From NCBI GenBank assembly GCA_030606485.1, contig JAUWGH010000008.1, forward strand, positions 184,259 through 216,258: a stretch of DNA of 32,000 nucleotides. Direction: 5' to 3'. Every line of letters starts with the position of its first letter. The first letter of the stretch is position 1. This document shows positions 1 through 32,000 of this stretch, piece after piece. Source of the DNA: Promethearchaeota archaeon. Its GTDB lineage: Archaea > Asgardarchaeota > Lokiarchaeia > Sigyniarchaeales > SOKP01. Under the pieces are notes generated by a model. That model saw only the letters and a program-made list of their open reading frames with translations, was not told where the DNA came from and did no database searches. The translations under genes and the position numbers were made by a program.

Positions 1-987
1 CAAGATAGATTACCTGTAGTCCAAAAGATGATTTTAGCTAGAAACCAAGAAGATAGACAAGATGCATTAAATAAATTACTTCCAATGCAAAGATCTGATT
101 TCTATGAAATTTTTAAAGTTATGGAAGGAAAACCTGTTACGATAAGATTACTTGATCCACCATTACATGAATTTCTTCCTGATTTAAATGAAATTCTACT
201 AGAAAATATGACTTTTAAGATTACAAATAATTTAACACGTCAATTACTCAACCTCACTCCATTAGATGAGGAAATTACAGAAAGAAATAAAATGGTCTCC
301 TTAATTCGTTCAATTTCTGAATCAAATCCAATGATGGGTTTGAGAGGTTGTCGTTTAGGAATTACTTGGCCAGAAATTAATGAAATGCAAGTTAAAGCAA
401 TATTTCAAGCGGCATGCCAATTAAAAAAAGAAGGGATTGATGTTAAACCTGAAATCATGATTCCGTTAGTAGGAGTTGTAGAAGAGTTGCTTGAGGTTAA
501 AACTCAGCTTCAAAAAGTGGCTGAAGAAATTTTAAAGGAAAATAAAAGTGATCTTAAATATAAATTTGGAACAATGATTGAGGTTCCTCGTGCTGCATTA
601 GTTGCCGGAGAGATTGCAAAACATTGTGAATTTTTTTCGTTTGGCACCAATGATTTGACACAAATGACGTTTGGCTATTCTCGTGATGATGCCGAAGGAA
701 AATTCATACCGGTCTATTTAAGCAAGGGAATACTAAAAAAGAATCCATTTGAAGTATTAGATAAAGATGGTGTAGGTAAATTGTTAAAAATGGCAGTAAA
801 AGATGGGAAAACAATAAATCCTGATTTAGAATGCGGAATCTGTGGAGAACATGGTGGAGAACCATCATCTATCGAATTCTTTCACGAAATTGGGTTAGAT
901 TATGTCTCTTGTTCGCCTTATAGAATTCCTATTGCACGTGTTGCAGCAGCACAAGCACAATTAAAATTTCGAATGAAAAAATCTTAG
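1..987 (+). CDS. ppdK: Pyruvate phosphate dikinase, C-terminal part (5' end outside window)
   Basis: Frame is open from base 1 ([13 protein letters not shown]...). PPDK motifs [70 protein letters not shown]. Confidence 0.97.
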
Positions 988-1044
988 AAAATTTTCATTT
1001 TTCCTTTTAAATATCCAATTTCTATTGAAACCAGTGAAACTTTT

Positions 1045-1665
1045 TTGATTGATATCCTATTAATTGGAGATACTCACATTCCTAAAAGAGCTATGGGTTT
1101 ATCTCCATTATTAATAAACGAACTTAACACCTTATCTGCGAAAAAACTTTTTGATTTTGTAATCTTTACTGGAGATGTAGTTAAATCACCAGAAACTATA
1201 AGATTTTTTAAAAATCTAGCCAAAAAAAAATTCTTGATAGTTCAAGGCAACATGGACTATTATTATGGAAATATTGAAGCTCCTTTATATGATTCTTTAT
1301 CTATTACATTAAAAAACGACTCTTATTTAAACATAGGAATAACACATGGAGCAGAAATTCATCCGCGCGGAGATAAGGATGAATTGATAAATATTGCTAA
1401 AGAAAATAACGTTAACCTTCTAATTTTTGCACATACACATCTTGCAGAAATCTTTCTTTCTTCAGATGGTATTCTATTACTTAATCCTGGGAGCTTTACG
1501 GGTGCTTGGAGTTTCGTAGCGTCTAGAACTCCATCCTTTATAATTATTAAAGTAGATATTGAAGAAAGTGAAATTAAGGTTATTCTATATAAACTAAAAA
1601 ATGATCGAATAATTAAGACGATTGAGAGTTTTTATTTTAAAAATCAACAATTTTTAAAATCTTAA
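1045..1665 (+). CDS. Vps29-like metallophosphoesterase (MJ0936/YfcE/Vps29 family)
   Basis: Motifs GDTHIPKR, FTGD, GNMD, THG..IHPRGD, AHTH and NPGSFTGA..PSF line up by eye with eukaryotic Vps29 (GDLHIPHR, HGHQVIPWGD, GHTH, NPGSATGA..PSF). TTG start. Confidence 0.85.
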   Translation: MIDILLIGDTHIPKRAMGLSPLLINELNTLSAKKLFDFVIFTGDVVKSPETIRFFKNLAKKKFLIVQGNMDYYYGNIEAPLYDSLSITLKNDSYLNIGITHGAEIHPRGDKDELINIAKENNVNLLIFAHTHLAEIFLSSDGILLLNPGSFTGAWSFVASRTPSFIIIKVDIEESEIKVILYKLKNDRIIKTIESFYFKNQQFLKS

Positions 1666-1711
1666 ATATTTATCAGTTTTTTTGACAGAATTGATGATAA
1701 AGGAAAAAAAA

Positions 1712-2128
1712 TCATTTTTCTGCAGGGATTTTATCTAAAACTAATATTTTCGAAATTTTTAGTAATTTTCCAAGATTTCTGCCACCTTTCTTAATTCTTA
1801 GCTTCCGTTTACCGAATCTATTTTTTTTAATCACCATATGCACAGTTGAATTAGTCCCATTTGAAAAATACAGTAAATCTCCAGGATCTGACATTAATTC
1901 TAAGTCAAAATTTTCTAATCTACCTCTATCTATTTTATAATTTCCGTCTTTTGCAGTTAAATTTAACCAAAAATAATAATCTTCCTCAACTTGAAGCCCT
2001 AAATTAACAACTCCCTCAAAAGAATTAAGTAATTTAAAATTTTTCGGATTTTTTCTTTTATCTTCTATTATTGCGTTGATAACTCCACTAAATGTTATAA
2101 ATAAATTATCTTTATCAGATTCTTCCAT
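1712..2128 (-). CDS. SCP2/sterol-carrier-like lipid-binding domain protein
   Basis: 138 aa with an SCP2-like pattern (helix, VNLGL..WLNLTAKDGNYKIDRG..DLELMSD...KLRIKKG..LLKI). Family assigned by pattern recognition only. Confidence 0.6.
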   Translation of the reverse strand: MEESDKDNLFITFSGVINAIIEDKRKNPKNFKLLNSFEGVVNLGLQVEEDYYFWLNLTAKDGNYKIDRGRLENFDLELMSDPGDLLYFSNGTNSTVHMVIKKNRFGKRKLRIKKGGRNLGKLLKISKILVLDKIPAEK

Positions 2129-2266
2129 TTTTTTTTTACCTTAAATTTCTACATATCTTAGATTTTTCTAATTTTAATATAAAATCTATTAATCCTTAAT
2201 TATCATAAATAATTAAATATTATTTGTTTTAAAATTAAATAAAATAAATTAAGAGGTAAAATAAAA

Positions 2267-3466
2267 ATGTGGTATTTTTTCAGTCCAAATATTGTCTACG
2301 GAGAAGACGCTCTTGATTTCTTAGAAAAAATTCCTGGAAACAAATGTTTTATTGTAACTGATGAAGGTCTTATTAAGCTAGGATATTTAGATATATTAAC
2401 TGAAAAACTAACAAAATTTGGAAAGGAATTTAAAGTATTTAGCGAAGTAGAATCAGATCCTCATGAAGAAACTGTTTTAAAAGCGAGAGAACATTGTATC
2501 TTTTACAAACCAGACATCATAATTGGATTTGGAGGTGGTTCTCCAATAGATACTGCCAAAGCAGTTAGAGCTTTATATGAATTTCCAAATATGGTTGTTG
2601 ATGATCTACATCCATTTAACGATGAGTTATTTAAATTAGGTCAAAAAACAAAAATGGTTGCAATTCCGACAACTAGTGGAACTGGTGCAGAAACTACATG
2701 GTCTGTGATTATTAATCGTTTTGAAGATAACTATTGGAGAAAATTGGAACAAGCTCATAAGGCATTTATTCCTGATATCGCTATTGTAGATCCAATATTT
2801 ACGGTTGGAATGCCCCCAAAATTAACGGCAGGAACTGGTTTAGACGCAGTTGCTCATTCAATTGAAGGATTATTTTCTGTATGGCGCAATGATTTCAGTG
2901 ACGCAATGAGTTATAAAGCATTAGAACTTATTTTTGAATATCTTCCTAAAGCATATAAAAATCCAAATGATATGGAAGCAAGAGATAAAATGCATCAAGC
3001 AGCTACTATGGCAGGCTTAGCTTTTGGAAATTCGCAAGCCAATCTAGGTCATAGCATGGGTCATGCATTGGGAGCAGTATATCATACTCATCATGGCTTA
3101 GCGGTTGGACTATTCTTGCCTTATAATATGCAATATTGTATAAATAACCCAGATGAAAATGATAAAACAGTTGCAATCTTGGCAAAAAATGCTAAATTAT
3201 TGAACTTTGCAAAATGGGATACCAATGATAAAGAAGCTGCAAAGATTCTTGTCAAGAAAGTTAAGGAATTACAGAAATTAGTTGATTTTCCTCAATCTTT
3301 AAAAGAGTTAGATATTCCAAAAGAAGATTTAGATAAAAACTTAGATCATCTTGTAAGTTTGTGCTTTCAATCAAGTAGTTCTGTGATGTCTCCTAGATCA
3401 GCGGATGGAGAAGCATTTCGAAAATTATTTACATATGCCTATGAAGGCAAAGATATTGATTTTTAA
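2267..3466 (+). CDS. Iron-containing alcohol dehydrogenase
   Basis: GGGSPIDTAK, IPTTSGTGAE, DAVAHSIE and HSMGH...HG motifs. RBS GAGGT upstream. Confidence 0.95.
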   Translation: MWYFFSPNIVYGEDALDFLEKIPGNKCFIVTDEGLIKLGYLDILTEKLTKFGKEFKVFSEVESDPHEETVLKAREHCIFYKPDIIIGFGGGSPIDTAKAVRALYEFPNMVVDDLHPFNDELFKLGQKTKMVAIPTTSGTGAETTWSVIINRFEDNYWRKLEQAHKAFIPDIAIVDPIFTVGMPPKLTAGTGLDAVAHSIEGLFSVWRNDFSDAMSYKALELIFEYLPKAYKNPNDMEARDKMHQAATMAGLAFGNSQANLGHSMGHALGAVYHTHHGLAVGLFLPYNMQYCINNPDENDKTVAILAKNAKLLNFAKWDTNDKEAAKILVKKVKELQKLVDFPQSLKELDIPKEDLDKNLDHLVSLCFQSSSSVMSPRSADGEAFRKLFTYAYEGKDIDF

Positions 3467-3488
3467 TTAAATATTTGGGTGTATTAAA

Positions 3489-5318
3489 ATAAAAGGATTT
3501 AGAGGTAAATTATTAAAGGTTAATCTTACAACAAAAGAAATTACTACTGAACCACTAAATGAAGAAATTGCGAAGAATTTCTTAGGGGGTTCTGGCTATG
3601 CATGTCGTTATTTATATGATTTAGTTGATAAGGAAACAGATCCACTTTCAGCTGAAAGCGTTTTGATGATAATGACAGGGCCTCTTTTGGGGACATTCGC
3701 CCCTAATACTGGAAGATGGGTAATTTGTGCGAAATCACCTTATACAGGAATTTGGGGTGAAGCAAATTGCGGTAGCTATTTCGGTGCTGAGGTTAAAAAA
3801 GCGGGATATGATGGCTTAATAATTACAGGTGCTTCAGATAAGCCTATATATCTTGAAATTAATGATGACAAGGTGGAAATAAAAGATGCGGATTTTTTAT
3901 GGGGAAAGGGTACATATGAGACAACTGAGAAACTCAAAGAAATTTTTGGAGATAAAAAAGCCTATGTTGCATGTATTGGACAAGCCGGTGAAAATCTTGT
4001 AAAATTTGCTAATGTAATATCCGAAGAAAGAGCAGCAGGAAGAACAGGAATGGGCACCATAATGGGTTCCAAGAAATTGAAAGCAATTATTGTCAAAGGA
4101 AGTAACACTAAAGTTGATGTTGCAAATCCTGATAAATTAAAAGAATCAATAAATATTACGAAAGAAAGTGTAAAAAATGCATTTTTATCAACTTTGTTGT
4201 ATGATTTAGGAACATCCAGTAATGTAGATATGTATAATGCACAAGGTGAATTACCAATTAAATATTGGACTCAATCGAATTGGGATGGTGCATACAACAT
4301 ATCTGGATCAACCATGGCTGAAAAGATGTTAGTAGGTCAAAGATTTTGTCATTCTTGTGTTATTGGCTGTGGAAGAAAAATTGCTATTAAAGAAGGGAAA
4401 TATCAAACAGAGGAATGTGAAGGTCCTGAGTATGAAACAATTGCCGGATATGGATCAATGCTTTTAAATGATAACTTAGAGTCAATTGCTCATTTAAATA
4501 AAAAATGCAATGATTATGGGATTGATACTATTAGTTCGAGTAGTGTGATTGCTTGTATATTTTATCATTATGATCTTGGTAATATTAAAGAAGAAGATCT
4601 TGACAGGTTAAAACCAGAATGGGGAAATATTGATGTTGGTGAAGAATTGCTGGATAAAATAGTATATAGGCAAGGAATTGGTGATCTTTTAGCTGATGGT
4701 TCAGATGCAATTGCAAAAAAATTTAATATTTCACAAGATGAAATCGCTACAGTTAATGGATTAGAAGTAACATACCATGACCTTCGTACTTGTTATGGAA
4801 TGGCAATAGCATATGGAATTGGACCAAGAGGTCCTTCCCACAATGCATGCGACACCTATATGGTTTTATTGGGCCTTCCATTTCAAGAAATTGGCATTCA
4901 AAATATTGACAAATTCTTGGATAATAAAGAAATGGCTGAAGTATGTGCTTTAAATCAAGATTATCGCGCACTCTATAGTTCAATGATAATGTGCTCTTTT
5001 TCCAATCCACTACCATCTCAAAACGCTGCTTTAATTGAAAATACAACCGGATTAACATTTGGAATTAAAGAAGTCAAATTATATGGTGAAAGAATTCTCA
5101 ATATGAAAAGAATGTTCAATATTAAAATGGGATTAACATCAGCAGATGATAGATTGCCGGATATTTTACTGAGACCATTTGATGACGGCGGTGCAGCAGG
5201 TAGAACACCAAATTTTGAACAATTGAAGAAATTATTTTATGAGTATCGAGACTGGGATCCTAATACGGGAAAACCCAACGAATCTAAACTAAAATCATTA
5301 GACTTGGATAAATTGTAA
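3489..5318 (+). CDS. aor: Aldehyde:ferredoxin oxidoreductase (W/Mo-pterin AOR family); true start lies upstream of the ORF-track start
   Basis: AAGRTGMG..MGSKKLKAI, CHSCVIGC, EGPEYET and DTIS motifs. The canonical N-terminus (KGFRGKLLKVNLT...FLGGSG) is in frame from 3489, but that stretch has no ATG/GTG/TTG. ATA at 3489 lies 7 nt after GGTG. Confidence 0.9.
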   Translation: MKGFRGKLLKVNLTTKEITTEPLNEEIAKNFLGGSGYACRYLYDLVDKETDPLSAESVLMIMTGPLLGTFAPNTGRWVICAKSPYTGIWGEANCGSYFGAEVKKAGYDGLIITGASDKPIYLEINDDKVEIKDADFLWGKGTYETTEKLKEIFGDKKAYVACIGQAGENLVKFANVISEERAAGRTGMGTIMGSKKLKAIIVKGSNTKVDVANPDKLKESINITKESVKNAFLSTLLYDLGTSSNVDMYNAQGELPIKYWTQSNWDGAYNISGSTMAEKMLVGQRFCHSCVIGCGRKIAIKEGKYQTEECEGPEYETIAGYGSMLLNDNLESIAHLNKKCNDYGIDTISSSSVIACIFYHYDLGNIKEEDLDRLKPEWGNIDVGEELLDKIVYRQGIGDLLADGSDAIAKKFNISQDEIATVNGLEVTYHDLRTCYGMAIAYGIGPRGPSHNACDTYMVLLGLPFQEIGIQNIDKFLDNKEMAEVCALNQDYRALYSSMIMCSFSNPLPSQNAALIENTTGLTFGIKEVKLYGERILNMKRMFNIKMGLTSADDRLPDILLRPFDDGGAAGRTPNFEQLKKLFYEYRDWDPNTGKPNESKLKSLDLDKL

Positions 5319-5334
5319 TTTATAAAAAATTATA

Positions 5335-5348
5335 TTTTTTTTCTTTTT
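5335..5348 (+). terminator. Oligo-T archaeal terminator after adh-aor
   Basis: TTTTTTTTCTTTTT directly downstream of the aor stop. Confidence 0.5.
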
Positions 5349-5445
5349 CTCTTGAAAATAAGGTAATTAATTCAGAATTTATTAAGTGATTTTGAGAAGA
5401 TTACAATCGAAAATATTTTAAAATGGAAGTTAAAAATACTTGAAA

Positions 5446-5613
5446 TTACTCCTTATTTTGAATTTCTCGATATTCCTTAGTTATCAAAAATCTAATAATT
5501 TCAGTGTTATTTTTTATTCCATGATACACTTTAATGTCTTCTAACTTATGAAATATTTCCGTTTCGATTGGAACATGCAATTCTTTATTTTTCTCAGGCA
5601 CAATTAGGTACAT
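5446..5613 (-). CDS. Small (55 aa) ribbon-helix-helix/CopG-like DNA-binding protein, copy 1 (not in ORF track)
   Basis: Hand translation: MYLIVPEKNKELHVPIETEIFHKLEDIKVYHGIKNNTEIIRFLITKEYREIQNKE*. Beta-strand then helix-turn-helix pattern typical of RHH. The frame is preserved in the second copy. Confidence 0.75.
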   Translation of the reverse strand: MYLIVPEKNKELHVPIETEIFHKLEDIKVYHGIKNNTEIIRFLITKEYREIQNKE

Positions 5614-5717
5614 TTTACTAATATTATTTAATAATTTTTTTGATTATCCATATAAAATCCACAAATAGGAAACCAAATTAATAACCTTATATATAAAAAT
5701 TATTGATCATCCACTTA

Positions 5718-5736
5718 TTATCCAAAAATTGGATTA
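5718..5736. promoter_or_regulatory. Palindromic operator candidate TTATCCAA-N3-TTGGAT(T)A, copy 1
   Basis: Inverted repeat in the divergent promoter region, conserved in copy 2 although flanking DNA has diverged. Confidence 0.6.
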
Positions 5737-5821
5737 AAATTGGATATCTTTATAAATTAATTTCTGGTTTATTAAAATATAATCCTAAAAATCAAAAAAA
5801 ATTCATAGTTTCCGTTGAAAA

Positions 5822-6778
5822 ATGTATGAAATCATATTTGCTATTATAATTCTTATTGTAGGAATGTTTCTTATATTCTTTTCCAGTAATATAGCTGTCA
5901 AGCATTCTGCCATACTCGCATCCGCTCTAGGTATATCTCCCTTAATAATCGGTATTTCATTGGTGTCAATAGGCACTGATCTTCCTGAAATATTTAATTC
6001 AATTATTTCTAGTTCTTTAGGACATGCAGATATTAATGTAGGTGATTCTGTAGGTTCAATTTTAACTCAGATCACTTTGGTTTTTGGGCTTCTACCTATA
6101 ATTTGCGGTTCATTTAAGATTGATAGAAAGGAAATTATTATCTTGGGTGCTTGCCAAATTTTAGCGCTTATAGTGATTTATGCTATTCTTGAAAAAGGAT
6201 ATTTCACTTACCTTAATGCTATTATTTTGGTTGGAAGTTTGGTGATTTATTTAATAATAATAAGTAGTGTTACTAAGGAAAGCATTTTGGAGCGGGTAGA
6301 TTTGATAGAAAAAACAAGCACTCCTAAGAGTAAACCATTTCATATTTTAATAGCCTTTTTAGGTTTTATAGGAGTAGCTATTGGTGCATATTGCATTGTT
6401 CAATCAATAATAACACTCTCAAGTTTATTTCATGTTCATGAATATATCATCAGTTTTTTTATAGCTAGCATAGGAACTTCTCTCCCAGAATTAGCGGTCG
6501 ATGTAAATGCTATTCGTCAGAAACATTATAAAATCGCAATTGGAGATATAGTTGGTAGTTGTATAGTTGATGCAACACTCTCCATAGGCATAGGACAAGT
6601 ATTTTTTCCACAAGCAATTTCCGCCGAACTCGCAGTTCCGACAGTTCTATATACTATTTTTGCATCTTTTATAGTTTTTATTATTGTTGCAGTTAAAAAA
6701 AAAATGGATAAAAAAGCTGGAATTGCTTTCATCATACTCTATTTAGTTTCATATTTATTATTATTCATTTTAATCTAA
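5822..6778 (+). CDS. Ca2+/cation antiporter (CaCA, Na+/Ca2+ exchanger-like), copy 1
   Basis: Two alpha repeats (GTDLPE...GDSVGS and GTSLPE...GDIVGS) and about 10 hydrophobic segments. Confidence 0.92.
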   Translation: MYEIIFAIIILIVGMFLIFFSSNIAVKHSAILASALGISPLIIGISLVSIGTDLPEIFNSIISSSLGHADINVGDSVGSILTQITLVFGLLPIICGSFKIDRKEIIILGACQILALIVIYAILEKGYFTYLNAIILVGSLVIYLIIISSVTKESILERVDLIEKTSTPKSKPFHILIAFLGFIGVAIGAYCIVQSIITLSSLFHVHEYIISFFIASIGTSLPELAVDVNAIRQKHYKIAIGDIVGSCIVDATLSIGIGQVFFPQAISAELAVPTVLYTIFASFIVFIIVAVKKKMDKKAGIAFIILYLVSYLLLFILI

Positions 6779-6780
6779 AT

Positions 6781-6906
6781 TTAACCTTCGTACGTTTTCA
6801 AACCAGGTATTTCCTCTCTTTCCACTCTCTTCATGCTAATAGCATCATTTGGGCAAGTGACAGCACATAACCAATATCCTATACATTTTTTTGGATTAAT
6901 ATCAAA
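6781..6906 (-). pseudogene. C-terminal remnant of a 4Fe-4S ferredoxin-domain protein
   Basis: Hand translation FDINPKKCIGYWLCAVTCPNDAISMKRVEREEIPGLKTYEG*: a CxxCxxCxxxCP motif with the second Cys changed to Tyr. No start codon upstream in frame. Confidence 0.7.
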
Positions 6907-7103
6907 ATTTAAAGACTTGGGCTTAGATAAATTATAGTTAATAAAAATAATCTTTTTATCTCTAAAAACAGATTAATTCCTAAATTTTATCTATTAAAAT
7001 ATTTTTCATTAAAATTTGCAAGCAATATAAAAGTAATCGTTATTAGATTAAAAATTTGAAAAATAAGAAAAACCACCAAAAAAGAAATTGAAAATACCTG
7101 AAA

Positions 7104-7271
7104 TCACTCGGATGTTTTAATTTCTCGATATTCCTTAGTTATCAAAAATCTAATAATTTCAGTATTATTTTTTATTCCATGATACTGTTTAATGTCTTCT
7201 AACTTATGAAATATTTCCTTTTCGATTGGAACATGCAATTCTTTATTTTTCTCAGGCACCATTAGGTACAT
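7104..7271 (-). CDS. Small (55 aa) RHH/CopG-like protein, copy 2 (not in ORF track)
   Basis: MYLMVPEKNKELHVPIEKEIFHKLEDIKQYHGIKNNTEIIRFLITKEYREIKTSE*. Same length as copy 1 but with a different stop codon (TGA vs TAA). Confidence 0.75.
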   Translation of the reverse strand: MYLMVPEKNKELHVPIEKEIFHKLEDIKQYHGIKNNTEIIRFLITKEYREIKTSE

Positions 7272-7375
7272 TTTACTAATATTATTTAATAATTTTTTTG
7301 ATTATCCAAATAAAATCCACAAATTAGACATTAAATTGATAACTTTAAATAAAAAAGTTTTTGAATACTCATTTT

Positions 7376-7394
7376 TTATCCAATAATTGGATAA
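7376..7394. promoter_or_regulatory. Palindromic operator candidate TTATCCAA-TAA-TTGGATAA, copy 2
   Basis: Perfect 8-bp inverted repeat at the same position relative to the antiporter start as in copy 1. Confidence 0.6.
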
Positions 7395-7479
7395 GAATAA
7401 GATAACTTTATAAATTGACTTAAAGTTTATTTATATATAATCCACAAATTGAAAAAAAATTCAAACCTTCTGCTGAAAA

Positions 7480-8442
7480 ATGTATGAAATCATATTTGCG
7501 ATTATAATTCTTATTATAGGAATATTTCTTATAGCATTTTCCAGTAAAATCGCTGTAAAACATTCAGCAATCCTCGCAACAGCTCTTGGTGTATCACCTT
7601 TAATAATCGGGCTCTCATTGGTATCAATAGGAACTGATCTTCCAGAAATTTTTAACTCAATTATCTCATGTTCTTTAGGGCACGGAGATATTGATGTGGG
7701 GGATTCTGTAGGTTCAGATTTAACTCAATTAACTTTAGTTTTTGGACTTCTGCCCATAATTTGCGGCTCATTTAAGATTGATAGAAGGGAAATCATTGTA
7801 TTAGGTGGATGTGAGATTTTATCGCTTATAGTAATTTATGCCATTGTTGAAAAAGGATATTTTACTCGACTTAATGCACTCATTATGGTTGGGAGTTTGG
7901 TGATATATTTAATAATAATAAGTAGAGTTACTAAGGAAAGTATTTTAGAGCGGGTAGATTTGATGGAAGAAATTGAAACTACTAAAAGCAAACCATTTCA
8001 TATTATGATTGCCTCTTTAGGTTTCATAGGCGTAGCTATTGGCGCATATGCAATCGTTCAATCAATAATAACACTCTCAAGTGTACTTGATGTTCATGAA
8101 TATATCATCAGTTTCTTTATAGCTAGCCTCGGTACTTCTCTCCCAGAATTAGTAGTCGATATAAATGCTATTCGTAATAAACATTATAAGATCGCAATCG
8201 GAGATGTTGTTGGTAGTTGCATAGTTGATTCAACACTCTCCATAGGAATAGGACAAGTACTTTTTCCACAAGCAGTTTCTGCCGAAATCGCAATTCCTAC
8301 AATTCTTTATACTCTTTTAATATCTTTAATTGTTTTTGTCATGGTTGCAGTAAGAAAAAAAATGGATAAAAAAGCTGGTATTATCTTCATTTCCCTATAT
8401 TTAGCTTCATACATATTTCTCTTTTTTATGATTTGGGTTTGA
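7480..8442 (+). CDS. Ca2+/cation antiporter (CaCA), copy 2
   Basis: Collinear paralog of 5822..6778 with the same alpha-repeat motifs. Confidence 0.92.
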   Translation: MYEIIFAIIILIIGIFLIAFSSKIAVKHSAILATALGVSPLIIGLSLVSIGTDLPEIFNSIISCSLGHGDIDVGDSVGSDLTQLTLVFGLLPIICGSFKIDRREIIVLGGCEILSLIVIYAIVEKGYFTRLNALIMVGSLVIYLIIISRVTKESILERVDLMEEIETTKSKPFHIMIASLGFIGVAIGAYAIVQSIITLSSVLDVHEYIISFFIASLGTSLPELVVDINAIRNKHYKIAIGDVVGSCIVDSTLSIGIGQVLFPQAVSAEIAIPTILYTLLISLIVFVMVAVRKKMDKKAGIIFISLYLASYIFLFFMIWV

Positions 8443-8528
8443 GGTTTCAGAATTTTATTCGTATTTTTACATCTCTAAATCAGGTATATCATAAGTTTAA
8501 TTAATCATTAATAAATATAAAGTTTTAA

Positions 8529-9764
8529 TTACTCACTTAGCTGGATACTGGTTGGAATAATAATTGCTTTTAATGATTCTCCATGATCTTCTATTAATTT
8601 ATTAATTAAATCTGCCCATTTTTTAAACAATAATACCTTTGACTTTCCATAGATATGATCAAGATCACTATTACTAAGATATTCTGAAAAACAATATACA
8701 TTTCTTCGTTTTACAAAGGCTTTCCAAATCATTTGTTCACAAACAGGAGTATATAATTTTGCTCCCGTTTCCGCAATTAGACTGTGGAATCCACGTCCTT
8801 CATAACATGAAGCCATAATGGCAATTGTGCCATATCTTTTTAACATGTTATTTGGGGCTGTCATTAAGAAATTAAAAGCTTTATGCATACCTTGCGTGAG
8901 TTCTGTATCTTCTGGAAACAGATTAAAAAACGCAACGTCATTATCTAAAGTAACTTTTGTCTTATATACTTGATTACCTAATTCCATTGCTTTTCTATGT
9001 GCCTTAATATAGTCTCCTGCAAAACAACCTCCAATTTTTCCATTTTCTGTAAGAATTATATTTATACTAAAATCCAACCCTACCTTTTTGGCAGTATCTT
9101 CAATATCTTTTCTAATCTCAGTAACACGACCCATTCCTGCTCCTGATCCTCCTTTCATTGCCATACTATGGTTTCCATATAAAGTTTCAATTCCACAAAC
9201 CCCTGGTAAGACAATTTTTGCTCCACCACCAAATCCAGCTAAAGGATGAGGGATAACACCACCTATTGCAATTTTTAAATCAGACTCATAATAGGTTTTA
9301 TTAACATGAATTGGTGTACCCATCATTGTTTTTCCTAAATCTACTAAATTCTCATAAGGATGATGGTTTTCAACATTATAATTTTCGACAATTTCTATCC
9401 CCAGTTTTAAGGTATAATCATGTCTATTCATTGGTCTATGTGCTCCTGTAGCACCAATTATTGTAATTTGGTCTTTAGAAATACCACTATTATGAAGTTC
9501 TTCTAAAACATAGGGGATTATTTGGTATATTGGTGTAGGTCTTGACATATCATCAATAACAATTGCAATATTCTTCTTACCTTGAGCAAGTTCAGATAAT
9601 TTTAAAGAACCAATAGGATTCAAAACAGCATTTTTTATATCAACTTCTGAAATTTCTTCAGTGTTGTTCATTCTACCTTCTGAAACTTCCCATGTTTCTG
9701 GGAACTCAAATTCTCTGAACTCCGGCTCTTTCCATGATGCCCAAGGAACCTTTATTTTTACCAT
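8529..9764 (-). CDS. larA: LarA-family (DUF2088) nickel-pincer-dependent racemase/epimerase
   Basis: DDMSRP, GAHRPM, PHPLAGFGGGAKIVLPG and NH motifs match the LarA Asp/Arg/His/Lys residues. Substrate unknown. Confidence 0.8.
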   Translation of the reverse strand: MVKIKVPWASWKEPEFREFEFPETWEVSEGRMNNTEEISEVDIKNAVLNPIGSLKLSELAQGKKNIAIVIDDMSRPTPIYQIIPYVLEELHNSGISKDQITIIGATGAHRPMNRHDYTLKLGIEIVENYNVENHHPYENLVDLGKTMMGTPIHVNKTYYESDLKIAIGGVIPHPLAGFGGGAKIVLPGVCGIETLYGNHSMAMKGGSGAGMGRVTEIRKDIEDTAKKVGLDFSINIILTENGKIGGCFAGDYIKAHRKAMELGNQVYKTKVTLDNDVAFFNLFPEDTELTQGMHKAFNFLMTAPNNMLKRYGTIAIMASCYEGRGFHSLIAETGAKLYTPVCEQMIWKAFVKRRNVYCFSEYLSNSDLDHIYGKSKVLLFKKWADLINKLIEDHGESLKAIIIPTSIQLSE

Positions 9765-9964
9765 TTTTAATTATCAATTTTAATTTTCTTTAATAATTTA
9801 TAGTTAGCAAAAATAATAAAATATGTAAAGTTTAATATTATTTGATAATAACATTGAGTTTTTTATAGTTTTTCACTTTATAGAAAACCTGTTGTCTTGT
9901 TAAATTTAAATGCTTATTCTGTTTATTTATATAAAGAAAGAATTGTTTTTGCATCGGATCAAAT

Positions 9965-10168
9965 TTGTTCTATTATCTATTTCAGAAATTCGGAACAAAG
10001 ATTACAGTAATCTCAGAGATCGGAAATAAAAAATTGGATTCGGAAGAAATATTTGAGGAAATTGTTTCATTACTCCATTGCTATTCAATGAAATTATATT
10101 CAAAAGGAAAAGAAGAAATTATCATTAAATTAATTAAGGAAAATGAAAAACTGAGCAAATACAGGTAA
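9965..10168 (+). pseudogene. tnpA: IS607 TnpA (serine recombinase), C-terminal fragment
   Basis: LFQKFGTKITVISE...EEIFEEIVSLLHCYSMKLYS matches the IS607 TnpA C-terminus. The N-terminal HTH and catalytic region are missing (degenerate YKER just upstream). Confidence 0.8.
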
Positions 10169-11349
10169 AAAAATCATCGGAATTATCTAAATTATGTCAT
10201 CTTGCTAAAAACCTTTACAATTCAAGTAATTGGTATTTCAGACAGGACTTCTTCAAATTGGAGAATATCCTTTCTTATTACGATTTGGATTTTATTCTCA
10301 AGCATAAAGAAGCGTATCGGAATCTACCCGCTCAAACATCTCAGCAAATTCTCAAATTAATTATCAGGAATTGGAAGTCCTATTTTAGGACAATAAAAAA
10401 GTATAGACAAGATTATAGGAAATTCCAGAAGAGACCGAGAATTCCAGGTTATAAAAAGAAAAACGGAGAATCTATCGCTATCTTCACAAATCAATAATGT
10501 AAAATAAAGAAGGGATATTTATATTTTCCTGAAAAAAGCGGTCTCGAACCGATCAAAACGAGAATTAAAGAGAAACTAAAAGAAGTAAGAATAATTCCTA
10601 AAGGGGTTTGTTATGTTGTAGAGATAATTTACGAGAGAGAAAAGCAAGATTTAGGGTTAAATAAAGATAAAAAATTATCAATTGATTTGGGGTTAAACAA
10701 CCTCATAACTGCTGTAAATAATATCGGGCTAAAACCGATTATTATTAAAGGTGGGGCTGTAAAGTCTGTAAATCAATTTTATAATAAACAATTAGCGTAT
10801 TATAAAAGTATTGCGAAGAAAACGAATGTTTTGGAATTAACAAAAAGAATAGAAAGAATACATTTAAAGCGGAACAACAAAATAAACACATTGTTTCACA
10901 GAATCTCCAAAAATCTAATCGATTATGGCATAAAAAATAATCTCGGAACCATCGTGATCGGGTATAATAACGGGTGGAAGCGGAAAATAAATATCGGAAA
11001 GAGAAACAATCAGAAATTTGTTCAAATTCCGTTCTTGAAATTGATTAATCAAATAAAATACAAGGCGGAATTAATCGGGGTTAACGTTGTTTGTAATAAT
11101 GAAGACCATACGTCCAAATGCAGTTTTCTCTATAATGAAGAGATTAAACACCATGATAAATACCTCGGGAAACGGATCAAACGTGGTTTATTTAAATCAA
11201 AGAATGGCATTTTGATCAATGCGGATGTCAACGGTGCGTATAATATAATGAAAAAAGCATTCCCAAATTCCGTATCGGTTGATGGGATAGAGGCATTAGG
11301 ACTAATGCCACAAATAATTAGTCAAAATTTGTTTGATAATATTATTTGA
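10143..11349 (+). pseudogene. tnpB: IS607-type TnpB (RNA-guided endonuclease) with start-proximal frameshift and internal stop
   Basis: ATG at 10143 is out of frame with KTEQIQVKKSSELSKLCHLAKNLYN. In-frame TAA at 10495-10497 splits ORFs 10258..10497 and 10687..11349, which share a frame. RuvC motifs SIDLG, VIGYN/NEDHTSK and NADVNGA. Confidence 0.9.
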
Positions 11350-11390
11350 AATAATTTGAATACAATTTTATTCATTTTAATAGTCTACCG
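11270..11390 (+). ncRNA. Candidate TnpB omegaRNA (reRNA) scaffold overlapping the tnpB 3' end
   Basis: Perfect inverted repeat GGCATTAG-GA-CTAATGCC at 11292-11309, in the position expected for an omegaRNA stem. Extent is inferred. Confidence 0.4.
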
Positions 11391-11437
11391 CTTGGTTCAT
11401 GAATTATTGAAATCATTTTAGTCAAAATGAATCACTT

Positions 11438-12112
11438 TTATGGAATTAATTTGATACCTCTTGCTAATATGCGGTCAATAGCAATTTTACTCCTTTTAAC
11501 TATAAGTAGATAATTATTAGCAGATCTACTTAAGATATGAATTCGTTGCCCAGGGAATATTCCAATACTAATTAATTTCGTCATAAGATTACAGCTATTC
11601 CATGAAATATCTACAATAGTGCCAGAAGGTAATATGAATTGAGAAAGTGGAATTCCTTGACCTTTCAATTGAGAAACTGCAAACATACCTTGAATAGCAT
11701 TTTCTGTTAATGAATGTTCAAGAATATGAGCCATTTGATGAGCATTGCATTTATTAGTTTGGCTCTTTATAAAATATTCGATTTCCATATGTTTTTTTAA
11801 AATCTCTCCTCCTATTTCCACCCCTGTAGGAGTTAATGAATATATATTACCTTGCAGAATAATAAGCTTCTCTTTTTGTAGCCGTTTTAAAACCTCATCC
11901 AAAATTATATTAAAATTTTTAGCAATTCTCTTAAGTATAGGTAAATCAATTTTTTTCTCTTTATTTTCAAACATAAATTTAAGAATATCTTCTTCCCCTC
12001 TTTTTAAAATCTCTTCAGCACTTATTTTTAATGGCTGAATTTCTACTCTATTCCAACCTTTTCTTCTTCCACCCCTCTTCTGATGTTTTCTTCTCTTTCT
12101 TCCTTTATGCAT
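11438..12112 (-). CDS. DtxR/MntR-family metal-dependent regulator with C-terminal FeoA domain
   Basis: EEDILK wHTH start, KHMEIE and AHQMAHILEH metal-site motifs, and a FeoA-like tail (KLISIGIFPGQRI...KIAIDR). Confidence 0.85.
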   Translation of the reverse strand: MHKGRKRRKHQKRGGRRKGWNRVEIQPLKISAEEILKRGEEDILKFMFENKEKKIDLPILKRIAKNFNIILDEVLKRLQKEKLIILQGNIYSLTPTGVEIGGEILKKHMEIEYFIKSQTNKCNAHQMAHILEHSLTENAIQGMFAVSQLKGQGIPLSQFILPSGTIVDISWNSCNLMTKLISIGIFPGQRIHILSRSANNYLLIVKRSKIAIDRILARGIKLIP

Positions 12113-12115
12113 TTT

Positions 12116-12451
12116 TTATCTTCTATTATTAATCTTTTTCCTGGTTTTATCCAAATTAATCATTTTTTTTCCTTTTTTTGATATCTCAAAAAAAATTTTA
12201 GGTAAATTTTCAGAACATTCATTGGCAAAAGAGCAGAATTTACATTTCAAAGAAGCCTCTTTTTGAAATTCTCCCTCATCAATAAGTTTTAAGAAACCTT
12301 GTTTTAATAATGATTGAATTACAGTATCCAATAATTCCTTCGAAATATCTAAAGTATTTGCTAAAAGTTTAGGACTTGTTACTCCCTGTTGAATAAGATT
12401 TTTTAGAACTTTATGATATAAATTTGAGTCTGATTTATCTATAAAATTCAA
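12116..12451 (-). CDS. FeoC-like winged-helix protein with Cys cluster
   Basis: wHTH (SPKLLANTLDISKELLDTVIQSLLKQGFL) followed by CKFCSFANEC. Lies next to feoAB. Confidence 0.75.
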   Translation of the reverse strand: MNFIDKSDSNLYHKVLKNLIQQGVTSPKLLANTLDISKELLDTVIQSLLKQGFLKLIDEGEFQKEASLKCKFCSFANECSENLPKIFFEISKKGKKMINLDKTRKKINNRR

Positions 12452-12544
12452 TCACTCCAATTTTTTAAATTAAATCTCTATTAATATATCTCTTTTCTGT
12501 ATTTTTTTGAATATATCAAATTTTTTAAATATTAGATAATATAA

Positions 12545-12558
12545 TTAGGTTATTCTAA
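12545..12558. promoter_or_regulatory. DtxR-type operator candidate TTAG-GTTATT-CTAA (leftward promoter)
   Basis: TTAG-N6-CTAA matches the core of the DtxR/IdeR consensus. Lies about 20-25 nt downstream of a minus-strand TTTATATA box near 12577-12585. Confidence 0.55.
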
Positions 12559-12728
12559 ATCTTATAAAATAATGGTTATATAAAATATTTATTCTTATAT
12601 TTTGTATTTAATATTGATTTATATAATTTAAATTTATATTGTTTTTACTTACATTTTACACTTATTTCATTTAGAACTCTAAGGGTTAAAATAATTAAGT
12701 TTAAATATATATTTAATATTTACTAAAA

Positions 12729-12742
12729 TTAGTTATTTCTAA
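12729..12742. promoter_or_regulatory. DtxR-type operator candidate TTAG-TTATTT-CTAA (feoA promoter)
   Basis: Second TTAG-N6-CTAA box, downstream of a TTTAAATATA TATA-like box near 12700. Confidence 0.55.
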
Positions 12743-12767
12743 ATTACAAAAAGAAAAGTATAAATAA

Positions 12768-13004
12768 TTGGTGATTAAAATACAAATGAAGCTTTCTGAA
12801 TTACCATTTAATACATTAGCAAAAATAAAATCGATTGACAAGAAAGTTACAACCAGAGTAGTGGCGATGGGTATTGTGCTAGGAACAGATATAAAAGTAA
12901 TTCGAGCATCACCTTTAGGAGATCCGTTAGAACTTGAAGTAAAAAATTATAATCTCAGTTTGAGAAAATCTGTATGTAAATTAATAGAAGTGGAGAGAAT
13001 TTAA
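12768..13004 (+). CDS. feoA: Ferrous iron transport protein A (start probably ATG 12786)
   Basis: RVVAMGIVLGTDIKVIRASPLGDPLELEVKNYNLSLRK. Confidence 0.95.
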   Translation: MVIKIQMKLSELPFNTLAKIKSIDKKVTTRVVAMGIVLGTDIKVIRASPLGDPLELEVKNYNLSLRKSVCKLIEVERI

Positions 13005-13020
13005 AAGAGGTTAAAAAAAA

Positions 13021-15021
13021 ATGAGTAAAACATTAGCTTTAATTGGAAATCCTAATGTAGGAAAAACTGTTGTTTTTAACGAACTTACCGGAGAGATGGG
13101 TCATGTTGCAAACTGGCCAGGCGTAACTGTTGAAAAAAAAGAAGGAAAAATGGATGATATCAATGTAGTGGATTTACCTGGGGTTTATTGTTTATCTCCT
13201 GCTGCTATTGACGAGTTGATTGCAAGGAATTTTATTATAAAAGATAACCCAAATGTAATAGTTGATATTTTGGATGCGACAAATCTGGAAAGAAATCTCT
13301 ATTTAGCATTTTTACTGAAAGAACTTGAAGTACCTATTGTTTTTGTTTTAAATTTAATGGATGCTGCAAAAGATAGAGGAATTAAAATTGATGTCCAAAA
13401 ATTATCTGAATTAATAAATGCACCAATTGTGCCAACTGCGGCTATTAAAGGAGAGGGTATTGATGAAGCCAGGGAAATGATTAAAAAAATCTTCGAAGAT
13501 AAAAAGTTAGCTGAGAAATCTACTCGCCCTATAAAATATTCCAAGGAATTAGAAGATAAAATCAACCAGACAATGGAAATATTAGGTGAATATACTCCAA
13601 AATTTCTCACAGAAAAGCGGAGATGGGTTGCAATAAAACTACTTGAAGGTGACAAAGAAGTTCAAAAAGAATTAACTTCAATTTCTAATGGAAGTAAGGT
13701 TATCGAAGAGGTTAAGAATTTTTGTACAGGAACCGAGGAATTTGATCTGGCAGGTGAACGATATAATAAAATTGGTGAAATAATAAAACAAACTTATATT
13801 CGGAAAAAAGATGTGGTTACGATTTCAGATATTTTAGATAAAGTTTTTCTGCATAAATATTTCGGAATTCCCATATTTCTCTTAATAATGTGGGGTATGT
13901 TCGAATTTACATTCAGAGTATCCGCACCTTTAGTTACTTTAGTTGAATATCTTTTGGGACTTGCAGGTCAAGTTTTCGAAGCCATATGGCCCGAAGATGC
14001 TTGGTATTTATCATTTGTGAATGATGGTCTCATTGGTGGGTTTGGAGCAGTACTCGGATTTGTGCCTTTAATCTTCATGATGTATCTGGTCCTTTCTTTC
14101 TTGGAAGATTCAGGGTATCTCTCACGAGCAGCGTTTAATATGGATAGATTAATGTACAAACTAGGATTACATGGGAGATCTTTTGTTTCGATGATATTAG
14201 GGTTTGGGTGTAATATTCCTGCTGTTATGTCTTGCAGAGCTATTGAATCAGAAGAAGATAGATTAACTACAATATTAGTAAATCAAAATATATCATGTGG
14301 AGCCAGATTACCGGTTTATATTCTATTAGGCGCATTTATGTGGCCTGGAGCGACTGGGACAATTGTATTTAGCCTATACCTCCTAGGAATAGTAATTGCT
14401 ATTCTTATGGCTTTATTCTTTAGAAAAGTGATCTTTAAGGGTGAAGCCGCACCATTTATGTTGGAGTTAGGAGATTATCGAATGCCAACTGCAAAATATA
14501 CCGGAATTCATATGTGGGAAAGAGGAAGAGAATTTATCAAAAAAGCTGGGCTGATTATTTTTACAGTTGTGGTTTTATTGTGGTTACTTCAAAATTTACC
14601 ATGGGGTACCGAACCAGAAAATTCTGCTTTAGCTTTTATTGGAAAATTATTTCAACCGTTATTTGCGCCTTTAAATTGGAGTTGGATAGCAGCAGTAGGT
14701 ATTATTTTTGGATTTTTAGCTAAAGAAGTCGTAGTTGCAGCTTTTGGATTGATTTTATCAGGTCAAGAAGACCCCGAAGGTCTGGGAAGTTTAGTTGTAG
14801 GAGCTTTACCAGCAGTTGGAGTTGCCGCAGCAGCATTACCTGCACTGGTCTATGGATATTTAGTCTTTGTTCTATTATATACTCCTTGCATAGCTCATCT
14901 CGGTGCTGTATACAAGGAAACAGGCTCGAAAAAATGGACTCTCGTCTCTGCCACTTATGGTATTGCACTTGGATACATATTGGCTTTAATAATTAATTTG
15001 ATCGGAGGTGTATATTTCTAA
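13021..15021 (+). CDS. feoB: Ferrous iron transport protein B
   Basis: G1 GNPNVGKT, G2 NWPGVTVE, G3 DLPG, G4 NLMD; membrane domain with GFGCNIPA, CGARLP and YTPC. Confidence 0.98.
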   Translation: MSKTLALIGNPNVGKTVVFNELTGEMGHVANWPGVTVEKKEGKMDDINVVDLPGVYCLSPAAIDELIARNFIIKDNPNVIVDILDATNLERNLYLAFLLKELEVPIVFVLNLMDAAKDRGIKIDVQKLSELINAPIVPTAAIKGEGIDEAREMIKKIFEDKKLAEKSTRPIKYSKELEDKINQTMEILGEYTPKFLTEKRRWVAIKLLEGDKEVQKELTSISNGSKVIEEVKNFCTGTEEFDLAGERYNKIGEIIKQTYIRKKDVVTISDILDKVFLHKYFGIPIFLLIMWGMFEFTFRVSAPLVTLVEYLLGLAGQVFEAIWPEDAWYLSFVNDGLIGGFGAVLGFVPLIFMMYLVLSFLEDSGYLSRAAFNMDRLMYKLGLHGRSFVSMILGFGCNIPAVMSCRAIESEEDRLTTILVNQNISCGARLPVYILLGAFMWPGATGTIVFSLYLLGIVIAILMALFFRKVIFKGEAAPFMLELGDYRMPTAKYTGIHMWERGREFIKKAGLIIFTVVVLLWLLQNLPWGTEPENSALAFIGKLFQPLFAPLNWSWIAAVGIIFGFLAKEVVVAAFGLILSGQEDPEGLGSLVVGALPAVGVAAAALPALVYGYLVFVLLYTPCIAHLGAVYKETGSKKWTLVSATYGIALGYILALIINLIGGVYF

Positions 15022-15506
15022 TGGAAATTGTAGAACAAAAGCGTTCTAGATTAATCATAATCGCCTTGGTATTTGGTCTTATTTATTTGTTTAATACAAT
15101 CATGGAATTTATTCACATTGGCTTAGAAGAACCTTTGTTTTTCTTGTTCTCATCTCCTGGAGATGCCGTTTTTGAAACAGCATATCTAGATCATTTCGCT
15201 AAAGCCCTAGTTAGTTTGTTAATTACAGCTGTATTTCTTTATAGCATTCCACAACTCAAAAAAGGTACACTTGAAGGATTTGGATTTATAATTGGAGCCG
15301 GAATTCTTGCAATTGGAATTGGGTTTTTGTTCATTGCAGAATGGATAGCAAATGTTATTGATTTTGCAATCCAAGGTTTATCTGATCTTGCAGTCTGGGA
15401 GGACTTTGTCTTTACCGATGGAATTCGTATTGAATGGTTCATTGGAATTGGCTCGATTTCTATCTTACTAATTTGGAAAAATCGTGAAAACTATTTAATT
15501 TCTTAA
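15021..15506 (+). CDS. Hypothetical membrane protein translationally coupled to feoB
   Basis: TAATG stop/start overlap with feoB and about 4 hydrophobic segments. Confidence 0.8.
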   Translation: MEIVEQKRSRLIIIALVFGLIYLFNTIMEFIHIGLEEPLFFLFSSPGDAVFETAYLDHFAKALVSLLITAVFLYSIPQLKKGTLEGFGFIIGAGILAIGIGFLFIAEWIANVIDFAIQGLSDLAVWEDFVFTDGIRIEWFIGIGSISILLIWKNRENYLIS

Positions 15507-15519
15507 TTTTTTTTTTTTT
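15507..15519 (+). terminator. Oligo-T terminator of the feoA-feoB-orf operon
   Basis: T13 run immediately after the stop codon. Confidence 0.6.
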
Positions 15520-15596
15520 ATTTTTTATTTTAATTTTATATTTATAAAAAAATTAGTTCATTATTTTTCAATAATTTTTAAGCAAGGTGATTAGGT

Positions 15597-16256
15597 ATGG
15601 GATTAATAGCGAAATTGATGGTGAAAATGGTAAATCAATGTCGTAAGCCGAAGGGAAGATTTGGAAGAATTGTGGCTAAAGGAATGAATAAGGGATCTCA
15701 TGCTAAAATGGCTGCATGGAGTTTAAACCATATTTCAGTTAAACCTGAAGATATTATCTTAGATATTGGCTGTGGTGGCGGTAGAAATGTTAAGGTTTTG
15801 GCAAAGATTGCCTTAGAAGGAAAAGTCTACGGCATAGACAATTCAGAAATTTCAGTTAAAATTAGCAAGAAAGTCAATAAGGAATTAATTGAAAATGGTA
15901 ATATTGAAATACAATATGCGTCTGTGTCGTCCTTGCCATTTAATGAAGATACATTTGATTTGGTTACTGGTTATGAAACATATTACTTCTGGCCAGATTT
16001 GATTAACGATTTAAAAGGAATTTATAAGGTGCTTAAGCCGGGCGGGACTTTAGCTTGGATTAACGAGGGATATAAGTGTGAAAATGAGAAATATAGAAAA
16101 AGGAATGAAAAGTGGGCTAAAATAGGAAATTTTGAGATTCATACACCTGAGCAGTTCGAAGAATTTTTTAAAAAAGCTGGTTTTACTGAAATTGAGATTT
16201 TTACAGAGAAAAATAAAGGATGGATTATAGTGAAAGGCAAAAAGCCGGATATATAA
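15597..16256 (+). CDS. Class I SAM-dependent methyltransferase
   Basis: ILDIGCGGG, GIDNS, LPFNEDTFD and VLKPGG motifs. Confidence 0.92.
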   Translation: MGLIAKLMVKMVNQCRKPKGRFGRIVAKGMNKGSHAKMAAWSLNHISVKPEDIILDIGCGGGRNVKVLAKIALEGKVYGIDNSEISVKISKKVNKELIENGNIEIQYASVSSLPFNEDTFDLVTGYETYYFWPDLINDLKGIYKVLKPGGTLAWINEGYKCENEKYRKRNEKWAKIGNFEIHTPEQFEEFFKKAGFTEIEIFTEKNKGWIIVKGKKPDI

Positions 16257-16329
16257 ACTAAATTATTCTCAATAATTAATTTAAATAAAAAATAATTAAA
16301 AAATAACAAATAAAAGGTGGAAGAAAAAA

Positions 16330-16725
16330 TTGGTTTCTAAAAATATATGGAAAAAAGTTTGGCTCTTTTTTGGGATAATTTTTATATTTATATCAATTTT
16401 TATGATTTTTTTTGGTCCTTTACTCGCTTCAATTACGGGTACAGCACCATTTTCTGATCGCGCAAGAGCAATGATAAGTTTTCTATGGATCTGGATGTTT
16501 ATTTATAATGGAATTGGCAATTTCTTTTTATATAGAGATATAGAGAAGAATAAGGTCCTATTAATTTTGGGAATTCCAGCAGGATTAGCATTTACCATCT
16601 TACAATCTATATATATGGTGATTGGCTATTTCGAAATTGTTCTTTCAGAAGTAATCTGGGCAATCTTACCCTTGATTTGGTCTATTATTATAATTATTTA
16701 TTTCCTCGATCAAAAGAAAAAATAG
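16330..16725 (+). CDS. Hypothetical membrane protein
   Basis: 131 aa, about 4 hydrophobic segments, RBS AAGGTGG before TTG. Confidence 0.7.
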   Translation: MVSKNIWKKVWLFFGIIFIFISIFMIFFGPLLASITGTAPFSDRARAMISFLWIWMFIYNGIGNFFLYRDIEKNKVLLILGIPAGLAFTILQSIYMVIGYFEIVLSEVIWAILPLIWSIIIIIYFLDQKKK

Positions 16726-16851
16726 TAGATATGCATTAAAAATTCCAATGAAATTACGACATAACTTTATTTTTAAATTTTCGATTATTTTAGCCGTAAA
16801 TTGTTGATTAACTCGGTTTACTCAAACCTATTTGAGAATAAAAGTGTAAAT

Positions 16852-18603
16852 TTATAGAAAAGGTTTCCACTTATTTTGATATTCCAGAATTGGTAGATTT
16901 AGTAGGGATTCTTCACTCAATTCTACATCACTTCTAACATACAACCCTTCATAAATCCTTATATAATTAACCTTAAACTCCTCACGGTTTTTTAATTCTT
17001 GTTCCCAAATTTTAATTCCGTCCACATCATAGAAAAAATCAGGTCTTATGTTTAAAACATAATCTACTCTTAGAGTATAATTCTCTTGTAAACTTTGATT
17101 CTCTACAACATTTTTATCCGTTAAAATATAACCAAACTCGTATATATCACATTTTGAAAAAAAAGGAATTGTTCCTGCGAAGTCATCAATTGCAATTGTT
17201 GAATTGGGATAATATTTATCAATCCACGAACAAATTTGGATATTTTTTTGCATGCGAAAATAATAAAAATTTAGAAATGACGAATTTTGGTTAAATCTAC
17301 CTAAAGAATCCATTATTATTGGACTAAACAAAAATAGACTCAGGATTCCGAATACTGTGATTTTAACTTGAGAGAGACTTAGAAATATTATATTTTCTCT
17401 CAGATCTTTCTTATTTAAAATTGTTCTTATACCAATATTTAGACGGAATTTATTCCTTAATTTTTGGATTTTTTTATTTAAAAAATTAAATTCATTAAAT
17501 ATTTTATTCCATATTAATTTTCGATTTATTTTCCTGCTTGAATAATTGAATAGTGGTTCAGAACAATATATAAATATTATTAGAAGTCCGGGCAGATACA
17601 ACCTGAACCCAATCATCCAATCTCCGGTAAGAATTGCAATAAAAAAAATAAAAAAAACTATTGAAAAAAGATAAAACCTTGAAAAAACTATCCTTTTTCC
17701 TAGAAATTTTAGTTCAAATATTAATTTTATAAACGCAATTATAATGAACAAACAAATATACGGAAATAATTTCATAAAATCATTAATAAAATTATATGGA
17801 AGTTGAAGTGGATTTGAAGCTTTTATATGAAATGAAAGTGGAAAAATTTCACCAAAATATAAAATTCTCCAAAGTGTGTAAATAAAATAAATTCCACCTA
17901 CAATTAGGATTAAAATCAAATTTAAGAAAAAATATTCATGTTTTTCTTTATTAACACTTCTTTTATGCCTATATTTTAAAAGACCAAAAGCTAAAAATAA
18001 TTGACTTATTAAATAAATGAAAATACCCTCAATTCTGGTCAATGCGCTCCCAATAAATCCTATTATTAAAAATATAAATGCAGTTCTTTTTTTTTTTAAT
18101 TCCAATTCTTCTATATGCAAATGTAGAAAAGATCCAATTGAAATTAAAATGAAAAAAATATATAATTGCGTTTCTAACCCAGCTATCGCCCAAATTCCAT
18201 AAAATGGAAGAATTGCAGTAAAGAATACCGGAATTATACTACATCTCTTATCTTTATTAAAATATTTTGGTATATGGTAAATCTGAAGTAAATTTATTAT
18301 GCTTAATATCATTCCAAATATTTTCATAGAAATTAAAGGATCAAAATTTAATTTGATAAATAAACTCGCGATAATTATCCACAGAAAATTTGAATATGCC
18401 TCAACTGGTTTTCCCTCCTTGTTAAAAAAAATTGAACCATTTTTAGCCAAATTTTGAGAATAATGAAACGAAATATATGCATCATCGATAAAAAAATCAA
18501 AATAATACAACTCATAATACAATAAGATAAAAATTGAGATGGATCCCAAAATAATGTCAATCAATATTTTACTATTTAGTTTCCTATTTTGCATTTTATT
18601 CAC
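16852..18603 (-). CDS. GT-C fold membrane glycosyltransferase (ArnT/PMT-like)
   Basis: DDAYISFHYSQNL...VEAYSNFLW, GLETQL and RIEG motifs; many TM segments plus a soluble C-terminal domain. Confidence 0.8.
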   Translation of the reverse strand: MNKMQNRKLNSKILIDIILGSISIFILLYYELYYFDFFIDDAYISFHYSQNLAKNGSIFFNKEGKPVEAYSNFLWIIIASLFIKLNFDPLISMKIFGMILSIINLLQIYHIPKYFNKDKRCSIIPVFFTAILPFYGIWAIAGLETQLYIFFILISIGSFLHLHIEELELKKKRTAFIFLIIGFIGSALTRIEGIFIYLISQLFLAFGLLKYRHKRSVNKEKHEYFFLNLILILIVGGIYFIYTLWRILYFGEIFPLSFHIKASNPLQLPYNFINDFMKLFPYICLFIIIAFIKLIFELKFLGKRIVFSRFYLFSIVFFIFFIAILTGDWMIGFRLYLPGLLIIFIYCSEPLFNYSSRKINRKLIWNKIFNEFNFLNKKIQKLRNKFRLNIGIRTILNKKDLRENIIFLSLSQVKITVFGILSLFLFSPIIMDSLGRFNQNSSFLNFYYFRMQKNIQICSWIDKYYPNSTIAIDDFAGTIPFFSKCDIYEFGYILTDKNVVENQSLQENYTLRVDYVLNIRPDFFYDVDGIKIWEQELKNREEFKVNYIRIYEGLYVRSDVELSEESLLNLPILEYQNKWKPFL

Positions 18604-18780
18604 GTAAAAATTGCTAAGAATCTATAGATTTTCTTCCTTGGTAGCCATTTTATATTTTTAGTTATTATTTTACTTCTTTTTCCATCTTCATTTATTTATC
18701 CTAAAAATATAAAATTTAAGATTTATTCTTAAGATTATTATTTTATTAATTTTGAAATTTAAATCAAAACAAAAAAATCA

Positions 18781-19272
18781 ATGTCTCCAGATAAAGATAA
18801 AGGTAAAACAAATCAAAATCGAATTTCCAAAGACCAATATTTTATGGAAATTGCAGAACTCGTATCAAAAAGGTCTACATGTATTAAAAGAAAAGTAGGT
18901 GCCATATTAATTAAAGATAATCATATTCTTTCTACCGGATATAATGGCGCTCCATCTGGATTTGCTCATTGTACTGCCCAAACATGTGTTAGACAAAATC
19001 TAAAACCTGGAGAACACCCAGAATTGTGTAGAGGGGTGCATGCCGAAGCTAATTGTATAATTCAAGCCGCACTTCATGGAACATCAATTGATGGAAATAC
19101 CACATTATATTGTACAACGTTTCCTTGTATGTCTTGTTTAAAATTGCTAATGAATGCAAAAGTAAATAGAATTGTATATAAAGAGGGTTATTTTATGGAG
19201 AACAAAGTAAAACAAGATTTGGTAGATGAATCAAAAATGAAAATTGAGCAATTTTCTGTTAAAACAACTTAA
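18781..19272 (+). CDS. dCMP deaminase / cytidine deaminase family protein
   Basis: [24 protein letters not shown] and PCMSC Zn-deaminase motifs. Confidence 0.93.
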
Positions 19273-19501
19273 TTTTTTTCTAATTGACTAACCGATTAAC
19301 TATTAGATCTTTAAAAGATTTCAGGTCTTTCCAAGAAGTTGTACACCGAATATTGTTTCCCTTTTCGCTTATTTTGGTTAAACCTTTTTTGGTAACTTCA
19401 ATTTTTAATTTTTCAATTTTGATTAGTATTACTACTTTATAAATAAGTATGAATTCATTTTTTTAAGCACGAATAACTTAATAATAAATTTTCTGATCAT
19501 A

Positions 19502-20110
19502 ATGGAGAAATACCTAATTAAACCAGTCGGAATAGTAAAGAGTAACCGAAAAAAAGTTTGTTTAGCCAATGAAAATAACGACTTAAAACTTGATATTGAT
19601 CTAGCATTAAAACAACATATCGAAATGAACATATCTGAAATCATTATCGATAAAGAATATGAAGAATGTCTAGAAGGTATAGAGGATTTTTCACACCTTA
19701 TTGTGTTTTTCTGGACGCATCTCATTTCTGAGAAAGCTCGTCAAATTAAAAAAGTACATCCTGCTGGGATTAAAAAATGTCCTTTTAAAGGAATTTTTGC
19801 AACTCGATCTCCAGTAAGACCCAACCCAATTTGTCAAATAACAGTTAGACTTTTAGAAAGGAAAGGCAACGTATTAATAGTAGAAGATTTAGATGCCATT
19901 AATGGCACACCTATAATTGATATAAAACCCCACTTAACATTTTGGGATTCTCCTCTCGATGTTAAATTAGCTGATTGGGTTTATAAATTAATGGATTATT
20001 TAATTGAAAAAGGGGGATCTCCAAATTTACAAGGGCATTTTAACTCGCATTCGCATGACATTCGCTCACACCCCTGCTTGCATTCACATTCCAATTCACA
20101 TTCACATTAA
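19502..20110 (+). CDS. trmO: TrmO/TsaA-family SAM-binding protein (tRNA m6t6A37 methyltransferase-like) with His-rich tail
   Basis: FSHLIVFFW, GIFATRSPVRPNPI and LDAINGTPIIDIKP motifs. Confidence 0.85.
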   Translation: MEKYLIKPVGIVKSNRKKVCLANENNDLKLDIDLALKQHIEMNISEIIIDKEYEECLEGIEDFSHLIVFFWTHLISEKARQIKKVHPAGIKKCPFKGIFATRSPVRPNPICQITVRLLERKGNVLIVEDLDAINGTPIIDIKPHLTFWDSPLDVKLADWVYKLMDYLIEKGGSPNLQGHFNSHSHDIRSHPCLHSHSNSHSH

Positions 20111-20176
20111 CAATTGGAAATAATCCTTTAAACCCTTTCGTGGTGAAATAACACCATTAGAGCTCTTAATAATATT

Positions 20177-20587
20177 TTAAAAATTATATAGTTCTACTCG
20201 CAAATTTCGGATCTTTGGTAAATTTTTCTCGGTCGTGTGAAGTTTTGCCTTCAGCTTTATCGCAACTGCAATCGCAATACAGTCATTATAGGATAATTTG
20301 GTGCGATATTGGCATTTTAAACGGCCAGCATCTAAAATTAAATCGGGTGTTAATGCAATGAATTGAGCATTGATATCATATTGAAAGTTAATAATACAGT
20401 TTATGGCATGATCTTTCCCTTCAGTTACACAAAGATGTTTAAAAACTTCCACTAATATAATACTAGGTACAAACGCAGAAATTTTCTGTTCTTGAATGTT
20501 TTGAATTAATGCTTCTACTTTTTTAGGAGGAAATTTTCGGTAATAAAGATAAATAGGGCCAGCATCTAAGCACGCACGAGGAGGCAT
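20177..20587 (-). CDS. vapC: PIN-domain (VapC-like) toxin
   Basis: LDAG, LVEV, LSYNDCIAIA and LHTTE PIN motifs. Abuts an AbrB gene. Confidence 0.88.
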   Translation of the reverse strand: MPPRACLDAGPIYLYYRKFPPKKVEALIQNIQEQKISAFVPSIILVEVFKHLCVTEGKDHAINCIINFQYDINAQFIALTPDLILDAGRLKCQYRTKLSYNDCIAIAVAIKLKAKLHTTEKNLPKIRNLRVELYNF

Positions 20588-20836
20588 CTATCTTTCTAAC
20601 TCCATATCTTCCTTACGGGATTGTCTAAAAATTTCACGAGATTCTTCTACGGTAAACGCTTTATTTCTTAAAGATTCTATAGGTTCAATAGGTATGAGTT
20701 GTATTCCCTTATTTTCATCTTCTTTTACCAAAATATAATCACCATCATTGATATTATATTTTTTTCTTATTGCAGCGGGAATAGAAATCATACCCTTATT
20801 AGTAACTTTTACAAGTTTTTCTACCATTTTATTCAC
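20588..20836 (-). CDS. vapB: AbrB/MazE/SpoVT-family antitoxin
   Basis: VKVTNKGMISIPAAIRKKYNINDGD AbrB motif directly upstream of the PIN gene. Confidence 0.9.
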   Translation of the reverse strand: MNKMVEKLVKVTNKGMISIPAAIRKKYNINDGDYILVKEDENKGIQLIPIEPIESLRNKAFTVEESREIFRQSRKEDMELER

Positions 20837-20880
20837 TAAGTAAAATTAAAGATCCTTAGTATTTATATTTATTCTTAGTA
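20835..20880. promoter_or_regulatory. Autoregulatory operator candidates around the vapBC promoter
   Basis: ACTAAG (20835) / CTTAGT (20855) inverted pair, plus a second CTTAGTA (20874), flanking a minus-strand TATA-like AAATATAAAT. Confidence 0.45.
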
Positions 20881-20923
20881 ATCTTTAAAAAATAGGTTTG
20901 AAAATAGAAATAAGAGATAAGAT

Positions 20924-21049
20924 TGCAAATTCATCTAAAAGAAATTATGGTGCATAAAGTTGAAGCTCATCTTTAATAATTAATTCAGCAGTTAATAAGT
21001 CTTTAATTAATGCTGCAAATAATATATTAGCGCCAAGTACCAATCTCAC
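20924..21049 (-). pseudogene. Decayed PIN/VapC toxin (N-terminal remnant; not in ORF track)
   Basis: GTG start overlapping the upstream TAG. VRLVLGANILFAALIKDLLTAELIIKDELQLYAP*FLLDEFA: the catalytic D of V.DAN is changed to G, with a stop at 20945-20947. Confidence 0.75.
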
Positions 21050-21276
21050 TAATGATCCCCTTTACATCGTTTAGCCAAAAGTTTGCTTACTTCTCGTCCC
21101 AACATTTCTGCGTCTTTAGGTGAAATATCACTATTCACTCTAAAACCTTTTAAAAAATTAAGATCTGCTATTTTTTGTCTCATTGATGCCCTTGCAATCT
21201 CCGACCAATTAATTTCTGGGAATTTATCTATTTCTTTCTTTAGATCATCAGGGATTGAAAAAGTAAAATTCGTCAT
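21049..21276 (-). CDS. RHH/CopG-type VapB-like antitoxin (now orphan)
   Basis: MTNFTFSIPDDLKKEIDKFPEINWSEIARASMRQKI is typical of archaeal RHH antitoxins. Confidence 0.8.
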   Translation of the reverse strand: MTNFTFSIPDDLKKEIDKFPEINWSEIARASMRQKIADLNFLKGFRVNSDISPKDAEMLGREVSKLLAKRCKGDH

Positions 21277-21312
21277 TTTAAAACCTCTTTCATGTTTTTT
21301 TAATATTTATTT

Positions 21313-21338
21313 ACATATAAATATGTGAAAATATGTGA
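21313..21338. promoter_or_regulatory. Operator candidate upstream of the RHH antitoxin
   Basis: ACATAT-AA-ATATGT inverted repeat, plus ATATGTGA direct repeat with 10-bp spacing. Confidence 0.45.
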
Positions 21339-21473
21339 GTTTAAATTTTTGTAATATTTTAATATAAGATTAGGAGGTAGAAAGTGGAGCCACTCTTGAA
21401 GAAAAAACATTAAGCATAAGGAATACGATCAAGGTTTGGTAATGCACTTCCTTTTTTATGTATAAATAAAGAA

Positions 21474-22736
21474 TTAAAAGAAATTTTGAAATTTATTATT
21501 TGCAATATTTTTTCTGTCTTGAACTCTCTCTTCCTTACTTTTATTCATTTTGAGTGCATTATTACAAATTTCTTTTCCAATAATTACTGAAGGATTAGTC
21601 GCCCAATTCACATTAATCATCATACAAAAGAAATATACACTCGTTTGAATAAATGATATTAACTCTGTGATTGATTTAAGATATACATCTTTACTTGATA
21701 TTTTTGCCGAAGGGACATCTTTTTCAATTAATGCTTGAAATGTAGCATCAGCTTGAAAATTAATTATTTCTTCAGCCGATTTTCCATTAATAAAATCTAT
21801 TTTCGAACTTAAACTATAATCATGTTTTTCTTCATCAGTCGTCCATAGAATCGGGCTTACAGAACCGGAGCTTCCTCCTAGAAGAAATTCAAGGATTGAA
21901 TGTTGGCACAATGGTGCTGGCTGATAAGTTCCTATCAAACCTTTCCCATCTTTACCGCTACTTTCGCTCAATCCTTGAACAAATAAACCAGTCATATATT
22001 CTAAATCTTTAAAGTAGGGCATAGAAAATATGTTATGATAACCCTTTAAATAGAGATTATATAAAAAAGTTGCTAATTCTAATGCATAATTTCGATTATC
22101 AGAATTATTTGCAATATTCTCTAAATCCATAAAATGAGAATAGCCATAGTCTAGGTATTTTAAAAATGCATTAATATCAATTCCTGCAATATATGCAGGA
22201 GCAAGAGCTACATTTGTAATTGAAGCAGCGAATCTCCCTGAAAGATCTGGAGCATCTAAAATTGAGCAACCTATTTCTTTTAAAATTTCATTCATAGGTC
22301 CTCTGGAAGATATACCGAGAAAAGGAAAATTTTTTTGAAGAAATAATTCAAGTGTGGAATTGATATCTAATGTTTTTCCACCGCGAGAAATAGGAATTAC
22401 AAGAGAATTATTTTCATTGCAAAATTTTAAACAATTATTAATCTCACTTGGTCTTGAACTTGTAATTGGGAAAATCTTTTTCTCTGTAAGATGGCTCAAG
22501 CATAATAATGTTTGAATTGAACCCCCAGTTCCTAAGATAATTAAATTTCTAATATTCTCATTATTTTTATAACCTTCACAAATCTTTTCTATGTGTTTTA
22601 AATCTACAAAATCGGAAGTATTTATAAAAAAAGGCTCATCCCAATTATGCTTATTTTTTGAAATAAGTTCCTTTGCTTCTAATAATTTATCTATTGATAA
22701 TTGTGGATAATATTCAAAATTTAAATTAAGATCCAA
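21474..22736 (-). CDS. pgi: Glucose-6-phosphate isomerase family (SIS-domain) protein
   Basis: GTGGS, SGRF, SESSGK, QHS and IIGK correspond to PGI catalytic R/E/H/K positions. Sequence is divergent. RBS GGTG 7 nt before TTG. Confidence 0.75.
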   Translation of the reverse strand: MDLNLNFEYYPQLSIDKLLEAKELISKNKHNWDEPFFINTSDFVDLKHIEKICEGYKNNENIRNLIILGTGGSIQTLLCLSHLTEKKIFPITSSRPSEINNCLKFCNENNSLVIPISRGGKTLDINSTLELFLQKNFPFLGISSRGPMNEILKEIGCSILDAPDLSGRFAASITNVALAPAYIAGIDINAFLKYLDYGYSHFMDLENIANNSDNRNYALELATFLYNLYLKGYHNIFSMPYFKDLEYMTGLFVQGLSESSGKDGKGLIGTYQPAPLCQHSILEFLLGGSSGSVSPILWTTDEEKHDYSLSSKIDFINGKSAEEIINFQADATFQALIEKDVPSAKISSKDVYLKSITELISFIQTSVYFFCMMINVNWATNPSVIIGKEICNNALKMNKSKEERVQDRKNIANNKFQNFF

Positions 22737-22874
22737 ATAACTACACCTAAAAATTTTATATTTTTATCTATAATATTATAATAGTAAAAAAAAGAAGATT
22801 AATAAATCCATTAAAAACTTTTTTTAATTATATATTTATTATATGTTATATACAGATAAAAACTGAGAATAACG

Positions 22875-23237
22875 ATGAGTGAAGAACAACTCCAATATTT
22901 GTTGACAAATTTAGTGGAGAATGTTGATGGACTCCTATCAACTGCATTAATAAGTACAGAAGGATTAATTGTCCAATCTATATTAGAGGAAGAGGTTTCA
23001 GAATTAAAAATTGCGGCTATGAGTGCAACTATTCTGTCCACATGCGAACGTGTCCTTTTAGAATTAAAACAAGGAGAATTAGATATTTGTGTAATTCAAG
23101 GAAATGAAGGAAATTTCATAATTATGAGTGCTGGAGAATCACTTATTTTGGTCACTGTCCTCGCAATGGATGCTAGAATGGATATATGTTTTATTGAAAT
23201 GAGAAAAATTACTAATCAAATAAAAAACCTCTCTTAA
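22875..23237 (+). CDS. Roadblock/LC7 (MglB-like) domain protein
   Basis: VDGLLSTALISTEGLIVQS...KIAAMSATIL...ELKQGEL...QGNEG...LILVTV pattern. Confidence 0.9.
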   Translation: MSEEQLQYLLTNLVENVDGLLSTALISTEGLIVQSILEEEVSELKIAAMSATILSTCERVLLELKQGELDICVIQGNEGNFIIMSAGESLILVTVLAMDARMDICFIEMRKITNQIKNLS

Positions 23238-23405
23238 GCCAATAAAGCAATTTATTTTAAATAAATAAAAGAAAAATTGTTCTACTCTAAAAATTAAAAT
23301 AGATTTATTTCTTTTAGATAAAAATCATAAATTTTTCACTCTACTGATTTTTTTATAATTTTTATTCTTTTATTTCTATTATTCATAAAAATTATGTGAT
23401 TTATC

Positions 23406-24494
23406 TTGGCAAAAAGCACAACTAAAAAAGTTGCTACTAAAAATGAAGGAACTGACGACATATTGGAGATCGAATTGGAAGATATAATAAACGAAGAGGA
23501 ATTAAACGATGATGAAATATTGGATGAAGAAGAGATTACTGAAGTAGGTGATGATTTTTATGGAGATATTAAAAGTCTTCCAGGTGTTGGACCTGCCACT
23601 AGAAAAAAATTAATTGAAGGAGGATTTACATCTTTAAAATCAATAGCTTTTAGTTCTCCAAGATTAATTCAAGAAGAAAGTGGATTAGGCGAAAAAACAG
23701 TAGCAAAATTAGTTAAAGCAGCGATGGAGATTTTACATATTGGATTTAAATCTGCTGATGCTATCTGGGAAAAAAGAAAGAAAATTGTAAGAATCACTAC
23801 CGGAAGCCAGGAGTTAGATGACGCATTAAACGGAGGTATAGAAACTGGTTCCTTAACTGAATTTTATGGTGAATATCGTACCGGTAAAACTCAAATTATG
23901 CATCAATTATGTGTTAATATTCAATTGCCCAAATCAAAGGGTGGTCTTAATGCAAAAGCATTATATATTGATACTGAAGGGACTTTTAGACCTGAAAGAA
24001 TTATATCTATGGCAGAAGGATTAGATTTAGATCATAAAAAAATATTGAAGAATATAGTTTATGCTCGTGCGTATAATTCCGATCATCAAATGATGCTTGC
24101 AAAAGATGCTTCTCGTTTAGCTGTTGAGGAAAATATCAAATTAATTGTAGTAGATTCATTAATTGGACATTTTCGGAGTGAATATATTGGAAGAGGGACT
24201 TTAGCGGATCGTCAACAAACATTAAATTCACATTTACATGATTTATTGCGACTTTCTGAACTTCATGAATTGGCAGTATGCGTAACAAATCAAGTTCAAT
24301 CAGACCCAGGTGTATTTTATGGTAATCCAACAAGAGCTACCGGTGGAAATATTGTGGCTCATGGCTCTACTATAAGAATCTATCTAAGAAAAGGTAAAGG
24401 GGATCAAAGAGTTGCTAAAATTGTTGATGCACCACATTTGCCGGAGGCTGAAGCAATATTCTTAATCACAGAAGAAGGAATAAAAGGCCTATAA
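23406..24494 (+). CDS. radA: DNA repair and recombination protein RadA, with acidic N-terminal extension
   Basis: HhH LPGVGP, Walker A GEYRTGKTQ, YIDTEGTFRPER, Walker B LIVVDS, TNQV and GGNIVAH motifs. Confidence 0.97.
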   Translation: MAKSTTKKVATKNEGTDDILEIELEDIINEEELNDDEILDEEEITEVGDDFYGDIKSLPGVGPATRKKLIEGGFTSLKSIAFSSPRLIQEESGLGEKTVAKLVKAAMEILHIGFKSADAIWEKRKKIVRITTGSQELDDALNGGIETGSLTEFYGEYRTGKTQIMHQLCVNIQLPKSKGGLNAKALYIDTEGTFRPERIISMAEGLDLDHKKILKNIVYARAYNSDHQMMLAKDASRLAVEENIKLIVVDSLIGHFRSEYIGRGTLADRQQTLNSHLHDLLRLSELHELAVCVTNQVQSDPGVFYGNPTRATGGNIVAHGSTIRIYLRKGKGDQRVAKIVDAPHLPEAEAIFLITEEGIKGL

Positions 24495-24511
24495 CTTCTT
24501 TTAATATTCTC

Positions 24512-27500
24512 TTAATCCTTAATTTTCCAACCATCTTTTAAAACAAAAATAATTTTATCTTCCTTTCTTATTTGATTTATGATCACTCTAATTTCTTTTT
24601 TAGTTGTTAGTATTTCAGCATCCTCTGCAGTCTTTAATACAGTTTCTATTAATTTTTCTTTAAGAATTCTTACATCATGACTTTCTTTTAATACTTTAAA
24701 CACCATTTCTTCAATCTTTTCTTTGTTTTTTAGAAAAGTTTGTTCTTGTTCTTCAGTGAGAGATATTTCCTCCTCTATTGGCTTCTTTTCGATTTCTTTT
24801 TTCTCCTTTTCCTCAATTTCATCAGGTTTAACTTCTGATTTCTTTTCCTTTTCTGTTATTTCCTTGGTTGTTATTATTTTAGAAGGAATCATTTCAATTT
24901 GTTTTTTGGATTTTTCATCTTTCACTTCAATTGGTTCAGCACTTTTTCTACGCTTTTTTATAATAATAATTGCTATAGCTCCAACTACTACAACCGCAAT
25001 AATAGCTAAAACCAGAAAAATTAAAAGCAAATTATCTATTGGAGGAGCTTTACTTAAAGATATTGTTAAACTTAAGGAAGCACCGTTGTATTTGTAATTT
25101 CCCTCGTATAAAACTGTAATATTTACAAACTCAGCGCCCTCTGGTATTACAATATCATAACTTGCAAGTCCATCTGCATTTGTAATAGAAGTTATCGTTT
25201 GTGGGGCAAGACCACCACCAAAATCGAATATTAAACTTATATTTTCACCCGAAATTGGAAGATCCGCACTTATTTGTAATAATGATAGGTTAATAGAGAC
25301 AAATTCCAATTTTATTGAAATACTGAGGATATCCCCAATTCCAATACTTTCAGGAGCATCGTATAATGATAGATCTACTACATATTTTTCTGAAAATTCA
25401 ATAGTATATAAAATAGAGCGATTAATATAGTAATCTTCGGTAAATATAATATTTAAATTGTATGTTTGTGCAGTAAAATTATCGGTTAATAAAATCCAAT
25501 AATATATATCACCCAAAACAGTAGCTTCATAATTAATGCCATCAAGCACCAATATTACATTACTTTGATTGATATAATATCCCGTTATATTATCTTTCAA
25601 TTTTAGTTGAATCGATAAATTATTGCCAATATATGCATCTGAAATTGACCCATCTTGAATTTCTAACTCATGCCCATAATCACTTGCACTTAAATTAGAA
25701 ATTTCAAGCCCTTTATAACCCATTGTAATATAAAATTGAAACGTAACGGTCTCCCAGTTATCCTTCATCATTGTTATTGATATTGAATATGTGCCTATTA
25801 GATTAGTTGGTATTAACCATTCATATATTCCACTAACTCCATTGTAATCGTAATAATTTTGTCCATTGAAATTAAGAATCCCGTTACCATCATTTATCCA
25901 CATGAAATTATTTTCATCATAGAATGAGAATTGAATTCTAGAACTATAGGGTAACCACCCTAAATACGAATTGGAACTTACATCGTAGATTAATTGGCCA
26001 CTAAATCCATCATGTTCTGGTTGATTTACGCTTATTAACGCTCCATTAGTTGGTATAAAATTAATTATTAAATAACACGTTATAGACGCACCATGATAAC
26101 TAGTTTTAACAAATACAATTTTACAGGTATGATTTCCTATAAGTTCATTAAACGTGCTAATGGTAAACATACATTGTCCTTGACTATTTGTGATATTTTC
26201 ATATATTTTTTCTCCAGACTGTTCATAATTAAAAATAAAGCTAGCGTTAGCGCCATTTATTGGATTTCCGTTCTCAGCATTACGAAATTCAACAAGAAAT
26301 GTTGTATTATAATTTCTATAAATAAAATAGTTAACCCCATCGATAATAATATCTCGACCTTCTGGTTGTTCTACATTTAAAATTGAACTGTTTGTAAACC
26401 AACTTATAAGCGTTAAATTAAATGTAATAATAGAAGAGTTGTAGAATGATTTTGATATATTTAAAAGGGCTATATAAGATCTATCTGGAATAAAATTACT
26501 TGAATTAATCTCAATCCAACATTCTCCATTAGATCCTGTTATATTTTCATATAATTCACCATTAATTTCCAATTTAACATTAGCATAAGAAACTCTCTCT
26601 GAATGAAGAATATCCCAATATTGAATAATAAATGTAGCATTTGAATCACCTTTTGAATAATATACTTTCAATATTGAATCGTATGACATTTCTCCATTAT
26701 CATCAAATGCACTCGTAATAGTGATATTAGTTTCACATATCACATAAAAGTTATAATTAAAAGTTTGATTTTCATAATATGTTTTATTTCCAGTAATTTC
26801 AACTGTTTTGGAGCCATAATCACTAGGCCCAAAATTACCACAAATAATATTAATTCGGTAAAAGCCGTCGGTTCCATTGGTAACAGATATTGATTGCCAT
26901 ATCCCACCACCAATGCTGTACCAGATGGTTGCACCATTAATTGCAGCAATTTGATTTATATCTTCAAAATACACATCAATATCAAAATTTTGATTTGTAT
27001 AAAAAGTATCATCTTGATTTGGTGAAGCTAACGTCAAATCTGTTTCGCAGATTACATAAAAGTTATAATTAAGCGTTTGATTTTCATAATATGTTTTATT
27101 TCCAGTAATTTCTACAGTTTTTAAGCCATAATCATCGGGTCCAAAATTACCACAAATAATATTAATTCGGTAAAAGCCGTCGGTTCCATTGGTAACAGAT
27201 ATTGATTGCCATATCCCACCATCAATGCTGTACCAGATGGTTGCACCATTAATTGCAGCATTTTTATTTACATCTTCAAAATACACATCAATATTAAAAT
27301 TTTGATTAGTATAGAAAGTATCATCTTGATTTGGTGAAGCTAACGTCAAATCAGTTTCGCAGATCACATAAAAGTTATAATTAAGCGTTTGATTTTCATA
27401 ATATGTTTTATTTCCAGTAATTTCTACAGTTTTTAAGCCATAATCATCGGGTCCAAAATTACTGCAATCTACGTTAAATATATAATAACCAATTGTTCCA

Positions 27501-30500
27501 TTATTTGCAATAGTGGATAACCAAGTTCCACCATCAATACTGTACCAAATTGTTGCTCCATTTATTGCTTCAATTTGATTCGTGTCTTCGAAATAAACAA
27601 CAACATCAAAATTTTGATTTGTGTAAAAAGAATCATCTTGATTTGGTGAAGCTAACGTCAAATCAGTTTCGCAGATTACGTAAAAATAATAATCCAACGT
27701 AGAATGATCATAGTAAGATTTATTTACCGAAATTTCTATTTTTATTCGACCATAATCATTCGAATCAAATATATTACAATCAACATTAAATTCGTAATAA
27801 CCTGCTGTTCCATTATCTCCAACAATTAATTGCCAGCCAGCATTATTAATATTATACCAAATAGTACCTCCTGAAATTGCTTCAATTTGATTCGTGTCTT
27901 CAAAATAAACAACAACATCAAAATCCTCATTTGTATAAAAAGTAGAATCCTGACTTGGACTGAAGAGAGTTAAATCCGTCTCACAGATTACGTAAAAATA
28001 ATAATCCAACGTAGAATTCTCATAGTAAGATTTATTTACCGAAATTTCTATTTTTATTCGACCATAATCATCGGAATCAAATATATTACAATCAACATTA
28101 AATTCGTAGTAACCTGCTGTTCCATTATCTCCAACAATTAATTGCCAACCAGCATTATTAATATTATACCAAATGGTACCCCCTGAAATTGCTTCAATTT
28201 GATTCGTGTCTTCAAAATAAACTACAACATCAAAATCCTCATTTGTATAAAAAGTAGTGTCCTGACTTGGACTAAAGAGAGTTAAATTCGTTTCACATAT
28301 CACATAAAAATTATAATTAAGGGTTTGGTTTTCATAATATGTTTTATTAGCAGTAATTTCTACAGTTTTAAAACCATAGTCATCAGGTCCAAAATTACTA
28401 CAAATAACATTAATTAAGTAATAACCAATCGTTCCATTATTTTCAGAAGTGGCTAACCATGCTCCGCCGTCAATACTATACCATATGGTTGCCTCATCAA
28501 TTGCGTTGAAGTGAATTAAATCCTCAAAATATATAATTATATCAAAATTTTGATTAGTATAGAAAATGTCATCCTGATTTGGTTCGGCTAAATAAAGAGA
28601 AGAAAGCCCAATAACAGTAAAATTAAATCTCAAGCTACTGGTTTCATAGAAAAATTTAGATGCGTTAATTATTATATATTTCTCTCCCCAAGTTGTAAAT
28701 TCGGAGCAATTAATACTTATATTATAATAACCAGGTTGTGCAAGTGGGGTAATAGTTATAGAACCATAAAACCCTCCATTCAAACTACATTGTATTGTTG
28801 CACCATCTAAACCTTCATTCTTCATTGTATCATTATAGAAAACCGTAATATTTAAAATATCATTTGAGTAATAAACAGAATCTATTTCAGACGGAGTAAC
28901 AGGTCCTAGTAATAATTCGGCTGTTATTGGATTAATTGTTAAATTAAATTCATAGGTAACATTCGCCCAGTTTAATTTACTCATTATTATTTTAATCACA
29001 AAAGTGCCATTTACATTATATGATGGAATTACCCATGAATAAATTCCAATATTTCCTGAATGATTCCAATAAAGAACTCCATTAAATAATAATGAGCAAT
29101 TTCCGTCATTAATCCAAACTTCGTTTAATTTATCATAAAATGAAAAAGAAATATTTATATTATATTTCATTAGTCCTTCATAAGTATTATTTGATGGATA
29201 ATAAGTTAATTCTACAGGATCACCCGATATATGACTTAATTGCGTTACATTAAGAAGTGTGCCGTTAGTTGGAATAAATGTAATATTTAATTTTCCCGTA
29301 ATTACAGATGTTTTATAATCTTCTTTTGAAAATGTGATCGTAAAATCATAGATTCCAGTTATCATATTATGAGTAGGTATTATAAATTTAACTTGTCCTG
29401 AATCATTTGTGAATCTCAAATCACTAAATACTTCTATTCCACCAAAAGTTAAAACAATAGTAGCTTGTGAATCATTTATTGGCTCATGATCATCCGTATT
29501 CCAATAATCTGCTAAGATTGTTGTATTATAGTTCCTGTAAATGACATAATGAACACCATCAAAATAAACAGTTGTTAAGCCTCCAGTTTGATTAACTGTT
29601 AAAATTGAAGAGTTTGTTTCATATTGTACTATGGATAGATTTAACCAAATCACTGAGGCTTCATAATTGAATTTCCAGAAAGTTATATTTATTTTATAAT
29701 CACCCTGCTCATAACCGCTAGAATTTAATTCAAACCAACATGTTCCAGATTGAGTTTGATTTTCTAGAAATTCAATACCTTGAACCGTTAAATTACCATT
29801 TGCGGCATCTATACTATAAGAGTGATTAACATCCCAGAATGTAATAATAATAGTCACATTTTCATCTCCTTTTGAAGTATATATAGGATAATCACCCACA
29901 TAACTTGGAAATAGCTCGCTTTTATCAAAAACTAAATCTATGGTAATGTTTGTATATATTGTGTTTATATCAAAATTATGTGTTGTTGTATTGCTTATAA
30001 AATTCGATTTAAAAAAATAAATGATAAAGGAATAATCTTCAGCTATTGCTAAAGTTTCAACATCAATTTCCCATTTAAATATTCCGTCTCCATCAATATC
30101 TGTATCTGTATAATTTATTAAATTAAATTCTAATTTCGCTGTTGCAGGTGTTATTTCCGTATTATTATAATAATTTAAATATTTTGCATAAACCGTAATA
30201 TTCTCACCATTAAAACCATCGTATTTTCCATTTCTTAGAATTAAGATTTGTCCGTATTGGGTTAAATTTATAATTTCCATGTATGTATCGCAAGGAAGTA
30301 TTTCTATTTGAAAACTATCAATAACAGAGTTGTAATAGGTTTTATTCAAAATAATTTCAACATTATAAATACCAACATCTAAAAAAGCAGTATTTAACGT
30401 CCAAATATAATATCCATCATTATTTAAATCTTGATGAATTTGAGATGCCAAACTTTGGAAAGTAAGATTTCCTGTTCCACCTGTAATTAATGTATTCAAA

Positions 30501-32000
30501 TTATCAATATCAAAATAAGATATATTAATTATCGCATTTATACCATAATAAATTTGCCAAGGAGAACTCTCATCGAAAATACCATAATTGTTTTGATCGA
30601 TTCTATTAATATTGTAGGAAGTTCTATTCCAAACCTCTAAATATATTATATAATTTTGAGTTATGTTATATATTAAAGATATGTTGAATCCAATTTCATA
30701 AGGATTTCCTCCTGCTCCAATTACGTTAGAAGTATTTAAAATTAAATTATAATTCCCATTTCCAATATCTTGCCATGAATAAATAAATGATGGATCAATA
30801 GATGTTAGTTGTAATTGAGCACCAGAAATTGGACTCGAATCATTCCACATATAATGTGCAACAAAAGTTATATTTGCACCTCTTATTACTTCTTGATAAT
30901 TATCATCAATATATTGCGAGGTAACATTCCATAAATAATAATTATAATCTTTAGATTGGTTAATATAATAAATTTTCGAAGTATTTACCCTAATTAAAAT
31001 AGGTCCGTAGCCAATATTTCGAACATGCCAATTATAAATTGTTATATTATAATATCCGTTTCCATAATCAAACCAGTTTGTTGATTGATACCCATTCCCA
31101 TAATCATATTCAATATTTGCTCCAGAAATTCCAGAATCTTTATTTATATCATTATAATAAATTGTTATATTGAAATAACTCTCTGAATCCATATCTAAAT
31201 ATTGTAATGGATATGTTATCGTTAAATCAGTGAAACAAATTACGTTAAAATTATAATCGAGAGTATTATTCTCGTAATAAGTTTTATTGGCAGTAATTTG
31301 GACCATTTTTGGTCCATAATCGTCGTGATTGAATTGATTACAATAAATGGTAATATTATAGTAGCCAACTGTCCCATTGTTTACGGTTGTCTGCTGCCAC
31401 CCTTGCCCATCAATATTATAATATATGGTAGCTCCATTTATAACAATATTATGGTTTATATCTTCAAAATAGATCGTTATGTTGAACACCTGATTTGTAT
31501 AGAAGATATCATCCTGATTTGGCTCCATTAAGGTTAAATCTGTAAAGCAAATCACATTAAAGTTATAATCAAGTGTTTGATTTTCGTAATAAGTTTTATT
31601 GACAGTAATTTGAACTGTTTTTGGTCCATAATCATCGTGATTAAATTGATTACAATAAATTGTGATGTTATAATAGCCTGTTGTGCCATTATTCAATGTT
31701 GTTTGTTGCCACCCTTGTCCATCAATGTTATAGTATATAGTTGCACCATCAATGGCAGCATTATGATTTAAATCCTCAAAATAGATAGTAATATTGAAAA
31801 CTTGATTTGTATAGAAGGTATCATCCTGATTTGGTTCCATTAGGGTTAAGTCCGTAAGACAAATCACATTAAAGTCATAGTTAAGTGTTTGATTATCGTA
31901 ATATGTTTTATTAGCAGTGATTTGGACCGTTTTTTGTCCGTAATCATCATGATTAAATTGATTACAGTAAATAGTAATGTTATAGTATCCCTCTGTTCCG
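24512..32000 (-). CDS. Giant single-pass surface glycoprotein/adhesin-like protein with Ig-like repeats (5' end outside window)
   Basis: Frame is open beyond the track start to the window edge (GTEGYYNITIYC...). Beta-rich repeats dense in N-x-S/T, TM helix at about 24960-25032, then a charged cytoplasmic tail. Confidence 0.9.
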   Translation of the reverse strand, partial: GTEGYYNITIYCNQFNHDDYGQKTVQITANKTYYDNQTLNYDFNVICLTDLTLMEPNQDDTFYTNQVFNITIYFEDLNHNAAIDGATIYYNIDGQGWQQTTLNNGTTGYYNITIYCNQFNHDDYGPKTVQITVNKTYYENQTLDYNFNVICFTDLTLMEPNQDDIFYTNQVFNITIYFEDINHNIVINGATIYYNIDGQGWQQTTVNNGTVGYYNITIYCNQFNHDDYGPKMVQITANKTYYENNTLDYNFNVICFTDLTITYPLQYLDMDSESYFNITIYYNDINKDSGISGANIEYDYGNGYQSTNWFDYGNGYYNITIYNWHVRNIGYGPILIRVNTSKIYYINQSKDYNYYLWNVTSQYIDDNYQEVIRGANITFVAHYMWNDSSPISGAQLQLTSIDPSFIYSWQDIGNGNYNLILNTSNVIGAGGNPYEIGFNISLIYNITQNYIIYLEVWNRTSYNINRIDQNNYGIFDESSPWQIYYGINAIINISYFDIDNLNTLITGGTGNLTFQSLASQIHQDLNNDGYYIWTLNTAFLDVGIYNVEIILNKTYYNSVIDSFQIEILPCDTYMEIINLTQYGQILILRNGKYDGFNGENITVYAKYLNYYNNTEITPATAKLEFNLINYTDTDIDGDGIFKWEIDVETLAIAEDYSFIIYFFKSNFISNTTTHNFDINTIYTNITIDLVFDKSELFPSYVGDYPIYTSKGDENVTIIITFWDVNHSYSIDAANGNLTVQGIEFLENQTQSGTCWFELNSSGYEQGDYKINITFWKFNYEASVIWLNLSIVQYETNSSILTVNQTGGLTTVYFDGVHYVIYRNYNTTILADYWNTDDHEPINDSQATIVLTFGGIEVFSDLRFTNDSGQVKFIIPTHNMITGIYDFTITFSKEDYKTSVITGKLNITFIPTNGTLLNVTQLSHISGDPVELTYYPSNNTYEGLMKYNINISFSFYDKLNEVWINDGNCSLLFNGVLYWNHSGNIGIYSWVIPSYNVNGTFVIKIIMSKLNWANVTYEFNLTINPITAELLLGPVTPSEIDSVYYSNDILNITVFYNDTMKNEGLDGATIQCSLNGGFYGSITITPLAQPGYYNISINCSEFTTWGEKYIIINASKFFYETSSLRFNFTVIGLSSLYLAEPNQDDIFYTNQNFDIIIYFEDLIHFNAIDEATIWYSIDGGAWLATSENNGTIGYYLINVICSNFGPDDYGFKTVEITANKTYYENQTLNYNFYVICETNLTLFSPSQDTTFYTNEDFDVVVYFEDTNQIEAISGGTIWYNINNAGWQLIVGDNGTAGYYEFNVDCNIFDSDDYGRIKIEISVNKSYYENSTLDYYFYVICETDLTLFSPSQDSTFYTNEDFDVVVYFEDTNQIEAISGGTIWYNINNAGWQLIVGDNGTAGYYEFNVDCNIFDSNDYGRIKIEISVNKSYYDHSTLDYYFYVICETDLTLASPNQDDSFYTNQNFDVVVYFEDTNQIEAINGATIWYSIDGGTWLSTIANNGTIGYYIFNVDCSNFGPDDYGLKTVEITGNKTYYENQTLNYNFYVICETDLTLASPNQDDTFYTNQNFNIDVYFEDVNKNAAINGATIWYSIDGGIWQSISVTNGTDGFYRINIICGNFGPDDYGLKTVEITGNKTYYENQTLNYNFYVICETDLTLASPNQDDTFYTNQNFDIDVYFEDINQIAAINGATIWYSIGGGIWQSISVTNGTDGFYRINIICGNFGPSDYGSKTVEITGNKTYYENQTFNYNFYVICETNITITSAFDDNGEMSYDSILKVYYSKGDSNATFIIQYWDILHSERVSYANVKLEINGELYENITGSNGECWIEINSSNFIPDRSYIALLNISKSFYNSSIITFNLTLISWFTNSSILNVEQPEGRDIIIDGVNYFIYRNYNTTFLVEFRNAENGNPINGANASFIFNYEQSGEKIYENITNSQGQCMFTISTFNELIGNHTCKIVFVKTSYHGASITCYLIINFIPTNGALISVNQPEHDGFSGQLIYDVSSNSYLGWLPYSSRIQFSFYDENNFMWINDGNGILNFNGQNYYDYNGVSGIYEWLIPTNLIGTYSISITMMKDNWETVTFQFYITMGYKGLEISNLSASDYGHELEIQDGSISDAYIGNNLSIQLKLKDNITGYYINQSNVILVLDGINYEATVLGDIYYWILLTDNFTAQTYNLNIIFTEDYYINRSILYTIEFSEKYVVDLSLYDAPESIGIGDILSISIKLEFVSINLSLLQISADLPISGENISLIFDFGGGLAPQTITSITNADGLASYDIVIPEGAEFVNITVLYEGNYKYNGASLSLTISLSKAPPIDNLLLIFLVLAIIAVVVVGAIAIIIIKKRRKSAEPIEVKDEKSKKQIEMIPSKIITTKEITEKEKKSEVKPDEIEEKEKKEIEKKPIEEEISLTEEQEQTFLKNKEKIEEMVFKVLKESHDVRILKEKLIETVLKTAEDAEILTTKKEIRVIINQIRKEDKIIFVLKDGWKIKD
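26735..28609 (-). repeat. Six tandem 312-nt (104-aa) intragenic repeats
   Basis: Junction codons (VIC/VIG) at 28607, 28295, 27983, 27671, 27359, 27047 and 26735, each exactly 312 nt apart. Confidence 0.97.
31235..32000 (-). repeat. Second block of 312-nt repeats (2 full units plus a partial unit running off the window; a diverged unit follows at about 30920-31237)
   Basis: VIC codons at 31859, 31547 and 31235. Confidence 0.95.

Follow-up and report, generated by a model that had tools for sequence, protein, structure and literature searches.

Tandem copies of an Asgard archaeal gene pair place a predicted ribbon-helix-helix repressor beside a putative Ca2+/cation antiporter gene

The 32,000-nucleotide stretch of DNA analyzed here (the window; contig JAUWGH010000008.1, positions 184,259 to 216,258, from a Promethearchaeota archaeon) carries two tandem units that align with each other (~5430-6810 versus ~7090-8480, by alignment within the window). 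The tandem pair consists of two copies of a gene pair from Asgard (Loki-type) archaea (Table 1). As the first-pass annotation had claimed, and as ORF coordinates bear out in both units, a small minus-strand ORF of 55 aa is divergent from a gene for a Ca2+/cation (CaCA) antiporter; the two small ORF products are 89% identical. The entire unit has undergone tandem duplication in the genus of the window, with a 63-bp operator-promoter module also having been doubled within each unit. That the repeat might reach as far as the 3′ end of the AOR gene was considered and rejected, since the alignment gives no support for it.

Table 1. Coordinates of genes and predicted regulatory features of the two tandem units (window numbering).
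Feature	Position	Strand	Basis	Elements within
RHH gene copy 1	5446..5604 from probable start Met4 (52 aa); ORF as listed 5446-5613 (55 aa)	-	ORF list	
Predicted TATA box, RHH promoter copy 1	5627..5634	-	sequence reading	TTTAATAA on + strand
Predicted operator-promoter module A copy 1	5640..5702	.	alignment of 63-bp modules	ATCC 5646, 5657; degenerate GGAA 5668, TAAT 5679; TATA-like box 5685-5698
Predicted operator-promoter module B copy 1	5703..5765	.	63-bp module alignment, genome cluster scan	ATCC 5709, 5720; GGAT 5731, 5742; all 11 bp apart; palindrome 5718-5736; predicted TATA box TTTATAAA 5749-5756
CaCA antiporter copy 1, 318 aa	5822..6778	+	ORF list, PF01699 x2	
RHH gene copy 2	7104..7262 from probable start Met4 (52 aa); ORF as listed 7104-7271 (55 aa)	-	ORF list	
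Predicted TATA box, RHH promoter copy 2	7285..7292	-	stretch identical to copy 1	
Predicted operator-promoter module A copy 2	7298..7360	.	63-bp module alignment	ATCC 7304, 7315; degenerate AGAC 7326, TGAT 7337; TATA-like box 7343-7354
Predicted operator-promoter module B copy 2	7361..7423	.	63-bp module alignment, palindrome scan	degenerate ACTC 7367, ATCC 7378, GGAT 7389, degenerate AGAT 7400; perfect palindrome 7376-7394; predicted TATA box 7407-7414
CaCA antiporter copy 2, 320 aa	7480..8442	+	ORF list, PF01699 x2	

The small ORF is genuine: the gene is conserved and under strong purifying selection. Cross-genus comparison of codons 11-50 yields a median pS of 0.56 and a median pN of 0.12, and 68 homologues of ~51 aa each share 16 invariant residues, with the frame open and the gene length constant in all loci compared. 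The description of the gene as hidden and unannotated does not fully hold, because NCBI MAG records already include relatives as hypothetical proteins, and some are named 'predicted CopG family antitoxin' by JGI. Translation probably starts at Met4, which gives a protein of 52 aa; the codon for Met1 is ATA in three relatives from the same genus. In copy 1, the predicted TATA box of this gene is centered ~26 nt from the Met4 ATG, a position that would imply a leaderless mRNA.

Neither Pfam nor NCBIfam has a model that the small proteins of the window match above threshold. Among 26 family members, only 1-3 hit RHH_1, RHH_3 or VAPB_antitox, all below cut-off (E 0.014-0.031). Sub-threshold sequence matches of the family are to NikR, RHH_1, RHH_3 and VapB. 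A search of the family profile against the sequences of solved structures found no ribbon-helix-helix (RHH) protein, and none of 10 distant representatives of the broader relatives matched a Pfam RHH model. Because curated RHH sequence models are not matched above threshold, membership in this superfamily rests on the predicted fold.

An AF2 model of the monomer (pLDDT 73) has an extended N-terminus followed by helices at residues 18-31 and 36-54. Its structural matches over residues ~8-55 are dominated by RHH domains, the best being MatP (Z 6.0), NikR (5.8) and ParD2 (5.4), followed by CopG (5.1), PutA (5.0) and Arc (4.8), where middling Z-scores (<=6) are expected at ~50 residues. RHH antitoxins (ParD2, MazE, VapB-like) are also among these matches. 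The ESMFold2 homodimer gave an ipSAE of 0.66 versus 0.00 for the best of three controls. In calibration, 20 of 30 proteins with structures solved as one-chain pairs attained this level, as did 1 of 23 solved as single chains, counts that hold only roughly for the small protein since a self-made alignment was used. At least 94% of contacts recur between the homodimer runs, with partner pLDDT of at least 77, and this result may stem from likeness to the many solved RHH dimers known to the model. In the dimer model, residue 13 pairs with 13′ to form an antiparallel ribbon, and the helices are intertwined through helix2-helix2′ and helix1-helix2′ contacts. The strand residues E11-L12-H13-V14-P15-I16 place hydrophobic L, V and I in alternation with polar residues, and an invariant G32 occupies the turn before helix 2, followed by an N35/T37 helix cap. 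From this predicted homodimer fold, we assign the small protein to the RHH (MetJ/Arc) superfamily, which is in line with the RHH-like label it had been given at first pass. The chain ends 4-5 residues past helix 2, without a sensor domain and without a C-terminal metal-binding (ACT-like) domain.

Both CaCA proteins carry two PF01699 (Na_Ca_ex) domains with E ~3e-37 (copy 1: 3.7e-37). Copy 1 also matches TIGR00367, a calcium/sodium antiporter model, with an E of 5e-43 that lies below the cut-off of that model, and the NCBIfam equivalog cut-offs are not reached by the CaCA proteins. The exchanger NCX_Mj (MJ0091) is a full-length match to copy 2 (E 2e-22), and both alpha-repeat motifs, GT(D/S)LPE and GxxxGS, are shared, with GTDLPE and GTSLPE of the window proteins aligning to NCX_Mj. 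Differences occur at Ser/Asn residues of the ion site, namely S51 to D, N81 to Q and two GN to GD changes (position names as in NCX_Mj), so the exchangers may not select the same ions. The putatively regulated gene is best described as that of an NCX_Mj-like antiporter that presumably transports Ca2+ or another cation.

A CaCA gene lies divergently upstream of the RHH gene in 46 of 48 related loci, and 44 of these 46 linked CaCA proteins are at least 59% identical to that of the window; these and the other counts over the 48 loci overstate the independent support, since a good part of the genomes are close relatives and one genus supplies most of the loci. The outer neighbors differ by genus (AOR and LarA here; Sir2, NMO, MCP, TPR or HhH elsewhere), and we therefore rejected conserved synteny as an explanation for the linkage. 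A single genome from the genus of the window retains the RHH gene and operator with no such CaCA gene. A check for co-occurrence across Asgard genomes had been proposed, and the linkage itself is substantiated by these loci. The strict RHH family was found in one GTDB family only, and not across Asgard archaea. Near 14 loci of broader RHH relatives, which mostly have Arg at position 13, there is no CaCA gene.

The DNA between the divergent genes carries a conserved array of repeated sites. In 38 of 48 intergenic regions there are four GGAT-type sites that start 32-37 nt from the RHH start, and 37 of these 38 arrays are spaced at 11, 10 and 11 bp, with the fourth site directly next to TTTATATA. 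Shuffled sequences yielded zero four-site arrays. The direct TGGAT(A) sites sit between two predicted divergent TATA boxes, and the fourth site occupies the place expected for the BRE of the CaCA promoter. The TTTAATAA block is found at an equivalent position in most of the related loci, although such predicted TATA boxes occur easily by chance at 29% G+C. In the genus of the window, the 63-bp operator-promoter module is duplicated and the first two sites of the array are flipped, and therefore a palindrome is present. We conclude that the putative operator is this set of four helically phased TGGAT(A) sites, to which binding is predicted from sequence, and not the palindrome itself.

The palindrome, which had been described as TTATCCAA-N3-TTGGATAA in both copies, is perfect in copy 2. 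However, copy 1 reads TTGGATTA and has one mismatch. It had also been considered conserved over diverged flanks, which is not supported, since 17 of 19 bases agree between copies versus ~76-80% in the flanks, a value that is not clearly better. The significance of the palindrome comes from conservation across genomes rather than from the comparison of the two copies. The additional ATCC/GGAT sites noted near it are real and are exactly 11 bp apart. Within the 3.75-Mb genome, TATCCA-N5-TGGATA occurs in only 2 places (0 in shuffles), and a genome scan places the only 4-site phased cluster within the studied locus. A wider regulon was considered and set aside, as genome scans for phased clusters, for the palindrome and for a site plus TATA box gave no convincing further target. 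A third CaCA gene, carried on another contig of this genome, has no upstream array. As the genome scans gave no second array of this kind, the regulator is expected to act locally.

These features resemble those of several known systems. CopG of plasmid pMV158 and Arc of phage P22 are minimal RHH proteins of 45-53 aa that form obligate dimers with no extra domain, as is predicted for the window protein. Both are autoregulatory and line up several dimers along one face of the DNA, in consecutive major grooves ~11 bp apart center to center. The window protein has no detectable sequence relationship to either, and its predicted target is a chromosomal transporter gene, whereas CopG and Arc serve plasmid or phage functions. 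Because the host is an archaeon, its target would be a TBP/TFB promoter, unlike those of CopG and Arc. Residue 13 of the ribbon is an invariant His in its family, but mostly Arg in the broader relatives. Also comparable are F55 (SSV1), SvtR (SIRV1) and AvtR (AFV6), ~55-aa RHH dimers that bind tandem or inverted repeats in or near the BRE, TATA box or TSS, oligomerize along DNA and control their own promoters (PMC5569661). Archaeal small RHH repressors of this kind bind cooperatively to repeated sites and occlude the BRE/TATA or TSS (PMC5569661). However, F55, SvtR and AvtR are viral rather than cellular, use other repeats (ATAGATAG for F55), and have no known link to ion transport genes. NikR offers both a functional parallel, as an RHH domain controlling metal-ion transport genes, and the best curated sequence hint for the window protein (E 0.095, residues 13-52 versus NikR positions 5-44). 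However, NikR has a C-terminal nickel-sensing metal-binding domain that the window protein, ending after helix 2, lacks. An archaeal precedent for a stand-alone cellular RHH regulator, neither viral nor plasmid-borne, is CdrS of haloarchaea, which is reported to regulate the cell-division gene ftsZ2 (PMC7439475), versus a putative CaCA target here.

By analogy with CopG, Arc or F55, we favor a locally acting RHH repressor and autoregulator of a cation exporter (probability of roughly 0.7). Each unit would form a two-gene regulatory module whose ~52-aa protein would fold only as an RHH homodimer. Several dimers might then sit side by side on one DNA face, on TGGAT(A) sites 10-11 bp apart between the divergent promoters. 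The CaCA-proximal site lies directly against the predicted CaCA TATA box in the BRE position, so that a bound protein should exclude TFB and TBP and thereby repress the exporter. The RHH-proximal site lies a few bases beyond the predicted BRE of the RHH gene itself, which would give weaker self-control. DNA binding, autoregulation and repression rather than activation are inferred.

On the same sites, the same protein could instead activate the CaCA promoter, or regulate it in both directions depending on dose, by helping TFB and TBP onto a promoter whose BRE position is a TGGATAA site. The whole array is upstream of both TATA boxes, where archaeal activators also bind, and AvtR, an archaeal RHH protein, can act as repressor and as activator and spreads over ~100 nt between two promoters (PMC5569661). 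However, the fourth site falls on the BRE position and not upstream of it, and nearly all characterized small RHH proteins are repressors (PMC5569661), which makes activation an unlikely reading. We regard as very improbable the proposal that the TGGAT array is a promoter part or belongs to another factor, with the small protein being unrelated to it, such as an orphan CopG-type antitoxin. This proposal draws on the name that JGI gave to some relatives and on the many RHH antitoxins among the structural matches. Yet the RHH gene is followed by no co-directional partner: the downstream neighbors in the window (AOR and the end of the first CaCA gene) are convergent, those in 45 related loci are mutually unrelated and mostly convergent, and no cognate toxin gene was found in the RHH operon in the window or in these 45 loci. 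Moreover, in at least 10 genera the protein is accompanied by the array, and the distance between them is constant. That the small ORF is not expressed, with its conserved sequence being a non-coding element, is scarcely credible given that pN is far below pS across genera, the reading frame is open at constant length in all loci, and fold and dimer are predicted with confidence. A search for RNA runs containing this stretch returned none, a gap that is not counted in favor of this reading.

A further reading, which we consider quite improbable, is that the ion is sensed by the 52-aa protein directly, which would make it a single-domain, metal-responsive RHH switch. In both chains, acidic residue 11 and the invariant His13 lie together on the predicted DNA-facing ribbon and could bind the transported divalent cation. 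Metal would then compete with DNA, and the exporter would be switched on. If true, an ion-sensing RHH protein would constitute a one-domain switch for cation efflux in archaea close to eukaryotes.

To our knowledge, almost nothing is known of gene-specific transcription control in Asgard archaea. In the literature searched, no paper joins RHH proteins with CaCA genes, in agreement with the earlier statement that such control is undescribed. The design is familiar, but no earlier description of this regulator family or of its target is known. Two papers argue that actin regulation in Asgard archaea responds to calcium (PMC9433394, PMC7444086), and the control of cation efflux in these organisms is therefore of some interest. 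The module is compact, strongly conserved and easily testable, with a 52-aa protein, a 32-bp four-site array and two TATA boxes. A curated model for this RHH family, for which none now exists, would improve the annotation of many MAGs.

A riboswitch or other structured leader of the CaCA gene was also considered and dropped, since there was no Rfam match in the window and six loci and no RNAalifold consensus among 14 aligned leaders. In other genera, a leader of ~170 nt precedes the CaCA gene.

By alignment, the window carries two units in tandem, and the duplicated divergent pair of a small ORF and a Ca2+/cation antiporter (CaCA) gene that had been noticed in the first-pass annotation is present in both. 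The two small ORFs, predicted to encode ribbon-helix-helix (RHH) proteins, are 89% identical. One more CaCA gene resides elsewhere in the genome, with no small ORF adjoining it.

Features of the tandem RHH/CaCA units and their surroundings in the window
Feature	Coordinates	Strand	Remarks
Tandem unit 1	~5430-6810		extent by alignment
Divergent pair 1	5446-6778		RHH ORF and CaCA gene
RHH ORF copy 1	5446-5613	-	55 aa as listed
CaCA gene copy 1	5822-6778	+	318 aa, divergent from RHH ORF copy 1
Tandem unit 2	~7090-8480		extent by alignment
Divergent pair 2	7104-8442		RHH ORF and CaCA gene
RHH ORF copy 2	7104-7271	-	55 aa as listed
CaCA gene copy 2	7480-8442	+	320 aa, divergent from RHH ORF copy 2
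RHH genes plus promoters	5446-5660 and 7104-7318		~97% identical
Further TATA-like run, then ATCCACAAATT	7426-7451 and 5774-5790		downstream of module-B TATA box
Site nearest RHH gene	7314-7325		12-nt AATCCACAAATT
Open frame between units	6781-6942	-	no usual start codon

Comparison with relatives shows that the small minus-strand ORF is a real gene. Public data hold 68 homologues of ~51 aa with 16 invariant residues, mostly within the block YHGIKNxTEIIRFLITKEYRE, and a cross-genus codon comparison gave a median pS of 0.56, with synonymous sites near saturation, and a pN of 0.12. The product is more likely a 52-aa protein translated from a predicted leaderless mRNA than the listed 55 aa, because codon 4 is Met, a TTTAATAA box lies ~26 nt from it, and the listed first codon is ATA, not ATG, in three same-genus relatives. 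The leaderless step leans on the usual archaeal distance from TATA box to start site.

An RHH fold and dimer are predicted for this protein from structural models. No Pfam or NCBIfam model matched it above threshold, and the family profile matched no RHH protein by sequence among solved structures. In the AF2 monomer, two helices follow an extended N-terminus, and the structural neighbours of this model are almost all RHH domains (MatP, Z 6.0; NikR, 5.8; ParD2, 5.4; CopG, 5.1; PutA, 5.0; Arc, 4.8), with Z values that are modest, as expected at 50 residues. The ESMFold2 homodimer reached an ipSAE of 0.66 (best of three controls, 0.00), and three runs agreed in at least 94% of contacts with a partner pLDDT of at least 77. 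In calibration, the ipSAE mark was reached by 20 of 30 solved one-chain pairs and 1 of 23 solved single chains, counts that are only roughly valid here because the analysis used its own alignment. The predicted contacts are RHH-like: residues 13 and 13' pair to form an antiparallel ribbon, and the two chains interlock through their helices. Because many RHH dimers have already been solved, this pass may reflect likeness to them rather than independent proof. Residues of the strand alternate, such that L12, V14 and I16 point toward the core, and E11, the invariant H13 and residue 15 point outward; broader RHH relatives instead carry Arg at the position of His13. Some relatives bear the automatic JGI name 'predicted CopG family antitoxin', which already hints at the RHH fold. 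An antitoxin reading was dropped because neither the window nor the related loci carry a partner gene.

The conserved unit is the RHH/CaCA pair and not its neighbourhood, because the outer neighbours vary by genus: AOR and LarA in the window, and Sir2, nitronate monooxygenase, MCP, a TPR protein or an HhH protein in other genera. Scanning a single genome for each species gave 48 loci, of which 46 have a CaCA gene divergently upstream (at least 59% identical to the window CaCA in 44), although these counts are not independent because one genus supplies many of the loci. The two exceptions are L069, an orphan second copy, and L025, from a genome that belongs to the same genus as the window. No CaCA gene was found near the RHH gene at 14 loci of more distant relatives. 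The strict RHH family (E <=1e-16) turned up in a single GTDB family when 400 genomes from the whole phylum were sampled, although the titles of some NCBI records name other Asgard phyla. At L025 (positions 1916-4168), the RHH gene is intact and, together with the two 63-bp operator-promoter modules, faces a nuoA/nuoH/nuoJ-like operon; no CaCA gene of the window type was found in this genome (G001, 100% complete as estimated from markers). The arrangement stems either from capture of the promoter following a deletion or from misjoining of the contig.

Four direct GGAT-type sites are present in 38 of the 48 intergenic regions, spaced by 11, 10 and 11 bp in 37 of these arrays, with the consensus TTGGAT-N5-ATGGAT-N4-TTGGATAAAAAATGGATAAtTTTATATA; shuffled sequences yielded zero such four-site arrays. 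The array begins 32-37 nt from the RHH start and is placed between two divergent predicted TATA boxes, its first site a few bases past the purine-rich BRE of the predicted RHH promoter and its fourth at the BRE position of the predicted CaCA promoter. Judged by its spacing, it looks like two 21-bp units, each with two sites, over three helical turns. In other genera (related loci L031, L032, L035-L038, L041, L045, L046, L048, L050, L054, L061 and L062), a leader of ~170 nt lies between the CaCA TATA box and start codon. These leaders share conserved blocks, e.g. ACTTTACCATTATAGAATnTGGAAGGTTA and CACTGAGGGCTTCAAT, but neither a predicted consensus structure nor a match in Rfam was obtained for them.

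The palindrome that the first-pass annotation placed between the genes is present, but it arises because the first two sites are flipped in the window's genus (ATCC, ATCC, GGAT, GGAT, each 11 bp apart), whereas most related loci have direct sites. Within each window intergenic region the 63-bp operator-plus-TATA module is doubled in tandem, and the third and fourth sites have decayed in the module beside the RHH gene. The window locus holds the sole four-site phased cluster of the 3.75-Mb genome. Downstream of the TATA box of module B, the copy nearer the CaCA gene, the ATCCACAAATT stretch, a possible fifth site close to where the CaCA gene starts, repeats the AATCCACAAATT found at the site closest to the RHH gene.

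CopG and Arc operate in bacteria and phage in a mode equivalent to that of archaeal small RHH proteins. The archaeal proteins bind cooperatively to repeated sites and thereby block the BRE, TATA box or start site (PMC5569661). Because its known counterparts act in this way, we infer by analogy that the RHH protein is most likely a local repressor, which would bind the phased sites, repress the adjoining exchanger and control its own promoter more weakly. Because the whole set of sites is upstream of each TATA box, activation or dual control is a less likely possibility; the precedents point to local repression. The protein has no sensor domain and may be a ligand-free autoregulator, and direct cation binding by the His/acidic face of its ribbon is a speculative and quite improbable alternative. 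This type of system is well known; the present family, its operator and its target are new. The first-pass annotation knew of no described RHH control of CaCA exchangers, and a literature search likewise returned no paper linking RHH proteins with CaCA genes.

We infer the transported ion of the predicted exchanger, each copy of which has two Na_Ca_ex domains (E ~3e-37). Its nearest solved relative is the Na+/Ca2+ exchanger NCX_Mj (full-length match, E 2e-22), and both alpha-repeat motifs are retained. Several of what we take to be the ion-site positions are acidic or altered (S51 to D, N81 to Q, and two GN to GD). Both paralogues have acidic residues at NCX_Mj Ser/Asn positions, and they differ at a position beside the ion-site motif, where copy 1 reads GSILTQ and copy 2 reads GSDLTQ.

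Within the genome, pS between paralogues is 0.037 for the RHH genes versus 0.341 for the adjacent CaCA genes, the former reflecting small numbers (1-2 synonymous differences). The copy-1 RHH gene is nearer its paralogue than its positional orthologues in the related loci L023 and L024, whereas the CaCA genes are nearer their positional orthologues. These opposite patterns suggest gene conversion across roughly 200 bp of RHH gene and promoter. The open frame between the units is probably a gene remnant; its end, CIGYWLCAVTCPNDAISMKRVEREE..., resembles the C-terminal portion of a 4Fe-4S ferredoxin-type motif but lacks one Cys.

What the first reader, a model, noticed from the sequence alone, without database searches (positions are those of the whole stretch)
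24512..25040. Giant adhesin-like protein ends in a cytoplasmic winged-helix-like domain: a possible surface-to-cytoplasm signalling or anchoring system
After the single TM helix and KKRRK stop-transfer come a Glu/Lys-rich linker and a ~70-aa terminal segment: helix (KEKIEEMVFKVLKES), helix (KEKLIETVLKTAEDA), helix (KKEIRVIINQIRKED) and a beta-hairpin (KIIFVLKDGWKI). That order is winged-helix topology. A >2,490-aa Ig-like ectodomain joined to an intracellular wH would be receptor-like (DNA binding, or protein docking as in ESCRT-II-type wH domains) rather than a passive S-layer protein.
Basis: partly seen in the sequence, partly recalled or inferred. Interest (0 to 1): 0.7.

Follow-up and report, generated by a model that had tools for sequence, protein, structure and literature searches.

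The report
Winged-helix tail on giant surface protein

Summary
The minus-strand ORF at window 24512-31999 is cut by a contig end. It ends in one TM helix, KKRRK, a 63-aa K/E-rich linker and an 80-aa domain. AlphaFold2 folds that domain as H1-b-H2-H3-hairpin (pLDDT 78). Every top structural match is a winged helix (wH); the best is the cullin WHB domain (Z 11.9, rmsd 1.8 A over 77 aa).

The tail is conserved and belongs to an unannotated family with no Pfam or PDB sequence match. The family is almost confined to one Asgard family (51/134 genomes; 54/400 in the phylum).

- Most members are small proteins of 154-190 aa, with or without an N-terminal TM helix. They sit at the syntenic position, between a paralogous giant ("A") and radA.
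- Giant-fused forms occur in four genomes from three deep lineages and are collinear. The fused form is therefore probably ancestral, and the small forms are reductions of it.
- The wH is under purifying selection in the small forms (dN/dS about 0.2) but looks relaxed in this genus.

Function is inferred only. The best reading is a membrane-tethered docking module; nucleic-acid binding is the main rival. In three of the four giant loci a RING-H2 protein gene follows directly; this genome has none. Signalling, cleavage and DNA binding are untested.

The parts
24512..24514 (-). Stop codon of the giant gene ('giant B'). It lies 17 nt from the stop of the convergent radA.
24515..24754 (-). C-terminal winged-helix domain (residues 2416-2495 of the window ORF): long H1, short bridge strand, H2, H3 and a beta-hairpin wing ending in G-W-K-I.
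   Evidence: AF2 pLDDT 78 and DSSP. Foldseek top rows nearly all wH, best TM 0.78. VIA-align best Z 11.9 to CUL1 WHB. Homologues. 16 of the 18 (nearly) invariant family positions are kept.
24755..24943 (-). K/E-rich, proline-containing linker of 63 aa, probably flexible. It holds a degenerate copy of the family's short K-T-[IV]-V-[IV]-E strand motif.
   Evidence: dN/dS of the linker in small forms is 0.37-0.82, against 0.15-0.25 in the wH.
24944..24958 (-). KKRRK basic cluster, a positive-inside stop-transfer signal.
   Evidence: The same basic cluster follows the TM in the other giant forms and opens most small forms.
24959..25030 (-). The single transmembrane helix (24 residues).
   Evidence: Kyte-Doolittle scan: the only segment above threshold in 2,495 aa.
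25031..31999 (-). Ectodomain of 2,323 aa, partial. It consists of about 104-aa repeats with 100 N-glycosylation sequons and is cut by the contig end. The N-terminal 639 aa, with a signal-like start, lies on contig C10 (locus L007:13835-15751).
   Evidence: Only sub-threshold Ig-like Pfam hits. Ig-like look-alikes by language-model features at 0.87-0.90, a lead only.
23406..24494 (+). radA (Rad51/RecA family), convergent neighbour. It is the syntenic landmark that identifies the giant gene as the positional equivalent of the small wH genes of other genomes.
   Evidence: Pfam Rad51 E 9.6e-98; synteny.

Best explanation
Shown: The last 80 residues of this giant type-I surface glycoprotein form a real winged-helix domain. 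A single TM helix, a KKRRK cluster and a flexible K/E-rich tether of about 60 aa hold it on the cytoplasmic face of the membrane. The domain defines an unannotated family that is nearly restricted to one Lokiarchaeia-type family.

Inferred: The giant-fused architecture is the older state. It has been cut down repeatedly, first to TM + tether + wH, then to tether + wH, and in places to a remnant.

Inferred: The wH is an autonomous module that works next to the membrane. In the TM-less forms a conserved hydrophobic-polybasic N-terminus (G-F-I-K-K-R-R type) may still hold it there. Its most likely job is to dock a cytoplasmic partner, protein rather than DNA. This resembles the cullin WHB, RPA32/Rpa2 and MCM winged helices, which are its best structural matches. 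In the giant form it would then couple an adhesin-like ectodomain to that partner. The partner is unknown.
For: Fold:
- AF2 pLDDT 78 with canonical wH order.
- Nearly all of the Foldseek PDB top 50 are wH domains, as are nearly all of the VIA-align top 50.
- The best matches are protein-docking WHB domains of cullins (8caf_E Z 11.9, rmsd 1.8 A over 77 of 79 residues; also CUL5, CUL7, Cdc53, APC2). P. abyssi Rpa2 WH follows at Z 9.1.
- ESM-Atlas shape hits are again wH domains of MCM, RecQ, RNase R and MarR proteins.

Conservation:
- 6 hits by exhaustive phmmer and 75 by profile.
- 54/400 genomes of the phylum, of which 51/134 are in the window's own family.
- dN/dS 0.15-0.25 in the wH against 0.37-0.82 in the linker.

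Autonomy:
- Most members are 154-190 aa with no ectodomain. Some keep an N-terminal TM helix, and most start directly at the basic cluster, with stops closely upstream.

Positional orthology:
- 6/6 small-form loci read ATPase, ATP-grasp, giant A, small wH gene, radA.
- In this genome the same series reads giant A, then the giant B N-terminus at the end of C10, then the giant B C-terminus and radA at the end of C12.

Fused form older:
- Giants with this tail occur in G000, G165 and G144 and as P0080.
- On a tree of the giant A tail, the three that carry an A tail fall in three deep lineages.
- They are collinear: 38% identity over 1,814 aa with G165, and 27% over the last 430 aa, including the TM, with G144.
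- A decay series exists within this genus: giant in G000, small with a lost wing in L005, and a 43-aa remnant in G147.

Topology: 100 sequons outside and none inside, plus the KKRRK cluster.
Against: - No partner is identified and no binding is shown.
- The domain is basic (pI 9.1-10.2 in 28 of 29 members). Many lower-ranked structural matches are DNA binders (Zalpha, SAMD1, H1/H5, MarR/IclR/Fur types). Nucleic-acid binding is therefore not excluded.
- The family is absent from most genera that keep giant A, for example g12 with 0/42 against 42/42. It is accessory.
- In this genus the tail may be under relaxed selection. dN/dS against the closest relative is 0.78 over 63 codons. Among the listed strain variants in the wH, 7 are non-synonymous and 2 synonymous, against 14:12 in the ectodomain. 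The sample is small and the list was truncated.
- Ancestry of the fused form rests on parsimony over a single-protein tree and on incomplete genomes.
Confidence: 0.5

Rival explanations
1. Nucleic-acid-binding winged helix held at the membrane. This could be a membrane-tethered regulator that binds DNA or RNA directly from the membrane through the ~60-100-aa tether, as bitopic ToxR/CadC-type regulators do. It could also be a regulator released by cleavage. The small soluble forms would be the free version.
For: - Basic domain: net +3 to +9, pI 9.1-10.2 in 28/29 members.
- Conserved exposed K at the start of H3 and a K/R-rich wing (G-W-K-I-R).
- DNA- or Z-DNA-binding wH domains are among the structural matches: ZBP1 Zalpha Z 8.8, SAMD1 WH 8.9, H1.8 8.5, KAT6A WH 7.7, ToxR.
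- Recurrent sub-threshold sequence pulls to Zalpha (PDB profile E 0.3-1.2; Pfam z-alpha in 5/29 members, best E 0.016).
- 18/29 members have N and 15/29 have Y at the positions that appear to line up, by my own eye alignment to the ADAR1 Zalpha sequence as I remember it (not tool-verified), with the Zalpha N/Y contacts.
Against: - None of the sequence matches reaches significance or a curated cut-off.
- The N and Y are not conserved across the family and are missing in all three giant forms in that alignment (here R and N).
- The best structural matches, by a margin of 2-3 Z units, are protein-docking WHB domains.
- K-rich basic proteins are common in this 29% GC genome, so pI is weak evidence.
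- No operator-like repeat or regulated neighbour was identified.
Confidence: 0.25
2. Ubiquitin-system module. The cullin-WHB-like wH, or the lysine-rich tether, is the docking site or substrate of a RING-H2 E3 ligase. That would give ubiquitin-dependent turnover or sorting of the giant surface protein.
For: - In three of the four loci with a giant wH-tailed gene, the next gene on the same strand encodes a 742-744-aa protein with a RING-H2 finger. zf-RING_2 scores 36.9, 33.9 and 29.3 bits against a cut-off of 27.3; zf-rbx1 scores 29.7 bits, just under its cut-off of 31.
- The same protein has TPR/SNAP-like repeats, in one case a PCI hit at 26.6 bits against a cut-off of 22, a Roadblock-like N-terminus (my reading of the sequence; no Pfam hit) and a C-terminal coiled coil.
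- A species of this genus (G148) has the 3' end of that gene convergent with radA, in the slot next to where giant B ends here.
- The best structural match of the tail is the cullin WHB domain, which in cullin-RING ligases lies against the Rbx1 RING (established knowledge).
- The tail is 22% lysine.
Against: - This genome has no orthologue of the RING protein, only unrelated RING-bearing ORFs of 199 and 669 aa.
- The RING protein is found in only 5/154 genomes of the order and in none of the 64 genomes of the two genera that hold nearly all the small forms. In two genomes (G133, G134) it has no giant neighbour.
- Sequence identity to the cullin WHB is 12%, with no Pfam cullin hit.
Confidence: 0.1
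3. In this particular genome the tail is an evolutionary leftover on its way out. It is still folded but no longer needed, and the protein acts only through its ectodomain as a passive surface or adhesion protein.
For: - The sister species show decay: L005 has lost the wing strands and G147 keeps only a 43-aa remnant between giant A and radA.
- dN/dS is 0.78 against L005.
- Listed strain variants in the wH are 7 non-synonymous to 2 synonymous.
- This member is the most divergent of the family, at 23-47% identity to the others.
Against: - The frame is intact, with no indels, in four independent metagenomes.
- 16/18 (nearly) invariant positions are kept and AF2 folds this very sequence with pLDDT 78.
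- The variant counts are small and come from a truncated list, and L005 is itself degenerate, which inflates dN/dS.
Confidence: 0.15

Closest known systems
Cullin WHB (winged-helix B) domain, e.g. CUL1 WHB (PDB 8caf_E, 3o2p_E)
   Same: Best structural match: Z 11.9, rmsd 1.8 A over 77 of 79 residues, Foldseek TM 0.78. Both have a long leading helix, a three-helix core and a hairpin wing at the extreme C-terminus of a large protein. WHB is a protein-docking wH, not a DNA binder.
   Different: Sequence identity is 6-18% with no Pfam cullin hit. There are no cullin repeats and no alpha/beta domain. Here the wH sits behind a TM helix on a surface glycoprotein. A neddylation-type lysine was not assessed.
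Bitopic membrane-tethered wH regulators of bacteria (ToxR, CadC, TcpP)
   Same: A single-pass membrane protein combines an extracytoplasmic domain with a cytoplasmic winged helix on a flexible tether. ToxR appears among the Foldseek matches (rank 47).
   Different: The orientation is opposite: ToxR has the wH at the N-terminus and a small periplasmic sensor at the C-terminus. There is no OmpR/PhoB-type Trans_reg_C sequence match. The ectodomain here exceeds 3,000 aa of repeats. DNA binding is not shown.
Zalpha domains (ADAR1, ZBP1/DLM-1, PKZ)
   Same: A compact wH of similar size, with Z 7.7-8.8. There are weak profile matches (E 0.3-1.2), and a K..N...Y ... W-K-I pattern occurs in about half of the small forms.
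   Different: All matches are below threshold. By my eye alignment from memory, the N and Y that contact Z-DNA are replaced in this protein and in the two other giant forms in the alignment. There is no proline pair before the W, except in G144.
Rpa2/RPA32 and MCM C-terminal winged helices
   Same: These are C-terminal wH domains on a flexible linker that recruit partner proteins. P. abyssi Rpa2 WH scores Z 9.1 and MCM WH also appears. The gene is next to radA in most loci.
   Different: No sequence relationship was found. The orientation to radA is convergent, so there is no operon. A membrane-anchored or giant context is unknown for those families.
Small hypothetical proteins of Lokiarchaeia-type MAGs (e.g. 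LCGC14_0627590; 154-190 aa, no Pfam)
   Same: These are true homologues of the tail (profile E 1e-21 to 1e-33, 35-51% identity). They share the same tether motif and the same C-terminal G-W-K-I ending, at the same genomic position.
   Different: They lack the ectodomain and mostly the TM helix. This protein has a one-residue insertion between H1 and H2 and a different final residue.

Membership tests
Winged-helix fold (structural class) | Order H1-S1-H2-H3-S2-wing-S3, with a three-helix core and a C-terminal beta-hairpin. | tested here: met
   DSSP on the AF2 model gives H6-29, a bridge at 35, H37-50, H57-69, E73-76 and E80-83, with pLDDT 78.
Winged-helix fold (structural class) | Superposes on solved wH domains over most of the domain. 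| tested here: met
   Best Z 11.9 with rmsd 1.8 A over 77 aa. 23 chains score Z of 8 or more, and nearly all 50 rows listed are wH. Foldseek TM reaches 0.78.
Cullin WHB / Cullin_Nedd8 | Sequence membership (Pfam Cullin_Nedd8) and position after cullin repeats and the alpha/beta domain. | tested here: not met
   No cullin family appears in Pfam scans of the protein, the tail or 29 family members. The upstream sequence is TM plus repeat ectodomain.
Zalpha (PF02295) | Score above the Pfam gathering threshold. | tested here: not met
   Only 5/29 members give sub-threshold hits, best E 0.016. The profile against PDB Zalpha chains gives E 0.3-1.2. A single-member phmmer search gives none.
Zalpha (PF02295) | Conserved Asn and Tyr on H3 and Trp in the wing that contact Z-form nucleic acid. 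| tested here: not met
   The equivalence of positions rests on my own eye alignment to the ADAR1 Zalpha sequence recalled from memory, not on a tool alignment. At those positions this protein has R and N. The family has N in 18/29, Y in 15/29 and W in 28/28, and none of the three giant forms in the alignment has N or Y.
ESCRT-II winged helices (Vps22/Vps25/Vps36) | Tandem pair of wH domains; sequence match to EAP30 or ESCRT-II families. | tested here: inconclusive
   Only a single wH is present, with no second one in the tail. No Pfam ESCRT-II hit was found. No ESCRT-II chain is among the 50 rows shown by either structure search, which does not exclude it.
ToxR/OmpR-type membrane-bound wHTH regulators | Trans_reg_C-type wHTH at the N-terminus, followed by the TM and a periplasmic domain. 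| tested here: not met
   No Trans_reg_C hit was found. Here the wH is C-terminal to the TM.
New family: Lokiarchaeia tether-wH proteins (small proteins of 154-190 aa and giant-fused forms) | C-terminal ~75-aa domain with the conserved core and the terminal G-W-K-I motif, preceded by a basic cluster and a K/E-rich tether. | tested here: met
   Profile E 1.2e-33 for this protein in the genome search. 16/18 conserved positions are kept. The full small-protein HMM aligns over residues 2346-2494.
New family: Lokiarchaeia tether-wH proteins (small proteins of 154-190 aa and giant-fused forms) | Syntenic position downstream of giant A and beside radA. | tested here: met
   for this genome; for six others.

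The most novel reading that the evidence does not exclude
The giant protein's tail is a cullin-WHB-like platform. In the ancestral locus it worked with the RING-H2 protein encoded immediately downstream (Roadblock-like N-terminus, TPR/SNAP, PCI, RING, coiled coil). Together they would form a membrane-anchored, split forerunner of the cullin-RING arrangement. It would ubiquitylate the lysine-rich tails of surface receptors and hand them to the Asgard ubiquitin-ESCRT machinery. On this reading the small tail-only proteins are free adaptors of the same system.
Probability: 0.07. Interest if true: 0.9.

Novelty: new variant of a known kind. Interest (0 to 1): 0.55.

Why it matters
Cultivated Lokiarchaeia have no cell wall. 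[quoted passage not shown] The molecules that couple the surface to the cytoplasm are not named there.

This locus offers concrete candidates. One is a giant glycoprotein with a folded, conserved cytoplasmic wH on a tether. Next to it lies a paralogous giant whose 425-aa cytoplasmic tail is conserved in every genome of the family, and whose first ~230 positions recur in large ORFs of 351/400 Asgard genomes.

The work also defines a new, easily expressed 8-kDa domain family for binding studies. It shows a clear natural deletion series, from giant to TM-tail to tail only to remnant, that separates the tail's function from the ectodomain's. If the RING link holds, it would bear on the origin of cullin-RING ligases and of ubiquitin-dependent receptor sorting.

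Tried and rejected
1. Paralogues of the tail in this genome: none. phmmer and two HMMs against all six-frame ORFs gave only chance hits, with E of 0.0087 or worse, to PhoU-like and thioredoxin-like ORFs.
2. The first word-based search for giants with this tail (region 2330-2495) found nothing. A later search with the G165 tail found one more giant, P0080.
3. Pfam on the tail and on 29 members gave only sub-threshold hits: TFC3_eWH, eWH_GTF3C1 in 10/29, z-alpha in 5/29, GMT-wHTH, MCM4_WHD.
4. The PDB sequence search with the profile gave nothing significant. The top hit (E 0.0029) is a GCN4-adaptor coiled coil in autotransporter fusion constructs, which reflects helical bias. A single-member search gave none.
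5. Is the B tail a diverged copy of the giant A tail? hhalign probability is below 1%. Rejected.
6. Complex prediction of the giant A tail with the giant B tail scored 0.00, so there is no verdict. This is neither support nor evidence against.
7. Language-model look-alikes of the tail and of a small form are all unnamed clusters at 0.90 or below. Nothing usable.
8. No RNA holder was listed among public runs, so expression could not be examined.
9. Foldseek on the giant A tail model gave only TPR/MIT-like helical-repeat rows at E above 0.04. The N-terminal half of that model has pLDDT 35-50 and was not interpreted.
10. Small genes as read-through or frameshift products of giant A: rejected. Stops occur in all frames across 110-360-nt AT-rich spacers.
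11. Earlier-scan look-up by sequence found nothing.
12. A literature search found no description of this tail or architecture.
Full report
WHAT IS THERE

The window is the last 32 kb of contig C12 of a 3.75-Mb, 29% GC genome in 13 contigs. Its gene content is archaeal: RadA, Roadblock/LC7, TrmO and FeoB. All relatives of the feature are MAGs labelled Promethearchaeota or Lokiarchaeota.

The minus-strand frame 24512-31999 is open for 2,495 aa and runs off the contig. A hydropathy scan finds one TM helix, residues 2324-2347. In window coordinates:
- TM helix: 24959-25030
- KKRRK: 24944-24958
- K/E-rich linker of 63 aa: 24755-24943
- Terminal 80 aa: 24515-24754
- Stop codon: 24512-24514, 17 nt from the stop of the convergent radA

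The ectodomain carries 100 N-glycosylation sequons in 2,323 aa and the tail carries none. With the positive-inside cluster, this fixes the topology as ectodomain out, tail in.

The missing N-terminus is almost certainly the 639-aa open-ended ORF at the end of contig C10. That ORF has a signal-like hydrophobic start, and its last repeat unit is 81% identical to the first units on C12. The assembly evidently broke inside near-identical repeats. The whole protein therefore exceeds 3,100 aa.

IS THE TAIL A WINGED HELIX?

AlphaFold2, given a seven-sequence alignment, folds the last 85 aa with mean pLDDT 78.2. The elements are H6-29, a bridge residue at 35, H37-50, H57-69, E73-76 and E80-83.

Three structure searches agree:
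- Foldseek against the PDB gives nearly only wH domains. The best is Cdc53 WHB at TM 0.78/0.77. E-values are weak (0.018 or worse), as expected for a 70-aa fold.
- The exhaustive VIA-align search gives CUL1 WHB at Z 11.9 (rmsd 1.8 A, 77 of 79 residues). CUL7, CUL5, Cdc53 and APC2 WHB follow. Next come Rpa2 WH (9.1), the tau138 extended wH (9.0), SAMD1 WH (8.9), ZBP1 Zalpha (8.8) and H1 (8.5). Nearly all 50 rows are wH.
- The ESM-Atlas shape search again returns wH domains of MCM, RecQ, RNase R and MarR proteins.

At the sequence level nothing is significant. Pfam gives only sub-threshold extended-wH and z-alpha hits. A profile against all PDB sequences gives Zalpha chains at E 0.3-1.2. So the fold is wH, and family membership is in none of the known families.

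IS IT CONSERVED, AND WHERE?

An exhaustive phmmer search of 1.84 billion representatives with the last 85 aa found six proteins, with E from 6.7e-11 to 2.6e-4. A profile of these found 75 clusters with E from 1e-33 to 5e-21. All are 154-225 aa, carry no Pfam domain and have the domain at the very C-terminus, ending in G-W-K-I-R/K-I.

A six-frame profile search of 400 genomes of the phylum hit 54:
- 51 of 134 in the window's own family (genus g11 44/54, g10 5/10, g9 1/1, own genus 1/4 besides the window's genome)
- one in a sister family
- one marginal hit

This genome has no second copy.

The small proteins fall into types:
- A few have an N-terminal TM helix directly before the basic cluster (P0005, P0006, P0069, P0078; for the L011 type the helix lies in the open frame upstream of the called start).
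- Most begin M-x-x-G-F-I-K-K-R-R-x-K-K-E-K, with stop codons only 10-25 codons upstream, so they have no TM.

A full-length HMM of the small proteins aligns to residues 2346-2494 of the giant. That is the whole cytoplasmic tail, from the stop-transfer cluster onward. The linker contains one short conserved motif, K-T-[IV]-V-[IV]-E, which is degenerate here.

Among small forms, dN/dS is 0.15-0.25 in the wH and 0.37-0.82 in the linker. dS is near saturation, so these values are approximate.

GENOMIC CONTEXT AND HISTORY

All six small-form loci examined share one order:
1. cation ATPase
2. ATP-grasp_5 protein
3. a giant single-pass protein ("A", 1,555-2,280 aa)
4. the small wH gene on the same strand
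5. convergent radA
6. a 411-412-aa protein of unknown family

In this genome the end of C10 reads ATPase, ATP-grasp, giant A (1,553 aa), then the N-terminus of the second giant ("B"). The end of C12 reads the C-terminus of B, radA, Roadblock and a 420-aa unknown. B thus occupies the slot of the small wH gene.

B is a paralogue of A in the ectodomain: its first 620 aa are 62.5% identical to A of the same genome. The tails, however, are unrelated (hhalign probability below 1%).

Giants with the wH tail also exist elsewhere:
- G165: at least 1,978 aa
- G144, in a sister family: at least 1,535 aa
- P0080: 1,670 aa and complete

They are collinear with this protein, at 38% identity over 1,814 aa (G165) and 27% over the last 430 aa through the TM and tail (G144).

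On a maximum-likelihood tree of the giant A tail, used as a species proxy, the giant state sits in three deep lineages. Inside this genus there is a decay series: giant (this genome), a 187-aa form with half a TM helix and no wing (L005), and a 43-aa remnant between giant A and radA (G147).

Three independent collinear fusions are far less likely than repeated deletion of the ectodomain. I therefore infer that the fused form is ancestral and the small forms are reductions. This is an inference from parsimony on a single-protein, midpoint-rooted tree with incomplete MAGs.

Contigs from four other metagenome studies (cold seep, marine sediment, subsurface) cover the tail-TM-ectodomain junction at 90-99% identity without indels. 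The architecture is therefore real.

HOW IT MOST LIKELY WORKS

Shown:
- a folded, basic (pI 9.2; family 9.1-10.2) wH at the end of a flexible tether on the cytoplasmic side
- the same tether-wH unit persisting under purifying selection after loss of the ectodomain, and even of the TM helix

Inferred:
- The unit is autonomous and acts beside the membrane. The conserved hydrophobic-polybasic N-terminus of the TM-less forms would suit peripheral membrane binding.
- The structural neighbours that stand out by 2-3 Z units are protein-docking winged helices (cullin WHB, Rpa2 WH) rather than DNA readers. My best reading, at about 50%, is a docking module that recruits a cytoplasmic partner to the membrane. 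In the giant form it would tie an adhesin-like ectodomain to that partner.
- It is not a dedicated transducer of ectodomain signals, because most family members have no ectodomain.

The main rival, at about 25%, is nucleic-acid binding by a membrane-tethered or free regulator.
- For: the basic charge, the K/R-rich wing, and a Zalpha-like K..N...Y...W pattern in about half of the small forms.
- Against: that pattern is absent from all three giant forms in the alignment, where this protein has R and N. It was also read from my own eye alignment to a remembered Zalpha sequence, and no sequence match is significant.

A third reading comes from a neighbour. In three of the four giant-B loci, the next gene on the same strand encodes a 742-744-aa protein with these features:
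- a RING-H2 finger (zf-RING_2 above threshold; zf-rbx1 just below)
- TPR/SNAP-like repeats
- in one case a PCI hit
- a Roadblock-like N-terminus (read from the sequence, no Pfam hit)
- a C-terminal coiled coil

A cullin-WHB-like wH beside an Rbx1-like RING is suggestive. However:
- this genome lacks that gene
- only 5/154 genomes of the order have it
- none of the 64 genomes of genera g10 and g11, which hold nearly all the small forms, has it
- in two genomes it has no giant neighbour

I keep this reading at about 10% and as the "novel case".

Finally, the tail may be decaying in this genus (about 15%). dN/dS against L005 is 0.78, and listed strain variants are 7 non-synonymous to 2 synonymous in the wH, against 14:12 in the ectodomain. 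Against that, the frame is intact in all four metagenomes and 16 of 18 conserved positions are kept.

COMPARISON WITH THE KNOWN, AND NOVELTY

The fold is ordinary. Membrane-tethered wH proteins are known in bacteria (ToxR, CadC), but with the opposite polarity and an OmpR-type domain. A giant repeat glycoprotein ending in a cytoplasmic wH has, as far as the searched literature shows, not been described. The same holds for a family that ranges from that form to an 18-kDa tail-only protein. The domain has no Pfam model.

I rate it a new variant of a known kind. Interest is moderate (0.55): a well-supported new domain family and architecture in Asgard surface biology, but lineage-restricted, accessory and without a demonstrated partner.

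The context matters because Lokiarchaeia crawl on surfaces with regulated adhesion and an actin cytoskeleton, and their wall-less membrane is decorated with unidentified proteins (PMC13716822).

The neighbouring giant A may be the more important lead. Its 425-aa cytoplasmic tail is 75% column-identical across genera and is present in 134/134 genomes of the family. Its first ~230 positions recur in large ORFs of 351/400 genomes of the phylum, with no Pfam family.

Noticed in passing
L007:8959-13620 (G000 contig C10, outside the window); alignment A3: Giant A, the paralogous upstream giant (1,553 aa), has a ~425-aa cytoplasmic tail that is far better conserved than its ectodomain (75% mean column identity across 7 genomes). 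The full tail is found in 134/134 genomes of the family. Its first ~230 positions match large ORFs (about 1,100-1,700 aa) in 351/400 genomes of the phylum, several per genome. It has no Pfam family. AF2 suggests an alpha-beta-beta-alpha-beta-beta-alpha (Roadblock-like?) module and then a wH-like unit, both at low confidence, followed by a confident five-helix TPR/MIT-like end (pLDDT ~88).
   Followed up: partly
L047:5256-7484, L024:5959-8187 (-), L025:5895-8126 (-): A 742-744-aa protein is encoded directly downstream of the giant wH-tailed gene in three genomes. It has a Roadblock-like N-terminus, TPR/SNAP-like repeats, a PCI hit in one case, a RING-H2 finger and a C-terminal coiled coil. It is rare (5/154 genomes of the order) and has no orthologue in this genome. 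In G148, of the same genus, its 3' end abuts radA (L058).
   Followed up: partly
window 31999 (end of contig C12) and the end of contig C10 (L007:15751): The giant gene is split between two contig ends, because the assembly broke in near-identical ~104-aa repeat units (81% and 75% identity between the C10 end and the first C12 units). Synteny with six other genomes indicates that the two contig ends are adjacent.
   Followed up: partly
window 21474-22736 (-): A 420-aa protein without a Pfam family (only CDC45 at E 0.023) is syntenic in every related locus examined (411-420 aa), always near radA. Function unknown.
   Followed up: no
window 22875-23237 (+): A Roadblock/LC7 gene (E 2e-10) lies between the 420-aa unknown and radA. 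The same arrangement is seen in L005, L025, L026 and L047. Roadblock-like modules also seem to occur in the giant A tail and at the N-terminus of the RING protein.
   Followed up: no
L005:7484-8047 and L026 (G147:C17:4480-4593): There is a natural decay series of the wH gene within the window's genus. One species has a 187-aa form that starts inside the former TM helix and has lost the wing strands. Another has only a 43-aa open remnant between giant A and radA.
   Followed up: yes
alignment A4, columns ~90-100; window ~24860-24900: A short conserved strand-like motif, K-T-[IV]-V-[IV]-E, sits in the otherwise fast-evolving tether. It is present in giant and small forms and degenerate in this protein. 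It may be a linear binding motif.
   Followed up: no
alignment A2, H3 and wing: About half of the small forms carry a K..I-N..I-I-Y-Q ... G-W-K-I pattern reminiscent of the Zalpha Asn/Tyr/Trp contacts. G144 has P-P-A-P-G-W-K before the C-terminus. The giant forms lack the N and Y.
   Followed up: partly
window 24723-25097 (+): A 124-aa ORF on the opposite strand overlaps the tail and TM region. It is most likely a shadow ORF of the AT-rich, K/E-rich coding strand. It was not examined further.
   Followed up: no
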